From Alphaproteobacteria bacterium (GTDB taxonomy: Bacteria; Pseudomonadota; Alphaproteobacteria; UBA828): a DNA stretch of 64,000 nt. Below, piece by piece: positions 1 through 64,000 of the stretch. Both the position numbers and the translations under genes were made by a program. The stretch spans positions 96,001 to 160,000 of the forward strand of contig CAXXMU010000002.1 in assembly GCA_963667785.2 (NCBI GenBank). The letters run 5' to 3'. Below the pieces are notes generated by a model, which worked only from the letters and a program-made list of their open reading frames with translations, searched no databases and was not told the DNA's origin. The first letter of the stretch is position 1. Each line of letters starts with the position of its first letter.

Positions 1-31
1 CTCGCCACCCGCCGCCATCGTGCCGCCCTCC

Positions 32-1429
32 TCAGGCTGCCGACGGCGTGCGGCTGTGCCAGTCGGTGTCCTGCTGGTAGGCGTGGCCGGCCTGGAGCAG
101 CCGTCCCTCGCTGAGGCGGGGGCCGACGATCTGGAAGCCCAAGGGCACGCCGCCCTCGTCGAAGCCGCCGGGCAGGCACACGGACGGCGTTCCCGCCATG
201 TCGTGGGGGGCGGTGAACGAGATCAGCCGCTCCACCGAGCCCTCCTCGGCGCCGAGGGTCTCCATGAACGCGTTGGTGGGCGTGGGGTAGGGCTGCGAGG
301 GGATGATGATGGCGTCGACGTCGGCGAAGACGGCGTTGAGCGCGCCGGTGAACTTGTCGCGCTCGATCTGGATGCGGGCGTGGTCCACGCCGCTCAGCGC
401 GAGCCCGGCCTCGATCAGGCTGCTCAGCACCGGCCCGTAATCCGCCTTGTTGGCCTCGTAGTAGGGCTCGTGCGCGATGGCCGTGTCGGCGCCGCAGAAG
501 TCGTTCCAGCGATCGACCATCACCGTCGCGTCGGGGAAGGCGATCGGCCTGATGTCGGCGCCGCGCTCCCGCAGCACGTCGGCCGCGTGCAGGACCATGG
601 CGGTCACCCGCGCGTCGACGCCGTCGGAGCAATAGGCCTCGTCGAGGCCGATGCGCATGCCGGCGATGCCTGAGTCGATGCTGCCGAGATAGTCCGGCAC
701 CGGCGCGTTGACCGTGGTGGGGTCGGCGGGGTCGTAGCCGGCGATGACGCCGAGGATGGCGGCGCAGTCGGCCGCCGAGCGTGCCATCGGCCCGATATGG
801 TCGAGGGTTTCCGAGAGCGCGAAGGCGCCGGCCCGGCTGACGAGGCCCCGGCCGGGCTTGAGCCCGGTGACGCCGCAGGCCTGGGAGGGGAAGCGGATCG
901 AGCCGCCGGTGTCGGTCCCGAGCGAGCCGTAGCAGAGGCGCGCGGCGGTGGCGACGCCGGAGCCGCTCGACGAGACGCCGGTCCAGTAGTCGGCGTGCCA
1001 GGGATTGACCGGCGGCGCAATCTCGGGGTGATGCACCGCGTAGGCGCCCTCGGTCATCTGCAGCTTGCCGGCGAAGACGGTGCCCGCCTCGCGGAGCTTC
1101 GCCGTGACGGTGCCGTCGACGCCCGGGCTCCAGTCGCGCAGCGCGATGGAGCCGACATGGGTCGGCGCGTCCCTGGTCGCGCAGAGGTCCTTGAGGCCGA
1201 AGGGGACGCCGTGGAGCGGCCCCCGCACGGTGCCGCCCGCGATCTCCTCGTCGGCCTGCGCCGCCTGCGCGGTGGCGACATCGGCCATCACCGTGGCGTA
1301 GCTGCGGAGCGTGCCGTCGAGCCGCTCGATCCGCGCCAGCGTGTGCGCCGTCACCTCGGCCGCCGACACCTCGCGCGCCCGAATCCTGGCCGCGACCTCG
1401 GTCAGCATCAGCTCGTGCAGGTCAGACAT
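32..1429 (-). CDS. Amidase signature family enzyme
   Basis: GLKDL, GVSSSGS and GTDTGGSIRFP amidase-signature motifs (Lys-Ser-Ser triad); no gatB/gatC adjacent. Confidence 0.9.
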   Translation of the reverse strand: MSDLHELMLTEVAARIRAREVSAAEVTAHTLARIERLDGTLRSYATVMADVATAQAAQADEEIAGGTVRGPLHGVPFGLKDLCATRDAPTHVGSIALRDWSPGVDGTVTAKLREAGTVFAGKLQMTEGAYAVHHPEIAPPVNPWHADYWTGVSSSGSGVATAARLCYGSLGTDTGGSIRFPSQACGVTGLKPGRGLVSRAGAFALSETLDHIGPMARSAADCAAILGVIAGYDPADPTTVNAPVPDYLGSIDSGIAGMRIGLDEAYCSDGVDARVTAMVLHAADVLRERGADIRPIAFPDATVMVDRWNDFCGADTAIAHEPYYEANKADYGPVLSSLIEAGLALSGVDHARIQIERDKFTGALNAVFADVDAIIIPSQPYPTPTNAFMETLGAEEGSVERLISFTAPHDMAGTPSVCLPGGFDEGGVPLGFQIVGPRLSEGRLLQAGHAYQQDTDWHSRTPSAA

Positions 1430-1552
1430 CCGAACCCTCCGTCATCGATAGTGGCCGCCGATTGAACGCCAAAGCCGCCGGCCACGCAAAGCCAATCTCC
1501 CGGCGCGGCGCCGGGGCGCGCAGGGCGGCGCACGGTGTTGCGGGTGCGCCGC

Positions 1553-2557
1553 TCAGCCGCCCGGCGGAGCGGGGTCGAGACAGCGGCCGGGCACGGCGGT
1601 GAGGGTGTCCGCCGCCTCGTCGACGATGCGCCGGACCAGCTCGCCGGCGCCGGGCCGGTCGGCGATCAGGTCGAGCCCCTCGCCGGCGAAGGTGACCGCC
1701 GTCTCCGTATCGCCGGCACGCTGCGCTGCGAAGAAGCGCTCGCGCATCGCCTCGCCCTCCGCGCGCAACTCGTCGTCTCGCTCGTGCCAGCGGTCGGCGA
1801 ATGCGTTGCGGATGGCCCGCCCGGTGTAGGGTTCCGGCCAGGTGATGCCGCGGGCGGTATCGAACGCGCTGGTGCGGAGCGTATCGTCGCCGCCCGAGCG
1901 CTCGATCAGCGCCTTCTGGTTCGCGTGCCCCAGCGCCTCCCGCGTCGCCCAGAAGCGGGTGCCGACCAGGACGGCCTCCGCGCCCAGCACCAGGGCTGCG
2001 GCGAGCCCGCGGCCGTCGGCGATGCCGCCTGCGGCGGCGACCGGCACCGGCGCCACCGCATCGACCACCGCCGGCACCAGCGGCAGGGTGGCCCGGTCCG
2101 CCCCGTGGCCGCCGGCCTCGGTGCCCTGGGCGACGATGATCTGGGCGCCGTTCGCCGCCGCCGCCCGTGCATCCTTCAGGGTCTGGACCTGGCAGATCAG
2201 GACGGCGCCGGCGTCGCGGATCTTCGCGGCATGGGGCGCGACGTCGCCGAAGGAGAGCATGACGGCCTTCGGCCGGAAGCCCAGCGCGTGGTCGAGGGCG
2301 GCGGGCCGCCGCTCCAGCGCCCAGGTGATGAAGCCGATTCCGACGGCATGATTGCCCGCCTTGCCGAACTCGCTCCGCACCCAGTCGTCGGAGCCAAAGC
2401 CGAGCGCGGGGTCGGCATAGCCGGCGCCGATCAGGCCCAGCCCGCCGGCCGCCGAGACCGCGCCGGCCAGCGCGCCGCCGGCGACGCCGCCCATCGGCGC
2501 GAGCAGGACCGGGTGGTCGATGCCGAGCAGGCGGGTGATCGCCGTTGAGAGCGCCAT
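1553..2557 (-). CDS. Nitronate monooxygenase family FMN oxidoreductase
   Basis: LAPMGGVAGG, AQGTEAGGH, AAGGIADGRG and VGTRF motifs; start moved to the ATG of MALSTAIT. Confidence 0.88.
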   Translation of the reverse strand: MALSTAITRLLGIDHPVLLAPMGGVAGGALAGAVSAAGGLGLIGAGYADPALGFGSDDWVRSEFGKAGNHAVGIGFITWALERRPAALDHALGFRPKAVMLSFGDVAPHAAKIRDAGAVLICQVQTLKDARAAAANGAQIIVAQGTEAGGHGADRATLPLVPAVVDAVAPVPVAAAGGIADGRGLAAALVLGAEAVLVGTRFWATREALGHANQKALIERSGGDDTLRTSAFDTARGITWPEPYTGRAIRNAFADRWHERDDELRAEGEAMRERFFAAQRAGDTETAVTFAGEGLDLIADRPGAGELVRRIVDEAADTLTAVPGRCLDPAPPGG

Positions 2558-2790
2558 GTGCCTCGGCATAGCGGCTTCGCCGGCCGTTGCCAAGCGGAAC
2601 GCCTCCCGTTCCCCGCCGGCGTGCGCGCGGCCGCCTGCGCGCCGGGGCCGCCATGCGCGCGGGGCCTGTCTCCCCTGCACCTGCCGCGATTGCCCGGCCG
2701 GGCGGGCCGTGATATCGACAGCGGCCCGGGAGCCGCACGCAAGGCGCCGCGAGACGCGACGGCGCGGGCACGGGCGGGCAAGGGGGGATC

Positions 2791-3183
2791 ATGGCAGAGC
2801 GTTTCGCGATGACCATCGACGGCCGCACGGTCGTCGCCGAATTGCTGGGGCGCGAGGCGCCCAACGTCGTCAAGGCGTTCACCGAGAGCCTGCCGTGCGA
2901 GAGCTTCTCGGTGCATGCCAAGTTCGCGGGCGACGAGCTGATCGTGATGCTCCCGTTCTACTGCGATTCCGAGAACGAGATCCTCAACGTCAAGCCCGGC
3001 GACATCGGCTTCTATCCGGGGCGTCAGACCGCCTGCATCTTCTACGGCGATACGAAGCCCTTCGGAAAGGTGAGCGTGTTCGCGAAGATCGTGGAGGGAC
3101 TGGAGCACCTGAAGCCCGCCGGCAGGAAGATCCTCGCCAAGGGGCCGCTCCCGGTCCGGCTCGAGCTGGTGCAGGGAGGGTAG
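2791..3183 (+). CDS. DUF3830 / cyclophilin-like fold protein
   Basis: 130 aa with EAP..V.AF..SLP, HAKFAGDE and PGDIGFYP...IFYG patterns typical of DUF3830; GGGGGA RBS. Confidence 0.7.
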   Translation: MAERFAMTIDGRTVVAELLGREAPNVVKAFTESLPCESFSVHAKFAGDELIVMLPFYCDSENEILNVKPGDIGFYPGRQTACIFYGDTKPFGKVSVFAKIVEGLEHLKPAGRKILAKGPLPVRLELVQGG

Positions 3184-3186
3184 GGC

Positions 3187-3666
3187 ATGGCCGCAACGGA
3201 AACCGCCGCCATCGTCGAGCGGCTGGAGAGGTTCGCCAAGCGCAACTGGCGCAGCGAGCCCGGCGACATCACCCGGCTGCGCGCGCATTCGCTGCCGCCG
3301 ATGGGAACCACGCCGCCGGTGCTCTACGCCAACTTCAACACCTTCTGGATGGGCGAGAACATCCAGGTCGTGCGCCAGCTCGCGCTCGACAAGGCGCTGC
3401 CGCCGGCCGCCCTCAACACCATGGCGGCGGCGATCCTGAACCGCCACGCCGGCCGGCTCGCCAAGTGGAAGCTGACCAACACGGTCAAGCTCGTGCGCGA
3501 GCTCGCCGCCTATTTCGAAGGCGGCGGCGCCGGGAGCCACGGCGAGGTGGTGCAGGTCTGCGAGGCGGCGATGGTGGCGTTCGACCGGATCAACGCCTGG
3601 ATCGACGCGATGATCCCGTGGGCGCACTTCGACAAGAAGGTCAAGCTGCTCGACGCGGCCGGCTGA
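3187..3666 (+). CDS. Helical protein resembling the cucumopine synthase/McbB C-terminal helical bundle
   Basis: W..EP.DI.RLR near the N-terminus and DRINAWIDAMIPW near the C-terminus, recalled as patterns of that domain; starts 3 bp after the DUF3830 gene. Confidence 0.55.
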   Translation: MAATETAAIVERLERFAKRNWRSEPGDITRLRAHSLPPMGTTPPVLYANFNTFWMGENIQVVRQLALDKALPPAALNTMAAAILNRHAGRLAKWKLTNTVKLVRELAAYFEGGGAGSHGEVVQVCEAAMVAFDRINAWIDAMIPWAHFDKKVKLLDAAG

Positions 3667-3692
3667 CGGCAGCGCGGGGGGGAGCGAAGGCC

Positions 3693-4598
3693 ATGTGCGG
3701 CGTCGGCGGCGTCTTCTTCAAGACCACCGAGCATCATCGCAAGACCGGCGAGATCGCCTACCACGTGCTGGACGGCATCTACCGGCGCGGACCGGATTCC
3801 ACCGGGCTCGCGTTCGTCCAGCCGGCCGGCGAGGACCGCCTCTACATCGGCATCAACTGCGAGGAGCCCGGCGGCGGCGGTCGCGCGCTCGCGCTGCTCG
3901 ACGAGCTCGGCCGGGTCGAGCACGCCACCGACGGCGAGGGCTACATCCGCACCACGCTCCGCTACGACGGCGACGACGAGACGCTGGTGGACGCGATCGA
4001 TTCGCTCGGGCCCGCCTACACGGTCGCCAGCATCGGCGCGCAGCTCGAGGTGGTGAAGCACATGGGCGGCGTCGAGCAGCTCGAGGAGAAGTTCACCATC
4101 ACCGACTACGACGGGCCGCTCGCCATGGGGCTCACGCGCTACGCCACCGAGAGCACGATCGACTTCACCCACGGCCAGCCGCTCTCGGCGAGGCTGCATC
4201 GCGATCTCGCGATCATGCACAACGGCCACATCACGAACTTCCACCATCTCCGCTATCACTTCGAGCGCGCCGGCTACACCTTCGCCACCGGTAACGATTC
4301 CGAGGTGATCGCCGTCACCATCGCCGACGAGATGGGGAAGGGGGCGAGCTTCCGCGAGGCGCTGGAGCGCTCCGTCTCCATCCTCGACGGATGCTTCACC
4401 TACATCGCCGTGACCGCGGACGAGGTCGGGGTCGTCAAGGACCCCTATGCCGCCAAGCCGCTGGTGGTCGGCGAGACCGACCGTCTGGTGGCGGTGTCGT
4501 CCGACTGCTGGTCGCTGCGCGACGGGGTGGGCGAGGACATCGAGGTCTGGGAGCCGGGCGCCGGCGAAGTGGTGACATGGCGGATTCCGCTCCACTGA
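3693..4598 (+). CDS. glxB: Class II (Ntn) glutamine amidotransferase, GlxB/MgsA-like
   Basis: N-terminal MCG nucleophile, RGPDSTG, TRYATES, HNGHITN and NDSEV; start reassigned to ATG 3693. Confidence 0.8.
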   Translation: MCGVGGVFFKTTEHHRKTGEIAYHVLDGIYRRGPDSTGLAFVQPAGEDRLYIGINCEEPGGGGRALALLDELGRVEHATDGEGYIRTTLRYDGDDETLVDAIDSLGPAYTVASIGAQLEVVKHMGGVEQLEEKFTITDYDGPLAMGLTRYATESTIDFTHGQPLSARLHRDLAIMHNGHITNFHHLRYHFERAGYTFATGNDSEVIAVTIADEMGKGASFREALERSVSILDGCFTYIAVTADEVGVVKDPYAAKPLVVGETDRLVAVSSDCWSLRDGVGEDIEVWEPGAGEVVTWRIPLH

Positions 4599-5281
4599 CC
4601 ATCGACTGCGCCGGGCGGTCGACGCGCGCGATCAACGAGGAGATCCGCCGCGCGGCCGACGACGGCGTGCCGGTTGTGGAGCTCCTCAACCCGCAGGCGC
4701 GGCACAATCTCGGCGTCTCGATCCTCAAGCCCATCCATGTCGTCTACCGCGGCCATGTCGGCTCCTACACGGCCGGGCTCTGCGACGGCATCACCGCCGA
4801 GGTCCATGGCACCGCCGGCTGGGGCGTGGCCGACAACCTGATGAGCGGCGAGGTGGTCGTGCACGGCAACGCCGCCACCTCGGCGGCGCCGTCGATTCGC
4901 GGCGGGCGCGTCGTCGTGCGCGGCGACGCGGGCCCGCGGTCCGGCATGATCCTGAAGAAGGGCGAGCTCATCGTCGGCGGCAACACCGGCTACATGTCGG
5001 GCTTCATGATGCAGAACGGCCGCATGATCGTTTGCGGCGACGCCGATACCGGGCTCGGCGATTCCATGTATCAGGGCGTGATCTTCCTCGGCGGCCGGGC
5101 GAAGGAGCTCGGCTCCGGCCTCGAGGAGGTCGATGTCGAGAACGGCGAGCTCGACGAGGTCGGGGCGCTGCTCGACCGCTTCGAGATCAAGGCGCCGGCG
5201 GCGTTCCGCAAGCTCCGGTCGGACCGCAAGCTGTGGCACTTCAACAAGCATGACTTCGCTGCCTGGAAGGACGTGCTATGA
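4577..5281 (+). CDS. glxC: GXGXG beta-helix protein, GlxC/MgsB-like
   Basis: Repeated G-x-A-G turns (GHVGSYTAG, GTAGWGVA, GDAGPRSG, GNTGYMSG); overlaps both neighbouring genes. Confidence 0.85.
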   Translation: MADSAPLTIDCAGRSTRAINEEIRRAADDGVPVVELLNPQARHNLGVSILKPIHVVYRGHVGSYTAGLCDGITAEVHGTAGWGVADNLMSGEVVVHGNAATSAAPSIRGGRVVVRGDAGPRSGMILKKGELIVGGNTGYMSGFMMQNGRMIVCGDADTGLGDSMYQGVIFLGGRAKELGSGLEEVDVENGELDEVGALLDRFEIKAPAAFRKLRSDRKLWHFNKHDFAAWKDVL

Positions 5282-6690
5282 GCGAGACTCCGAGCGCACC
5301 GCCCGCGGCGCACGCGGGCGATTCCACGGTCGAGGTTCTGGACGAGGCGCGGCCTGCGCCCAACGGCGCCTACCCGCGGCCCGAGAGCTTCAGCGGAGTC
5401 TGGGCGCCCGAAGTGATCGAGGAGATTCAGGAGAAGGCCGCGCTCGGGCGCTACCAGATTCGCGGCCAGGCGACGAAGCGCGCAGGGCTCCCCTCCTTCG
5501 ACGACCTCGTGTTCGTGCCGGCCGGCCTCTCGCGCATGCCGCTCGAAGGCTACCGCGAGAAGTGCGACACGCGGGTGGTGATCGGCGAGGGCGCGTGCGA
5601 GAGGCCGCTCGTCCTGGAGCGGCCCATCATGATCGCCGGCATGAGCTTCGGCGCGCTCTCGGTCCACGCCAAGCGGGCGCTCGGCATGGCGGCGAGCCGC
5701 TGCGGCATCTCCACCTGCACCGGCGAGGGCGGCATGCACCACGAGGAGCGCCGCTACTCCGACAAGCTGGTGATGCAGTACCTGCCGAGCCGCTACGGCA
5801 TGAACCCCTACGACCTCAAGAAGGCCGACATGATCGAGATCGGCGCCGGCCAGGGCGCGAAGCCCGGCACCGGCGGCGTCCTGCTCGGGCTCAAGATGTC
5901 GGACGAGGTGGCGGAGATGCGCGACCTGCCCGAGGGCGTGGACCAGCGCAGCCCCTGCCGCCATCCGGACTGGATGGGCGCCGACGACCTCTACATGAAG
6001 CTGGAGGAGATCCGCGAGGTCACCGAGTACAAGGTGCCGATCTCCATCAAGGTGGGGGCCGCGCGCATCGCCAACGACGTGCGCATCGCGGCCAAGGCGG
6101 GCGTCGACGCGATCGTCTTCGACGGCATGGAGGGCGGCACCGCCGCCTCGCCCACCATCCAGCTCGACCATGCCGGCATTCCCACGATCGCCGCCGTCGC
6201 CGAGGCCGCCGAGTCCCTCGCCGACATGGGCAAAAAGGACACGATGAAGATCATCGTCGGCGGCGGCATCCGCAACGGGGCGGACGCGGCGAAGTGCATC
6301 GCGCTGGGCGCCGACGTGGTCTATCTCGGCACCGCGCCGATCATCGCCATGGGCTGCCACAAGCCGATCTATCTCGAGGACTACGCCCGCCTCGGCACCT
6401 CGCCCTACGAGTGCCAGCACTGCCACACCGGGCTCTGCCCGGTCGGCATCACCACCCAGTTGCCCAAGCTGATGGAGCGCCTCGACGTGGACGAGGCGGC
6501 CGACAGCGTGACCAACTACCTCAACGCGCTGACCATGGAGATCCAGCTCTTCGCCCGCGCCTGCGGCAAGAACCGGGTGAGCGACCTCGACCCCAACGAC
6601 CTCCGCGCGCTGACCCACGACGTGGCCATGATGACCGGCGTCGACATGGTGGGCCTCGGCGGACGCACCCCCTGGTGGAAGAAGTTCTAG
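5278..6690 (+). CDS. glxD: FMN-binding glutamate synthase family protein, GlxD/MgsC-like
   Basis: MSFGALS, TGEGG, GQGAKPGTGG, DGMEGGTAA and the Fe-S motif C...CQHCHTGLCPVGITTQ. Confidence 0.9.
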   Translation: MSETPSAPPAAHAGDSTVEVLDEARPAPNGAYPRPESFSGVWAPEVIEEIQEKAALGRYQIRGQATKRAGLPSFDDLVFVPAGLSRMPLEGYREKCDTRVVIGEGACERPLVLERPIMIAGMSFGALSVHAKRALGMAASRCGISTCTGEGGMHHEERRYSDKLVMQYLPSRYGMNPYDLKKADMIEIGAGQGAKPGTGGVLLGLKMSDEVAEMRDLPEGVDQRSPCRHPDWMGADDLYMKLEEIREVTEYKVPISIKVGAARIANDVRIAAKAGVDAIVFDGMEGGTAASPTIQLDHAGIPTIAAVAEAAESLADMGKKDTMKIIVGGGIRNGADAAKCIALGADVVYLGTAPIIAMGCHKPIYLEDYARLGTSPYECQHCHTGLCPVGITTQLPKLMERLDVDEAADSVTNYLNALTMEIQLFARACGKNRVSDLDPNDLRALTHDVAMMTGVDMVGLGGRTPWWKKF

Positions 6691-6920
6691 CGCACAATCC
6701 GACCGGACGAGACCATACCCAATCGCCACAGGTTCTCACCTGTTGTGCGGTGCGGGCCGAGACTCCCCCACCTCACCCCGGCCCTCTCCGCCCCCAGGGG
6801 CGGAGAGGGAGTAACAGTCGGCGCTGCTCGCGTTTCCCCTCCGCCTTTGGGGGAGGGGGACAGGGGGAGGTGGCATTCGTTCGGCCTGTCGTGACCCGGT
6901 ATGGTCGGACAATGCTCTAG
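6687..6920. mobile_element. MITE-like element with 18-bp imperfect terminal inverted repeats (BRU-RS/CIR-like)
   Basis: CTAGCGCACAATCCGACC (6687-6704) versus the reverse complement of 6903-6920, CTAGAGCATTGTCCGACC (14/18 match); inner inverted pair GACCATACC (6711) / GGTATGGTC (6898). Confidence 0.55.
6765..6873. repeat. REP-like double-hairpin dispersed repeat, copy 1
   Basis: CCTCACCCCGGCCCTCTCC...GGAGAGGGAG ... CCCCTCC...GGAGGGGGACAGGGGGAGGTGG; second copy at 28485-28594. Confidence 0.75.
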
Positions 6921-7193
6921 CGTCCCGCCTGACGGGTCTTTCCCCACGTTGGTCACGCCCGGCCATGACGTGAGGGATTCTTGATTTCGCGCTCGCGACC
7001 TTGCAGGCGCGGGTGATTCTTCTTCCGCGCGCATGACCCTTCGGGCATGCGCGACCCCGCACCATGGTGCGGTGCACGGCGTGGGGCGCGGGTGCAACGA
7101 TCGCGTCATGCAGTGCGTGAGAGAGCGGGCCGGGGCAGACGGGGCAAACGGGCGAGACGCCCGGCGCCGTGTCGCGCTTGTGGGCATCGTCGA

Positions 7194-7350
7194 GGAATCC
7201 CGCCGATATCCCAACGGAATCCCTTGGTATCCCGGCGAATCCCGCCTCGGGGGTGTCCGCCGCCGGAGTCCCGGGGAATCCCACCCGACGTCTCCGCGGA
7301 ATCCCTCGGTATCCCGGTGAATCCCGCATGGGGGAGTGGGCCGGAATCCC
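7194..7350. repeat. Phased short-repeat array (ATCCC core every 10-11 bp)
   Basis: ATCCC at 7197, 7208, 7219, 7229, 7239, 7278, 7301, 7311, 7321 and 7346; a roughly 30-bp block is duplicated at about 7216 and 7298. Confidence 0.75.
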
Positions 7351-7402
7351 GGAGAGTTCCGCCGAATGCTGTGTCGCTTCCTCTCTTGCCGCGTCGCCGC
7401 GC

Positions 7403-8407
7403 TCAAGTGGCCGGGGCGGGATCGAGCCAGGTCGCGAACGCCGCGCGGATCGCGGCATCGTCCGCGCCCGCCATCAGCAGCAGCGTGAGCAGCAGGCGCG
7501 CCTTGAGCCCGTCGAGCCAGCCGGCGCCGATGAGCCCGCGCGCCAGCAGGTCGGTCTCCGAGCCCCTGAAATCGTAGGTCCGGCGCAGCATCTCGCCGGC
7601 GCCGGTGCGCGACGCCATCACCACAGGCACGCGCCCGGCGGCTTCCGCCAGCCGGTCGGCGACCCAGCCGGCGGCATGGCCGCCGCCGGTGCATTCCACG
7701 ACGATCCCCCGGTAGCCGGCATCGAGCGCCCGCTCGATCAGCCTGCCGTCGTCGCCGAGGGTCACGGTCAGCAGTGCGACCGGCACCGGCTCTGCGTCGC
7801 GGGCCACGGCGAGCGCGTGCCGGGGGCCGGGGCGGTATGCGATGCGCACCGCGCCCTCCGCGAACCAGCCGAGCGGCCCCGGCGGGAACGAGCGGAAGGC
7901 GGCGGGGTTCGAGGTCTCCCCCTTCTGCACGAAGCGCGCCGCGTGGATCTCGTCGTTCATCACCACCGTGACGCCGAGGCCCCGCGCCGGCTCGTGCACG
8001 GCGAGCCGCACCGCGTTCAGCAGGTTGGCGGGCCCGTCCGGCCCGGCCATGGTCGGGTTGCGCATCGCGCCGGTCAGCATCACCGGCGCGTCGATGCCGA
8101 GTATGCGGTCGAGCACGAAGGCCGATTCCTCCATCGTGTCGGTGCCGTGGGTGATGACCGCGCCCGCCGCGCCGGCCGCCACCGCCGCCTCGATGGCGTC
8201 CGCCAGCGCGAAGAGATCGGGGATCGTGACCTCCGGGCTCGGCAGCAGGCGGAAGGTACGGGCCTCGATGGCGGCGACGTCTGCGAGCTGCGGTACCGCG
8301 TCGATCAGGGCGCCGGCGTCGAGCGAAGGCTTGACGCCGTGCTCGCCGCGCCCGGCCATGGCGATGGTGCCGCCCATGGCGAAGACGGCGACGGAGGGAA
8401 GCGGCAT
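7403..8407 (-). CDS. Asparaginase/glutaminase family protein
   Basis: GGTIAM, THGTDTMEE, TGAMR and DGPANL motifs. Confidence 0.92.
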   Translation of the reverse strand: MPLPSVAVFAMGGTIAMAGRGEHGVKPSLDAGALIDAVPQLADVAAIEARTFRLLPSPEVTIPDLFALADAIEAAVAAGAAGAVITHGTDTMEESAFVLDRILGIDAPVMLTGAMRNPTMAGPDGPANLLNAVRLAVHEPARGLGVTVVMNDEIHAARFVQKGETSNPAAFRSFPPGPLGWFAEGAVRIAYRPGPRHALAVARDAEPVPVALLTVTLGDDGRLIERALDAGYRGIVVECTGGGHAAGWVADRLAEAAGRVPVVMASRTGAGEMLRRTYDFRGSETDLLARGLIGAGWLDGLKARLLLTLLLMAGADDAAIRAAFATWLDPAPAT

Positions 8408-8417
8408 GGTCCGCGCC

Positions 8418-8993
8418 TCAGCCGCGCAGCCAGGTCTCGGACCAGGCGAGGCAGCAGGAAGACGCCGCGCGCCCGAACATGACGTTCTCGTAAGCCCCGC
8501 CCTGGGCGCGCGTTCCCGCCACCTCGAGCGTGGCGGTGCGGCACGGCGTGAGGCAGCTGTAAACGGCCCACGGGCCCGTGTCGTCGTTGTCGGGCGGCAG
8601 CGTGAGCATGAAGGGCTCGCCCATGTCCGACCAGCTCAGCTCGATGCGGCCGTCGGCGGAATCGACGATCTCGCGATAGCCGGAGCGGAAGGCGCCCTCG
8701 CGCGAGAACGCGGCCTCGGCCACGGGCAGGGACGTGTCGGCGAAGGGCGGGTTCAGGATCGCCTCCAGCTCGCTCTGCAGCCAGCGCGCCAGGCTCTCGT
8801 TGTCGGCGTAGAGCCTGACCTCGCCGCCGGTGGCGTCCGAGCGGATGAAGAGGCAGGTGCCGGGGCCGCCCGGCGAGATCAGCGCGCGCCAGTGGGCGCA
8901 GACGGTGGTCTCCGGCCCGTCGGCCTCGGTCTTGAGCCGCAGGAAGGAGTTCTCCCCGGTGAAGTGAACCTGGTTCGGATCGATGGCGGGCAT
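8418..8993 (-). CDS. Hypothetical protein (191 aa)
   Basis: GGAGAG RBS, host-like codon usage, lies in an operon between the enoyl-CoA hydratase and the asparaginase. Confidence 0.7.
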   Translation of the reverse strand: MPAIDPNQVHFTGENSFLRLKTEADGPETTVCAHWRALISPGGPGTCLFIRSDATGGEVRLYADNESLARWLQSELEAILNPPFADTSLPVAEAAFSREGAFRSGYREIVDSADGRIELSWSDMGEPFMLTLPPDNDDTGPWAVYSCLTPCRTATLEVAGTRAQGGAYENVMFGRAASSCCLAWSETWLRG

Positions 8994-9050
8994 GTCGGCT
9001 CTCCCTCTGTGGTGCGATGCCCGGACGGGCGGTGCATGCAGCTTACAGCG

Positions 9051-9818
9051 TCAGGCGCCGGAGCGACGCCTGAGCCTCTCGGCCCCGGCGCGCAGTCGGG
9101 CCTGCGCCTCCTCGCCGTGCCAGATGTCGACCTGGCGGGCGATGCGGGACGGCATCTGCTCCCGCAGGTCGGCGCAGAACTTCCCGAGCCGCATGCGCTT
9201 CGATTCCGCGAACGCGTCCGGCGCGAGGTCGCGCAGGAACAGCAGGCGCTCCCACGCCATCCGCTCGATCTCCGCCTTCGGCCCGACCTCGTGCACGAGG
9301 TTGAGGGCGCGCCCCTCCTCGGCGCGGACGAGCCTGCCGGTGTAGATCAGGTCGGAGGCGACGTGGTCGCCGGCGACGAAGCGCAGGAGCTGGTCGCCGT
9401 AATAGGGGTTGGGCACGCCGAGCAGGACCTCCGGCTTGCCGATGAGCACGCGGCCGCTCGCGGCGTAGCGATAGTCGGACGCGAGCAGGATCGCCATGCC
9501 GCCGCCGATGGCGTGGCCCCTGATGGCGCCGACGACCGGCAGCGGCGATTCCAGCAGGGCCAGGACGAGGTGCGCGAGCTCGTGGAACATCTCCCCGATC
9601 TCGGCACGGGAGCAGGCCAGCGCCCAGTCGAGATCGAGGCCGTTGCAGAAGAACTTCTCGCCGCCGCAGAGCATCATGCCCCGGCTCTCGCGCCCGGCGT
9701 CGGCCACGGCGGTCGCGAGGTCGCGGATGACGGCGGTGGTGAGCGCGTTGGTGGCGTCGCCGCAGGTGATACGGATACGCACGCAGCCGTCCTCCTGCTC
9801 GCACCGGGTGTTGGTCAC
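9051..9818 (-). CDS. Enoyl-CoA hydratase/isomerase (crotonase) family protein
   Basis: FCNGLDL, GHAIGGG and PEVLLG motifs; GGAGG RBS before the GTG. Confidence 0.88.
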   Translation of the reverse strand: MTNTRCEQEDGCVRIRITCGDATNALTTAVIRDLATAVADAGRESRGMMLCGGEKFFCNGLDLDWALACSRAEIGEMFHELAHLVLALLESPLPVVGAIRGHAIGGGMAILLASDYRYAASGRVLIGKPEVLLGVPNPYYGDQLLRFVAGDHVASDLIYTGRLVRAEEGRALNLVHEVGPKAEIERMAWERLLFLRDLAPDAFAESKRMRLGKFCADLREQMPSRIARQVDIWHGEEAQARLRAGAERLRRRSGA

Positions 9819-9957
9819 GCCGTCCTCCCCTCTTGCGCCGCGAGCGCCGCGTGAGCGCCGGTCATTTCGGTCCTCGCCTCTTTATGCGATACCCGGAGCT
9901 TATGACCGCAGGCGCCTGCCGGGAAAGGCCGCTGGCGCTCATGGCAAGGAGGGCGGC

Positions 9958-10998
9958 ATGACGGGCAATCACGTCGATCTGAGGAGTGACACGGTGACTC
10001 GGCCGACGCCGGCCATGCGCCAGTCCATGGCCGAGGCCGAGGTCGGCGACGAGCAGCGCGGCGAGGACCCCACCGTCAACGCGCTCCAAGCCCGGGTCGC
10101 GGGGCTGCTGGGCAAGGAGGCGGCGGTCCTCCTCCCCTCCGGCACCATGTGCAACGAGATCGCGCTGCTGGTCCATTGCCGCCCCGGCGACGAGGTGATC
10201 TGCGACCGCACGGCGCACATCATCACCGCCGAGGGCGGCGGCCCGGCGGCGCTCGCCGGCGCCATGGTGCGCGCGCTCGACGGCGAGGGCGGGGTCTATT
10301 CGCCCGACCAGCTCGCCGATGCGGTCCGCCCGGCGAGCCGCTATGCGCCGCGGTCCAGGCTCGCGGTCGTGGAGCAGACCTCGAACCAGGGCGGCGGCAC
10401 GATCTGGCCCGCAGACGCCATCGAGGCGGTGGGCGAGGCGGCGAAGGCGCACGGGCTGCTGCTCCACATGGACGGCGCCCGGCTGATGAACGCCGTCGTC
10501 GAGACGGGCGTGGACGCCGCCCGCTACGCCGCCCCTTTCGAGTCACTCTGGATCGACTTCAGCAAGGGGCTGGGCTGCCCGGTCGGCGCCGTCCTCGCCG
10601 GCTCGGCCGAGTTCATCGAGGCCGCGTGGCAGTGGAAGCAGCGCCTCGGCGGCGCCATGCGCCAGTCAGGCATTCTCGCGGCCGCCGCGCTCCACGCGCT
10701 CGACCACCACGTCGACCGCCTCGCCGAGGACCACGCCAACGCCCGCCGCCTCGCCGCTGCGGTGGGCGCCGTGCCGCAGCTCTCGCTCGATCAGCCGCGC
10801 GTCGACAGCAACCTGGTCTTCTTCGATTGCGCCGGCACCGGCCTCAGCGCCGCGACTCTCTCCGAGGCGCTCCGGGCGAAGGGCGTGCTGATCGGCGCCA
10901 TGGGCGCCCACCGCCTGCGCGCGGTGACGCACCTGGATGTGGACGCCGCCGCCGTCGACACGGCGGGCGAGGCGCTCGGCGCGGTGGTCGGCGGGTAG
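9958..10998 (+). CDS. ltaE: Low-specificity L-threonine aldolase
   Basis: DLRSDTVTRPT, SGTMCN, HMDGARL and the PLP lysine motif FSKGLGCPVG. Confidence 0.9.
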   Translation: MTGNHVDLRSDTVTRPTPAMRQSMAEAEVGDEQRGEDPTVNALQARVAGLLGKEAAVLLPSGTMCNEIALLVHCRPGDEVICDRTAHIITAEGGGPAALAGAMVRALDGEGGVYSPDQLADAVRPASRYAPRSRLAVVEQTSNQGGGTIWPADAIEAVGEAAKAHGLLLHMDGARLMNAVVETGVDAARYAAPFESLWIDFSKGLGCPVGAVLAGSAEFIEAAWQWKQRLGGAMRQSGILAAAALHALDHHVDRLAEDHANARRLAAAVGAVPQLSLDQPRVDSNLVFFDCAGTGLSAATLSEALRAKGVLIGAMGAHRLRAVTHLDVDAAAVDTAGEALGAVVGG

Positions 10999-11025
10999 GG
11001 GAGGGCGGGGGCCGAGTTGCGCGGC

Positions 11026-11664
11026 TCAGCGTAGGTAGAGCTGCAGGTACTGGCGGATCGCCGCGTCCTGGCTGGCGTTGTAGTCGCGAATCAGGTCGTC
11101 GACGATCTCGGCATACTGCCGTTCCCGCTCGGTGAGCGAGATGCCCTCGGGCAGCGTGCGGGAGCGCCGCGCGTCGGCGATGGCGCTGCCGCGCACCTGG
11201 CCTGTACCGTCGATCGCCTCGATGGTGACGCGCAGCCGCACCTCCACCCGCTCGTTCTGCTCACGGGTGAACAGGTCCTCGATGTCGGTGTTGGTCGCGA
11301 GCGGCGTGGCCCTGGCGCTGGCCTCGTCGATGGTGACGCGCAGTAGGCCGTCGATCCCGTCGGCCCGCAGCCGCTCCTCCGCCCAGAGCCTCACGGCGAC
11401 CGCAGGCGACGTGGGGAAGAGATGGTCCACGTCGGTCGCGTGCGGTGCCGCGGAGGGAGCGACGATCTCGATCCGGCCGAGGTCGAACACCAGGGGCGGC
11501 AGATGGGCGAATGACGGCGGCGCGCGCTCGGGAGTCTTCGGCAGCGTGATCTCGCAGCCGGCGGCGGCGATCGCCACGACGACCAGCAGGGTGCCGGCGC
11601 GAGCCGCCCGGATCGCCCCGCCGCGCACCATCGAAAGCCGTTCCCGCACTGCCGTGCCGTTCAT
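11026..11664 (-). CDS. Putative lipoprotein, hypothetical
   Basis: Hydrophobic stretch ending in AAGC (lipobox-like); start uncertain (11664 or 11631). Confidence 0.65.
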   Translation of the reverse strand: MNGTAVRERLSMVRGGAIRAARAGTLLVVVAIAAAGCEITLPKTPERAPPSFAHLPPLVFDLGRIEIVAPSAAPHATDVDHLFPTSPAVAVRLWAEERLRADGIDGLLRVTIDEASARATPLATNTDIEDLFTREQNERVEVRLRVTIEAIDGTGQVRGSAIADARRSRTLPEGISLTERERQYAEIVDDLIRDYNASQDAAIRQYLQLYLR

Positions 11665-11831
11665 GCCGAGCCTCCGTGACCGCAGCGTCCCATCCCGTGC
11701 GCGCCTGCGTAGTCGACGACTCGGGCCGTCGTCAAAGGTGCGCACGGGCCCCTCGCGATTCAAGGGGCGAGGATTGGCCCGGCGGCCGCCCGCTGCGCTA
11801 CACTCGCCGGGCCGGTAAGGAGAGGCGGGCC

Positions 11832-12635
11832 ATGATGCCGACGCAAGCCGAGATCGACGCCTATCGCAGCGACGGCGTGGTCTGCCTGCGGGGCGTGATC
11901 GACTGCGACTGGATCGAGCGCCTGCGGGAGGGCGTCGCCGCCGACATGGCCGCGCCCGGCCCCCACGTCGAGATCTACACGACGGAGGCGGACCCCGGCC
12001 TCTTCTTCAACGATTTCGACCTCTGGCGCCACGTGCCGCAGATGAGGGACTTCGCGCTCGAGGGGCCCCTCGCCGCGATCGCCGCCGCGCTCTCGGGCTC
12101 GTCGCGGATCACCTTCTTCTACGACCAGGTGTTCGTGAAGGAGCCGGGCACCGAAGGCCTCACCCGCTGGCACCAGGATCAGCCCTACATGGCGGTGGAC
12201 GGAGACCAGCTCTGCTCCAACTGGATTCCGCTGGACCCGATCACGCCGGAAACGACGCTCGAGTTCGTGCGCGGTTCGCATCGCTGGGGGCGCTGGTTCG
12301 CGCCTTTCGACAGCATGCTGGACGGCAGCCGCCATCCGAGCGCCACGTTCGAGCGCTGCCCGGACATCGAGGCCGCGCGCGGCGACTACGACATCGTCTC
12401 GTGGGAGCTGGAGCCGGGGGACTGCATCTTCTTCCAGGGGCTGGTGGTGCACCAGGGCCGCAACAACCCGACGCAGGATCTGCGCCGCCGCACGCTCACC
12501 CACCGCTGGCTCGGCGACGACGTGCGCTTCATCCTGCGCGACCCGCCCGCCGAGTTCCCCAAGCACCCGACGGCGCTCGCGACCGGCGAGCCCTTCCACG
12601 CGGACCCGCAGTTCCCGGTCGTCTGGCGGGCGTGA
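11832..12635 (+). CDS. Phytanoyl-CoA dioxygenase (PhyH) family Fe(II)/2-oxoglutarate oxygenase
   Basis: WHQD, WIPLD, VRGSH and LEPGD..FF....VH motifs. Confidence 0.88.
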   Translation: MMPTQAEIDAYRSDGVVCLRGVIDCDWIERLREGVAADMAAPGPHVEIYTTEADPGLFFNDFDLWRHVPQMRDFALEGPLAAIAAALSGSSRITFFYDQVFVKEPGTEGLTRWHQDQPYMAVDGDQLCSNWIPLDPITPETTLEFVRGSHRWGRWFAPFDSMLDGSRHPSATFERCPDIEAARGDYDIVSWELEPGDCIFFQGLVVHQGRNNPTQDLRRRTLTHRWLGDDVRFILRDPPAEFPKHPTALATGEPFHADPQFPVVWRA

Positions 12636-12711
12636 GCGCGGCCACGCTTTTCCGCCGCCGCTCCATCTGCTAGGGACGGCCGACTGATCGGGCCGGGCGA
12701 GGGAGCGGGCG

Positions 12712-13383
12712 ATGAGCGGCGAGAACGGCGGCGAGCTGGTCCTGGTGCACACGGTGGCGGCGCTCGCCGATCTCTTCGACGGATTGCGCGACGAGATCGA
12801 CCCGGACGTGCCCGTCCGTCACGTCGTCGAGGCGGCATTGCTCACGGACGCGATCGAGGCGGGCGGGCTCACCGACGAGATCAGGGCGCGCACCCGCACG
12901 GCGCTGCTGGAAGCGAGCGTCGGCGCGCGCCTCGTGCTCTGCACCTGCTCGACCGTGGGCCCCGGCGCCGACGATGCCGCGGCGCAGGCGCGCGTGCCGA
13001 TCCTCCGCGTCGACAGGCCCATGGCCGAGGCGGCGGTGGCGGCGGGCCGGCGCATCACCGTGGTCGCGACGCTGGCGACCACCATCGGGCCCACCGCCGA
13101 TCTGGTGGCGGATGCCGCGCGGCGCGCCGACAGGCAGGTGGAAATCTCTTCGGTCGTCTTCGCCGAGGCCCGCGCCCGGCTGGTGGCAGGCGACGCGGAG
13201 GCGCATCACCGGATCATCGCCGACGGTCTGCACGACGCGGCGGCCGGCGCCGACGCCATCGTGCTCGCCCAGGCCTCCATGACGCCTGCGCTTGCCCACT
13301 GCGCCGATATCCGGGTGCCGCTGCTGACCAGCCCGCGCTCCGGCCTCGAGGCCGCCATCGCGCGCTGGCGCTCGGCCGCATAG
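12712..13383 (+). CDS. Asp/Glu/hydantoin racemase-like protein
   Basis: LVHTV, CTCSTVG, RVDRPMA and VLAQASM motifs. Confidence 0.75.
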   Translation: MSGENGGELVLVHTVAALADLFDGLRDEIDPDVPVRHVVEAALLTDAIEAGGLTDEIRARTRTALLEASVGARLVLCTCSTVGPGADDAAAQARVPILRVDRPMAEAAVAAGRRITVVATLATTIGPTADLVADAARRADRQVEISSVVFAEARARLVAGDAEAHHRIIADGLHDAAAGADAIVLAQASMTPALAHCADIRVPLLTSPRSGLEAAIARWRSAA

Positions 13384-13407
13384 CCGCGCGGGAGAGGGGA
13401 GCGCGCG

Positions 13408-13887
13408 ATGCCGGCGGCCAAGACGCTCTACCTGGCGAACCCCTACGGTTTCTCCGCCCAGCAGAACGCGGGCCCGCTGCGGGCGCTGGTCGCAGCACTG
13501 GAGGCGCTCGGCGCCGAGGTGTGGGAGCCCTTCGCCCGCAACAACCAGATCGACAAGGCGGCGGCCGGCTGGGCCTACAAGATCGGCCAGGCGGACCTCC
13601 GCGACGTGCGCGATGCCGACGGCATCTTCGCGGTGGTGAACGGCTGCCCGCCGGACGAAGGCGTGATGGTGGAGCTCGGCATGGCGATCGCCTGGGAGAA
13701 GCCGGTGTTCCTGTTCCGCGACGACTTTCGCCGCTGCACCGACAGCGAGGCCTATCCGCTCAACCTGATGGTCTTCACCGGCCTGCCGGAGTCGGGCTGG
13801 GAGGCCTACTGGTACGCGTCGGTGGACGAGCTCGCCGATCCCGAGAAGGCGCTCGTCCGCTGGCTGAGGGACGCCGCGCCGGCCTGA
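13408..13887 (+). CDS. Nucleoside 2-deoxyribosyltransferase family protein
   Basis: YLANPYGFS, DEGVMVELGMA and YPLNLM motifs. Confidence 0.85.
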   Translation: MPAAKTLYLANPYGFSAQQNAGPLRALVAALEALGAEVWEPFARNNQIDKAAAGWAYKIGQADLRDVRDADGIFAVVNGCPPDEGVMVELGMAIAWEKPVFLFRDDFRRCTDSEAYPLNLMVFTGLPESGWEAYWYASVDELADPEKALVRWLRDAAPA

Positions 13888-13899
13888 GAGCCCGCCCTC

Positions 13900-14343
13900 C
13901 TACTCCACGCGAGTCCAGGTCTCGGTCTTGCAGATGAAGAAGACGCAGCCGCTCACCTCCACGGTGTTCGCGTCTATGACCTCGACTTCGCCGCTGTAGG
14001 TCTCGCCGTCCCTGGCATTGTAGATATCGCCGTCGTCCCACTCGCCGTCGCCCTGGTCCTCCAGATCCCACAGCACCTGGATGCCGAGGAGCGGCCGGTC
14101 GCGAAGCGATTCGTCGTCGTTGTGAACGTCGCGCCGCGGCTTGCCGTCGTCGCCGAGCGCTCTCTTGAGCCAGACGATCTCCCCGCAAAGCTCCCCGTCG
14201 TCGCAGGGATAGAGCTTCACGTGCGCATCCTGCCGCCCGTTGAGCCAGACGCCCCAGGGCTCTGCCGCCAGCGCGCCGCCTGCCGAGCCCGCAACCATCA
14301 GGGCGGCGACCGCAGCGCCGCATATCGCATTCCGTGTCTTCAT
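13900..14343 (-). CDS. DUF2147 family secreted protein
   Basis: Signal peptide, then G.W, CGEIVWL, D.HN.D..LRDRPLLG, G.IYN...G.TY and GC..FICKT.TWTR. Confidence 0.88.
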   Translation of the reverse strand: MKTRNAICGAAVAALMVAGSAGGALAAEPWGVWLNGRQDAHVKLYPCDDGELCGEIVWLKRALGDDGKPRRDVHNDDESLRDRPLLGIQVLWDLEDQGDGEWDDGDIYNARDGETYSGEVEVIDANTVEVSGCVFFICKTETWTRVE

Positions 14344-14530
14344 GAGTGCCAGCCTCCCCGTCGCCCGCGCCGGCCGCCTGCGGTGCTCCCGATAGCCGGG
14401 CCGGCGGGTCCGATACGACGCTGGCACCCTCCCGCCCAGCCTGTCAAGACGGGGCCGGCCTCTGGAGCCGGCATGGCCTCTGGCGCTCGGGCCGCGGTAC
14501 CGTGGCGCGTACCGAAGCCCGGAGGGTTCC

Positions 14531-15838
14531 ATGCCGAGCGATGTGCTGACGGCGGATTTCAGGGAGACGCCGTACTGGTGGGACCTGGCGCCAAGGCCCG
14601 ACATCGGCGACGAGAGGCCGCCGGCCGAGGCGGAGGTGGCGATCGTGGGCGCCGGCAATGTCGGCCTCTCGGCGGCGCTGACGCTCGCCCGCCGGGGCGC
14701 GGACGTGGTGGTCCTCGATGCCGAGGCCGCCGGCCACGGCGCCAGCACGCGCAACGCCGGCTATCTCGGCCGCCAAGTCTGGCACAAGTACGGCGACATG
14801 GTGCCGAAGCTCGGGCGCGAGCGGGCGGCGGAGGTCTGCCGCGCGGCGGTCGCCGCCCACGACTATGCCGCCTCCCTGATCGAGAGGGAGCAGATCGCCT
14901 GCTTCTACCGCAACACCGGCCGCTTCATCGCTGCGCCCTCGAAGCGCGTGTTCGACGGGCTCGCGCGCGACCTCGCCATGATGCGGGAGGACGGCGTCCT
15001 GGTGGATGCCGAGATGGTCGAGCCGGCGGCAGCGCCGCCCGCCTACCGCGACGGGTACTATCACGGCGGCCAGATCCTGCGCGGCAACGGCACGATCCAC
15101 GCCGGGCTCTACCATGCGGGGCTGCTGGAGCGTGCCTCCCGCGACGGCGCGCGCATCATCGGCCACTGCCCGGTGCAGGCCATCGAGCGGACAGGCGGCG
15201 GCTTTCGCGTGGCGACGCCGCGCGGCACTGTGCGGGCGGGCCACGTGATCGTCGCGACCAACGGCTACACGCCGAAGGCCGCGCACTGGCTGCGGCGGCG
15301 CGTGGTGCCGGTCGATGCCTTCATGATCGCGACCGAGCCGCTGCCCCCGGAGCGGATCGAGCATATCGCGCCGGCCGGCCGGCCCATGGTCGAGCACCGT
15401 TACTCGCCCTGCTGGATCAGGCCCAACGAGGACGGCACGCGCATCCTCTTCGGCGGGCTCAGCGCCGAGCCGCCCGCCGACCTCGCGCGCAAGGCGCGCA
15501 GCCTGCGCGACGTCATGGTGCGGATCGTGCCGGCGCTGGACGGTGTGAAGATCAGCCATTGCTGGACCGGGAAGACCGCCTTAACCTTCGACATGATGCC
15601 CCATACCGGGAGCCACGACGGCGTCGAGTACGCCATGGGCTGGTGCGGCTCCGGCGTGCCGATGGGGACCTTCCTCGGCCACAAGACCGCGCTCCGGGTG
15701 CTCGGCGACCCGGATGCCGCATCCGCCTTCGACGGACGGCCCTTCCCGAGCATGCCGTTCTACACCGGCCGCCCCTGGTTCCTGCCGCTCGCGGTGGCCT
15801 GGAACAAGCGCAAGGACCGCAGGCTGTTTAAGGGGTAG
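14531..15838 (+). CDS. FAD-dependent oxidoreductase (DAO / PuuB-like)
   Basis: IVGAGNVGLSAA, GASTRNAG, ATNGYT and GWCGSGV motifs. Confidence 0.88.
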   Translation: MPSDVLTADFRETPYWWDLAPRPDIGDERPPAEAEVAIVGAGNVGLSAALTLARRGADVVVLDAEAAGHGASTRNAGYLGRQVWHKYGDMVPKLGRERAAEVCRAAVAAHDYAASLIEREQIACFYRNTGRFIAAPSKRVFDGLARDLAMMREDGVLVDAEMVEPAAAPPAYRDGYYHGGQILRGNGTIHAGLYHAGLLERASRDGARIIGHCPVQAIERTGGGFRVATPRGTVRAGHVIVATNGYTPKAAHWLRRRVVPVDAFMIATEPLPPERIEHIAPAGRPMVEHRYSPCWIRPNEDGTRILFGGLSAEPPADLARKARSLRDVMVRIVPALDGVKISHCWTGKTALTFDMMPHTGSHDGVEYAMGWCGSGVPMGTFLGHKTALRVLGDPDAASAFDGRPFPSMPFYTGRPWFLPLAVAWNKRKDRRLFKG

Positions 15839-15901
15839 ACTCCGGGTCCCCTCATCCGCGCGCGGCGGCCGCACCGCCGGAACAGCCCACGTACATCCAC
15901 C

Positions 15902-16531
15902 ATGAGCGACGATACAGCCCCGCCCGCGGCGAGAGGGAAGCGCCGGCTCGTCCGTCGCATCTACGACTGGGCGCTGGAGAGCGCCGGCACGCGGCGCGCC
16001 GTCTGGGTGCTGGCGGGGCTCTGCTACCTGCAGAGCCTCTTCCTGCCGGTGCCGCCGGACCTGCTGCTCATCCCGATGGTGCTGGCGAAGCGGGCGAAGG
16101 CGTGGCTCTTCGCCGGCATTGCCACCGTCTCGTCGGTCGGCGGCGGCGTCACCGGCTGGATGATCGGCTACTTCCTCTACGACTGGCTGGGCGAGCCCCT
16201 CCTCGCCATCTCCGGCCACTCCGGCGACCTCACGGCGTTCTACGAATACAGGGACAGGTGGGGCGCCTGGATCGTCGCCGCCGGCGCGCTGACGCCCTTT
16301 CCCTACAAGCTGGTCGCCATCGCCAGCGGCGCCGCCCACCTCGACATCGGCGCCTTCATCCTGGCGTCGCTCGCCGCCAGGGGTATGCGCTTCTACGTCG
16401 AGGCGGGATTGCTCTGGTATCTGGGGCCCAAGGCGCGGCGGCTGATCGAGCACCGCTACGGCGCGGCGCTGGTGATCGGCGTGGCCGCCGCCACCCTTGC
16501 GGTCCTGGTGCTCATCCCGTTCGTCATCTGA
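15902..16531 (+). CDS. YqaA/DedA family membrane protein
   Basis: FLPVPPDLLLIPM and LTPFPYKLVAIASG motifs; several transmembrane segments. Confidence 0.88.
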   Translation: MSDDTAPPAARGKRRLVRRIYDWALESAGTRRAVWVLAGLCYLQSLFLPVPPDLLLIPMVLAKRAKAWLFAGIATVSSVGGGVTGWMIGYFLYDWLGEPLLAISGHSGDLTAFYEYRDRWGAWIVAAGALTPFPYKLVAIASGAAHLDIGAFILASLAARGMRFYVEAGLLWYLGPKARRLIEHRYGAALVIGVAAATLAVLVLIPFVI

Positions 16532-16570
16532 GCGGACGGCGCCGCCGCGGCTACCCGCTTCCGCCCCGGA

Positions 16571-17531
16571 CTATTCCGCCGAGGCCCCGAGCAGCGCCTT
16601 GACCACCGCCGCGGCGTTGCCGGCGGCGAGGCCGAGGAAGGCCTCCATCTGGTTCGCTCCCTCGCCGCCGCCGGCGAGGTCGGCGAGGCTGCGGACGGCG
16701 ATGAACGGCACGTCGTTGGCGAAGGCCACATGGGCGACGGCGGCGCTCTCCATGTCCAGCACCCGGGCGCCGAAGGTCTCGAAGGCCCAGGTGCGGAAGG
16801 CCGCGTTGTCGACGAAGGCGCCGCCGGAGACGCCGGGGCCGCCGACGACGATCCTGGGCGTCCGCTCGAGGCAGCGACCGTCGGCCGTGCACCGCGCCAG
16901 CGTCACGTCGGCCGTTGCGCTGCGCGCGCCCGCCAGCAGCGCCTCCTCCACGGGGAACCAGAACCGGGTCTCCGGCGCGTCGGCGCCGGCGCGCAGCACG
17001 GTGACCGAGCGCGGGAACATCATGCCGAAGTTCGCGTAGGGGTATTCCGAAGAAAGGCATCGTCGCCCAGCCGCCGTCGACCTCCCGGGCGAAGAGCATT
17101 TCCAGGTACTGCCCCCAGCGGTCGGCGATCACGACATCGCCGATGTTCAGCGCCGGGTCCACGCCGCCCGCGATGCCCGAGAAGACGATGCGCTCGATGG
17201 CGAAGTGATCCAGCGCGAGCTGCACGGTCATCGCCGCGTTGACGACGCTGATCCCGCTCAGGAAGAGCACGACCCCCTGTCCCTCCAGGGTGCCGACGGC
17301 GAACTCGACGCCGTTGACTCGTTGCACGGACGAATCCTCCAGCTCCTGCTTGAGGATCGCCATCTCCGGGGCGAAGGCGGAGACCACGGCGATGCGGGGG
17401 ATCGCGTCGCGCTGGTCGTGCGCCTCCGCCGGGGCCGGTGCGGCGAGGGCCAGCAGCAGCGCGGCGGCGAGGGCTACCGCCAGTTTCCGAAGGAAGACGC
17501 TGCGTGGGCTCGGGCCAAGGTGCGTCATCAT
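16571..17531 (-). pseudogene. Periplasmic MTA/SAH nucleosidase-like (PNP_UDP_1) gene interrupted by a +1 frameshift (or assembly error)
   Basis: The N-terminal half (signal peptide, SGISVVNAA, FSGIAGG) and the C-terminal half (LDMESAAVAH, RSLADLAGG) are in different frames. Removing one C of CC at 17047-17048 restores ...MPFFEYPYANFGMMFP... Confidence 0.8.
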
Positions 17532-17628
17532 GGTGTCCTCCGCGTCAGGGCGATGTCGTTCGGGCAGCGTGACGATGCGCCGCGCCGCTGTCACCCTGTC
17601 GCTGCCAGCACGAGCGCCCGAGGCCGGA

Positions 17629-18615
17629 ATGCCCCTCTTCCACACCCACGTCGTCGTCGACTGGTCGGCGCGGTCGAGGCCGAGTCCCGAGACGCCCACG
17701 AGGGACGCGATCTGGTGGGCTGTCGCCCGGGTTACCCGGCGCGGCATCAGGGTGAGGAAGCCGGAATACGCCCGAACCCGTCACGAGGCGCTCGACCGTC
17801 TCGCCGACCTGATCGCGGGCGAACTCGACGCCGGCAGGCGGGTGCTGGCGGGATTCGACTTCCCCTTCGGCTATCCGGCAGGCGTCGCGAAGCACCTGAC
17901 GGGCCGGGCGTCTGCGCTCGCGCTCTGGGCGTGGCTTGCGGCCCGCATCGAGGACGGCTCCGACAACGCCAACAACCGCTACGACGTGGCGGCCGCGATC
18001 AACGCCGCCTATCCGGGCCTCGGCCCGTTCTGGGGCCGCCCGGGCACATGGGACTACCGGACGATTCCGGTGCGCGCCTCGGCGCGTACGCGGCAGGGGA
18101 GTCATCCGAGTGAACGCCGCATCGCCGACCACCGTGCGCGCGGGGCCAAGACGGTGTGGCAGCTCGCCTATGCCGGCTCGGTCGGCTCCCAGATGCTGCT
18201 GGGCCTGCCGGCACTGAAGCGCCTGACGGAAGACCCGCGCATCGCCGGCCGCACCAAGGTCTGGCCCTTCGAGACCGATCTGCGACCGCCCACCGCATTG
18301 GCCGTGATCGCCGAGGTCTACCCGTCGCTCCTCAGGGCGGAGGTCCGCGCGCGGCGGCGCGACGGCGAGATCCTCGATCGCGCCCAGGTGCGGGTGAACG
18401 CCGAGGCCTTCGCCCGTCTGGATGCCGGCGGCGGGCTCGCGCCCCTCTTCGCTGGCGCGCCCGGCCTTACGCCCGAAGAGCGTCACCTCGTCGAGACCGA
18501 GGAAGCCTGGATCCTCGGCCTCGGCCACGAGGCGGTGCTGAAGGGTGCGCTCCCGCCGCCCCGACCGGCACATCTCAGGCCGGTTGCGACGCCTCTCCCG
18601 CGCTGCAAACGGTGA
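17629..18615 (+). CDS. DUF429-like predicted RNase H-fold protein
   Basis: VVDWSA, GFDFPFGYP, GSVGSQ, VWPFET and AEVYPS motifs; start moved to ATG 17629. Confidence 0.6.
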   Translation: MPLFHTHVVVDWSARSRPSPETPTRDAIWWAVARVTRRGIRVRKPEYARTRHEALDRLADLIAGELDAGRRVLAGFDFPFGYPAGVAKHLTGRASALALWAWLAARIEDGSDNANNRYDVAAAINAAYPGLGPFWGRPGTWDYRTIPVRASARTRQGSHPSERRIADHRARGAKTVWQLAYAGSVGSQMLLGLPALKRLTEDPRIAGRTKVWPFETDLRPPTALAVIAEVYPSLLRAEVRARRRDGEILDRAQVRVNAEAFARLDAGGGLAPLFAGAPGLTPEERHLVETEEAWILGLGHEAVLKGALPPPRPAHLRPVATPLPRCKR

Positions 18616-21600
18616 GCTGGGCGCGGCGTTCGGCGGTGCCGGCCTCGTCCACCGCGAGCGTGCCGTCCTCCGCGCTTCCCGTCAGTATCACGCCGTAGAC
18701 CGCGTGCGCGTGGTCCCGCGTCACATACCCCTCCACCACGTCTTCCAGCACCCTCGCGGGCTCGCGGGTGAGGGGGTCGCCGTAGCCGCTGCCGCCGTTG
18801 TCGACCGAGCGCACGAACTCACCCGGCCCGAGCGCCAGCATCACGCCGTTCGGCACCGGGTCCTCCGCGCCGTCCGCGTGCAGGTGCCCGTGGTAGGCGT
18901 GGTTGGCGTCGCCGCCGCCGCGCACGCCCTTCGGCGGGTTGATCGTGCCGCCGCCCATGATGCTCACGGTCATCGGGTCGCGGCGCGGGCCGAAGATGAC
19001 CTCGGTCGCGGGCCCGCCGCGCCTGCGCCCGGCGCCGCCCGAATCGGGCAGAAGGCGCTGGGAGCGGATCAGCATGGGGAAGCGCTGCTCGTCGAACTCG
19101 ATGCTGTCCCGGTGCAAGAGCCCGCAGCCGCCCGGCGTGAGCAGGTAGATCATTCCGTCATGCTCGGGTAGCGCCGGCCCGCCGCCGCCCATCAGGTAGA
19201 CCTGGTTGATGTACTCGGCCCCGCCGCGGCGCCAGTCCTTGCCGGAGACCACGCCCATGCCGGCCGAGAAGCAGAGATTGCCCTGCGCCAGCCCGTGGCC
19301 GTCGCCGAGCTGGGTGAAGGCCGACTGCACCAGGTTCACCACCACGTCCGCCATGTTGGTGGTCGCGAGCGAGCAGGAGTGGGGGAAGCGCGGGATGCCG
19401 ACGACGCAGCCCTCCCGCAGCTTCACCTCGAGGCAGCGGAAGCTGCCGGCGTTGGGCGGGATGTCGGCCTCCAGGTTCTCGAACACGCCCTGGATGCAGT
19501 TGGCGGTGGCGCAGGCCTCGGTGAGATTGAGACCGGCGTCGATGCAGTCCGGGTTGTCGCGGAGGTCCACGGTGATGCGGCCCTGCTCGGGATCGATCGC
19601 GACCTTGACCGTGATCTCCAGGCTCTCGGGCAGGAAGGGCTGCACCGGGTCGTGCATGCCGCTGTTGACCAGGGTGCCGGCCGGCAGCCTGCCGATGGCG
19701 TGGCGTGCGCGGCGCTCGGCATAGTCGAACCAGGCATCGATGAAGCGCCGAACCCGGGCGACGCCGTGCTTGGCCGCGAAGGCCTTGAGCCGGCGCTCGC
19801 CGATCCGCGCCGCGCCGAGCTGCGAGAGGTAGTCGCCGTACCACTGCTCCGGCACCCTGATGCGGCGGCGGCACATGCGCACGATGTCCTCGTTGTCGCG
19901 GAACTCCCGCTGTACCCGCACGCAGGGGAAGATCAACGCGCCTTCTTCGTACACGTCGCGGGCGCGCGGCGTGTAGGTGGTGGGGATGCTGTCGCCGCAA
20001 TCGGCCTGATGGCCCTTCACGGTGACGTTGAAGAGGTGCTCGCCCTCGCAGAAGACCGGCACGATGATGGACCAGTCGGCGGCGTGGCTGTTGCCGTCGT
20101 AGGGGTCGTTGTGGAGGTAGGCGTCGCCCTCCTGAAAATCCGGGTGCACGCGGCACATGGTCCTAGTCTGCAGGTGGGCGCCGTAGATGTGGGCGGGGAT
20201 GCCCTCGGCGGCCGCCAGCAGCTCGTTCGAGGCGGTGACGATGGCGCAGGAGAAATCGCGCGACTGGCCGATCACCGCCGAGCGTGCGGTGCGCATCACG
20301 ACGCCGGTCATCTCGCGCAGAATGGCGTCGATGCGGTTCCCCATGATCGCCACCTGCACCGGGTCGAGCGTTTCGTCGCCGTCGCCCCTTGCGGCCCGCG
20401 CCTGCGCCTCCTCGTCCGCCGCTTCCAGGATGTAGTTGGCGCCGGGCGAGACCCGCGCCCGCATCAGGGGATAGACCACCACGGTGGTGGTCGGCTCCTC
20501 GATGATGGCGGGGCCTGCGATCGTGTCGCCCGCGATGAGGCTTGCGCCTTCGTAGACCGGTGTCTCCAGGAACCCGGCATCGCCGAAATAGGCGCGCGTG
20601 ACACGCCGCGGTGCGCGTTCGCCGCGTCCTGCCGTGCCGTCGACGGCTGCGGCGGGCCTGGGCCGGTCGAGCAAGGCCGTGAGCCGGCCCTTCCAGTTCA
20701 GGCACTCGAGCAGCCCGTCCTCCTCCTTCACGCCGTAGAGCCGCTCGTGCACCTCGTGGAAGTGCCCGACCAGCGCGTCGACGGCCTCGCGGCCGGCGAA
20801 GCGGGCGGCGGGCATCGCGATCTCCGTCTCCCACTGCTGGTTGAGGTAGCGCGCATCGACGAAATAGTCCGTGCGGAAGCGGGCGATCCCACGCGCCCGG
20901 AGGCGGTCCGCGAACTCCTCCATGCGCTCGTCGATCGCCGCCAGGGTCTCGTTGACCGCCGCCTCGTCCCAGTGGTCGGTGCGGACGTAGTGGCTCGCGC
21001 TGAACTCGGCGACGATGTCCGAGTACTGCGCGCCGCAGGCGCTGAGCGCGCCTGCCGTCTTGGGCAGCAGCACCCGGGTGCAGCCGAGGGCGGCGGCGAT
21101 CGGCAGGATGTTGAGGCCGGCAGCGCCCCCGCCCGCCACCAGCACGCTCTCGCGCGGGTTGACCCCCTCGTTGACCGTGATCTCCTCGATCGCCTTGATC
21201 ATGGTCTCGCTGGCGAGCGTGAGGATGGCCGCGGCCGTCTCCTCCACCGCCTTGCCGAGGGCTGCGGCCAACGAGGCGACCGCGCGCCGGGCGGCATCCA
21301 CGTCCAGCGTCATGCGCCCGCCGAGGAAGGCGTCCGGGTCGATATAGCCGAGCACCACGGCGGCGTCGGTCACAGTGGCCGCATCTCCGCCCCGGCCGTA
21401 GCACGCAGGCCCCGGGTCGGCGCCGGCGCTCTCCGGGCCGACGCGCAGCAGCCCGCCCGGGTCGATCCAGGCGATGGACCCGCCGCCCGCGCCGACGCTC
21501 CTCACGTCGACCGAGGAGAGCCCCAGATTGTGGCCGGAGAAGAGCCCGCCGAGCCAAGTCTCGCGCGTGTACTTGACCGCGCCGTCGCGCACCATGCTCA

Positions 21601-22495
21601 CGTCGAAGGTGGTGCCGCCGGCGTCGACCACCAGCACGTTCCGGCCGAGTCCCTCGGCCTCGGCGTAGGCGATGCCGGCGAGCGGCGCCATCGCCGGGCC
21701 GGACTTGACCATGAAGATCGGCCGGTCGGCGACGTCCTCCACGTGCATCAGGCCGCCGGAGACGGTGCTGACCAGCAGCTCGCCGGCGAACCCGGCGGCG
21801 CCGAGGTCGTCGCTGAGCGCCCGCAGGTGGCGCTGCATGAGTGGCTTCAGCGAGGCGTCGATCGCGGCCGAGGATGCGCGCGGATATTCGCGCAGGATCG
21901 GGTTGAGCTGGTGAGACAGCGTGTAGGGAACCCCGGGCATCGCCTCCTCGATCAGGGCGCCCAGCCGCTCCTCGTGCGCCGGGTTCCTGATCGACCAGAG
22001 CAGGCAGACGGCGACGGCCTCCACACCCTGGCGCGCAAGCCGGGCGAGCGCCGCGCGCGCCGCATCCTCGTCGAGCGCGCGCTCCACCTCGCCTTCCGCC
22101 GTCACCCGCTCGGGAATCTCGGCCGTGAGGCGGCGCGGCACGTAGGGCTTGAGCGGGTCGATATGGAGCTCGAAGGGATGCAGCTTGCCGCCCTGGCGGT
22201 AGACCAGGATGTCGGGAAAGCCCTCGGTCACGAGCAGCGCCGTCTTCGCGGTCGTGCCGGTGACGATCGCGTTGGTCGCCCAGGTCGTGCCGTAGATCAG
22301 CACGTCCGTCTCGCCGATCAGCGCCTCGAAGGGAATTCCCAGGTTGCGGGCCGCATCGGCCAGCCCCGCTTTCACGCCATCGGCGCTGCGTGCCGGGGTG
22401 GACGGCGCCTTGCCGACCGTGAGCGCGCCGCCGGGCGCTGCGACGACGACATCGGTGAAGGTGCCGCCGGTATCGACGGCGATTCGATAGGGCAT
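18575..22495 (-). CDS. Fused hydantoinase A/B (ATP-dependent oxoprolinase / N-methylhydantoinase family)
   Basis: VDTGGTFTD, SGPA, DAGGTTFD and GAGGGSIA (HyuA part); NDPY.GN.H, GHQAD.G, YEEGAL and GGSGYGDP (HyuB part); one ORF of about 1306 aa. Confidence 0.9.
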   Translation of the reverse strand: MPYRIAVDTGGTFTDVVVAAPGGALTVGKAPSTPARSADGVKAGLADAARNLGIPFEALIGETDVLIYGTTWATNAIVTGTTAKTALLVTEGFPDILVYRQGGKLHPFELHIDPLKPYVPRRLTAEIPERVTAEGEVERALDEDAARAALARLARQGVEAVAVCLLWSIRNPAHEERLGALIEEAMPGVPYTLSHQLNPILREYPRASSAAIDASLKPLMQRHLRALSDDLGAAGFAGELLVSTVSGGLMHVEDVADRPIFMVKSGPAMAPLAGIAYAEAEGLGRNVLVVDAGGTTFDVSMVRDGAVKYTRETWLGGLFSGHNLGLSSVDVRSVGAGGGSIAWIDPGGLLRVGPESAGADPGPACYGRGGDAATVTDAAVVLGYIDPDAFLGGRMTLDVDAARRAVASLAAALGKAVEETAAAILTLASETMIKAIEEITVNEGVNPRESVLVAGGGAAGLNILPIAAALGCTRVLLPKTAGALSACGAQYSDIVAEFSASHYVRTDHWDEAAVNETLAAIDERMEEFADRLRARGIARFRTDYFVDARYLNQQWETEIAMPAARFAGREAVDALVGHFHEVHERLYGVKEEDGLLECLNWKGRLTALLDRPRPAAAVDGTAGRGERAPRRVTRAYFGDAGFLETPVYEGASLIAGDTIAGPAIIEEPTTTVVVYPLMRARVSPGANYILEAADEEAQARAARGDGDETLDPVQVAIMGNRIDAILREMTGVVMRTARSAVIGQSRDFSCAIVTASNELLAAAEGIPAHIYGAHLQTRTMCRVHPDFQEGDAYLHNDPYDGNSHAADWSIIVPVFCEGEHLFNVTVKGHQADCGDSIPTTYTPRARDVYEEGALIFPCVRVQREFRDNEDIVRMCRRRIRVPEQWYGDYLSQLGAARIGERRLKAFAAKHGVARVRRFIDAWFDYAERRARHAIGRLPAGTLVNSGMHDPVQPFLPESLEITVKVAIDPEQGRITVDLRDNPDCIDAGLNLTEACATANCIQGVFENLEADIPPNAGSFRCLEVKLREGCVVGIPRFPHSCSLATTNMADVVVNLVQSAFTQLGDGHGLAQGNLCFSAGMGVVSGKDWRRGGAEYINQVYLMGGGGPALPEHDGMIYLLTPGGCGLLHRDSIEFDEQRFPMLIRSQRLLPDSGGAGRRRGGPATEVIFGPRRDPMTVSIMGGGTINPPKGVRGGGDANHAYHGHLHADGAEDPVPNGVMLALGPGEFVRSVDNGGSGYGDPLTREPARVLEDVVEGYVTRDHAHAVYGVILTGSAEDGTLAVDEAGTAERRAQLTVCSAGEASQPA

Positions 22496-22550
22496 GGCGG
22501 GGCTCCGCGGCGCGAACGAGGCGCCCATTCTACAGACTCCGGCGGTTGAG

Positions 22551-22674
22551 CGAGCGCCCGGCGCCTGAGGGATATGAACGGGGCCGTCAGGCCCCAACGG
22601 CGCGACTGCGCCGCGCGCCGAAGGCGCGTAGCCAAGCGAGTGGAACGAGCGCCCGGCGCCTGAGGGATATGAAC
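22551..22674. repeat. Structured element bounded by two identical 29-bp direct repeats
   Basis: CGAGCGCCCGGCGCCTGAGGGATATGAAC at 22551-22579 and 22646-22674; internal hairpins GGGGCC/GGCCCC and CGCGCC-GAA-GGCGCG. Confidence 0.85.
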
Positions 22675-22737
22675 AAATGTGGACGCCCTCTCGGCCCCGC
22701 GATAGTGTCGCGCCGCCAGTGAGAGAGGGGGCCTTTC

Positions 22738-23460
22738 ATGCGTCCATCCGGCCGTAGAGCGGACGAAATGCGCCAGGTCAGGCTGGAGCCCGGCGTGAGC
22801 AAGCATGCCGAGGGCTCTTGCCTGGTGTGCTTCGGTGACACGCAGGTGCTGTGCACGGCGAGCGTCGAGGAGCGTGTGCCGCCCTTCCTCCGCAACTCGG
22901 GGCGAGGCTGGGTCACCGGCGAGTATGGCATGCTGCCGCGCTCCACCGGCTCGCGGTCGGCCCGCGAAGCGGCGCGCGGGCGCCAGGGCGGGCGCACCCA
23001 GGAGATCCAGCGCCTGATCGGGCGCTCGCTCCGCGCCGTGACCGAGCTGGACGCCCTCGGCGAGCGTCAGATCACGCTGGACTGCGACGTCATCCAGGCC
23101 GATGGCGGCACCCGCACCGCAGCGATCACCGGCGCCTACGTGGCGCTGCATGCGGCGCTCGAGGGCCTCGTGGCATGCGGAGCGATCGAGCGGCCGCCGC
23201 TCGCGGACCAGGTCGCCGCCGTGAGCTGCGGCGTCGTCGGCGGCGAGGCGGTGCTCGATCTCGACTACGACGAGGACAGCAACGCGGACGCGGACGCGAA
23301 CTTCGTGCTCACCGCGGCAGGCGGGATCGTCGAGGTCCAGGGCACGGCGGAGGGCGACCCCTTCAGCGAGGCGCAGCTCCTCGCCATGCTGGCGCTCGCC
23401 CGCTCGGGCGCCGAGCGGCTCTTCGCCCTGCAGCGGGACGCGCTGGCCGGGGGAGGATAG
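22738..23460 (+). CDS. rph: Ribonuclease PH
   Basis: [26 protein letters not shown] and [13 protein letters not shown] motifs. Confidence 0.97.
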
Positions 23461-23468
23461 GCGCTCTC

Positions 23469-24086
23469 ATGGCCCGACGGCTCGCGGCCTCGCGCCTGAT
23501 CGTGGCGAGCCACAACGCAGGCAAGGTGTGCGAGATCGAGGCGCTGCTCGGCCCCCTCGGTATCGAGACGGTGGGTGCTGCGGCGCTCGGCCTCGCGGAG
23601 CCGGAGGAGACCGGCGAGACCTTCGTCGCCAACGCGGCGCTCAAGGCCCGCGCGGCGGCCACAGCCAGCGGAGAGCCTGCGCTTGCGGACGATTCCGGCC
23701 TCGTGGTGCCGGCGCTCGACGGTGCGCCCGGCATCTATTCCGCCCGCTGGGCCGGGCCGGGGAAGGATTTCCGCGTGGCGATGGACCGTATCGAGCGGGA
23801 GCTGGCGGCCCGTGGGGTCGCGATCGTGGGCACGGCGGCCTATTTCGTCTGCTCTCTCTCCCTCGGCTGGCCCGACGGCCAGTGTGAGACGGTGGAGGGG
23901 CGGGTGGATGGCACGCTCACCTGGCCGCCGCGCGGCCCCCACGGCTTCGGCTACGACCCGATCTTCGTCCCCGAAGGCCATGCGCGCACCTTCGGCGAGA
24001 TGCCGCCCGAGGAGAAGCAGCCGTTGACCCACAGGGCGCGGGCCTTCGAGCGCCTCGTCGCGTCATGCCTGCAGCCCCCGCCGTGA
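23469..24086 (+). CDS. rdgB: Non-canonical purine NTP pyrophosphatase
   Basis: [29 protein letters not shown] and HRARA motifs; conserved position after rph. Confidence 0.95.
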
Positions 24087-25270
24087 GCGCCGCTGCCGAT
24101 CCGTTGCCCGGAGCCACGCCGGCCGCGCTCGCCCTCTATGTCCACTGGCCCTTCTGCCTCTCCAAGTGCCCGTACTGTGACTTCAACAGCCACGTCCGCG
24201 AGAGCGTCGATGAGGCCCGCTGGCAGCGCGCACTGCTCGCCGAGCTCGACCACTTCGCCGACATGCTGCCCGGCGCGACTGTCGCCAGCGTCTTCTTCGG
24301 CGGGGGTACGCCCTCGCTGATGCCGCCCGGCACCGCGGCCCGCATCATCGAGCGGGCGGCGGCGCGCTGGGTACTCGCGGCGGATGCCGAGATCACCCTC
24401 GAAGCTAACCCGACCTCGACCGAGGCGGCCCGGCTCGAGGATTTTCGCTCGGCCGGCGTGAACCGCGTCTCGCTCGGCGTGCAGGCGCTGGACGATGGCG
24501 CGCTCGGCTTCCTCGGGCGCGGGCACGACGCGGCCGAAGCGCGCGCTGCGGTCGCGCTGGCGCAGCGCATCATGCCGCGCAGCTCCTTCGACCTCATCTA
24601 CGCGCGGCCGGGCCAGACCGTCGAGGCATGGCGTGCGGAGCTGAACGAGGCGCTGGCCCTGGCCGGCGATCACCTGTCGCTCTACCAGCTCACCATCGAA
24701 AAGGGCACCCCCTTCTTCCGGCTGGAGCGCGAGGGCGCGTTCGCCCTGCCCGACGACGACCTCAGCCGCGCCCTCTTCGACCTGACGCAGGAGGCGACGG
24801 CGGCGGCCGGCTTCGCGGCCTACGAGGTCTCCAACCACGGGCGGGGCGGCGATGTCTGCCGACACAATCTCGCCTACTGGCGCTATGACGACTATGTGGG
24901 CATCGGGCCGGGCGCCCACGGCCGCATCCGGCCGGCAGGGGGCGGGCGGCAGGCGCTGCGCCAGCACGCCGGGCCGGAGGGCTGGCTTGCCGCCGTCGAG
25001 CGCGACGGCTTCGGTACCGCCGAGACCCGCCACTTGAGCGCGGACGAGCAGGCGCGCGAGATGCTGATGATGGGCCTTCGCCTGGCGGAAGGGGTGTCGG
25101 AATCGCGCCTGGCCGAGCGCACCGGCTGCGATCCCGACCGGGTGATCGACCGCGCCGGCCTCGACCGCCTCTGCCGGGCGGGCTACCTGGAGCGGCGGGG
25201 CGGGCGCCTCTGCGCCACCGCTGCCGGTCGGCCGCTCCTCAACAGCCTGCTGGTTACCCTGCTCGCCTGA
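24083..25270 (+). CDS. hemW: Radical SAM heme chaperone HemW
   Basis: [23 protein letters not shown] and HNLAYW motifs; GTGA overlap with the rdgB stop. Confidence 0.93.
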
Positions 25271-25298
25271 GCGGCTGGCGCCGCCCCAAGGGTGCGGG

Positions 25299-25988
25299 CT
25301 ACGGCCGGTCCGTCCCTGCGCGCGTCTGCATCGGGCCGGCGGCGGCACGGGCGGCCTCGCGGAGGCGCCGCAGCAGTCCCAGCTCGGGCGGGCGGAAGCG
25401 GGCGAGGCGCGCGCGCACGGTCTGGACGCGCATCACGTCGGCGATGCGGCGGTCGAGGAAGGCCCAGCTCGCCTCCGATCCCTCCGAGCTGTCGTTCAAC
25501 CAGTAGAGGAGCGTGGAGAGATAGACGCCCGCGAGCAGGGCGCGCTTGGAGTAGAAGCCGAAATCGGTGGTCCGGTCGCCCGTCGCGAACCAGATCGTGT
25601 CCACGGTGCGGTAGAGCGAGATCAGCGCGTGCGGGCCGTTGGCCGGTTGCGCCAGGATCGGCAGCGCGGCGCGAATCGCCTCCCGGTGCGCCGCGTTCTG
25701 CCCGAGCCTAAGCCGCACGGCATGCGCGATCCGCTCCCGCACCTTGAGCTCCGCCAGGTCGGTCTCTTCGAGCGCTTCCTCCAGGCGGCGGTCGGCGTAG
25801 GCCGCGTGGTAGATGACGAGAGCGACCGGGCCGCCGGGGAAGGCGTCGCGTGCCGCCTCGGGCTCCAGCTCGAGCTCGGCCGCCGCTGTCGTGAGCGCCG
25901 CATCGGACCAACCGTCGAACGGCACGTGGGGCAGCGCCGCGAGCAGTAGACGGTCGCGGGTCTCGTCCCCCGGAAGCGCCTGCCACAC
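25299..25988 (-). CDS. COQ9 family protein
   Basis: HVPFDGWS, VDTIW...GD..TDF..YSKRA.L and FLDRRIADVM motifs. Confidence 0.9.
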   Translation of the reverse strand: MWQALPGDETRDRLLLAALPHVPFDGWSDAALTTAAAELELEPEAARDAFPGGPVALVIYHAAYADRRLEEALEETDLAELKVRERIAHAVRLRLGQNAAHREAIRAALPILAQPANGPHALISLYRTVDTIWFATGDRTTDFGFYSKRALLAGVYLSTLLYWLNDSSEGSEASWAFLDRRIADVMRVQTVRARLARFRPPELGLLRRLREAARAAAGPMQTRAGTDRP

Positions 25989-25991
25989 GGC

Positions 25992-26561
25992 TCAGGCCTC
26001 CTCCACCGGCCCCTCCCGGCCGAGCTCGCTGGTGAAGGCGAGGGTCGAGAGGTCGTTCATCCGCATGGGGTAGAGGATGCCGTCCAGGTGGTCGCACTCG
26101 TGCTGCACCACCCGCGCATGGAAACCGTGCGCCTCGCGCTCGCGAGCGCGGCCCTCGGTATCGGTCCAGCGATAGCGGATGCGGTCGTGGCGCGGCACCA
26201 GGCCGGCGAGACCGGGGAGCGAGAGGCACGCCTCCAGGTCCTCCACCATGTGCTCGCCGATGGGCTCGATCACCGGATTGATCAGGACCGTGGGCGATTC
26301 GAGCGCGGCCGGGTCCGCCCCGTCGCCGTCGTCCCCATCCGCGCCATCCGCCGTCTCGCGGCCGGGGGGCACGCGGAAGAGCACGAGGCGCAGCGGCACG
26401 TGCACCTGGGGCGCCGCGAGACCGGCGCCGTTCGCATCCGCGAGCGTCTCCATCATGTCCCCGATCAGGCGCGCGATCTCGGGCGCGGCCGGATCGGCGA
26501 CCGGTGCGGCCGCGCCGCCGAGCACGGGATGGCCCATGCGCGCGATCTTGAGGATTGCCAT
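25992..26561 (-). CDS. def: Peptide deformylase
   Basis: GAGLAAPQ, EACLS and QHECDHLDG motifs. Confidence 0.93.
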   Translation of the reverse strand: MAILKIARMGHPVLGGAAAPVADPAAPEIARLIGDMMETLADANGAGLAAPQVHVPLRLVLFRVPPGRETADGADGDDGDGADPAALESPTVLINPVIEPIGEHMVEDLEACLSLPGLAGLVPRHDRIRYRWTDTEGRAREREAHGFHARVVQHECDHLDGILYPMRMNDLSTLAFTSELGREGPVEEA

Positions 26562-26749
26562 GCCCCCTATATGGACCGCGCCGGGCCCGCCGTAAACCGC
26601 CGCACGGCGGCGAAGCGGCCGAGGCAGTAGCATCCGGCCCCGTTTTCGCCCGTCTGACCCGCGCGGACCGGGGGCAGCAGAGGGACTGGCGACAACATCT
26701 CAATTTCGGTATGCTCCGCCCCCGCTGCGGAACAATATTTCGAAATTCA

Positions 26750-27286
26750 ATGACCGGACCTGCCACCGCGCGGCTGCTGTTCCTCGTCCCGGCGCTCGTG
26801 GGCGTCGCCCTTCTCGGCGGCATCCAGGGAGCGGACGCCCAGCCGAAGCCCGAGCCCCTGGCGTCGAACGCGAACTGGGCGGCGCACAGCTACGTCACGG
26901 ACGGGAACAAGGTCTGCTACATGTACGCCAAGCCGGCCAACTCCAAGGGCAACTTCACGCGGCGCAGCCCGCCCAATGTCATGGTGACCCGGCGCCAGGG
27001 AAGCAGGACGACCGAGGAGGTGAGCGTGACCTCGGGCTATCCCTATCCGGCGAAGAAGCCTGTGAGGGTAACCATCGACGGCCGGCGCTTCAGTTTCGAC
27101 GTGACCCTGGACGAGCATGCCTGGGTGAGCGAAGAGTCGCTGGATGCGACGGTCGTCAAGGCCATGATCCGCGGCCGCGAGCTGACGGTGCGCGGAACCT
27201 CCCTCAAGGGCACCTATTCCGAAGACACGTACTCCCTCATCGGCTTTACCAAGATCCGCGACGCCATCGTCAAGGCGTGCCCCTAG
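26750..27286 (+). CDS. Invasion-associated locus B (IalB) family protein
   Basis: Signal peptide, then W......KVCY, GYPY and DTYSL.GFT...C; the usual gene upstream of rlmN in alphaproteobacteria. Confidence 0.82.
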
Positions 27287-28473
27287 ACCGGGGGCCGGGC
27301 GTGCAGCACCTGCCCGCCGCCGGCGACGAAGCCACCATCCGAGCGAACACCGTGCCCGACGAGCGCGAGAGCGTGATCGGGCTCACGCGCGACGAGCTCG
27401 CCGACCGCCTGCGCGCTCTCGACGTGCCGGCGGAGCGCGTGCCCATGCGGGTCAAGCAGCTCTGGCACTGGATTTACCACCGCGGCGCCACCGAATTCGA
27501 CGCCATGACCACGATCGGCGGCGCGCTCCGCGGCGCGCTGGCGGAGCGCCACACCCTGGCGCGCCCCGGGCTGGCGGCGGAGCAGCGCTCGGCGGACGGC
27601 ACGCGGAAGTGGCTGCTGCGCTTCGCCGACGGCCGGGAGGTTGAGACCGTCTATATCCCCGAGGAGGACCGCGGCGCGCTCTGCCTCTCCTCCCAGGTCG
27701 GTTGCACGCTCTCCTGCACCTTCTGCCATACGGGAACCCAGCGCCTGGTGCGCAACCTGACGGCGGGCGAGATCGTCGCGCAGGTCCTCGTGGCCCGCGA
27801 TTCCTACGGCGAGTGGCCGTCCCCGCGCGGGCCGCGCATGCTGTCCAACATCGTGATGATGGGCATGGGCGAGCCTCTCTTCAATTTCGACAATGTCGCG
27901 AGCGCGCTCCGTACCGTCATGGATCCGGAGGGCATCGCGCTCTCGCGCCGGCGGATCACGTTGTCCACCGCCGGCGTCGTGCCGATGATCGAGCGCTGCG
28001 GCGCCGAGCTCGGCGTGGGTCTCGCGGTCTCGCTCCACGCGGTGCGCGACGGGCTCCGCGACGAGCTCGTGCCCATCAACCGCAAGTACCCGATCGCCGA
28101 CCTGCTCGACGCCTGCCGCCGTTACCCCGGCGCCAGCAATGCGCGTCGCATCACCTTCGAGTACGTGATGCTGCGGGGCGTGAACGATACCGAGTCCGAC
28201 GCCCGCGAGCTGGTGCGGCTGATCGCGGGGATTCCGGCCAAGCTCAACCTGATTCCCTTCAATCCCTGGCCGGGTGCGCCCTACGAATGCTCGTCGGCGG
28301 ACGCGATCGAGAGGTTCGCGGCGATCGTCAACCGGGCGGGCTATGCGGCGCCGGTGCGCACCCCGCGCGGCCGCGACATCCTGGCGGCGTGCGGCCAGCT
28401 CAAGTCAGCGAGCGCCCCCCGCCCGCGTCGGCGCGGCGTCGCGGCGCAGCATGCGGGAGCGCCTGCCGGCTGA
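27277..28473 (+). CDS. rlmN: Dual-specificity 23S rRNA m2A2503 / tRNA m2A37 methyltransferase
   Basis: [23 protein letters not shown] and DILAACGQL motifs; exact start uncertain. Confidence 0.96.
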
Positions 28474-28484
28474 GCCGAGACTTG

Positions 28485-28594
28485 CCCTCCTCACCCCGGC
28501 CCTCTCCTCCCCCGGGCGGAGAGGGAGAGCATGCCGGTGCCGTCTGCGTCCCCTCTCCGCCCTTCGAGGGGGGAGAGGGACAGGGAGAGGTGGG
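28485..28594. repeat. REP-like double-hairpin dispersed repeat, copy 2 (between convergent genes)
   Basis: CCTCACCCCGGCCCTCTCC...GGAGAGGGAG...CCCTCTCC...GGAGAGGGACAGGGAGAGGTGG; same family as 6765-6873. Confidence 0.78.
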
Positions 28595-28636
28595 TGCCGT
28601 TCGTGCCGCCGCAATCCGGAAAGGTCGGAAGCTGCC

Positions 28637-30754
28637 CTAACCACCCCGCGCCTCTCGGTCGAGGTCGGCGAAGCCCTTGCCGTCCGCCGCGAGCCGGCTC
28701 AGCAGCGGCGCCGGCTCCCAGTAGTCCTGGCCGCTCTCGTCGAGGCGCGCGACGGTCTTGTGGATGGCGGCGAGGCCGACTCCGTCGGCCCAGTGCATCA
28801 CGCCGCCCCGCCAGCGGGGAAAGCCGTATCCGTTGATCCACACGAGATCGACGTCGCTCGCGCGGAGCGCGATGCCCTCGTCCAGGAGCCGCGCGCCTTC
28901 GTTCACCAGCGGGTAGAGGAGGCGCTCGACGATCTCGTCCGCCCCGATGGAGCGGCGGGCGATGCCGCTTTCCGCCGCGACCTCGGCGATGAGCGCGTCC
29001 ACCTCCGGATCCGGGATCGGCGTGCGGCTGCCGGGCTCGTAGCGGTAGTAGCCGGCGCCGGTCTTCTGGCCGAAGCGGCCGCGCTCGCACAGCCGGTCCG
29101 CCACCGCCGAATAGCGCTTGGACGGGTCGCGCAGGTGGGCGTCGGCCTTGCGCTTGCGCCAGCTCACGTCGAGGCCGGCGAGATCGGCGACGGCACATGG
29201 CCCCATCGCCATGCCGAAGCCGGTCATCGCGGCGTCGACGTCGATCGGCGATGCGCCTTCCTCCAGCAGGAAGCGCACCTGCCGCGTGTAGCCCTCGAGC
29301 ATGCGGTTGCCGATGAAGCCGTGGCAGACGCCCGCCACGACCGCGAGCTTGCCGAGCCTCTGCGCGAGCGCAAGCACGGTCGCCAGCGTCTCGGGCGAGG
29401 CCGAATCGGTGCGCACCACCTCCAGCAGCCGCATCACCTGCGCCGGGCTGAAGAAGTGCATGCCGAGCACGCATCCCGCGTCCCGCCGCCGGGGGACGGT
29501 ATCGGCCAGGTGGTTGACGTCGAGATAGGAGGTATTGGACGCGATGATCGCGCCCTCGTCGCATGCCGTATCGAGGGTCCTGAACACCTCCTCCTTCAGC
29601 GGCATCTCCTCGAACACCGCTTCGATGACGAGGTCGGCGCCGGCGACACCCTCCATGGTCTCGACGGGCTCGATCAGCGCCATGCGGGCCTCGGCGTCGG
29701 CCGCGCCGATGCGTCCGCGCGCGACGCGGCTCTCGTAACCGCTCCGGATCGCCGCGAGTGCACGCTCCAGGGCGCTGCCGTCGGAATCCGTCAGCCGCAC
29801 GGGGATGCCGGCGTTGGCGAAGCAGATGGCGATGCCGGTGCCCATGGTGCCGGCGCCGATGATCGCGGCCCGCTCCACCTGCCGCGCCGGCGTCTCCTTG
29901 CCGATGCCCGGCACCCTGCGGGCCTGCCGCTCCGCGAAGAACACGTGGCGGAGGGCCTTCGATTCCGCGGATGCCATGCAGGCCTCGAAGACCTCCCGCT
30001 CGTGCCGGATCCCCTCGTCGAAGGGCAGCGTCAGCGCCATCTCGACGCATTCGAGGCAGGCGAGCGGCGCCCGCTGGCCGCGCGCCCGGCGCGCCAGACG
30101 CTCGCGGGTGGCGTCGAAGACCCCCGGATCGTCCAGCACCGGTGTGCGGTCGAGCGCGAGCGGATGCGGCGGGCCGGCGGCGACCCTCTCCTCGGCGAAG
30201 GCGACGGCGCCCTGCAGCAGGTCGCCCTCGATCACCCGGTCAAGAATGCCGTGCTCGGCGGCCTCCTCGGCGGGGACGCGGGTGCCGTCGACGATCATGG
30301 CGAGCGCCGTCGAGACGTTCGCGATGCGGGGCAGGCGCTGGGTGCCGCCGGCGCCGGGCGGGAAGCCCAAGAGAACCTCCGGCTGGCCGACCCCGGTCTC
30401 CCGGCTCGCGACGCGATAGTGGCAGGAGAGCGCCATCTCGAGCCCGCCGCCGAGGCAGTAGCCGGCGAGCGCGGCGATGACCGGCTTGGTCGAGCGCTCA
30501 ATGGCCGGGATGACATGGCGGAGCGTTGGCTCGTCCTCGGGCCAGGGCTTGCCGAACATGCCGATGTCGGCGCCGGCCAGCGCGCCCCTGCCGCCGCCGC
30601 GCAGCACGATCGCGTCGATCGCATCGTCCGCTTGGGCTTCTCCCAGCCGGCTCAGGATCGCGCCGGGCACGCCCACGCTCATGGCGTTCACCGGCGGGTT
30701 GTCGATGGTGATGACGCCGATCGCGCCGTGGCGTTCCAGACTCGCGCCGCCCAT
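28637..30754 (-). CDS. Bifunctional enoyl-CoA hydratase / 3-hydroxyacyl-CoA dehydrogenase (FadB/FadJ-like)
   Basis: PPVNA, GGGLE, GAGGTQRLPR, IIGAGTMGTG, SNTS, HFFSPA and GFIGNRM motifs. Confidence 0.92.
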   Translation of the reverse strand: MGGASLERHGAIGVITIDNPPVNAMSVGVPGAILSRLGEAQADDAIDAIVLRGGGRGALAGADIGMFGKPWPEDEPTLRHVIPAIERSTKPVIAALAGYCLGGGLEMALSCHYRVASRETGVGQPEVLLGFPPGAGGTQRLPRIANVSTALAMIVDGTRVPAEEAAEHGILDRVIEGDLLQGAVAFAEERVAAGPPHPLALDRTPVLDDPGVFDATRERLARRARGQRAPLACLECVEMALTLPFDEGIRHEREVFEACMASAESKALRHVFFAERQARRVPGIGKETPARQVERAAIIGAGTMGTGIAICFANAGIPVRLTDSDGSALERALAAIRSGYESRVARGRIGAADAEARMALIEPVETMEGVAGADLVIEAVFEEMPLKEEVFRTLDTACDEGAIIASNTSYLDVNHLADTVPRRRDAGCVLGMHFFSPAQVMRLLEVVRTDSASPETLATVLALAQRLGKLAVVAGVCHGFIGNRMLEGYTRQVRFLLEEGASPIDVDAAMTGFGMAMGPCAVADLAGLDVSWRKRKADAHLRDPSKRYSAVADRLCERGRFGQKTGAGYYRYEPGSRTPIPDPEVDALIAEVAAESGIARRSIGADEIVERLLYPLVNEGARLLDEGIALRASDVDLVWINGYGFPRWRGGVMHWADGVGLAAIHKTVARLDESGQDYWEPAPLLSRLAADGKGFADLDREARGG

Positions 30755-30777
30755 CTGTTGTGTTCCTCTGTCTCTGC

Positions 30778-30841
30778 TGTGGAAGACCTGCGGGTAACCT
30801 GTGGAAAGTCGGTGAGTTTGCTGTTGAAAACGAATGGAAAA
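30778..30841. promoter_or_regulatory. Array of DnaA-box-like 9-mers at 11-bp spacing
   Basis: TGTGGAAGA (30778), TGCGGGTAA (30789), TGTGGAAAG (30800), TGTTGAAAA (30822) and AATGGAAAA (30833), each 1-2 mismatches from TGTGNAWAA. Confidence 0.6.
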
Positions 30842-30855
30842 CGCCGCCGGCGCCC

Positions 30856-32034
30856 TCAGGCCGCGCACACCTCGTCGAGCAGGCGGCGCATGAAGGCCTC
30901 GCAGGCGCGCACCTGGCTCACCTCGATGTACTCGTTGGGCTGATGCGCCTGTAGGATGCTGCCGGGCCCGCAGATCACGGTCGGGATTCCGACCTCCTGG
31001 AAGAGACCCGCCTCGGTGCCGTAGGCGACCACCTCGGTATGGTTGGTGCGCGCAAGCGCCATCACGATCGCCTCGGCCGGTGAGCCGTCCTCGGGCACCA
31101 GCCCCGGCACCTGGGCGCGGGATTCGGTGGTGATCGCGGTACCGGGATCGACGGCCTGCATGCGGGGCAGCACGGTCTCCGTGGCGAATTCCTCGAAACG
31201 GGCGCGAATCTCGTCGGGGTCCGCCCCCGGCATCAGCCGGTATTCCCAGGTGAAGCCGCAGTCGAGCGGCACGATGTTCTGGGCCGTGCCGCCACGGATC
31301 GTGCCCACGTGAACGGTCGTGTAGGGCGGATCGAAGCCGCTCTCCGGCTCGGCGCGGCCGGCCATCTCGTCGGCCATCTCGGTCAGGAAGTGGACCAGCG
31401 TCGCCGCATGCTGCACCGCATTCACCCCGAGATGGGTGGCGCTGGAATGGACCTCCCGGCCGCGCACGCGGGTCTGGAAGCTGTAGACGCCCTTGTGAGC
31501 GTTCACCACAGCCATGTTCGTGGGCTCGCCCACGATCACGATGTGCGGCTTGACGCCGAGCGAGGTGCCCAGCCGGTCGATCATCAGCGGCGCGCCGAGG
31601 CAGCCGACCTCCTCGTCGAAGGAGAGCGCGAAATGGATCGGGGTCTTGAGCGGCCGCGCGACGAATTCCGGGACCAGGGCGAGCGCGATCGCGCTGAAGC
31701 TCTTCATGTCCGAGGTGCCGCGCCCGTAGAGGCGGCCGTCCTTCTCCACGACGCGGAAGGGATCGGTATCCCAGGGCTGGCCGTCCACCGGCACCACATC
31801 GGTGTGGCCCGAGAGCGCGATGCCGGGCACGTCCTCCGGCCCCACCGTCGCGTAAAGATTCGCCTTGTTTTCGTTCTCGTCGTGAATAAGTGTAGAATCA
31901 ATACCGTGCGAGGCGAGATAGTCTCGTACGAAGTGAATGAGCGCGAGGTTAGACTCGCGACTAGTCGTGTCAAAAGACACGAGCCGCTCAATCAACTCGA
32001 TGGAATCGTAATGGGTGCCGGACATTTGCATCAC
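30856..32034 (-). CDS. argE: Acetylornithine deacetylase (M20 family)
   Basis: LSGHTDVVP, GRGTSDMK, DEEVGC, GEPT and AHQPNE motifs. Confidence 0.92.
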   Translation of the reverse strand: MMQMSGTHYDSIELIERLVSFDTTSRESNLALIHFVRDYLASHGIDSTLIHDENENKANLYATVGPEDVPGIALSGHTDVVPVDGQPWDTDPFRVVEKDGRLYGRGTSDMKSFSAIALALVPEFVARPLKTPIHFALSFDEEVGCLGAPLMIDRLGTSLGVKPHIVIVGEPTNMAVVNAHKGVYSFQTRVRGREVHSSATHLGVNAVQHAATLVHFLTEMADEMAGRAEPESGFDPPYTTVHVGTIRGGTAQNIVPLDCGFTWEYRLMPGADPDEIRARFEEFATETVLPRMQAVDPGTAITTESRAQVPGLVPEDGSPAEAIVMALARTNHTEVVAYGTEAGLFQEVGIPTVICGPGSILQAHQPNEYIEVSQVRACEAFMRRLLDEVCAA

Positions 32035-32175
32035 CGTTCGTTCGTCGGGCCGGGATTGTCACCGCGCCGCGGCAGCGGCACAAGGCCGCCCACGACCGGT
32101 CGCCGCCCGGCATATACCCTGGATTCCTGAGCGCCCGCCTCGGGCTGCCGACTGCCGGGGAGGGGGAAAGCGCCG

Positions 32176-33429
32176 TTGGCTCGCCGCCGCTACCGCTTTC
32201 TGAAGATCGCGCTGCCGCTGCTCACGGTCGTGTGCGCGGTGCTGGCGGTCGGCTATCTGCGGGCGACGAAGCCGGAGATCGAGCGCACCGGGCCGGCGGA
32301 GCGGGAGCGCCCGATCGCCGCGGCGACGGTGCAGATCGCCGACATTCAGCCCTTCATCGAGGCCTTCGGCGAGGTGGTCGCGCAGCGCGACGTGGAGCTG
32401 CGGGCGCTGGTGGCCGGGCCCGTGGTCGCGGTCGGCGAGAACTTCGTCAACGGCGGCACGGTGCGGGCGGGCGAGCTCCTGGTGGAGATCGATCCGTTCG
32501 AGTACCGGGCCCGCGTGACGGAGGCGGAGGCCGCGCTGGCCGAGGCGCGGGCGCTTCTGGCGGAGACGGCGGCGGAGCTCGGCGCGGAGGAGGCGGGGCT
32601 CGTCGAGGCGCGGACGCAGCTCTCGCTGGCCGAGCGCGAGCTGGCGCGCCGCGAGGATCTCCTCGCGAAGGGGACGGCCGCGCAGAAGACGGTCGACGAC
32701 GCGCTGGTGCGACGGAGCGAGCGGACGCGCGCGGCGACGGCCACGGCGCAGCGCGCGGCGGGCCTTCGCGCCCGCATCGCCCGTCAGGAGGCGGTGATCG
32801 CCCGCAGCGAGGTGGCGCTGGAGCGGGCCGGGCGCGACCTCGCGAACGCGCGGCTGGTGGCGCCCTTCGACGGCTATCTGACCGGGGTCACCGCGGCGCT
32901 CGGCAAGCGTCTCGGCGTGAACGACCGGGTGGTGCGCCTGCTGGACCAGGCGCGCCTCGACATCCGGATCCACCTGAGCGATGCGGACTATGGCCGGCTG
33001 GTGTCGTCGGCGGCCGGTCTTCGCGGGCGTCCGGTGGAGGTGACCTGGCGTGCGGGCGAGCGGAACTTTCCCTTCCGCGCGGTGATCCAGCGGGCAGACG
33101 GCGAGGCGGATGCGGCGAGCGGGGGCATCCGGGTCTATGCGCGGATCAGCCAGGGCGCGGCCGAGGTGCCGCTGCGTCCCGGCGCGTTCGTGGAGGTGCG
33201 CATCCCCGACCGGGTGTACCGCGCTGCCGCGCGTCTGCCGGAGACCGCGCTCGTGAACGGCGACACGGTCTATGCCGTTGTCCAGGGCCGGCTGGAGCCG
33301 CGTCGGGTCACCCTGCTGGCGCGCGTGGGCAACGATGTGGTGGTCTCGGGCGCCATCGCCGACGGTGAGCCCATCGCCACCACCCGCTTTCCCGAGATCG
33401 GACCGGGCGTCAGGGTCGAGGTGCGATGA
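32176..33429 (+). CDS. RND efflux periplasmic adaptor (membrane fusion protein)
   Basis: N-terminal transmembrane segment, lipoyl halves, long coiled coil, APFDG and LRPGAFV. Confidence 0.88.
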   Translation: MARRRYRFLKIALPLLTVVCAVLAVGYLRATKPEIERTGPAERERPIAAATVQIADIQPFIEAFGEVVAQRDVELRALVAGPVVAVGENFVNGGTVRAGELLVEIDPFEYRARVTEAEAALAEARALLAETAAELGAEEAGLVEARTQLSLAERELARREDLLAKGTAAQKTVDDALVRRSERTRAATATAQRAAGLRARIARQEAVIARSEVALERAGRDLANARLVAPFDGYLTGVTAALGKRLGVNDRVVRLLDQARLDIRIHLSDADYGRLVSSAAGLRGRPVEVTWRAGERNFPFRAVIQRADGEADAASGGIRVYARISQGAAEVPLRPGAFVEVRIPDRVYRAAARLPETALVNGDTVYAVVQGRLEPRRVTLLARVGNDVVVSGAIADGEPIATTRFPEIGPGVRVEVR

Positions 33430-36400
33430 CGCCCACCGGTGGCGGTGTGATCGCGCTGTTCACGCGCCACCGCACGGCCGCCAACCTCGTGATGGTGCTG
33501 ATGATCCTGTTCGGCGTGCTCGGGCTCGCGCGCATGAACACCCAGTTCTTCCCCACCTTCGACGTCGAATGGGTCTCGGTCGGCGTGACCTGGCCCGGCG
33601 CCAGCGCCGAGGACGTGGATACCAACATCGTCGCGGCGATCGAGCCGGAGGTCCGCTTCCTCGACGGGGTCAAGCGCGTCTTCTCGCAGTCCGTGGAGGG
33701 TGTCGGCTCGGTCGTCGTGGAGTTCGAGCCGGGAACGAATCTCGATACGGCGCTGGCCAACGTCGAGAACGCCGTGGACCGGGTCGAGACGCTGCCGGAG
33801 AACGCCGAGAAGCCGGTCGTCAACCGCCTCTACTTCTACGAGAGCATAGGCAATATCGTCGTCTCGGGCCCGTTCTCCGAGGCGGCCCTGCGGGCCCACG
33901 CCAAGGACATCCGCGAGCGTCTCCTTGCCGCCGGCGTCGACAAGGTCGACCTCTTCGGCAGCCGGCGCGAGGAGATCTGGGTCGAGGTCGGCGAAGGGCG
34001 CCTGCGCCAGCTCGACCTCACGCTCGGCGATATCGCGGCGCGGATCGGCACGAGCTCGACCGACCTGCCTTCCGGCATCGTCCCTGCCGGCACCAACAAG
34101 CAGATTCGCAGCCTGGGCCTCGCCAGATCGGCCGAGGAGATCGGCCAGGTCGAGATCGTTGCGCGCGAGGACGGGGCCAAGGTGCACCTCCGCGACATCG
34201 CGTCGGTCAGCGAACAGTTCAACGAGCGGGACGCGATCGCCTTCAGGGCCGGCTACCCCGCCATCGAGCTGCAGGTGCGCCGCGCGAGCACGTCCGATTC
34301 GCTGGAGCAGGCCGGCATACTCGATGCCTTTCTCGAGGAGTTGCGGCCGACGCTGCCGCCGACTCTGGTGGTCGAGCACTACGACGATGCGGCGGAGCTG
34401 ATCGACGACCGCATCGACATGCTGCTCCGCAACGGCGCGAGCGGGCTGGCCCTGGTGGTGCTTGTGCTGTTCATCTTCCTGAGCACGCGGGTCGCCTTTT
34501 GGGTCACGGTCGGCATCCCCGTCTCGCTGCTCGCCACCCTCGGCGTGATGATGCTGACCGGCCAGACCATCAACATGGTGAGCCTGTTCGCGCTCATCAT
34601 GGCGATCGGCATCATCGTGGACGATGCCATCGTGGTCGGCGAGCACGCGGTGACCCAGCGCACCGCGGGCGCCGGACCGGCCGACGCGGCGGAACTCGGC
34701 GCGCGGCGCATGTTCGCGCCGGTGATGGCGGCGACGCTCACCAGCATCGCCGCCTTCCTGCCGCTCTTCATGGTCTCGGGTCAGATCGGCGAGATCATCG
34801 GCGCCATTCCGCTCGTGATCGTGGCCGTCCTCGTCGCGAGCCTGATCGAGTGCTTCCTCGTGCTGCCCGGCCATCTGCGTATCGGTCTCAAGGCCGATCC
34901 GCGCGGGGAGAACCGGTTCGCGCGATGGTTCAACCCGCGCTTCGAGGCCTTCCGCGACGGGCTGTTCGCCCGCATCGTGCGGGGCTGCGTGGCCTGGCGG
35001 TACCTCACGGTGTGTGTCGCGATCGGTCTGCTGCTGGTATTCATCGGCCTGGTCGCCGGCGGGCGCATCTCCTTCGTCTTCTTCCCCTCGCCGGAATCGG
35101 ATTCCGTGCTCGCCAACGTCATCTTCGTCGAGGGCACCAAGCGGGAGACCACGATCGCCATGGTGGACGAGCTCGGGCGGGCGCTGGACGAGGCCGAGCT
35201 CGCGCTCACCGACGGCGCCGGCGGCCTCGTGGCGATGAGCCTCGGCCAGGTGGGCAAGCCGGCGTCCCGTCCCAACACCTTCTTCCTCGGCACCGGCGAC
35301 CACGTGGGTGCCATGCGGGTCGAGCTGCAGCCCTCGGACCGGCGCACCATACGCACCCAGGCGCTGGTCGAGGAATGGCGCAGCCGGATACGACCGCTGC
35401 CGGGGCTGGAGACCATGACGATCCTCGAGCGCCAGGCCGGGCCGCCCGGTCGCGAGATCGACATTCGCATCGCGGGCGACGAGGTGCAGGCGCTCAAGGC
35501 GGCGGCGGGCGAGGTGCGCACGCTGCTCGCCCGCTTCCCCGGCGTGAGCGACATCGAGGACAACACGCCCTACGGCAAGCAGGAGGCGATCCTGACCGTG
35601 AACGCGCGCGGCCGTGCCCTCGGCTTCACCACCGAGAGCGCCGCGGGCCAGGTGCGCGCCGCCTTCGAGGGCGTGATCGCGCGGCGCTTCGCGCGGGGCG
35701 ACGAGGAGGTCGCGATCCGCGTCCGCCTGCCGCACGACGAACTCACCGAAGGCGATCTCCGACGCTTCTACCTGCGCAGCCCCGGCGGAGTCGAAGTGCC
35801 GCTCTCCGAAGTGGTCGACTTCGACGAGGCGACCGGATTCGCGAGCATCCGCCGCGAGGACGGCCAGCGCACGATCGCCGTCACGGCGGAGATCGACGAA
35901 TCGGTCACCAACACCGACGAGGTGATCGGCGCGCTTCAGGCCGAGGGTCTGCCGGAGATCGCGCAGAAGCACGGTGTCGGCGTCCTGCTGCGCGGCAAGG
36001 CCGAGGAGCAGGCGACGACCATGGGCGACATGATGACCGGCGCCACGGTCGCCCTGGTTGCGATCTATCTCATCCTGGCCTGGGTGTTCTCCAGCTACAC
36101 CCGCCCGCTCTTCGTCATGGCGGTGATCCCCTTCGGCGCGGTCGGCGCGGTCTTCGGCCACTACGTGCTCGGCTACGACCTCACCGTGCTGAGCATGATG
36201 GCGCTGCTCGGGCTCAGCGGCATCGTGGTCAACGATTCGATCATCCTGGTGCGCGCCATCCAGGATCGCCTCAATGCCGGCGAGGCGCCGATGGAGGCCT
36301 TGGTGGGCGGTGCGCGGGACCGCCTGCGCGCGGTCATTCTCACCTCGGTGACGACGATCTTCGGCCTCACGCCTCTGCTCTTCGAGACCAGCCTTCAGGC

Positions 36401-36599
36401 GCAGTTCCTGAAGCCCATGGCGGTGACCATCGTCTTCGGCCTGCTCGGCGTGACCCTGATCGTGCTGATCCTGGTGCCGAGCCTGCTCGCCATCCAGGAC
36501 GATCTGGCCGCCCTCTTCGGCCGCAGGACCGCCGCGAGCGAGGGGAGTGCTGCGGACGACGGCCCGCCCCGCCTGCAGCCAAGCGCGGGCGACGGTTGA
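33426..36599 (+). CDS. RND efflux permease (AcrB/AcrD/AcrF family)
   Basis: 1057 aa; AANL, GIIVDDAIVVGE, GIVVNDSI and RLRAVILTS motifs; ATGA overlap with the adaptor gene. Confidence 0.93.
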   Translation: MTPTGGGVIALFTRHRTAANLVMVLMILFGVLGLARMNTQFFPTFDVEWVSVGVTWPGASAEDVDTNIVAAIEPEVRFLDGVKRVFSQSVEGVGSVVVEFEPGTNLDTALANVENAVDRVETLPENAEKPVVNRLYFYESIGNIVVSGPFSEAALRAHAKDIRERLLAAGVDKVDLFGSRREEIWVEVGEGRLRQLDLTLGDIAARIGTSSTDLPSGIVPAGTNKQIRSLGLARSAEEIGQVEIVAREDGAKVHLRDIASVSEQFNERDAIAFRAGYPAIELQVRRASTSDSLEQAGILDAFLEELRPTLPPTLVVEHYDDAAELIDDRIDMLLRNGASGLALVVLVLFIFLSTRVAFWVTVGIPVSLLATLGVMMLTGQTINMVSLFALIMAIGIIVDDAIVVGEHAVTQRTAGAGPADAAELGARRMFAPVMAATLTSIAAFLPLFMVSGQIGEIIGAIPLVIVAVLVASLIECFLVLPGHLRIGLKADPRGENRFARWFNPRFEAFRDGLFARIVRGCVAWRYLTVCVAIGLLLVFIGLVAGGRISFVFFPSPESDSVLANVIFVEGTKRETTIAMVDELGRALDEAELALTDGAGGLVAMSLGQVGKPASRPNTFFLGTGDHVGAMRVELQPSDRRTIRTQALVEEWRSRIRPLPGLETMTILERQAGPPGREIDIRIAGDEVQALKAAAGEVRTLLARFPGVSDIEDNTPYGKQEAILTVNARGRALGFTTESAAGQVRAAFEGVIARRFARGDEEVAIRVRLPHDELTEGDLRRFYLRSPGGVEVPLSEVVDFDEATGFASIRREDGQRTIAVTAEIDESVTNTDEVIGALQAEGLPEIAQKHGVGVLLRGKAEEQATTMGDMMTGATVALVAIYLILAWVFSSYTRPLFVMAVIPFGAVGAVFGHYVLGYDLTVLSMMALLGLSGIVVNDSIILVRAIQDRLNAGEAPMEALVGGARDRLRAVILTSVTTIFGLTPLLFETSLQAQFLKPMAVTIVFGLLGVTLIVLILVPSLLAIQDDLAALFGRRTAASEGSAADDGPPRLQPSAGDG

Positions 36600-36686
36600 T
36601 CGCCGCTCCGATCGCGACTACACAGCGCGCGCACCGTCGGCGGGTCTTCCCGCCGGGGGGGGCGACAGGAACGGGGAGGAGCGGGC

Positions 36687-37904
36687 GTGAACGGTATCCT
36701 CAAGGGCTTGCGCGTGGTCGAGGGCTCGGCCTTCGTCGCCGCCCCGCTCGGCGGCATGACGCTGGCCCAGATGGGAGCGGACGTGATCCGCTTCGATCCG
36801 CTCGGCGGCGGCCTCGACTACCGGCGCTGGCCGGTCACGCCGGAGAACGAGAGCATCTACTGGGCCGGCATGAACAAGGGCAAGCGCTCCTTCGCGGTCA
36901 ATCTGCGCGAGGCCGAAGGGCGCGAGCTGGTCGCCGCCCTCATCGCGGCGCCGGGGCCCGAGGCCGGCATCTTCCTCACCAACCTCCAGGTCGGCGACTG
37001 GCTCTCCTACGAGACGCTCCGCGCCAGGCGCGCCGATCTCATCATGCTCCGCATCATCGGCAACCCGGACGGCACGGTGGCGGTCGACTACACCGTGAAC
37101 GCCCGTATGGGCTGGCCCTTCGTGACCGGGCCGGCGGAGCTCGACGAGCCGGTCAACAACGTGCTCCCGGGCTGGGACCTGACCTGCGGGCTCACCGCCT
37201 CGATCGGCCTGCTCGCCGCCGAGCGCCACCGCAGCCGCACCGGCGAGGGGCAGGAGATCAGGCTCAGCCTCGCCGATGTCGCCTACCACATCACCGGCTC
37301 CCTCGGTTACATCGGCGACGTCGAGATCAACGGCGCCGAGCGGCCGCGCATCGGCAACGACATGTACGGCACCTTCGGCGGCGACTTCGCCACGCGCGAC
37401 GGCCGCCGGGTCATGCTGGTGGTGGTGACGCCGCGCCACGTCAGGGCGCTGGGGCAGGCGAGCGGGCTGACGGAGACCTTCGCCGCCATCGAGGCGGAGC
37501 ACGGCGTCGACCTCGCCGACGAGGCCGACCGCTGGATCGTGCGCAGGGAGCTCCGCGCGGCGCTCGAGCCCTGGTTCGCCTCGCTCGACCTGGACGAGAT
37601 CGGCACCCGCCTCACCGAGGCCGGCGTGCTCTGGGGGCCGTTCCGCAGTCACCGCCAGATGGTGGCGGAGGACCCCTTCTGCACGACCGAGAACCCCCTG
37701 TTCCAGAGGATCGATCAGCCGGGAATCGGGCCTCTGCTCACGCCGGGCTCGCCGCTGGATTTCGCCGCCGCGCCGCGCAGGGCGGTCAAGCCGGGGCCCC
37801 GGCTCGGCGAGCATACCGACGAGATTCTGGCAGACGTGCTGGGTCTCGGTGACGGCGCCATCGGCGCGCTGCACGAGCGCGGCATCGTCGCCGGGCCGGC
37901 GTAG
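36687..37904 (+). CDS. mct: Family III CoA-transferase, mesaconyl-CoA C1-C4 CoA transferase (Mct)-like
   Basis: GILKGLRVVEGSAFVAAPLGGMTLAQ.GADVIRFDP.GGGLDY.RWP, VDYTVN and LP.WD closely match the Chloroflexus Mct sequence as recalled. Confidence 0.8.
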   Translation: MNGILKGLRVVEGSAFVAAPLGGMTLAQMGADVIRFDPLGGGLDYRRWPVTPENESIYWAGMNKGKRSFAVNLREAEGRELVAALIAAPGPEAGIFLTNLQVGDWLSYETLRARRADLIMLRIIGNPDGTVAVDYTVNARMGWPFVTGPAELDEPVNNVLPGWDLTCGLTASIGLLAAERHRSRTGEGQEIRLSLADVAYHITGSLGYIGDVEINGAERPRIGNDMYGTFGGDFATRDGRRVMLVVVTPRHVRALGQASGLTETFAAIEAEHGVDLADEADRWIVRRELRAALEPWFASLDLDEIGTRLTEAGVLWGPFRSHRQMVAEDPFCTTENPLFQRIDQPGIGPLLTPGSPLDFAAAPRRAVKPGPRLGEHTDEILADVLGLGDGAIGALHERGIVAGPA

Positions 37905-37911
37905 GCGCGGG

Positions 37912-38475
37912 TCAGACGCCCTCGACCAGCACCGCCTCGATCGGGGCTAACCCGATGACCTGCGCCCGCGCCCTCCGGGAGTCGTCCGACCTGATCCACG
38001 CCCGCGCTTTCGCGGCGCTGTCGAACTCCAGAACCGACACGCTGTCGCCGGGCCAGCTTCCCTCCCTGATCTCGAGCGTTCCCCCGGCGACGAGGACCCG
38101 CCCTCCGGCGGCTGCGGCTACGACGAGCTCGAGGTCGACTGCCGCATGGCAGACGACCAGATAGACGCTGCCCTCGCCCCTCGCGTCGCCGTCGCCATCA
38201 AGCAGGACGACGTTCCCGGTGGATGCCTGGTGGCGGATGGCGCGCGCTTCCACGTAGGCGGGCGACTCGTACCAGGCAGCGGCCCGCGCGGGGCTGTCGA
38301 ACTGAAGCAGCACCAGCCGCCCCGGCGTCCACGGGCCCTCGATCACCTCGTGCTCCCCGCCGCGCACGAGGAAGCGCCCGTCGAAGGCCGCGATGGTGTC
38401 CGGCGTCAGCGCCCGGTAGCCGGCATAGGTCTCCGGATCGGTGACGGTGACGTCGGCGATCACATAGCCTGGCAC
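37912..38475 (-). CDS. Tandem DUF1330 domain protein
   Basis: GRFLVRGG....EG.W...R.V...FDS...A.AWY.S..Y followed by a second, degenerate copy; GAGG RBS before GTG 38475. Confidence 0.8.
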   Translation of the reverse strand: MPGYVIADVTVTDPETYAGYRALTPDTIAAFDGRFLVRGGEHEVIEGPWTPGRLVLLQFDSPARAAAWYESPAYVEARAIRHQASTGNVVLLDGDGDARGEGSVYLVVCHAAVDLELVVAAAAGGRVLVAGGTLEIREGSWPGDSVSVLEFDSAAKARAWIRSDDSRRARAQVIGLAPIEAVLVEGV

Positions 38476-38486
38476 GGCGGGCACCC

Positions 38487-40736
38487 TCAGAAGGGTTCCG
38501 GGTCGGCGAAGCGGCGGAGCACGTTGGTCGTGAGCTTCGCGATGTTGTTGTCGTAGCCTTTCCACGGCAGGCTCGCGGGGTAGCAGATGGAGCCCACGGA
38601 GAACACAGCGCCGCCGTTCGGCGTCTCGTAGAAGACCATGTCGGCCCGCACCTTCTCGTGCTCGGTGCCGCCCATGCCGGAATGGTTCACCAGCATCTCC
38701 TCGTTCACCACCAGGTAGAGATCGGTGTGGTTCTCTGAGCGCGCGAGGATCAGCGCGTGCGGGGGCGTGCCGAGCCGGGGGTCGGCGGCATCGAGCTCGT
38801 TGCCGGCGGCACCCTCGCCGTGGAAGCCGAAATCGCCGATCACCTCGTCCTCGATCCCCTCGAAGACGAAGCGCGCGCGGGGGTCGCGGCTATCCGGTGT
38901 GCGTCGGTAGTAGGAAGACTTGTCGAAGCCCTCGGCGACGAAGCCGACGCCCGAGAGCCGCTGCGGCGCGGTATCGCCCTGGTGGCGCCAGAGCCCGCCA
39001 TACTCGCCGGTGAAGCTGTGATAGTACTCGCCGGGGTCGGCCTCCCAGGTGCGGATCGCGGCCTCGCAGCGGCGCACCTCGATCACGCCCGGCAGCTCCC
39101 GGTGCATCGCCACCCGCCAGTAGAAGCCGTTGCCGCCGAGATACATGAGCCGCCCGCCCTGCTGGGTGAATCCGTGGACGGCATCGCGCATGGCCTTGGA
39201 GTAGTACTCCGGGTGGCCGCCGGTGATCAGCACGTCGTAGGACCCGAGCAGGTCGATGCCCTCGCGGTGGACGTCCTCGTCGGTGATGACGTCGTGCTCG
39301 AAGCCGAAGTGGGTGAGCCAGTCCACCACGTACATGTCGAGGATGAACTCGCGCGCGTTCGTGGCGTCCTCGCCGGCGCAGGCCCAGGGGGTCTCCACCT
39401 TCGGCCGCATGTTGAGGATCGGCCGCAGCCGCGACGAATAGCAGATGCCGCTGCCGTCCGAATGGGTGTCGTAGAGCGAGGCGCCGTACTCGCGACGCTG
39501 GTTGAGGAAGAGCTGGTTGGGATTGAGCGTCGGCAGCTGGCCGGTGAGAAGCTCGGCGAGCGCGCCGTCGAATGCCATGTGCTCGTTGGCATAGGCCATG
39601 TACTCGACCGTCGGCAGCAGGAAGGCGATGCGCGCCTCCTTGCCAGGCGCCGGTAGCACCACGAAGGGCACGTATTCCTCCGCGTCCCGGGCCCGGAGCC
39701 GCGCGGCGTAGACCCCGCTCGCGGCGCGGGCCGGCACCGTCCATTCGAAGTCGACCTCCCAGCCGGCGTCGTAGAGGTCGTCGTCGTGGAAGTGGATGGC
39801 GCCGTACTCGTGCCGGGCGTGGCGCCAGCACATCTCCTCGCCGGAGAAATTCCAACCGGTCATGCCGCGTGCCGGCAGGTTGACGATCTCGCCGTGACAG
39901 TGGTGGGAGGAGCGGTCCGAGATCTTCACCGACGTGATGTCGCGCGAGAAATCCCAGGCGCAGAGGATGTCGGGCGCGATGGAGGCGGGGACTGCCTCGT
40001 TCCGCACGCGCTCGATCTCGAGCCGCTCCAGAGCGCGGCCGACCAGCCGGGGCGAATCGATCTTGCCGTTGTAGAGACCGTCGACCAGCACGCGCCCCTT
40101 CTGCCGCCGCCTGAAGGTGCCGGCCATGACGACGGGCGCGCCGCATCCGGCTGCGGCCGGCCCGACCTTGCGCGACGCCGTGCCGCTGTCGTCCACGCGC
40201 GCATAGGGCTGGAGCGGCTCCTGATGCACGGTGACCGTGTTGCTGCCTGCGTCGTAGCTGGCGGCGGCGAGATACCAGTGGCGCTCCAGCAGCGGCTTGC
40301 CCACCGAGACCGTTTCGACCGTGCCGTCCGCGAGGCCCAGCCTGAGCGCGACCGAGCCCTCGTCGTCGATCACCAGGGCGAAGCCCGTGCGGCTGCGCGA
40401 GTCCCACTTGGTGACGATGCCCTGTTCGCCCTTGCCGGGCGTGGTCGGCCAGATCATCGCCTGCACGGTGAAGCTCTCGAGGGTCTCGAGCAGCGGCCGG
40501 CTCTCCACCAGCGCGTAGGAGCCCGCGTGAATGGCCTGCCGGCGCCCCTTGTGGCGCTTGCTCACCGGCGTGGGGATCGCCCGTTCCTTGAAGCCGGGGC
40601 CGGAGGGGGAATCGTCGGCGCAGATCAGGCGCACGATGTCCGCCCGGTAGCTCGGGTGCTCGCAGTTGACCATGAACCTGATGGTCTCGCCCGGTCTCGC
40701 GCTGAGCCGGTCGGAATAGCCGGTGATCGTCAACAT
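38487..40736 (-). CDS. dmfA2: N,N-dimethylformamidase large (beta) subunit family protein
   Basis: ITGYSD, LamG-like middle region, YMAYAN, SLYD.H.DGSG, GHPEYY and YLGGNGFYW; GGAGG RBS. Confidence 0.85.
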   Translation of the reverse strand: MLTITGYSDRLSARPGETIRFMVNCEHPSYRADIVRLICADDSPSGPGFKERAIPTPVSKRHKGRRQAIHAGSYALVESRPLLETLESFTVQAMIWPTTPGKGEQGIVTKWDSRSRTGFALVIDDEGSVALRLGLADGTVETVSVGKPLLERHWYLAAASYDAGSNTVTVHQEPLQPYARVDDSGTASRKVGPAAAGCGAPVVMAGTFRRRQKGRVLVDGLYNGKIDSPRLVGRALERLEIERVRNEAVPASIAPDILCAWDFSRDITSVKISDRSSHHCHGEIVNLPARGMTGWNFSGEEMCWRHARHEYGAIHFHDDDLYDAGWEVDFEWTVPARAASGVYAARLRARDAEEYVPFVVLPAPGKEARIAFLLPTVEYMAYANEHMAFDGALAELLTGQLPTLNPNQLFLNQRREYGASLYDTHSDGSGICYSSRLRPILNMRPKVETPWACAGEDATNAREFILDMYVVDWLTHFGFEHDVITDEDVHREGIDLLGSYDVLITGGHPEYYSKAMRDAVHGFTQQGGRLMYLGGNGFYWRVAMHRELPGVIEVRRCEAAIRTWEADPGEYYHSFTGEYGGLWRHQGDTAPQRLSGVGFVAEGFDKSSYYRRTPDSRDPRARFVFEGIEDEVIGDFGFHGEGAAGNELDAADPRLGTPPHALILARSENHTDLYLVVNEEMLVNHSGMGGTEHEKVRADMVFYETPNGGAVFSVGSICYPASLPWKGYDNNIAKLTTNVLRRFADPEPF

Positions 40737-40915
40737 GCCGCGCCTCCGCGCTGCGCCACGCTTGCTTGCCGCGAGCATAGTCAGCGCCCGGCAGGCGAAC
40801 AACCGAGGGGCCGGGCTGCCGCCCGTGCGAGGCGGGCGCAGGATGTGCGAGAGTGGCGGACGGCCGGGCAGGGGAGTCGCTGCCGCGGCCGCAGCCGGAA
40901 CGAAGAGAGGGAACG

Positions 40916-41539
40916 ATGGCGACGCTGATACTCCACGGGATACCGCTGAGCACCTACGTCCGGACATGCCGCATGGCGTTCTTGGAGAAGGGCGTGCCCT
41001 ACGAGCTCGATCCGCTCATGCCGCAATCGCCCGAGCAGAAGGAGAAGCAGCCCTGGGGCTCGGTGCCGGCTATGACCCACGGCGACGTGCGCATGTACGA
41101 GACGCTGGCGATCTGCGGCTATGTCGACCGCCTGTTCGACGGCCCGCCCGTGCTGCCGGAAGACCCGCTCGCCAACGCCCGCTGCCTGCAGTGGACGTCG
41201 GTCTTCATCCAGTATCTCTACCGGCCGGCGATCGACATCGTCCTGCAGCGTCTGATCGTGCCCGCACAGGGTGGCGAGCCCGACGAGGCGTTGGTGGCGA
41301 GCAGCGTGCCCAAGTCCGACAAGGCGCTCGGCGCGCTCGATGGCGCGCTGGACGGGCAAGCCTGCTTCGCCGGCGGCGACGCATCGCTCGCCGATTACAT
41401 GGTGCTGCCCGTTCTCCACTATCTGAAGATGACGCCGGAGGGCGAGAACCTGCTCGCGCCGAGGGCCAATCTCGCCCGCTGGCAGGCCGCCATCGACGAG
41501 CGCCCGAGCGCGGTGGAGACGCTGCCCGACCTGGGCTGA
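40916..41539 (+). CDS. Glutathione S-transferase family protein
   Basis: STYVR, PWGSVP, YETLAI and SLAD motifs. Confidence 0.9.
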   Translation: MATLILHGIPLSTYVRTCRMAFLEKGVPYELDPLMPQSPEQKEKQPWGSVPAMTHGDVRMYETLAICGYVDRLFDGPPVLPEDPLANARCLQWTSVFIQYLYRPAIDIVLQRLIVPAQGGEPDEALVASSVPKSDKALGALDGALDGQACFAGGDASLADYMVLPVLHYLKMTPEGENLLAPRANLARWQAAIDERPSAVETLPDLG

Positions 41540-41566
41540 TCCGGCCGCGCCCGCCGGCCCGTGTCG

Positions 41567-42613
41567 CTACATGGCGAGCTGGGCCAGTCCGGTCGCCTGG
41601 GTGCGCATCGAGTCGCGATCCGCATCGGGGAGCGGGATGAGTCCCTTGTCGGCGAGATAGCCGTAGGGTCCCCAAGCGTCCTCGTCGGTGAAGGTCGCAA
41701 TATACTCCTCGATTCCCGGAATCACGCCGACATGCGCCTTCTTTACGTAGAAGTACATTGAGCGGGAGACCGGATAGCTGCCGTCGGCGATGGTGTCGAA
41801 GTCGGGCTCGACGCCGTTGATGAGGCTGCCCTGGACCTTGTCGCGGTTCTGCTCGAGGAAGCTGTAGCCGAAGATCCCGAGCGCGCTGGGGTTGGCTTTC
41901 AGCTTCTGCACGATGAGATTGTCGTTCTCACCCGCCTCGACGAAGGCGCCGTCCTCGCGGATGGAGTGGCAGATGGCCTTGTACCGATTCTTGTCCTGCT
42001 TCTTCAGGGCCTTGATGTCGGGGAAGGTCTTGCAGCCCCCCTCCATGGCCAGCTCGACGAAGGCGTCCCGCGTGCCGGAGGTCGGCGGCGGCCCGAGCAC
42101 CTCGATCTTCTCCGCAGGCAGCGACGCATCGATGTCGCTCCAGCTCTGGTTGGGATTCGGCACCAACGCGCCGTCCTGAGGCACGTCCTTCGCCAGCGCG
42201 AGGAAGAGCTGCTGCAGGGTGATCGAGAACGGGGCGGTCGCCTTCGCGTTGGCGAGGACGATTCCGTCGTAGCCGATCATGACCTCGGTGATGCCGGTCA
42301 CGCCGTTCTCGGCGCAGCGCTCGACTTCCGAGGACTTGATCCGCCGGGAGGCGTTGGTGACGTCGGGATGAGCGACGCCGACTCCGGCGCAGAACAGCTT
42401 GAGACCGCCGCCCGAGCCCGTGCTCTCGACCACCGGGGTCTTGTTGTCCGTGGTCTTGCCGAATTCCTCGGCGACGGCGGTGGCGAAGGGGAACACGGTC
42501 GACGAGCCCACGATCCTGATCTGGTCGCGGGCCTCGGCGGCGTCGGTCAGCGCCACCGACGCGGTCAGCGCGAGAGCTGCCGCTGCGGCGAAGGCGAGGG
42601 GTGTCTTGGTCAC
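41567..42613 (-). CDS. pstS: Phosphate ABC transporter substrate-binding protein (stand-alone)
   Basis: IVGSSTVFPF, ESTGSGGGLK and GPPPTSGTRDAF motifs; signal peptide. Confidence 0.92.
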   Translation of the reverse strand: MTKTPLAFAAAAALALTASVALTDAAEARDQIRIVGSSTVFPFATAVAEEFGKTTDNKTPVVESTGSGGGLKLFCAGVGVAHPDVTNASRRIKSSEVERCAENGVTGITEVMIGYDGIVLANAKATAPFSITLQQLFLALAKDVPQDGALVPNPNQSWSDIDASLPAEKIEVLGPPPTSGTRDAFVELAMEGGCKTFPDIKALKKQDKNRYKAICHSIREDGAFVEAGENDNLIVQKLKANPSALGIFGYSFLEQNRDKVQGSLINGVEPDFDTIADGSYPVSRSMYFYVKKAHVGVIPGIEEYIATFTDEDAWGPYGYLADKGLIPLPDADRDSMRTQATGLAQLAM

Positions 42614-42709
42614 GGCGCTTCCTCCGGGTTGCATCGCATCCCGCCGGTCGTGGCCGCGCCGGCGCGGCCACCCGGGATGACGTGCGCAGGCTAGTCGCCG
42701 TGCGACGAT

Positions 42710-42733
42710 GGAAATGAGACGGAAATGTGACCG
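42710..42733 (-). promoter_or_regulatory. Pho-box-like 11-bp direct repeat upstream of pstS
   Basis: Minus strand reads CGGTCACATTTCC GTCTCATTTCC, followed by a candidate -10 box TAGCCT (42693-42688). Confidence 0.6.
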
Positions 42734-42784
42734 TTCGTTGACTCGGGGCTCTGCGGCACCGCCCGCCCGCCTCGGGGCGGTGCG

Positions 42785-43066
42785 CTACTTCATCTCGACT
42801 TCGATGAAGATCACGTCGTCCGTCTCGCTCGGGTTGATCACGTCGTGCTCGACTCCTTCGCCCCGGAAGTAAGGCGAGCCCGTCACGATCTCGATGGTGC
42901 GCTCGCCGTCGGGCTCCTTGAGGTGGAGCTGGCCCGTAGTCACCGGCACGACCACGTAGTCGTATTCATGCCGGTGCCAGCCGGTGGCCTCGCCGGGCCT
43001 GAAGCGCCACTCGGTGACGCGCACGCGCTCGTTGTCGATCAGCTGGGTTGGCGTCGCTGCGCCCAT
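42785..43066 (-). CDS. Small cupin domain protein (BauB-like)
   Basis: DNERVRVTEWRF.PG..TGWHRH.YDYVVVP and GVEHDV; GGAGG RBS. Confidence 0.85.
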   Translation of the reverse strand: MGAATPTQLIDNERVRVTEWRFRPGEATGWHRHEYDYVVVPVTTGQLHLKEPDGERTIEIVTGSPYFRGEGVEHDVINPSETDDVIFIEVEMK

Positions 43067-43173
43067 GACCACCTCCGCCGCAAGGATCGTCCCTTCCCGC
43101 AGCGTCCCAGTTTAGAGGGCGCTCTGCAAGCCCGCGCCCGCGCGGGCCTCACGCTGCGCCGCGAAGAGCCGGC

Positions 43174-44280
43174 TCAGCTGTCGGCCTGTGCGGCCTGTAC
43201 CAGGGATGCCGGATCGACCGCGACGCTCTTGATCAGCGCGTAGACCTCCGCGCCGGGGGCGAGGGCGAGGCTGTCGGCGGAGCGCGCGGTGATCCGCGCC
43301 GTGAGCCGCGTGCCGATGTCCACCGCCACGTCCACCGAGGCGCCCCGTCGCGGTCCGATCTCCACTACCTGGCCGCGAAAGACGTTGAGCACGCTCGTCT
43401 CGCGCGGCTCGGCGGTTGCCAGCGACACGTCGCGTGCCCGCACGCGGACCCTGAGCCGCCGCCCGGGCTCGAGCCTGAGGCGCGGCACGCGCAGGGTGCC
43501 GCCCGGCACCGCGAGCTCCGACAGCCCGTAGGCCGCGTCGTGGCGCGCCACCACCGCGTCCAGCACCGCGCCGGCCGCGTCCGCGCCGGCCAGCGGGTCG
43601 AGATCGAGCCGCGCCATGATGTCGGCGGCGGGGCCCGCGGCGGCGACCCTGCCGTGCGCCATCACCACGATCGTGCCTGCGAGCCGCGCCACCTCGTCCA
43701 CGGCGTGGCTGACGTAGACGATCGGCACGCCGGTCTCGTCGCGCAGCCGCTCGATATGGTCCATGACCTGGGCTTTGCGGGGCAGGTCGAGCGCGGCCAG
43801 CGGCTCGTCCATGAGGAGCAGCTCCGGCTGTGCCATGAGCGCACGGCCCAGCGCCACCCGCTGGCGCTCGCCGCCGGAGAGCGTGCCGGGCCGGCGCTGC
43901 AGCAGCGCCTCCAGCCCGAGCAGCGCCACGACCCGCTCGAGCGTCGCGTGGCGTCGCTCCTTCGGCGCGAAGCGGCGGCCGTAAAGGAGGTTGCGGCGCA
44001 CGCTGAGGTGCGGGAAGAGCCGCCCATCCTGGAATACGTAGCCGATGCGACGGCGCTCCGGCTTGAGGTCGATCCCTGCTTCGGAATCGAAGAGGACGCG
44101 CTCGCCGAGCGCGATCCGCCCGGAGGCCGGCCGGACCAGGCCCGCGATGGCGTCGACCAGCGTCGTCTTGCCGGCGCCAGACGCGCCGAACAGAGCCACG
44201 ATGCCGTCGGTCTCGGCGGCAAAGGCCGCATCCAGCGCGAAGGCGCCCCGGGCGAGCCGTGCGCTGACCGTCAGCATCAC
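43174..44280 (-). CDS. modC: Molybdate ABC transporter ATP-binding protein
   Basis: GASGAGKTT, LSGGERQR and a C-terminal TOBE/Mop domain (YALIKSV). Confidence 0.93.
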   Translation of the reverse strand: MMLTVSARLARGAFALDAAFAAETDGIVALFGASGAGKTTLVDAIAGLVRPASGRIALGERVLFDSEAGIDLKPERRRIGYVFQDGRLFPHLSVRRNLLYGRRFAPKERRHATLERVVALLGLEALLQRRPGTLSGGERQRVALGRALMAQPELLLMDEPLAALDLPRKAQVMDHIERLRDETGVPIVYVSHAVDEVARLAGTIVVMAHGRVAAAGPAADIMARLDLDPLAGADAAGAVLDAVVARHDAAYGLSELAVPGGTLRVPRLRLEPGRRLRVRVRARDVSLATAEPRETSVLNVFRGQVVEIGPRRGASVDVAVDIGTRLTARITARSADSLALAPGAEVYALIKSVAVDPASLVQAAQADS

Positions 44281-44966
44281 CCCTCCAGCCGGCGCTTCAG
44301 CATACGGGCGAGCAGCTCGGAGCCGAGCAGCGCGGCAAAGGCGATGACGATGGCGATCACCATCAGGCGGAAGGCGCCGTCCAGCCCGCCCGGCACCTGG
44401 GTGTAGGTGTAGAGCGCCAGCGGCAGCGTCCGGGTCTCGCCGGGAATGTTGGAGACGAAGGTGATGGTGGCGCCGAACTCGCCGAGGCAGCGGGCGAAGG
44501 CGAGGATGACGCCGGTCAGCACGCCCGGCAGCATCAGCGGCAGGCTGACGGTCGCGAACACCCAGAGCGGCGGGGCGCCGAGGGTGCGGGCCGCGGTCTC
44601 CAGCCGCCGGTCCGTGCCTTCGATCGAGAGCCGAATGGCGCGCACCATGAGGGGGAAGGAGACCACCGCCGCGGCCACCGCAGCGCCCTGCCAGGTGAAG
44701 GCCAGCGTGATGCCGAACCAGTCGTCGAGCCAGGCGCCGAGCGGCCCCTGCCTGCCGAGCAGCAGCAGCAGCACGAAGCCCACCACCACCGGCGGCAGCA
44801 GCAGCGGCAGGTGGACGATGCCGTTGAGCAGCGAGTGGCCGGGGAAGCGGTGCCGCGCCAGCAGCCAGGCGACGGCGATCCCGAGCGGCAGGCTCACCAG
44901 AACCGCCCAGCCTGCCACCCGCAGGCTGAGCGTGATCGCTTCGACCTCGAGCGGCGTCAGGGCCAT
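44277..44966 (-). CDS. modB: Molybdate ABC transporter permease
   Basis: LPLLLPPVVVG and LGEFGATITFVSNIPGETRTLPLA motifs. Confidence 0.95.
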   Translation of the reverse strand: MALTPLEVEAITLSLRVAGWAVLVSLPLGIAVAWLLARHRFPGHSLLNGIVHLPLLLPPVVVGFVLLLLLGRQGPLGAWLDDWFGITLAFTWQGAAVAAAVVSFPLMVRAIRLSIEGTDRRLETAARTLGAPPLWVFATVSLPLMLPGVLTGVILAFARCLGEFGATITFVSNIPGETRTLPLALYTYTQVPGGLDGAFRLMVIAIVIAFAALLGSELLARMLKRRLEG

Positions 44967-44970
44967 CGTC

Positions 44971-45771
44971 TCAGTCCACGATGAAGCCGGCGCGCGCGAA
45001 CGCCGCGCGACCCTCCGGCCCGGTGAGGAAGGCGAAGAAGCGCGCGGCCAGCGGCGAGGGGCGGTCGCTCAGGAGGGCGACGGGATAGACGATGGGCTCG
45101 TGCAACGCCGGCGGCACCGTCGCGACGATGCGCACGCCCTCGATCCGCCCGACGTCCGTGGCGTAGACGATGCCGAGCGGCGCCTCGCCGCGCGCAACCA
45201 GCGCAAGCGCGGCACGCACGTCGGCGGTCGGCGCGAGGCGGTCGCTCACGGCGGGCCAGAGGCCGAGCGCCTCCAGCGCCTGCCTCGCGTAGATCCCGGC
45301 CGGGACGTGGGCGGGGTCGCCGATGGCGAGCCGCCTGCCAGCGAGCAGCGCGGCGATGTCCAGCGACGGTGACGGCGTGAACGGCGCGATGTCTTCGCGG
45401 CCCGAGACGAACACCAGGCGATTGCCGGCGAGCGGCCGTCGGCTGCCGAGCTCGATCAGGCCCTGCGCCTCCACGTGGTCCATCCACGCCGCGTTGGCCG
45501 CGAGGAAGACGTGGGCCGGCGCGCCGCTTTCGATCTGCCGTGCGAGCGCCGAGGTGCCGGCATAGGATGCCACGACCCTGCCCTCCGGCCCGGCATCGAA
45601 GGCGCCGATGACCGCGTCAACCACATGCGCCGTGCTCGCCGCCGCGAGCACCACCACCCGCTCCTCGGCCGCCGCCGGGCCTGCCCAGCAGCAGGCGAGA
45701 AGCGTGGCCAGCGCCAGCGCCCGCAGCGCCCGCCACCGGCGTCGCCGCCGGTGGCGCCCTCGATCCCACAC
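44971..45771 (-). CDS. modA: Molybdate ABC transporter substrate-binding protein
   Basis: AAAST, SALARQIESGAPA, HVPAGIYA and GIVYATD motifs. Confidence 0.92.
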   Translation of the reverse strand: MWDRGRHRRRRRWRALRALALATLLACCWAGPAAAEERVVVLAAASTAHVVDAVIGAFDAGPEGRVVASYAGTSALARQIESGAPAHVFLAANAAWMDHVEAQGLIELGSRRPLAGNRLVFVSGREDIAPFTPSPSLDIAALLAGRRLAIGDPAHVPAGIYARQALEALGLWPAVSDRLAPTADVRAALALVARGEAPLGIVYATDVGRIEGVRIVATVPPALHEPIVYPVALLSDRPSPLAARFFAFLTGPEGRAAFARAGFIVD

Positions 45772-45998
45772 GTCGCGCGTCGCGACCCCCGCAGGGCTCG
45801 CGCCTCCTCCTCGTCTTCTGCTGCTTGAGGCGGATGCCAGACGTGGAACGAGCGCTCCCGCACCTCCACGGCGCCTCGACCGTTTGCCGACGGGGGCCGA
45901 CCGTTCCGTCGTTCGGGCGGCTGCTCGACCCAGCGGGGCCGCGTCGGCGAGGCGACTGTAGCGCCGGGCCAGGCCGTGCGCAACGCGCGAGCGGGCCG

Positions 45999-46463
45999 TC
46001 AGGCCTGGGGGAAGCCGGTGGGGCGGGTGCCGTGGGCGTCCGCGTCTGCGGCGGTGCCGGGATTGCTGTAGTAGATGGTCATGTCGCGGATCAGCCCGCC
46101 CCGGCAGCGGAAGAAGTTGCAGTTGCGCAGGCGCTGCACGCCGGCGTCGCGATAGGCAGACTCGGGCTTCGGCGTCAGGGTGACGAGAAAGGTCGCGGCG
46201 CAGCGCTCGTTCGCCTCGTCCACATAGTGGACGAACTCGGTGAACCGGGCCTCGTAGTTCGCGAGCAGATGCTGGAAGAAGCGGGGCAGCGGCGTCTCGC
46301 CGGGGCCGGGCGCCGCCTTGAAGACGCGGGGCTCCGCGTCGCCGTGATAGATCGTCACCTGCGCATCGGCGGTGAAGCAGGCCACGACCGCCGGGATGTC
46401 GGCGCGGGTGACATTGCCGAAATAGCGCCGCTCCACCAGGTCGACGTAGTCGTCTCTCGTCAT
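45999..46463 (-). CDS. SnoaL/NTF2-like domain protein
   Basis: YF..V...D...V.ACFT.DA pattern and C-terminal CNFF...GGLI....IY; last gene of the ABC operon. Confidence 0.75.
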   Translation of the reverse strand: MTRDDYVDLVERRYFGNVTRADIPAVVACFTADAQVTIYHGDAEPRVFKAAPGPGETPLPRFFQHLLANYEARFTEFVHYVDEANERCAATFLVTLTPKPESAYRDAGVQRLRNCNFFRCRGGLIRDMTIYYSNPGTAADADAHGTRPTGFPQA

Positions 46464-46490
46464 CGCGCGCCGCTCCGGCTTGCCGCCACG

Positions 46491-46820
46491 CTAGAGCAGG
46501 ATTTCGACGAAGCCGAGGGCGATGAACACGGCGATGATCAAGATCGCGCCGACGATGGCGGTGACGCGCACCACGCGGTGCACCGGATTCTGGGTGTTGG
46601 CGAACGGGATGAGGTTGAAGAGCAGCCCCCCGGCCACGACCATGATGCAGCCGGCCGAGAAGAGTGGCCGGTAAACGGGCTGGAAGATGAAGACGAGGGC
46701 GAGCAGGCAGAGCGCGATGATCGCGAGCACGATCAGCCGCGCCGTGCGCCGCGACATGTTGGGCCGCGCAGGCTTCTCCGGCGCCGGCGCTTCCTGGGGC
46801 TCCACCTGTGCGTCACTCAT
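46491..46820 (-). CDS. Small three-TM membrane protein, hypothetical
   Basis: Three hydrophobic segments; ATGA overlap with the upstream ATPase gene. Confidence 0.75.
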   Translation of the reverse strand: MSDAQVEPQEAPAPEKPARPNMSRRTARLIVLAIIALCLLALVFIFQPVYRPLFSAGCIMVVAGGLLFNLIPFANTQNPVHRVVRVTAIVGAILIIAVFIALGFVEILL

Positions 46821-47917
46821 GACGCGATCCTCACGCCGTCATGGTCGAAGAGGTGCACCTGGCCCGGGATTGGCGCCGCGTGCAGCGTGTCGCCCACCCG
46901 GACCGGGTGGCCGCGACTCGTCACCACGCGCAGGTCGTTCTCGCCGATTCGGAGGTGGGTCAGCGTCTCGGCGCCCATGGGCTCGATCAGGTCGACCCGG
47001 CCGGAGATCGTGGCCGGGCCCGCCTCGGGCACGGGCGCGAGGCCGCGCGGGCGCACGCCAACGGTGAGCGGGGCGTTGCGCCGTGCGACGACGCTCTGCA
47101 GGGAGACCTCCGCGTGCAGCGGCAGCACCACCTCCTGCCCCAGCATGTTCACGGTCGCGGTGTCCTCGTCGGCGTCGATGACGTTCGCCTCGATCAGGTT
47201 CATCTGCGGCGTGCCGATGAAGCCCGCGACGAAGACGTTGGCGGGCTTCGCGAAGATGTCGTGCGGGCTGGCCACCTGCTCGATGATGCCGTCGCGCATG
47301 ACCGCGATGCGATCGGCGATGGTGAGCGCCTCGATCTGGTCGTGGGTCACGATCACGGTGGCCTTGTGCAGCCCGTTCAGGAGCTGCTTGATCTGCCCGC
47401 GCATCTCCTGGCGCACGGCGATGTCGAGGCGGCTGAGCGGCTCGTCGAAGAGGAAGCACTGCGGGTCGCGGATGATCGCGCGGCCCACGGCGACCCGCTG
47501 CTTCTCGCCCTCGGCCAGCCGGCCGGGAACCCGCCCCAGGGCGTGGGAGAGGTCGAGGAGGCCGGCGATCTCGCGCACCCGGCGGTCGATCTCGTCCGTG
47601 GTGATGCGCTCGGCATGGAGCGGGAAGGCCAGGTTCTCGGCCACCGTCAGGCTCGGATAGAGCGCGTAGAACTGGAACACCATGGCGATGTCGCGCTCGG
47701 CCGGCGCGAGGTCGTTGACCCGCGTGCCGGCGATGTGGATGTCGCCCGCCGTCACGTCCTCGAGGCCGGCGATCATACGCAGCGTCGTGGTCTTGCCGCA
47801 GCCGGACGGGCCCAGCAGGCACACCACCTCGCCGCCCTCCACGTCGAGATCGATGTCGTCGACCGCAGCCAGCGAGCCGAAGCGCTTGGTCAGGTTGCGG
47901 AGCTCGATATCGGCCAT
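46817..47917 (-). CDS. CUT1 sugar/polyol ABC ATPase with degenerate signature
   Basis: GPSGCGKTT, LFDEP and VTHD; signature reads LAEGEKQR. Confidence 0.92.
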   Translation of the reverse strand: MADIELRNLTKRFGSLAAVDDIDLDVEGGEVVCLLGPSGCGKTTTLRMIAGLEDVTAGDIHIAGTRVNDLAPAERDIAMVFQFYALYPSLTVAENLAFPLHAERITTDEIDRRVREIAGLLDLSHALGRVPGRLAEGEKQRVAVGRAIIRDPQCFLFDEPLSRLDIAVRQEMRGQIKQLLNGLHKATVIVTHDQIEALTIADRIAVMRDGIIEQVASPHDIFAKPANVFVAGFIGTPQMNLIEANVIDADEDTATVNMLGQEVVLPLHAEVSLQSVVARRNAPLTVGVRPRGLAPVPEAGPATISGRVDLIEPMGAETLTHLRIGENDLRVVTSRGHPVRVGDTLHAAPIPGQVHLFDHDGVRIAS

Positions 47918-47924
47918 GGGTCCG

Positions 47925-48794
47925 CTACCGCCTGATCGTGCCGAAGGTGACGCCGCGCAGAAGCTGGTTCTGCAGCAGGAAGGTCACGATCACCACAGGG
48001 ATCAGGAAGAGCGTCTCGATCGCCGCCAGCAGCCCCCAGCGCACGCCGATGTCGCCGCCGATGGTCTGCGCCATGGCGACCGGCACCGTGCGCGTGTCGC
48101 GGCCCGTGAGCAGGAGGGCGAAGAGGAACTCGTTCCAGGTGAGGATGAGGCCGAAGACGGCGGTCGCCGCGATGCCCGCCTTCACCTGCGGCAGGCAGAT
48201 GCGGAAGAAGATCTTCGTCTCCGAGCTGCCGTCCATGCGTGCGGCATCCTCCACCTCGCGCGGTATCTCGTCGAAGAAGCTCTTCATCATCCAGATGGTG
48301 AAGGGCAGGTTGAAGGCGGCATAGAGCAGGATGATGCCGACATAGCTGCCGCTGAGCCCGCTCAGGCGGAACATGATGAAGATCGGGATGATGACGATGA
48401 TCGGCGGCAGCATCCGGGTCGTGAGGATGATGAAGAGGTAGGTCTCGTTGCCCTTGAGCGGCCAGCGCGAGAAGCCGTAGGCCGCGACTGTGCCGATGAT
48501 GAGCGCGACCCCGACCGAAGCGCCGGCGATGAAGATGCTGTTGAAGAAGAAGAGGTCGAAGTGGGTGTCCACCGTCGCGCCGCCGCGCTCGTAGGCGCGG
48601 GCGAAGACGTTGGCGAAGTTCTCCAGCGTCGGCGTGAAGATGAACTTGGGCGGGGTGGACAGCGCGTCGGTGTGGGACTTGAACGCGGTCAGGATGATCC
48701 ACAGCACCGGGAAGAAGTAGATGAAGCTGATGACGGTCGAGAACGCGGTCCGCCGCCAGCCTGCCTTGCCGATCTCGCGCCGTTTGCGGGCCAT
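47925..48794 (-). CDS. Carbohydrate ABC permease (MalG-like)
   Basis: EDAARMDG EAA loop and WNEFLFA. Confidence 0.92.
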   Translation of the reverse strand: MARKRREIGKAGWRRTAFSTVISFIYFFPVLWIILTAFKSHTDALSTPPKFIFTPTLENFANVFARAYERGGATVDTHFDLFFFNSIFIAGASVGVALIIGTVAAYGFSRWPLKGNETYLFIILTTRMLPPIIVIIPIFIMFRLSGLSGSYVGIILLYAAFNLPFTIWMMKSFFDEIPREVEDAARMDGSSETKIFFRICLPQVKAGIAATAVFGLILTWNEFLFALLLTGRDTRTVPVAMAQTIGGDIGVRWGLLAAIETLFLIPVVIVTFLLQNQLLRGVTFGTIRR

Positions 48795-48797
48795 GGC

Positions 48798-49715
48798 CTA
48801 CTGCTCCTCCACGTCCCGTCGCCTGACGAAGAAGAGATAGAGGTTGGTCAGCACGATCACCACGAAGAGCAGGATATAGCCGAGAGCCGCCGACTGGCTG
48901 GTCTTGAAGTACTGGAAGGCCACCCGATAGACATAGACGGCGATCGTCTCCGTCGAGGTTCCCGGCCCGCCCTCGGTGATCAGGAACACGATGTCGAACA
49001 GCTTGAACGCCTCGATGGTACGGAAGAGGATCGCCAGCAACAACAGGCCCCGGATGTAGGGGAAGGTGATCGTCCAGAAGCGCCGCCACCAGGAGGCGCG
49101 GTCGATCTCGGCGGCCTCGTAGAGGTGCTTCGGCACGCTGACGAGGCCGGCCAGCACCAGCAGCATCACGAAGGGCGACCACATCCAGACGTCGGCGAAG
49201 ATAATGCCGGCGAGCGCGCCCACCTCGGAGCCCAGCAGGATGAAGGGCTCGCCGGTGACCGCCTTCACCGCTTGGCTGAGCAAGCCGAAGGTCGGCTCGT
49301 AGTAGTAGCGGAAGAAGGCGCCGACCGCGACGAAGCTCAGCATCATCGGCGTCAGCACCAGCATGAGCAGCACGCGGCGGCCGGGGAATGTCTTCTCGAA
49401 GAGGAGCGCCAGCAGAAAGCCCACCACGAGCTGCAGCAGCACGTCGACCGTCACCACGATGGCCGTGGTCTGGAAGCGCTCCCAGACCACCGGGTCGGTA
49501 AGCACCTTCTCGTAGTTCTTGAACCAGACGAACTCCGGTTCCTTCACGCGGTTCGCCCGGTAGCGATAGAAGCTCAGGCCGAACGACCAGAGCAGCGGAA
49601 AGATGTTCATGATGACGAGCACGGCGAGCGCGGGCGAGACCAGGAGCGGCCCGCGGTTGCGCTCGAAAAAGCGCTCCAGCAGCGTGCCGTGCTCAGCGTG
49701 ATAGGTGGCGGCCAT
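48798..49715 (-). CDS. Carbohydrate ABC permease (MalF-like)
   Basis: LYEAAEIDRA and T.GGPG..TET motifs. Confidence 0.92.
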   Translation of the reverse strand: MAATYHAEHGTLLERFFERNRGPLLVSPALAVLVIMNIFPLLWSFGLSFYRYRANRVKEPEFVWFKNYEKVLTDPVVWERFQTTAIVVTVDVLLQLVVGFLLALLFEKTFPGRRVLLMLVLTPMMLSFVAVGAFFRYYYEPTFGLLSQAVKAVTGEPFILLGSEVGALAGIIFADVWMWSPFVMLLVLAGLVSVPKHLYEAAEIDRASWWRRFWTITFPYIRGLLLLAILFRTIEAFKLFDIVFLITEGGPGTSTETIAVYVYRVAFQYFKTSQSAALGYILLFVVIVLTNLYLFFVRRRDVEEQ

Positions 49716-49765
49716 GCTTCAGGGGCCGGTCAAGCTCTGTGTCCGGGGAACCGGCGGGACGGAAA

Positions 49766-49794
49766 GGGGGCGGCGCCGGCGCGGCGCCGCCCCC
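49766..49794 (-). terminator. Perfect 13-bp GC hairpin after the binding-protein gene (weak terminator or mRNA stabiliser)
   Basis: GGGGGCGGCGCCG-GCG-CGGCGCCGCCCCC, followed by TTT on the minus strand. Confidence 0.6.
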
Positions 49795-49810
49795 GATACC
49801 GCCTCGATCG

Positions 49811-51241
49811 CTACTCGATGCGTCCTACGTCGCGCAGGAGCTCATCCTGGAAGACGGCGATGCTGTCGAGCGCCTCCTTGGCGGAGATCTGCCCGGTAAT
49901 CGCCTTGTCGAACTCCTCCTGCTGCTGCACCAGCAGCTCGAAGAACTCGGGGATGTGCCAGACGTCCCTCTGCCAGTCGAGGCTGGGGCCGAAGGCGTGG
50001 TTCCACGGCCGGTACTCCATGTACTCGGGCGTCGAATAAACGCTCTTCAGGCCGCTCTGGCCGCCGCGCGAGGCGAACTCGTGCTGCACCGGAGTCGACA
50101 GCCACCACTTGCAGAAGTCCAGCGCCTCCTGGACGACCGTGTCGCTGTTCCAGGTGGTCAGCACGAAGGGCTGCCCGCCGATGTTGGACCAGCGCACGAT
50201 CTCGTCACCCACCAGCAGGCCCGGCATCTTCGCGAAGTTGACCCTGTCATGGACCTTCGAGAATTCCGGCGAGATCGCCGATTCGCCGAAGCCGATCCAC
50301 TGGATGATCCAGGCGACCTTGCCCTCGCGGAACAGCTCGTCGACCTTGAAGATGTCCATGGTGCCGGTCTGGACCACCGGCGGCATGTGCTCGGTCAGCG
50401 AGAGATAGTGCTCGAACGCCTCGACGGCGACGTCGGAGTTCACGACGCCAAGCGCCTGGCCCTCGGGCTCCATGGTCTCGTCCCAGATGCTGCCGCCGTG
50501 CTGCCAGATGAAGCCGTTGATCTGCATGCTGGAGAAGTCGTAGCCCTTGCCGGCCTGGTAGGCGATTCCGTAGAAATCGTCGTTCAGGGTCTCGCCGCCC
50601 AGCGAGTCGCCGGAACTGCGGCGGAAGAACTCGCCGAAGTCGGCCACCTGGCCCCAATGGACTTCGTTCTGCGCCTCGGGCGAGCACGGCAGGTCGTAGC
50701 CGTACTTCTCCTTGAACGCCGCCATCTCGCCTTCATGGCAGAACAGATCCTCGCGGTAGTAGACCACCAGCACGTCCGGCATCTGCGGGAAGCCGTAGTA
50801 GTTCTCCGTGCGATGCGGATAGGTGGAATAGGACGCGACGAGGTTGGGATGCAGGTCCTCGAAGACCGCCTGCAGGCCCGGGTCGGCATCGATGAAGTCG
50901 TTGATCTTCATGTAGTAGCCGCCCTCGATGTTGGCGCCCAGCCACTGGCTGTCGCTGACCGCCATCTGGTACTTCTCCTCGCCCGAGGTCAGCGAGGCCG
51001 CGAGCCGCGTGTAGTAGTCCGGCCACGGGATGAAGTCGATCACGAGCTTCACGTTGTTGCCGCTCGGCGCCTTGTAGCTCGCGTTCGCCATGTCCTGCAT
51101 GATGCGCGTCGGCGGCCAGTCGGGCGCTGCCATGTTGATGGTGATGTCCTCGGCCTGGGCGGGGCCGCCCCACATGGCCGAGCCGACCAGCGCCATCGCA
51201 CCGGCAAGCAGGGCCGCCTTGCCCTTCGTCATGAGTCTCAT
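49811..51241 (-). CDS. Carbohydrate ABC substrate-binding protein (family 1)
   Basis: Signal peptide ending in AQA; DSQWLG and YGFPQMPD..V.YYR.DLF; AGGGAG RBS. Confidence 0.9.
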   Translation of the reverse strand: MRLMTKGKAALLAGAMALVGSAMWGGPAQAEDITINMAAPDWPPTRIMQDMANASYKAPSGNNVKLVIDFIPWPDYYTRLAASLTSGEEKYQMAVSDSQWLGANIEGGYYMKINDFIDADPGLQAVFEDLHPNLVASYSTYPHRTENYYGFPQMPDVLVVYYREDLFCHEGEMAAFKEKYGYDLPCSPEAQNEVHWGQVADFGEFFRRSSGDSLGGETLNDDFYGIAYQAGKGYDFSSMQINGFIWQHGGSIWDETMEPEGQALGVVNSDVAVEAFEHYLSLTEHMPPVVQTGTMDIFKVDELFREGKVAWIIQWIGFGESAISPEFSKVHDRVNFAKMPGLLVGDEIVRWSNIGGQPFVLTTWNSDTVVQEALDFCKWWLSTPVQHEFASRGGQSGLKSVYSTPEYMEYRPWNHAFGPSLDWQRDVWHIPEFFELLVQQQEEFDKAITGQISAKEALDSIAVFQDELLRDVGRIE

Positions 51242-51330
51242 GCTCGTCTCCCTTTTCGGTCTCCTCGCGAACCGCGGCGTTGCCTGCCGTCGATCATGTC
51301 GGCCGGCCGCTCCGGCGTGCGCGCCGCATC

Positions 51331-52425
51331 CTACGCCACCATGGTGCCGGAGTCGCTCAAGAATAGTCGTGTGTCGGCGCCGGCGAGCGAGATGTGCACG
51401 CTGTCGCCGGCCGTGTAGCGGGCGCCGGTCGCTTCCGCCACCACCATGCGGAGCGGCACGCCGGCCGCCTTCAGGTCGAGAATCGTGATGTCGCCCTGCG
51501 GCTCCGTGATCTCGATCGTCGCGGGCACGCCCCCTGCCCCGTCGTCGACGAGCGCGAGGTCGTGCGGCCTGATGCCGACCAATAGCTCGGTCCCGCTTTC
51601 GAGCGCCTGCAGTCCCTCGCGCCAGCGGTCGCCGTCAAGCTCCATGAACGGCAGCTCGATGGCGGGCGCGCCGGCGGAAGACGGCTTCAGCGTGCCCCTG
51701 ACCAGATTGATGGGCGGATCGCCGATCAGCGACGCGACGTGCCGGTCGACCGGCCGGGCATAGAGGCGGTCCGGCGTGTCGACCTGGGTGATGCGTCCGT
51801 GCTGGATCACCGCGACGCGCTCGCCGATGCTGAGCGCCTCGAGCTGGTCGGGCGTCGCGTAGAGCGTGGTCGTGCCGATCTCCCGATGGAGGCGCTTGAA
51901 CTCCGCACGCATGTCGTGGCGGAGCTTCGCGTCGAGGTTCGTCAGCGGCTCGTCGAAGAGGAAGAGCCGCGGGCGGCGGATGATGGCGCGCCCGATGGCG
52001 AGACGCTGCTGCTCGCCGCCGCTGAGCGAGGCCGGGCGGCGGTCCAGCGTATGGGTGATGCGAAGGAGCTCGGCCGTCTCGCGCACGCGGCCGTCGATCT
52101 CGGCGCGGCGCAGCTTCATCTCGCGCAGCGGGTAGGCGAGGTTCTGGAAGGTGGTGAGGTGGGGGTAGAGCGCGAAGCTCTGGAAGACCATCGCCATGTC
52201 GCGGCGCTTGACCGGGACGCCCGAGAGATCGTGCCCGTCCACCGTGAGCGTGCCGCCGTCCGGCTTCTCGAGGCCGGCGATGACGCGCAGCGTCGTCGTC
52301 TTTCCGGCCGCGCTCGGCCCGAACAGCACGAAGAATTCACCGTCCTCCACCTCCAGGTCGATGCCGCGAAGCGCGTGCACCGACCCGTAGCTCTTCGTCA
52401 ATCCGGAGAGGCGAAGCTGCGCCAT
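51331..52425 (-). CDS. CUT1 sugar/polyol ABC ATPase lacking the H-switch
   Basis: GPSAAGKTT, LSGGEQQR and LFDEP; ATPD replaces VTHD. Confidence 0.9.
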   Translation of the reverse strand: MAQLRLSGLTKSYGSVHALRGIDLEVEDGEFFVLFGPSAAGKTTTLRVIAGLEKPDGGTLTVDGHDLSGVPVKRRDMAMVFQSFALYPHLTTFQNLAYPLREMKLRRAEIDGRVRETAELLRITHTLDRRPASLSGGEQQRLAIGRAIIRRPRLFLFDEPLTNLDAKLRHDMRAEFKRLHREIGTTTLYATPDQLEALSIGERVAVIQHGRITQVDTPDRLYARPVDRHVASLIGDPPINLVRGTLKPSSAGAPAIELPFMELDGDRWREGLQALESGTELLVGIRPHDLALVDDGAGGVPATIEITEPQGDITILDLKAAGVPLRMVVAEATGARYTAGDSVHISLAGADTRLFLSDSGTMVA

Positions 52426-52703
52426 TCAACTCGTCCGTTGCGGCCGTCGGGCGACAGGTGCCGAACGCGATCCCGTCCGGCCGGGCCACCCTTCTCCCGT
52501 CGCCAACATAGCATCCCGGCCGCGCCCGCCAAACGCCGACGCGCGGGCCTGCTTGCCGATCGCGCCCCTATGCCGCGCCCGATACGCACTTAACAATCGG
52601 GCCGCGCTGTGCGAAAACCCGGCCCCGGCGGCCGCTTGCGCTCTTCGCGCATCCGGTAATTCCCTTTGTCGCCTTCTGGAGAAACGACGCAGCACCTTCG
52701 CCC

Positions 52704-52922
52704 ATGGCCAAAGAAGACCTGCTCGAGTTTTCCGGCACGGTTCGCGAAAAGCTGCCGGACACGATGTTCCGCGTGGCGCTCGACAACGGCCACGAGATCA
52801 TCGCGCGCCCGGCGGGCAAGATGCGGAAGTTCCGCATCCGCGTGCTGGTGGGCGATCGGGTCGATGTCGAGATGACTCCCTACGACCTTTCGAAGGGTCG
52901 GATCATCTTCCGCCACAAGTAG
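52704..52922 (+). CDS. infA: Translation initiation factor IF-1
   Basis: MAKED..EF.G.V.E.LP..MFRV.L.NGH....[25 protein letters not shown]. Confidence 0.96.
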
Positions 52923-53022
52923 GCCGCAAGCGGAGGGCGCGGGTGCGGGCGAGGCCGGCGCTGCCGGCCGGCAGCCGTCTCGCTGCTGCGGCGAGACCGA
53001 ACCGCCTCGGGGGAGAGCACGG

Positions 53023-53712
53023 ATGGCCCATCCGCGATTCGGCGATATCGGAGCGTGCGTCTTCGACGCCTACGGTACGCTGTTCGACTACAACTCGGCT
53101 GCCGCGCGTCATGCCGCGACGCTCGGCGACAAGGCCCCGGCGCTGGCCGAGCTCTGGCGGCTCAAGCAGCTTCAGTACACCTGGCTCAGGAGCCTGATGG
53201 GCCGCCATGCGGGGTTCTGGCAGGTCACCGGAGAGGCGCTCGACTACTCGATGGCGGCGCTCGACGTCGAGGACCCGGTGCTCCGCGACGGCCTGATGGA
53301 CGCCTACCGCACCCTGGATGCGTACCCGGAAGTGCCGGAGACGCTGGCGACGCTCCGGGCGCACGGGCTCAAGTGCGCGATCCTCTCGAACGGCGAGCCG
53401 GGGATGCTCGAGGCCGCGGTCGAGGCGGCGGGGATCGCCGGCAGCCTCGATGCCGTTCTCTCGGTGGAGGACGTCGGCATCTTCAAGCCGCACCCCTCGG
53501 TCTACCAGCTGGCGGTCGATCGGCTCGGCGTCCCGGCGGCGCGGGTGAGCTTCCAGTCGTCGAACGCCTGGGACGCCAACGGTGCCGCCGCCTTCGGCTT
53601 CCGCGTCGCCTGGTGCAACCGCTTCGGCCAGGGGCCGGAGCGCGTGCCCGAGGCGCCCGATGCCGAAATCGCCACGCTCGCCGAGCTTCCGGCGCTGCTG
53701 GATATCGGCTGA
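53023..53712 (+). CDS. Haloacid dehalogenase type II (L-2-haloacid dehalogenase)
   Basis: FDAYGTLFD, WRLKQLQYTW, LSNG, FKPHP and SSNAWD motifs. Confidence 0.92.
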   Translation: MAHPRFGDIGACVFDAYGTLFDYNSAAARHAATLGDKAPALAELWRLKQLQYTWLRSLMGRHAGFWQVTGEALDYSMAALDVEDPVLRDGLMDAYRTLDAYPEVPETLATLRAHGLKCAILSNGEPGMLEAAVEAAGIAGSLDAVLSVEDVGIFKPHPSVYQLAVDRLGVPAARVSFQSSNAWDANGAAAFGFRVAWCNRFGQGPERVPEAPDAEIATLAELPALLDIG

Positions 53713-53721
53713 GGCGGGCCG

Positions 53722-54333
53722 GTGCGCGCGCTGCGGGCGCTCGGCCTGATCGCGGCACTCGCCCTGGGCGGCGCTCTGGCGGGCGCCGCTCAGGCCGCTT
53801 CGCTCGGCGGCATGGTGCTGGTCGCGAACGAGGGCATGCCCGACCCGCGCTTCCAGGAGACGGTGATCTACATGATCGATCACGACGAAGGCGGCGCCTT
53901 CGGTCTCGTCGTCAACAAGCCCATCAGTACCGGGCCCATCGCCGCGCTCCTGGACCGGCTGCAGATCGATCCGGGCGAGGGGGATGGCGACGAGGTGCAG
54001 GGCTCCATCACCGTGCACTATGGCGGCCCCGTCGAGCCCGAGCGCGGGCTCATCCTCCACTCCGACGACTACGCGATCGAGGGCACCCAGCCCGTCTCCG
54101 CCGGGATCGCGCTGACCGGCCGCACCGACGTGCTGCGCGACATCGCCCACGGCCGGGGTCCGGGCCGCAGCCTGCTCCTCTTCGGCTATTGCGGCTGGGG
54201 GCCGGCGCAGCTTGAGGGCGAGCTCGCGCGCGGCGACTGGACCATCGTCGATGCCGACCCCGACCTCGTGCTGGGCACCGACCACGAGGACAAGTGGCGC
54301 CGCCTGCAACGCGGCGACGGCATCTTCATCTGA
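53722..54333 (+). CDS. YqgE/AlgH (UPF0301) family protein with an N-terminal signal-like segment
   Basis: DPRF..TVIY..DH...GAFGLVVN, GGPV and GYCGWGPAQLEGE motifs. Confidence 0.88.
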   Translation: MRALRALGLIAALALGGALAGAAQAASLGGMVLVANEGMPDPRFQETVIYMIDHDEGGAFGLVVNKPISTGPIAALLDRLQIDPGEGDGDEVQGSITVHYGGPVEPERGLILHSDDYAIEGTQPVSAGIALTGRTDVLRDIAHGRGPGRSLLLFGYCGWGPAQLEGELARGDWTIVDADPDLVLGTDHEDKWRRLQRGDGIFI

Positions 54334-54701
54334 GGCGGTGCGGTCCGCGGCCTCCGGGCACGCATTCGCCAAGGCGGCCCGGCCACGGGCACGGGCGGCG
54401 CGAGAGGAAGATTCTTTTTCGTGCCAGTCAGTTACGCCAAATTGGGTTCGTTTTGCAAAAAAGCCGTTCGACGGCCGTCAGCGCGCGCACAACGCGAACC
54501 GCCCCCCGCCCGTGGTCGGCACCACCTGGCAAGAAAATCCATCGCTCCGGCACTCGTTCAACGCGTCCACCTCCGCTGCCGATAGCGAGTTTCCTGTGCC
54601 TCCCGCGACCGAGCCGGGGCGACGCGCAGGTGAAGGCTTAATAACACTCATCGTTCCCATCCCATGTTATTTATTGTGCGTAGCGAAATGCGGACACATT
54701 G

Positions 54702-56452
54702 TCAGTCCGTGCACCTAGCCCAGCGTCCCCCCCCACTATCTCGATGAAGTCGGCAGTTGGTAGCTCCGCCACTACGACAAGCGTTTAGGGCAGCCCTTTC
54801 TGCTTCTGCTCTTGTGTTTCCCAATCCCGTTTCATAGAAGCAAGAGTTTCTGGTATCACCATACGCCGAGGCCGCGCATAGGGAGCGGCCTGAATAAGCA
54901 CTCCCAAAGTCTTGCCGAAAGACACAATTTACTCCACCAATGCTACGGCATAAATTTATGGCCGCAGCACGAGCATCGCTTCGGCTGGAGTGATTGGAAC
55001 TGATTCCGGCACTATACGCGCAAGTGCGGCCCGGCGCATTCCAGGATTGCGCTATTGCGCCAAAGTAACGGAGCGCGGTCGCACCTCTGACGTCGAAGCT
55101 GAGCTGGGCCGTCAGGCCGCCCGGGTCGCGCGCCGTCACCGTGATCCTCGCCGCGCCGGTCGTGTGAACGCCTGCACCGCGGTGATCGTGAGCGTGCTGC
55201 CCGAGATCGACGCCCGCACAAAGCTCGGCGCGTTCGAACTCGCGCTGTAAGTCAGCCTGTCACGGTCGGGGTCGGAGAAGCGGCTCGAGACGTCGATGGT
55301 CCTGGATTGCCCCACGGTCATATTCGACACGTCGCTGATCCCGCCCTGCACGACGGGAGGGCGGTTGCCGCTAGCCGCACCTCTGACGTCGAAGCTGAGC
55401 TGGGCCGTCAGGCCGCCCGGGTCGCGCGCCGTCACCGTGATCCTCGCCGCGCCGGTCGTGAACGCCTGCACCGCGGTGATCGTGAGCGTGCTGCCCGAGA
55501 TCGACGCCCGCACAAAGCTCGGCGCGTTCGAACTCGCGCTGTAAGTCAGCCTGTCACGGTCGGGGTCGGAGAAGCGGCTCGAGACGTCGATGGTCCTGGA
55601 TTGCCCCACGGTCATATTCGACACGTCGCTGATCCCGCCCTGCACGACGGGAGGGCGGTTGCCGCTAGCCGCACCTGTGACGTCGAAGCTGAGCTGGGCC
55701 GTCAGGCCGCCCGGGTCGCGCGCCGTCACCGTGATCCTCGCCGCGCCGGTCGTGAACGCCTGCACCGCGGTGATCGTGAGCGTGCTGCCCGAGATCGACG
55801 CCCGCACAAAGCTCGGCGCGCTCGAACTCGCGCTGTAGGTCAGCCTGTCACGGTCGGGGTCGGAGAAGCGGCTCGAGACGTCGATGGTCCTGGATTGCCC
55901 CACGGTCATATTCGACACGTCGCTGATCCCGCCCTGCACGACGGGAGGGCGGTTGATGCCCGAGGGTCTCCAAGTGCCTGAGTCGGGCCCGCCGGAAGCA
56001 CAGCCCGAGACCAACACGACGCAATCGGCGCTGGATCCCAAAACGCTTTGGCAATTGCGGATCGCAGCCGAGCGCGCCTCGGCGAGTGAATTTCTTCCGT
56101 GCGGGCTTGCGTGGCAGTTGCCTGAGGAGTTTTGGCCAACACCGACCGCCACACATTGTTCAAATGACCTTGATCTACACCGGGGGAAGGTACCACCTGC
56201 TGCCGCACTTTGTGCCAGTAATGTGCAGCCCTGTCGCGCACCATTCTCTGCACTCGATGCCGACGAGGCGAGGGTTACGATATTGGCCACTGCAAACGAA
56301 CAATCCGACGATAAGGTGTGTGAGACTCCGCCATATCTGGACGAGGGCTGCCCGCCATTACCATTGCCATTGCCACCGCCACCGCAAGCAGAGAGAGTAG
56401 CCGCGAGAACCCCTGCGCAGGCGAGCGCCAGAGACCACCTCATAGACTTCAC
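54702..56452 (-). CDS. Surface lipoprotein: lipobox, DUF4189-like domain, three Ig/cadherin-like repeats, second DUF4189-like domain; 2-bp frameshift in the third repeat
   Basis: LSAC-GGGG lipobox; Cys-rich A...A...C domains at both ends; NRPPVV...FSDPD.D.LTYSASS...ITVTARDPGGLTA repeats; an extra TG at about 55162-55166 relative to the other two repeats splits ORFs 55136..56452 and 54702..55139. Confidence 0.8.
55080..55955. repeat. Three tandem near-identical 294-bp (98-codon) repeats
   Basis: Units start at 55080, 55376 and 55670 (296 bp with the insertion, then 294 bp); only a few substitutions between units. Confidence 0.95.
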
Positions 56453-57606
56453 TCCCCGTTCTCCAAGAGCCGCTTAGGCAACTGAGCGGACATGTTCTCG
56501 CCGTCAAAGTCTCCGGAGTCGTCGACCTTCAGCTCAGGCGTTTCGCGTTCTACGACCTCGATCTCGCCCACATGATCCGCTGAGCGCCACAGCATCCCCG
56601 CCTCGGCCTCGCGGGACGCCGGGTCGCGGCGGCCGAGGCCCTCCCAGCGCAGGTCCGAGCGGTCGAGGACACCCAGCGGGATCGAGACCGACGCGTGCAG
56701 CGCAACCGAATCGTCGCCCGCCCCCACGTCGTCCCAGCCGCCCTGCACCTCGAACCACGGATGCGGCTGCCAGCCGAGGCCGAGGCGCGCCCGCTCCGCC
56801 CACGCGCCCGAGCCGTCCTGGCTCTCCCAGCGCCCGGCAGCGGCGCGCAGGTGGACGGTCGTGGTCAGGTCCGCGCTGTAGGCGAGCTCCGCGCCCGCGA
56901 TCGCCCGCTCCTCGTAGCCATGGTGCCCGGGCCGCCAGTCGGTCGTCGGCATGTAGTTAGGTGAGCGAGCCCTGGCCCCAGCGATCCAGGTACTCGAGCC
57001 CGGTCACCAGCCGCGCGTGCCCCCGCTCGACGTTCTCCTGCACGAACATCGAGGCGCCGATGACCCCGTCGCCCGGCTCCTCGAAGAGCGCATGGCGGTG
57101 CACCGCGCCAAGGCGGACGTCGCTGCGCTGGAAGCCGCGCGCATCGCGCCACCGCGTCACCCCGTTCTGGACGAAGAAGGAGCGCGTCACCGCATCGCCC
57201 TCGACCGAGGAGAGCGCGCTCAGGGCAGGATCACGTCCAGGTCGGCGCTCAGTGTGCCGGTCGACGCGGTGAGCCCGAGCCGGCGGTCGATGTGGAAGTG
57301 CTCGCCGAAGCGCGCCTTGCCGTGGCGCTCGACGAGCTGCAGCGCGCTGTCGGCGAGCCTGGAGAACACCTGCTCGATGGCGCAGTCGGTGGCCGGGGTG
57401 ACGTCGTCCTGCACGTACTGGAGGGTGCCGACGCAGTTCTCGACCCCGAACATGCCGACGCCCCAGTCCCTGGGCACGGCGGCGTGCTCGTCGGCCTGGG
57501 CCGGAAGCGACCCGAGCGCGAGCGCCAGCGCCAGTGCGACAGCCAGCATGGGCAGGGGGCGGGGGAGCCGGTCTCGCAAGCGGCGGTTAGAAATCCGATC
57601 GCGCAT
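56449..57606 (-). pseudogene. Stand-alone inverse-autotransporter (invasin/intimin-type) beta-barrel gene with two frameshifts (pseudogene or assembly errors)
   Basis: Joined frames read signal peptide ... LSADLDVILP|LSA...VRLGAVHR...GASMF....ERGHARLVTGLEYLDRWGQGSLT|YYMPTTDW...YEERAIAGAE..., resembling the invasin RxGxGxEY..D...S.N.Y....W....ERPAxGxD strands; -1 at GGG 57223-57225 and +1 at TT 56957-56958; AGGAG RBS. Confidence 0.65.
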
Positions 57607-57795
57607 CGCACATCTCCTATGCCTACCCGCGATCAACGGTATGCACTTTCGGCGAGCAGATCAATAAGCTTGTCGAATACCGCCCCTGCCTTACCGCCCT
57701 GATTTGGCTGACTTATCCGACTCTTCGATCGGCCGTATCGGAGAATCGACGCGCAGATCGTCGAATTCGGCGCGGGCTGCGGCGCGCGATCGGGC

Positions 57796-60666
<2,871 letters not shown>

Positions 60667-60822
60667 GGCGAGATCCCGACAGCCACCGTCTGCCGCCGCC
60701 TGCTGCGACGCCAATGACCGAGAGATAGGGATGTGCCCCAGCCCTGTCAACGCGGCTTGCGGCCTTCTTCCCGGTCCGGGTGAGCGGTTATGGTGGGCGC
60801 CGTCTGCCATCAGGAGAGGTCG

Positions 60823-62055
60823 ATGACCGCCCTATCGCCGCTTGCGCCCGCTCGCTTTCCCGACCTGCCGCCGGTCCCCGGCGTCCGCCTCGCCGCCGTC
60901 GAGGCGCAGCTCCGCTATCGGGGGCGCCCCGACCTGCTGCTGGCGTCGCTCGCCCCGGAGACGGCCGCGGCGGGCGTGCTTACCCGATCCCGCACCGCAG
61001 CGCCCCCGGTCGCGTGGTGCCGGGCGTTGCTGGGCGAGGGACGCGGCGCCCGGGCGCTGGTGGTCAATGCCGGCAACGCCAATGCCGCGACCGGGGAGCC
61101 GGGCCACGCCGCCGTGCGCCGGACGGCGGACGCGGCTGCCGCGCTCGTCGGCTGCGAGGCGCGGGAGGTCTACGTCTGCTCGACCGGGGTGATCGGCGAG
61201 CAGCTTCCGGCCGAGCGGCTCGCCGCGGCGCTGCCGGCGCTCCACTCCGGCCTCGCGGACGGTGTCTGGGCCGAGGCCGCGGCGGCGATCATGACCACCG
61301 ACACCTTCCCCAAGGGCGCCCACGCCCGCGCCGAGATCGACGGCGTGCCGGTCACGATCGCCGGCATCGCCAAAGGCTCCGGCATGATCGCGCCCGACAT
61401 GGCCACCATGCTGGCTTTCGTCTTCACCGACGCGAACCTGCCGGCGGCGGCGCTCGGGCCCGCGCTCCGGCGCGGCGTCGGCCGCTCCTTCAACGCCATC
61501 ACGGTGGACGGCGACACCTCGACCAACGACAGTTGCCTCCTCTTCGCCACCGGGGCCGCCCGCCACCGGCGCATCGAGCGGGCGAGCGACCGGCGCCTGC
61601 GCGGATTCCGCGAGGCGCTGGAGGCGGTGCTGACCGATCTCGCGCTGCAGATCGTGCGGGACGGGGAGGGTGCCCAAAAGCTCGTCTCGATCACCGTGCG
61701 GGGTGCGGCGACGGAAGCGGCGGCGCGCCGCCTCGGGCTCACCATCGCCAACTCGCCGCTGGTCAAGACGGCGATCGCCGGCGAGGACCCCAATTGGGGG
61801 CGGATCGTCGCGGCGGCGGGCAGGGCCGGGGTCTCCTTCGACCAGGGGAAGCTCGCGATCTGGATCGGCGACGCGCGCGCGGCGCTGAGCGGCGCGGCCG
61901 ACCCCGCCTTCGACGAGCCGGCGGCGGCGCGTCACATGAAGGGGCAGGAGGTGAAGATCGCTGTCGAGATCGGCTCAGGGCCCGGCAGCGCCACCGTCTG
62001 GACCTGCGACCTCACCCACGCCTATATCGACATCAATGCCGATTACCGCTCCTGA
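60823..62055 (+). CDS. argJ: Bifunctional ornithine acetyltransferase / N-acetylglutamate synthase
   Basis: [33 protein letters not shown] and INADYRS motifs. Confidence 0.96.
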
Positions 62056-62473
62056 GGGGGCTCCCGAAGGAGTGCAGCCGCTGGTCCTCGTGGCCGCGGC
62101 GGCGCTGGTCGATGCGGACGGCCGGGTGCTGCTGGCGCGCCGGCCCGCGGGCAAAACCATGGCCGGGCTCTGGGAGTTCCCCGGCGGCAAGGTCGCGGCG
62201 GACGAGACGCCGGAGCGCGCGCTCATCCGCGAACTTCGCGAGGAGCTTGGCATCGACGTCGAGCAGAGCTGCCTCGCACCCTTGGCCTTTGCCTCCCACG
62301 GCTACGACGATTTCCACCTCCTCATGCCGCTCTACGTCTGCCGAATCTGGCACGGCACAGTCGCGCCGAGGGAGGGGCAGGAGCTTCGCTGGGTGCGCCC
62401 GGCGCGGCTCGGCGACTATCCCATGCCGCCGGCGGATGCGCCGCTGATCCCGGTGCTGCGGGACCTCCTTTAG
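62036..62473 (+). CDS. mutT: 8-oxo-dGTP diphosphatase (Nudix)
   Basis: Nudix box LWEFPGGK....ETPE.AL.REL.EELG; conserved position after argJ. Confidence 0.9.
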   Translation: MPITAPEGAPEGVQPLVLVAAAALVDADGRVLLARRPAGKTMAGLWEFPGGKVAADETPERALIRELREELGIDVEQSCLAPLAFASHGYDDFHLLMPLYVCRIWHGTVAPREGQELRWVRPARLGDYPMPPADAPLIPVLRDLL

Positions 62474-62494
62474 TCCTGATCCGGCCATGTGCCC

Positions 62495-63604
62495 ATGAAG
62501 ATCGCCGCGATCGACATCACCCGCCACCGCATCGCGCTCGACCCGCCGGTGCCGGTCTCGTGGGACAGCCGGCCGCGCGCGAGCTTCTCCGTCAGCATCG
62601 TTCGCGTCCGCACCGACGAGGGGCTGGAGGGCGTGGCCGCCGGCGACACCATGGGGGGCTTCGCCGAGCACGCGGACTTGTTTATCGGCCGCGATCCGCG
62701 CGAGATCGAGCGGCTCCACGCCGTGCTCGACAATCTCTGCTTCCACCACGGTCGCTGGTGGCCGCTCGACATCGCGCTCTGGGACCTGCGCGGCAAGATC
62801 GAGGGCCGGCCGGTGTTCCGCCTGCTCGGCGGCGACGGCAACCGGGTGCGGGCCTACGCCTCGACCGCGCTCAGGCGGGACGAGGCCGCGAGCCGCGCGC
62901 TCGCGCAGGCGCTCGTTGCGCGCGGCTTCCGCGCCATCAAGCTGCGGCTCTCCACTGACGACTGGCGGCGGGACCTGGGCCGCGTCGCCGCGGTGCGTGA
63001 CGCCGTGGGGCCCGGCATCGAGCTGATGGTCGACTGCAACCAGGGCTGGCGCATGCCTTGGGACACCGCGCCCTCCTGGGAGCTCGCGACCGCCCGCGAG
63101 GTGGCGCTCGCGCTCGCCGAGCTCGACGTCTACTGGATGGAGGAGCCGCTGCATCGCGGCGACTACGCCGGCATGGCGGCGCTGCGCTGGGAGGCGGATA
63201 TCAGGATCGCCGGCGGCGAGGTGACCCGCGAGGCCCACGAGTTCCGCACGCTGATCGAGCGCCGCTGCCTCGACGTGCTGCAGCCGGACTGCGTCTTCGT
63301 CGGCGGCATCACCGGGCTCGCGCGCATTGCTGAGGCGGCGCACCGGGCGGGTCTCATGTTCACGCCGCACACCTGGGGCAGCGGCCTGATCATGCTGGCC
63401 AACGCGCACCTCACGGTGGGCGTCGGCGGCGGGCCCTGGCTCGAGTTCCCGTTCGACCCGCCGGACTGGGTGCCGGCACGGCGCGACTTCTACTTGGCAG
63501 GGCCCATCGAGACCGACGAGGAGGGCTGGCTGGTACTGCCGGATCGACCCGGCCTCGGTGCGGTGCTCGACGAGGACGTGCTGCGCGAGACCCTGGTGCG
63601 CTGA
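62495..63604 (+). CDS. Mandelate racemase / muconate lactonizing enzyme (enolase superfamily)
   Basis: DIALWDL.GK, K.R, MVDCNQ, WMEEP, GGE, QPD and PGLG motifs. Confidence 0.9.
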   Translation: MKIAAIDITRHRIALDPPVPVSWDSRPRASFSVSIVRVRTDEGLEGVAAGDTMGGFAEHADLFIGRDPREIERLHAVLDNLCFHHGRWWPLDIALWDLRGKIEGRPVFRLLGGDGNRVRAYASTALRRDEAASRALAQALVARGFRAIKLRLSTDDWRRDLGRVAAVRDAVGPGIELMVDCNQGWRMPWDTAPSWELATAREVALALAELDVYWMEEPLHRGDYAGMAALRWEADIRIAGGEVTREAHEFRTLIERRCLDVLQPDCVFVGGITGLARIAEAAHRAGLMFTPHTWGSGLIMLANAHLTVGVGGGPWLEFPFDPPDWVPARRDFYLAGPIETDEEGWLVLPDRPGLGAVLDEDVLRETLVR

Positions 63605-63705
63605 GCTGGTTGGTCCCCGCCGCCGCCGTCGCGAGGGCGGGATGACAGACGGGCGCGCGCCGGCCATGATCCGCCACCCCGTCCATGACCGCCGAGGAGC
63701 CCACG

Positions 63706-64000
63706 GTGACCGATGATCTCTGCTTCACGCCCGCCACTGAGCTAGCGCCGCTGATCCGCAGCAAGGCGCTCTCCCCGGTGGAGCTGATGGATGCCGTGCT
63801 CGCCCGCATCGAGGCCTGCGAGCCCCGCATCAATGCCTTCGCCACGCTGACCGCCGAGCGGGCGCGGGAGGCCGCCGGCCGTGCCGAGGAGGCGCTCATG
63901 CGGGGCGCCGCCGAGGGCGCCCTCTTCGGCCTGCCGGTCACCATCAAGGACCTGACCGAGACCGCAGGGATTCCCACCGAGCGCGGCTCGCACTCGCTGA
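63706..64000 (+). CDS. Amidase family protein (5' partial, runs off the window)
   Basis: Translated by hand: VTDDLCFTPATELAPLIRSKALSPVEL...INAF...LFGLPVTIKDL.ETAGIPT.RGS; GAGGAG RBS. Confidence 0.85.
   Translation, partial: MTDDLCFTPATELAPLIRSKALSPVELMDAVLARIEACEPRINAFATLTAERAREAAGRAEEALMRGAAEGALFGLPVTIKDLTETAGIPTERGSHSL

Follow-up and report, generated by a model that had tools for sequence, protein, structure and literature searches.

A Passenger-Less Intimin/Invasin-Type Barrel With a Lipoprotein Partner: A Candidate Split Inverse Autotransporter of Largely Sponge-Associated Bacteria

Introduction

For intimin and invasin, which belong to the inverse autotransporters (type Ve), it is established that the passenger is extracellular. 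In these proteins (PDB 4E1S and 4E1T; PF11924) an N-terminal signal peptide precedes a 12-strand barrel, the barrel's own linker runs through the pore to a short strand beyond, and an Ig/lectin passenger follows in the same chain. It has likewise been established for intimin and invasin, and restated since, that a second chain would not be expected to fit in a pore of 12 strands (Heinz et al., 2016; PMC4943183). How a protein encoded separately could be served by an inverse-autotransporter barrel is acknowledged to be unsolved. Two-partner inverse autotransporters have been proposed for ZirT with ZirS/ZirU, for SinH/SinI and for Yfr4/Rat-like proteins, the ZirT case being called a Gordian knot in a publication whose main text does not contain the word "lipoprotein" (Heinz et al., 2016; PMC4943183).

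Two further groups of proteins are relevant here. Slam systems (type 11) combine an outer-membrane barrel with surface-exposed, lipid-anchored lipoproteins, and adhesins are included among the Slam substrates treated in a review (PMC13721041). DUF4189 has been described in XAC2611 (Tpf) of Xanthomonas citri and in Rv1813c of Mycobacterium tuberculosis, which the preprint presents as single-domain, non-lipidated proteins, one periplasmic and one secreted, with three disulfides formed from conserved Cys residues; XAC2611 has been linked to a type IV secretion system (bioRxiv 10.64898/2026.05.09.723464).

In the locus described here, found in a stretch of DNA of 64,000 nucleotides (hereafter the window), a barrel gene is followed by a lipoprotein gene. 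The barrel protein resembles intimin and invasin in its N-terminal signal peptide and, according to a structural model, in a predicted barrel of 12 strands, threaded by its own linker and followed by a short strand; it differs from them in having a tail of ~30 aa instead of a same-chain Ig/lectin passenger, and in that no LysM domain was found. The likeness to ZirT/ZirS-type systems, as these are outlined by Heinz et al. (2016), lies in a barrel gene followed by co-oriented gene(s) for a partner of the exported Ig type, in the resemblance of this partner to inverse-autotransporter passengers, and in the same puzzle of a plugged 12-strand barrel serving a separate protein. In contrast to those systems, the partner is a lipoprotein with a Gly-rich tether, the cargo includes DUF4189, and the hosts are uncultured, for the most part sponge-associated bacteria of many phyla rather than enterobacteria. 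Slam shares the combination of barrel and lipoprotein, whereas the barrel family here is IAT_beta and not SlipAM/DUF560. Like XAC2611 and Rv1813c, the DUF4189 domains are Cys-rich and highly variable between relatives, but here they cap an Ig-repeat lipoprotein, or a passenger, associated with a barrel of type Ve. Inverse autotransporters with two partners have been published before, with ZirT/ZirS as an example; the form with a lipoprotein partner is new.

The Barrel Gene

All features of the locus lie on the minus strand (Table 1). With the intact own-genome paralog P0001 (387 aa) as the tblastn query, the barrel gene (57606-56449) was resolved into three frame pieces collinear with this protein: residues 1-128 correspond to 57606-57223 with 93.8% identity and residues 129-216, in a different frame, to 57223-56960 with 95.5%, and residues 218-376 return to the first frame at 56955-56467 with 82.8%. 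A repaired product of about 385 aa with a signal peptide had been proposed in the first-pass annotation; the signal peptide can be read by eye as an Arg-rich start, an Ala/Leu core and an AQA cleavage site. A Cys pair in the N-terminal domain is invariant in an alignment of 20 sequences (A2). The paralog is encoded on contig C1, where it is partnered by a different lipoprotein, and shares 94.1% DNA identity with the window barrel over 1073 bases. This homology stops at 56546, ~30 codons before the barrel stop (TGA at 56451-56449), and the tail of ~30 aa at the end of piece 3 is variable and acidic. No promoter-like site was detected in 54300-57900.

The upstream gene encodes an intimin/invasin-type barrel protein without a passenger, as had been claimed from the first inspection. 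On the IAT_beta profile (PF11924), which has a gathering score of 22.3 bits, piece 3 of the window copy reaches 14.4 bits (E 0.03) while pieces 1 and 2 give no match, and the window copy is not among the matches of a genome-wide search with this profile at E ≤0.001. Division of the gene into pieces lowers the score; the intact paralog attains 35.1 bits (E 1.4e-8), its residues 78-321 aligning with positions 20-258 of the 279 in the profile. Among the barrel pieces and their relatives, IAT_beta was the sole barrel-family match at or above the cut-off in a Pfam scan, in which SlipAM (PF04575) gave no match in the same proteins, LysM none in the barrel family, and Ig domains none in the window barrel protein.

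Structural comparison leads to the same assignment. An AlphaFold2 model of the paralog (pLDDT 81, pTM 0.73) has the intimin and invasin beta-domains as its best PDB matches (Foldseek E 6.9e-9 and 1e-8). Structural matches gave Z 18.9 for 4E1T, 18.4 for 5G26 and 18.3 for 4E1S (VIA), with alignments that cover model residues 101/102-354 and reach the end of the crystallised chains; unrelated barrels gave Z 13 at most, with the alignment ending near residue 311. The sequence identity to solved barrels is only 14-18%. The model depicts a 12-strand barrel whose own linker is predicted to occupy the pore, a feature shared with intimin and invasin. The protein ends ~30 residues past a conserved post-barrel motif, which leaves only the variable tail in the position of a passenger. 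A separate class of barrels of 450 aa bears one small C-terminal beta-sandwich.

The Lipoprotein Gene

The GTG start of the lipoprotein gene (56452-56450) overlaps the barrel stop as GTGA (56452-56449). This overlap, reported earlier, is genuine, and a 4-nt stop/start overlap also occurs at the corresponding junction in the relatives L018, L019 and L020. The lipobox reads LSAC, with the Cys codon at 56386-56384, and a lipoprotein is predicted on this basis. The segment that follows has a GC content of ~0.59, compared with ~0.70 in its flanks.

The domain order of DUF4189, three Ig-like domains and DUF4189 given in the first-pass annotation is borne out by profile searches; a frame break in repeat 3, which that annotation does not mention, is present as well. 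The N-terminal DUF4189 is borderline against a gathering score of 25 bits (PF13827), with 21.7 bits in the window scan and 25 bits in the genome search (C2:152000-152284), while the C-terminal DUF4189 lies above it (38.6 bits, 1.7e-9) and its translation holds eight Cys by count. The tandem repeat has a period of 294, 3.0 copies and 99% matches, and the Ig-like repeats match Big_9 (5.7e-16), Cadherin_4 (1.8e-11) and He_PIG (5e-8). The 3' part shares 46% identity with the partner lipoprotein (151 aa) of the G003 locus along 119 aa, and 39% with the C-terminus of a fused relative, P0151, along 155 aa. A homology search with the window lipoprotein returned 851 matches, mostly to the Ig repeats, with DUF4189 also present in only 4 of the best 120 of them.

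Table 1. Features of the barrel/lipoprotein locus, in window coordinates.
Feature	Coordinates	Strand	Basis
Barrel piece 1: start codon ATG, signal peptide, N-terminal helical domain containing a conserved Cys pair, first strands	57223..57606	-	tblastn
Barrel piece 2: barrel strands; frame break 1 at its 5' end	56960..57223	-	tblastn
Barrel piece 3: rest of the strands, linker in the pore, conserved strand past the barrel, acidic tail, stop	56449..56958	-	tblastn, IAT_beta
Lipoprotein start: GTG overlapping the barrel stop, signal peptide, predicted lipobox	56384..56452	-	sequence read
Predicted mature N-terminus: Gly/Asn-rich tether, then N-terminal DUF4189 (~56284-56000)	55956..56383	-	profile match
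Three tandem 294-bp repeats, one Ig-like domain each; frame break 3 in repeat 3	55080..55955	-	tandem repeat, Pfam
Lipoprotein 3' part in shifted frame: end of repeat 3 and C-terminal DUF4189 (~55064-54744)	54702..55139	-	Pfam
60-aa ORF, read as what is left (3' end) of a former short partner lipoprotein with DUF4189	54478..54660	-	homology
Terminator-like hairpin and T run directly past the leftover ORF	54462..54476	-	consensus match

Frame Breaks in the Window Copy

A DNA alignment of the barrel gene with its paralog contains exactly two 1-base gaps, at ~57223 and ~56957. At the first break (~57222-57223) the window is one base short relative to the intact paralog and to related contigs, those in runs X1, X2 and X5 having one base more, while at the second (~56957) it is one base long relative to the paralog and the related contigs are without that base. 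A third break (~55163-55166) is located in the lipoprotein gene, where 2 bases that repeats 1 and 2 do not have are inserted in repeat 3, and the intact homolog P0367 maps onto this gene with a frame change at ~55165. The complete protein with two DUF4189 and three Ig-like domains therefore requires a third read-through. The two single-base indels noted earlier are thus both present in the barrel gene, but the window copy has three breaks overall, and this copy of the module may therefore be inactive.

Whether the window pair consists of recently decayed pseudogenes, the three breaks being real mutations instead of assembly errors, is a matter separate from the mechanism, and decay is given a little less than an even chance here. 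Three breaks occur within 2.9 kb while long neighbours stay open, such as the 1004-aa secA ORF, and the intact paralog could render the window copy dispensable. Consensus errors are likeliest in repeated DNA, and this is where all of the breaks lie, the barrel pair in a stretch with a duplicate on C1 and the third in the tandem repeat with 99% matches, which speaks for assembly error. Among Logan contigs from four runs, none identical to the window spans 56957 or 57222, in keeping with decay; the bin 55177-55287 is uncovered in all four, and the 2-base insertion falls outside this contig evidence. By contrast, a contig of run X1 that is identical to the window lipoprotein cassette shares a 30-nt overlap with a barrel contig that has neither barrel break, and break 1 occurs at a site where related contigs vary (C or G). 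Window barrel and paralog show 59 coding differences, split 11/11/37 over codon positions 1/2/3. This bias towards third positions is a mark of past selection and, as a point against decay, means that any decay would have to be recent. Programmed frameshifting or phase variation is unsupported and was rejected; the break sites are not long simple repeats.

Conserved Pairing and Variable Cargo

A survey with the 20-sequence barrel alignment retrieved 46 related loci, spread over 39 records labelled as many phyla, and in 39 of these loci a lipoprotein gene begins between -4 and +65 nt from the barrel stop (the gap in L062 being counted from the later frame of its frameshifted barrel). The hosts are uncultured and largely sponge-associated bacteria, and the module is not confined to alphaproteobacteria; its linkage to a downstream lipoprotein is conserved. 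Pairing of barrel and lipoprotein is not due to chance. An adjacent lipoprotein gene is absent in four of the 46 loci (L022, L040, L042 and L059), and in another three the neighbouring lipoprotein gene occurs only in convergent orientation, observations that count against the split-autotransporter reading proposed below.

The lipobox Cys does not vary among 41 partner lipoproteins, and the second and third residues after it are Gly in at least 90% of them, the tether being nearly always Cys-Gly-Gly-Gly. What follows the tether is far less uniform. DUF4189 is present in 18 of the 41 partners, CARDB in 7, N_BRCA1_IG in 5, DUF11 and Big_9 in 4 each and He_PIG in 3, and the smallest has 126 aa, the largest more than 1231 aa. 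Even where the barrels share 88-100% identity, their mature lipoproteins share only 26-66%, mostly over partial length. A homology search with the 154-aa L019 lipoprotein gave no match except itself, since the partners are too variable for a word-based search.

In the own genome such a tether is scarce, being present in only 16 of 244 crude lipobox ORFs, which favours the linkage. It is nevertheless not unique to barrel-linked lipoproteins, since at least 14 of these ORFs lie away from any barrel. Nor are all DUF4189 genes linked to barrels. Among the relatives searched, 3 weak matches aside, the five encoding Gly-tethered lipoproteins (G000, G003, G015, G016 and, on contig C228, G019) all adjoin a barrel, while the other eight examined have neither a Gly tether nor a barrel within the fetched flanks. 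Six of those eight have ordinary signal peptides by reading of their N-termini; L068 has a lipobox without Gly tether and L069 no signal recognisable by eye.

Fused Relatives

In two relatives, P0151 (1346 aa) and P0141 (1839 aa), an N-terminal barrel that is 36% and 41% identical to P0001, respectively, is followed by a passenger without an internal signal peptide. These passengers are composed of He_PIG and CARDB or Big_9 repeats with DUF4189 at the end. The window Ig repeats are 45-47% identical to the P0151 repeats, and the last of them, together with the DUF4189 that follows, aligns collinearly to the C-terminal end of P0151 (E 2e-17). Residues 993-1129 of P0151 share 53% identity with the middle domain of the G015 partner. 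In ZirT/ZirS-type systems the partner shares Ig similarity with the C-terminal domains of the barrel protein itself, whereas the window barrel has no Ig domain and its partner matches the passengers of the fused relatives instead. A further candidate, P0074 (435 aa, DUF4189 and IAT_beta), was rejected as a fusion, since it retains an internal lipoprotein signal peptide and is therefore read as a read-through of two adjacent genes.

Since the barrel in the fused relatives is joined to the same Ig repeats and terminal DUF4189, the lipoprotein can be regarded as a detached passenger. As judged from these sequences, the fused relatives argue strongly for a joint function of barrel and lipoprotein and for the passenger-like nature of the lipoprotein cargo.

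Proposed Arrangement and Alternatives

The chances appear about evenly balanced that the locus represents one copy of a conserved split type Ve autotransporter, in which the barrel displays or holds a lipid-anchored, adhesin-like partner. In this arrangement the first gene encodes a minimal barrel protein of the intimin/invasin type. Its signal peptide and a short N-terminal domain of helices precede a predicted barrel of 12 strands threaded by its own linker, past which only ~30 variable residues follow. By analogy with other inverse autotransporters, the helical domain would be periplasmic. The second gene, translationally coupled to the first, corresponds to the passenger of the fused relatives, fitted anew with the signal peptide of a lipoprotein and a tether rich in Gly, and its cargo in the window comprises DUF4189, three cadherin-like Ig domains and DUF4189. 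We infer that the barrel would act as a dedicated outer-membrane partner that brings the adhesin-like protein to the surface or holds it there, display thus depending on the barrel, with the lipid anchor taking over from the covalent link. Cargo is exchanged as cassettes and diversifies far faster than the barrel. Barrel identity, gene linkage, the fused forms and the variability of the cargo are direct observations here, unlike surface display and its dependence on the barrel.

A direct contact between the two proteins has been examined by complex prediction for the L019 pair, a barrel of 392 aa with a lipoprotein of 154 aa, with a lipoprotein alignment of 3 rows only, owing to the variability of the partners noted above. 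The score of 0.52, a verdict of weak support, exceeds the 0.00 of the best of three controls, and the runs share at least 46% of contacts with partner pLDDT of at least 78, but the score falls in the weak band and no interface is reported, and in this respect it counts against the split-autotransporter reading. Of 80 solved complexes, 58 attained the mark, as did 2 of 110 mismatched pairs; with scores of 0.60 or lower, only 7 of those 80 did so, together with both of the passing mismatches.

A different route to the surface appears unlikely, namely that the lipoprotein is exported by another system, for instance Slam, with the barrel as a docking or anchoring partner or as a merely co-regulated protein. 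Two Slam/SlipAM (PF04575) homologs are encoded in the own genome on contigs C5 and C6, at 80 bits each, and together with the at least 14 Gly-tethered lipoproteins that have no neighbouring barrel they imply that an alternative export route exists. Gly-rich tethers are a property of Neisseria Slam substrates. The occupation of the modelled pore by the barrel's own linker is an argument against export through the barrel and suits the Slam route, as does the variable barrel tail, which changes with the lipoprotein cassette where paralog homology ends. Docking would in this case use the exposed tail or, in the 450-aa class, the small C-terminal beta-sandwich. The Slam genes, however, adjoin neither the window locus nor the paralog, whereas an inverse-autotransporter barrel is paired with the lipoprotein in 39 of 46 loci across phyla, and in the fused relatives this cargo is a passenger attached to a barrel of the same family.

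It appears quite unlikely that the lipoprotein remains at the outer membrane on its periplasmic side, where it would bind the helical N-terminal domain of the barrel as a plug, stabiliser or regulator without surface display. CARDB, Big_9, He_PIG and DUF11 domains, together with large size, are typical of extracellular rods, and the partners carry these domains and exceed 1200 aa. The same domains form the C-terminal passenger in the fused relatives, and a cargo far more variable than its barrel fits exposed proteins better. A periplasmic location is nevertheless consistent with the occupied pore in the model, with the conserved helical domain, its invariant Cys pair and the lack of LysM, and with the periplasmic, disulfide-rich nature of the one Gram-negative DUF4189 protein studied, as described in the preprint, for which three disulfides are predicted (bioRxiv 10.64898/2026.05.09.723464), a property which also bears against the split-autotransporter reading.

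Significance and Possible Traces of Cargo Exchange

In this family the same barrel and cargo occur naturally in split as well as fused form, and since the barrel is very small and the partners share a Cys predicted to be lipidated and a Gly tether, the question of how such a barrel serves a separate protein becomes directly testable. It also points to a widespread and fast-diversifying class of surface proteins in uncultured sponge-associated bacteria, and provides DUF4189 with a second genomic context besides type IV secretion. As a tentative and rather doubtful extension, the module may constitute an undescribed, horizontally mobile display system, in which a minimal type Ve barrel is combined with lipid-anchored, swappable cargo (DUF4189, Ig-like, CARDB) across phyla in sponge microbiomes, with a role in recognition of host or neighbours and possibly, given one known DUF4189 function, in protection from contact-dependent attack. 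If true, it would offer a natural minimal system for how two-partner inverse autotransporters pass a plugged barrel.

Under the mobile-display extension, cargo would diversify rapidly and cassette exchange would leave displaced remnants. Downstream of the lipoprotein gene, the terminator-like hairpin is a consensus match only, with 3 such sites found against 2.0 expected. The 60-aa ORF next to it scores 16.6 bits on DUF4189, and over the final 40 aa of both proteins it shares 58% identity with the G003 partner (E 1e-14). A contig in run X5 joins position 54603 to position 56603.

Organization of the barrel and lipoprotein genes

The locus lies wholly on the minus strand, flanked by secA (60810-57796) and an opposite-strand AlgH-like gene. 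The reading frame of the barrel gene is interrupted and, when compared by tblastn to P0001, an intact 387-aa paralog on contig C1 of the same genome, it is recovered as three pieces. The two copies share 94.1% DNA identity over 1073 bases, in an alignment with exactly two 1-base gaps (near 57223 and 56957), which agrees with the first-pass annotation of an upstream gene of about 385 aa carrying two single-base indels. The overlap it described between the barrel stop codon and the GTG start of the lipoprotein gene is likewise present. The lipoprotein has an LSAC lipobox and a Gly/Asn-rich tether, followed by a DUF4189 domain, three Ig-like repeats and a second DUF4189 domain (38.6 bits, Pfam). 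The repeats, encoded by tandem units that each represent one Ig-like domain, match the Pfam families Big_9, Cadherin_4 and He_PIG. This architecture had been recognized, but not that the gene is also broken in repeat 3, which has two extra bases when compared to repeats 1 and 2; the original observation is therefore confirmed with one further frame break. Lipoproteins of like architecture occur intact elsewhere, for example P0367, a homologous protein of 518 aa comprising a lipobox, DUF4189, two Ig repeats and DUF4189. The GC content is 0.57-0.59 in the DUF4189-coding parts and about 0.70 in flanking DNA, and within the window's genome DUF4189 is found in this gene only.

Coordinates of the barrel and lipoprotein genes and of an adjoining reading frame
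Feature	Position	Strand	Remarks
Barrel start codon (ATG)	57606	-	
Barrel piece 1	57606-57223	-	P0001 residues 1-128, 93.8% identity
Barrel piece 2	57223-56960	-	P0001 residues 129-216, 95.5%, different frame
Barrel piece 3	56955-56467	-	P0001 residues 218-376, 82.8%, first frame again
Barrel stop codon (TGA)	56451-56449	-	
Stop/start overlap (GTGA)	56452-56449	-	
Lipobox Cys codon	56386-56384	-	
Tandem repeats	55080-55955	-	3 x 294 bp, 99% alike
Third frame break	~55163-55166	-	Repeat 3
Resumed lipoprotein frame	55139-54702	-	
60-aa ORF	54660-54478		

Either assembly error or real decay may account for the three frame breaks. All three occur in repeated DNA, the first at a site where related contigs have C or G, and sequencing run X1 has a contig identical to the window cassette that shares a 30-nt overlap with a barrel contig free of both barrel breaks; these points favor assembly error. 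The same barrel contig carries 25 further differences from the window. Real decay is suggested by the concentration of three breaks within 2.9 kb while long neighboring genes are open. Differences between the window barrel and the paralog fall at codon positions 1, 2 and 3 in numbers of 11, 11 and 37 (32 synonymous and 27 non-synonymous changes), and this bias indicates that the window copy was selected until recently at least. The copy itself may be inactive.

Identity and structure of the barrel

Scanned as separate pieces against IAT_beta (PF11924), the Pfam family of type Ve inverse-autotransporter barrels, the window barrel gives 14.4 bits on piece 3 and no match on pieces 1 and 2, and the intact paralog reaches 35.1 bits (cut-off 22.3). 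With a 54-sequence alignment as input, AlphaFold2 models the paralog (pLDDT 81, pTM 0.73) as a long N-terminal helix, a series of barrel strands and a well-defined post-barrel segment. The intimin and invasin beta-domains are its top Foldseek matches (E 6.9e-9 and 1e-8), and VIA-align yields Z scores of 18.9 (4E1T), 18.4 (5G26) and 18.3 (4E1S) in alignments that include residue 354 of the model and reach the end of the chains in the crystals, whereas unrelated barrels reach a Z of up to 13 in alignments ending near residue 311. Because of this likeness to the intimin and invasin structures, the pore is predicted to be filled by the barrel protein's own linker, and the last ~30 residues would be extracellular.

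A 20-sequence alignment reveals that the family is conserved as far as the post-barrel motif, beyond which 25-35 aa form an acidic, variable tail. A length class of about 450 aa has one small domain in place of this tail, modelled as a beta-sandwich (pLDDT 94-97) with a weak Calx-beta match (E 0.09). No LysM domain was found in a Pfam scan of the barrel proteins. The fold resembles that of intimin and invasin, but the window barrel has no passenger; its earlier description as a passenger-less barrel of this type is borne out by the IAT_beta score of the paralog, the best structural matches and the presence of a short tail only.

Fused relatives of the two genes

An exhaustive profile-free search returned 225 cluster representatives, including long proteins with an N-terminal barrel 36-43% identical to the paralog. 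In P0151 (1346 aa) and P0141 (1839 aa), the post-barrel motif runs directly into a passenger, without an internal signal peptide, built from He_PIG repeats together with CARDB or Big_9 repeats and closed by a DUF4189 domain. The window Ig repeats are 45-47% identical to those of P0151, the last repeat and DUF4189 domain are collinear with its C-terminus (39% over 155 aa, E 2e-17), and the Cys-rich middle domain of the partner lipoprotein in the related genome G015 is 53% identical to its residues 993-1129 (E 3e-40). The same cargo is thus found in two forms, covalently attached as a type Ve passenger and separate as a lipoprotein beside a passenger-less barrel. Judged from these sequences, the lipoprotein appears to be a detached passenger, and the fused relatives are the strongest evidence for joint action of the two window genes and for an extracellular place of the cargo.

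Conservation of the pairing

The paralog P0001 is also followed by a lipoprotein gene, which has no Pfam family. The barrel was found in 7 of 61 related genomes, all of the window's genus (6 of 20 same-genus genomes besides its own, and none of the 40 from other genera). A wider scan with one genome per species gave 46 loci in 39 records, all metagenome-assembled genomes, whose labels include Alpha- and Gammaproteobacteria, Binatia, Nitrospirales, Thermodesulfobacteriota, Poriferihabitaceae and others. A script placed the start of a lipoprotein gene -4 to +65 nt from the barrel stop in 37 loci, and L036 and L062 (the latter with a frameshifted barrel, the gap being counted from its later frame) were added by eye, so that 39 of 46 loci have the downstream lipoprotein, in line with the coupling suggested previously; in three others the lipoprotein gene is present only in an arrangement convergent with the barrel, and four lack one. 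These counts are given without a statistical test, since kin are not independent.

The 41 aligned partner lipoproteins (39 from the scan loci and two from related loci) share an invariant Cys, with Gly at least 90% conserved at the second and third positions following it, a tether that in the window's genome is restricted to 16 of the 244 crude lipobox ORFs. The smallest partner has 126 aa and the largest more than 1231 aa, and their cargo comprises DUF4189 (18), CARDB (7), N_BRCA1_IG (5), DUF11 (4), Big_9 (4) and He_PIG (3). Eight other DUF4189 genes in related genomes, with N-termini read by eye, all lack the Gly tether: six have an ordinary signal peptide, several of these with a peptidoglycan-binding-like segment (also read by eye), one a lipobox without the tether and one no recognisable signal. 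These eight, which are all the other matches but three weak ones, have no barrel in the flanking sequence retrieved. Linkage to the barrel is a specific trait of the lipoprotein class.

Two Gly-tethered genes per barrel, or convergent ones, occur at L029 (5533-6705 and 7283-8815), L028 (5308-7002) and L061 (5284-6373). In G019 (L011, 1959-5336) a barrel ORF short by ~140 N-terminal residues lies behind an 869-aa ORF, autotransporter-like judging by its C-terminal residues. The barrel 5' end adjoins ORFs read as transposase-like in G003 (L012, 4843-8458), and an ORF read likewise occupies the expected partner-gene place in G004 (L013). Two of one genome's three barrels (L024, 1550-5161; L025, 1622-5218) sit within ~1200-aa open frames reaching far upstream, which could be a real N-terminal extension or merely an open GC-rich frame. 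P0074, a metagenome protein of 435 aa, passes from barrel straight into a DUF4189 lipoprotein with internal signal peptide and lipobox retained, and probably represents two neighboring genes read through as one. The window's genome also encodes four Gly-tethered lipoproteins of ~300-330 aa with a like motif soon after the tether (C1:1005668, C2:354795, C6:1140531 and C6:1141788), which look like a paralog family, two of them adjacent on C6.

Proposed role and relation to known systems

The barrel may be an outer-membrane protein dedicated to bringing the lipid-anchored passenger to the surface or to holding it there. The identity of the barrel, its linkage to the lipoprotein gene, the existence of fused relatives and the variability of the cargo are established, and the first-pass interpretation is partly supported, its gene linkage being considerably strengthened and its barrel indeed lacking a passenger. 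Export by Slam, with subsequent docking on the exposed tail of the barrel, is a live rival: two SlipAM/Slam (PF04575) homologs (C6:1124071-1124823 and C5:20990-21745, ~80 bits each) occur in the genome, which so has a type 11 surface-lipoprotein translocon. The presence of these homologs weighs against passage of the lipoprotein through the barrel pore as a simple channel, as do the plugged pore of the model and the complex prediction for the L019 pair, which gave weak support with no interface reported. That pair scored 0.52 (best of three controls 0.00), with at least 46% of contacts in agreement between runs and a partner pLDDT of at least 78; the mark applied is cleared by 58 of 80 solved complexes and, among mismatched pairs, by 2 of 110, and those that clear it with scores up to 0.60 comprise only 7 of the 80 solved complexes plus both mismatches. 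A purely periplasmic partnership is less likely, considering the fused forms and cargo types.

Inverse autotransporters whose C-terminal extensions are no more than short are described by Heinz et al. (2016; PMC4943183), who propose two-partner systems with co-encoded Ig-type substrates (ZirT-ZirS/ZirU, SinH-SinI and Yfr4-Rat-like proteins); the general two-partner idea is therefore already in print. The words "lipoprotein" and "Alphaproteobacteria" are absent from the main text of that paper, and the partner in the window system is a Gly-tethered lipoprotein. No top-ranked match joined "inverse autotransporter" with "DUF4189", the titles and abstract openings of the DUF4189 literature among the matches listed contain no inverse autotransporters, and the papers combining "inverse autotransporter" with "surface lipoprotein" are reviews. 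In a passage of a sponge microbiome study (PMC10947273), an alphaproteobacterial symbiont is reported to express an inverse autotransporter, and no lipoprotein partner for it is mentioned there. Two-partner inverse autotransporters are known; the lipoprotein form of the partner is new.

Proposed exchange of the cargo cassette

Homology between the window barrel and the paralog ends at 56546, ~30 codons short of the stop, and therefore the tail and lipoprotein differ jointly between copies. Across loci of one genome or of close relatives, barrels are 88-100% identical, signal peptides mostly 68-86% and mature lipoproteins only 26-66%, most over part of their length. The 60-aa ORF, downstream of the lipoprotein gene, shares 58% identity with the last 40 residues of a 151-aa partner lipoprotein from G003 (E 1e-14) and may be the remnant end of an older, shorter partner gene displaced by the present cassette. 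A sponge-metagenome contig joins 54603 to 56603. The 42 bp at 54600-54641 are 90% identical to C1:781169-781210, and position 54600 coincides with loose ends of contigs from runs X1, X3 and X5; this stretch may be a short shared element or a recombination edge.
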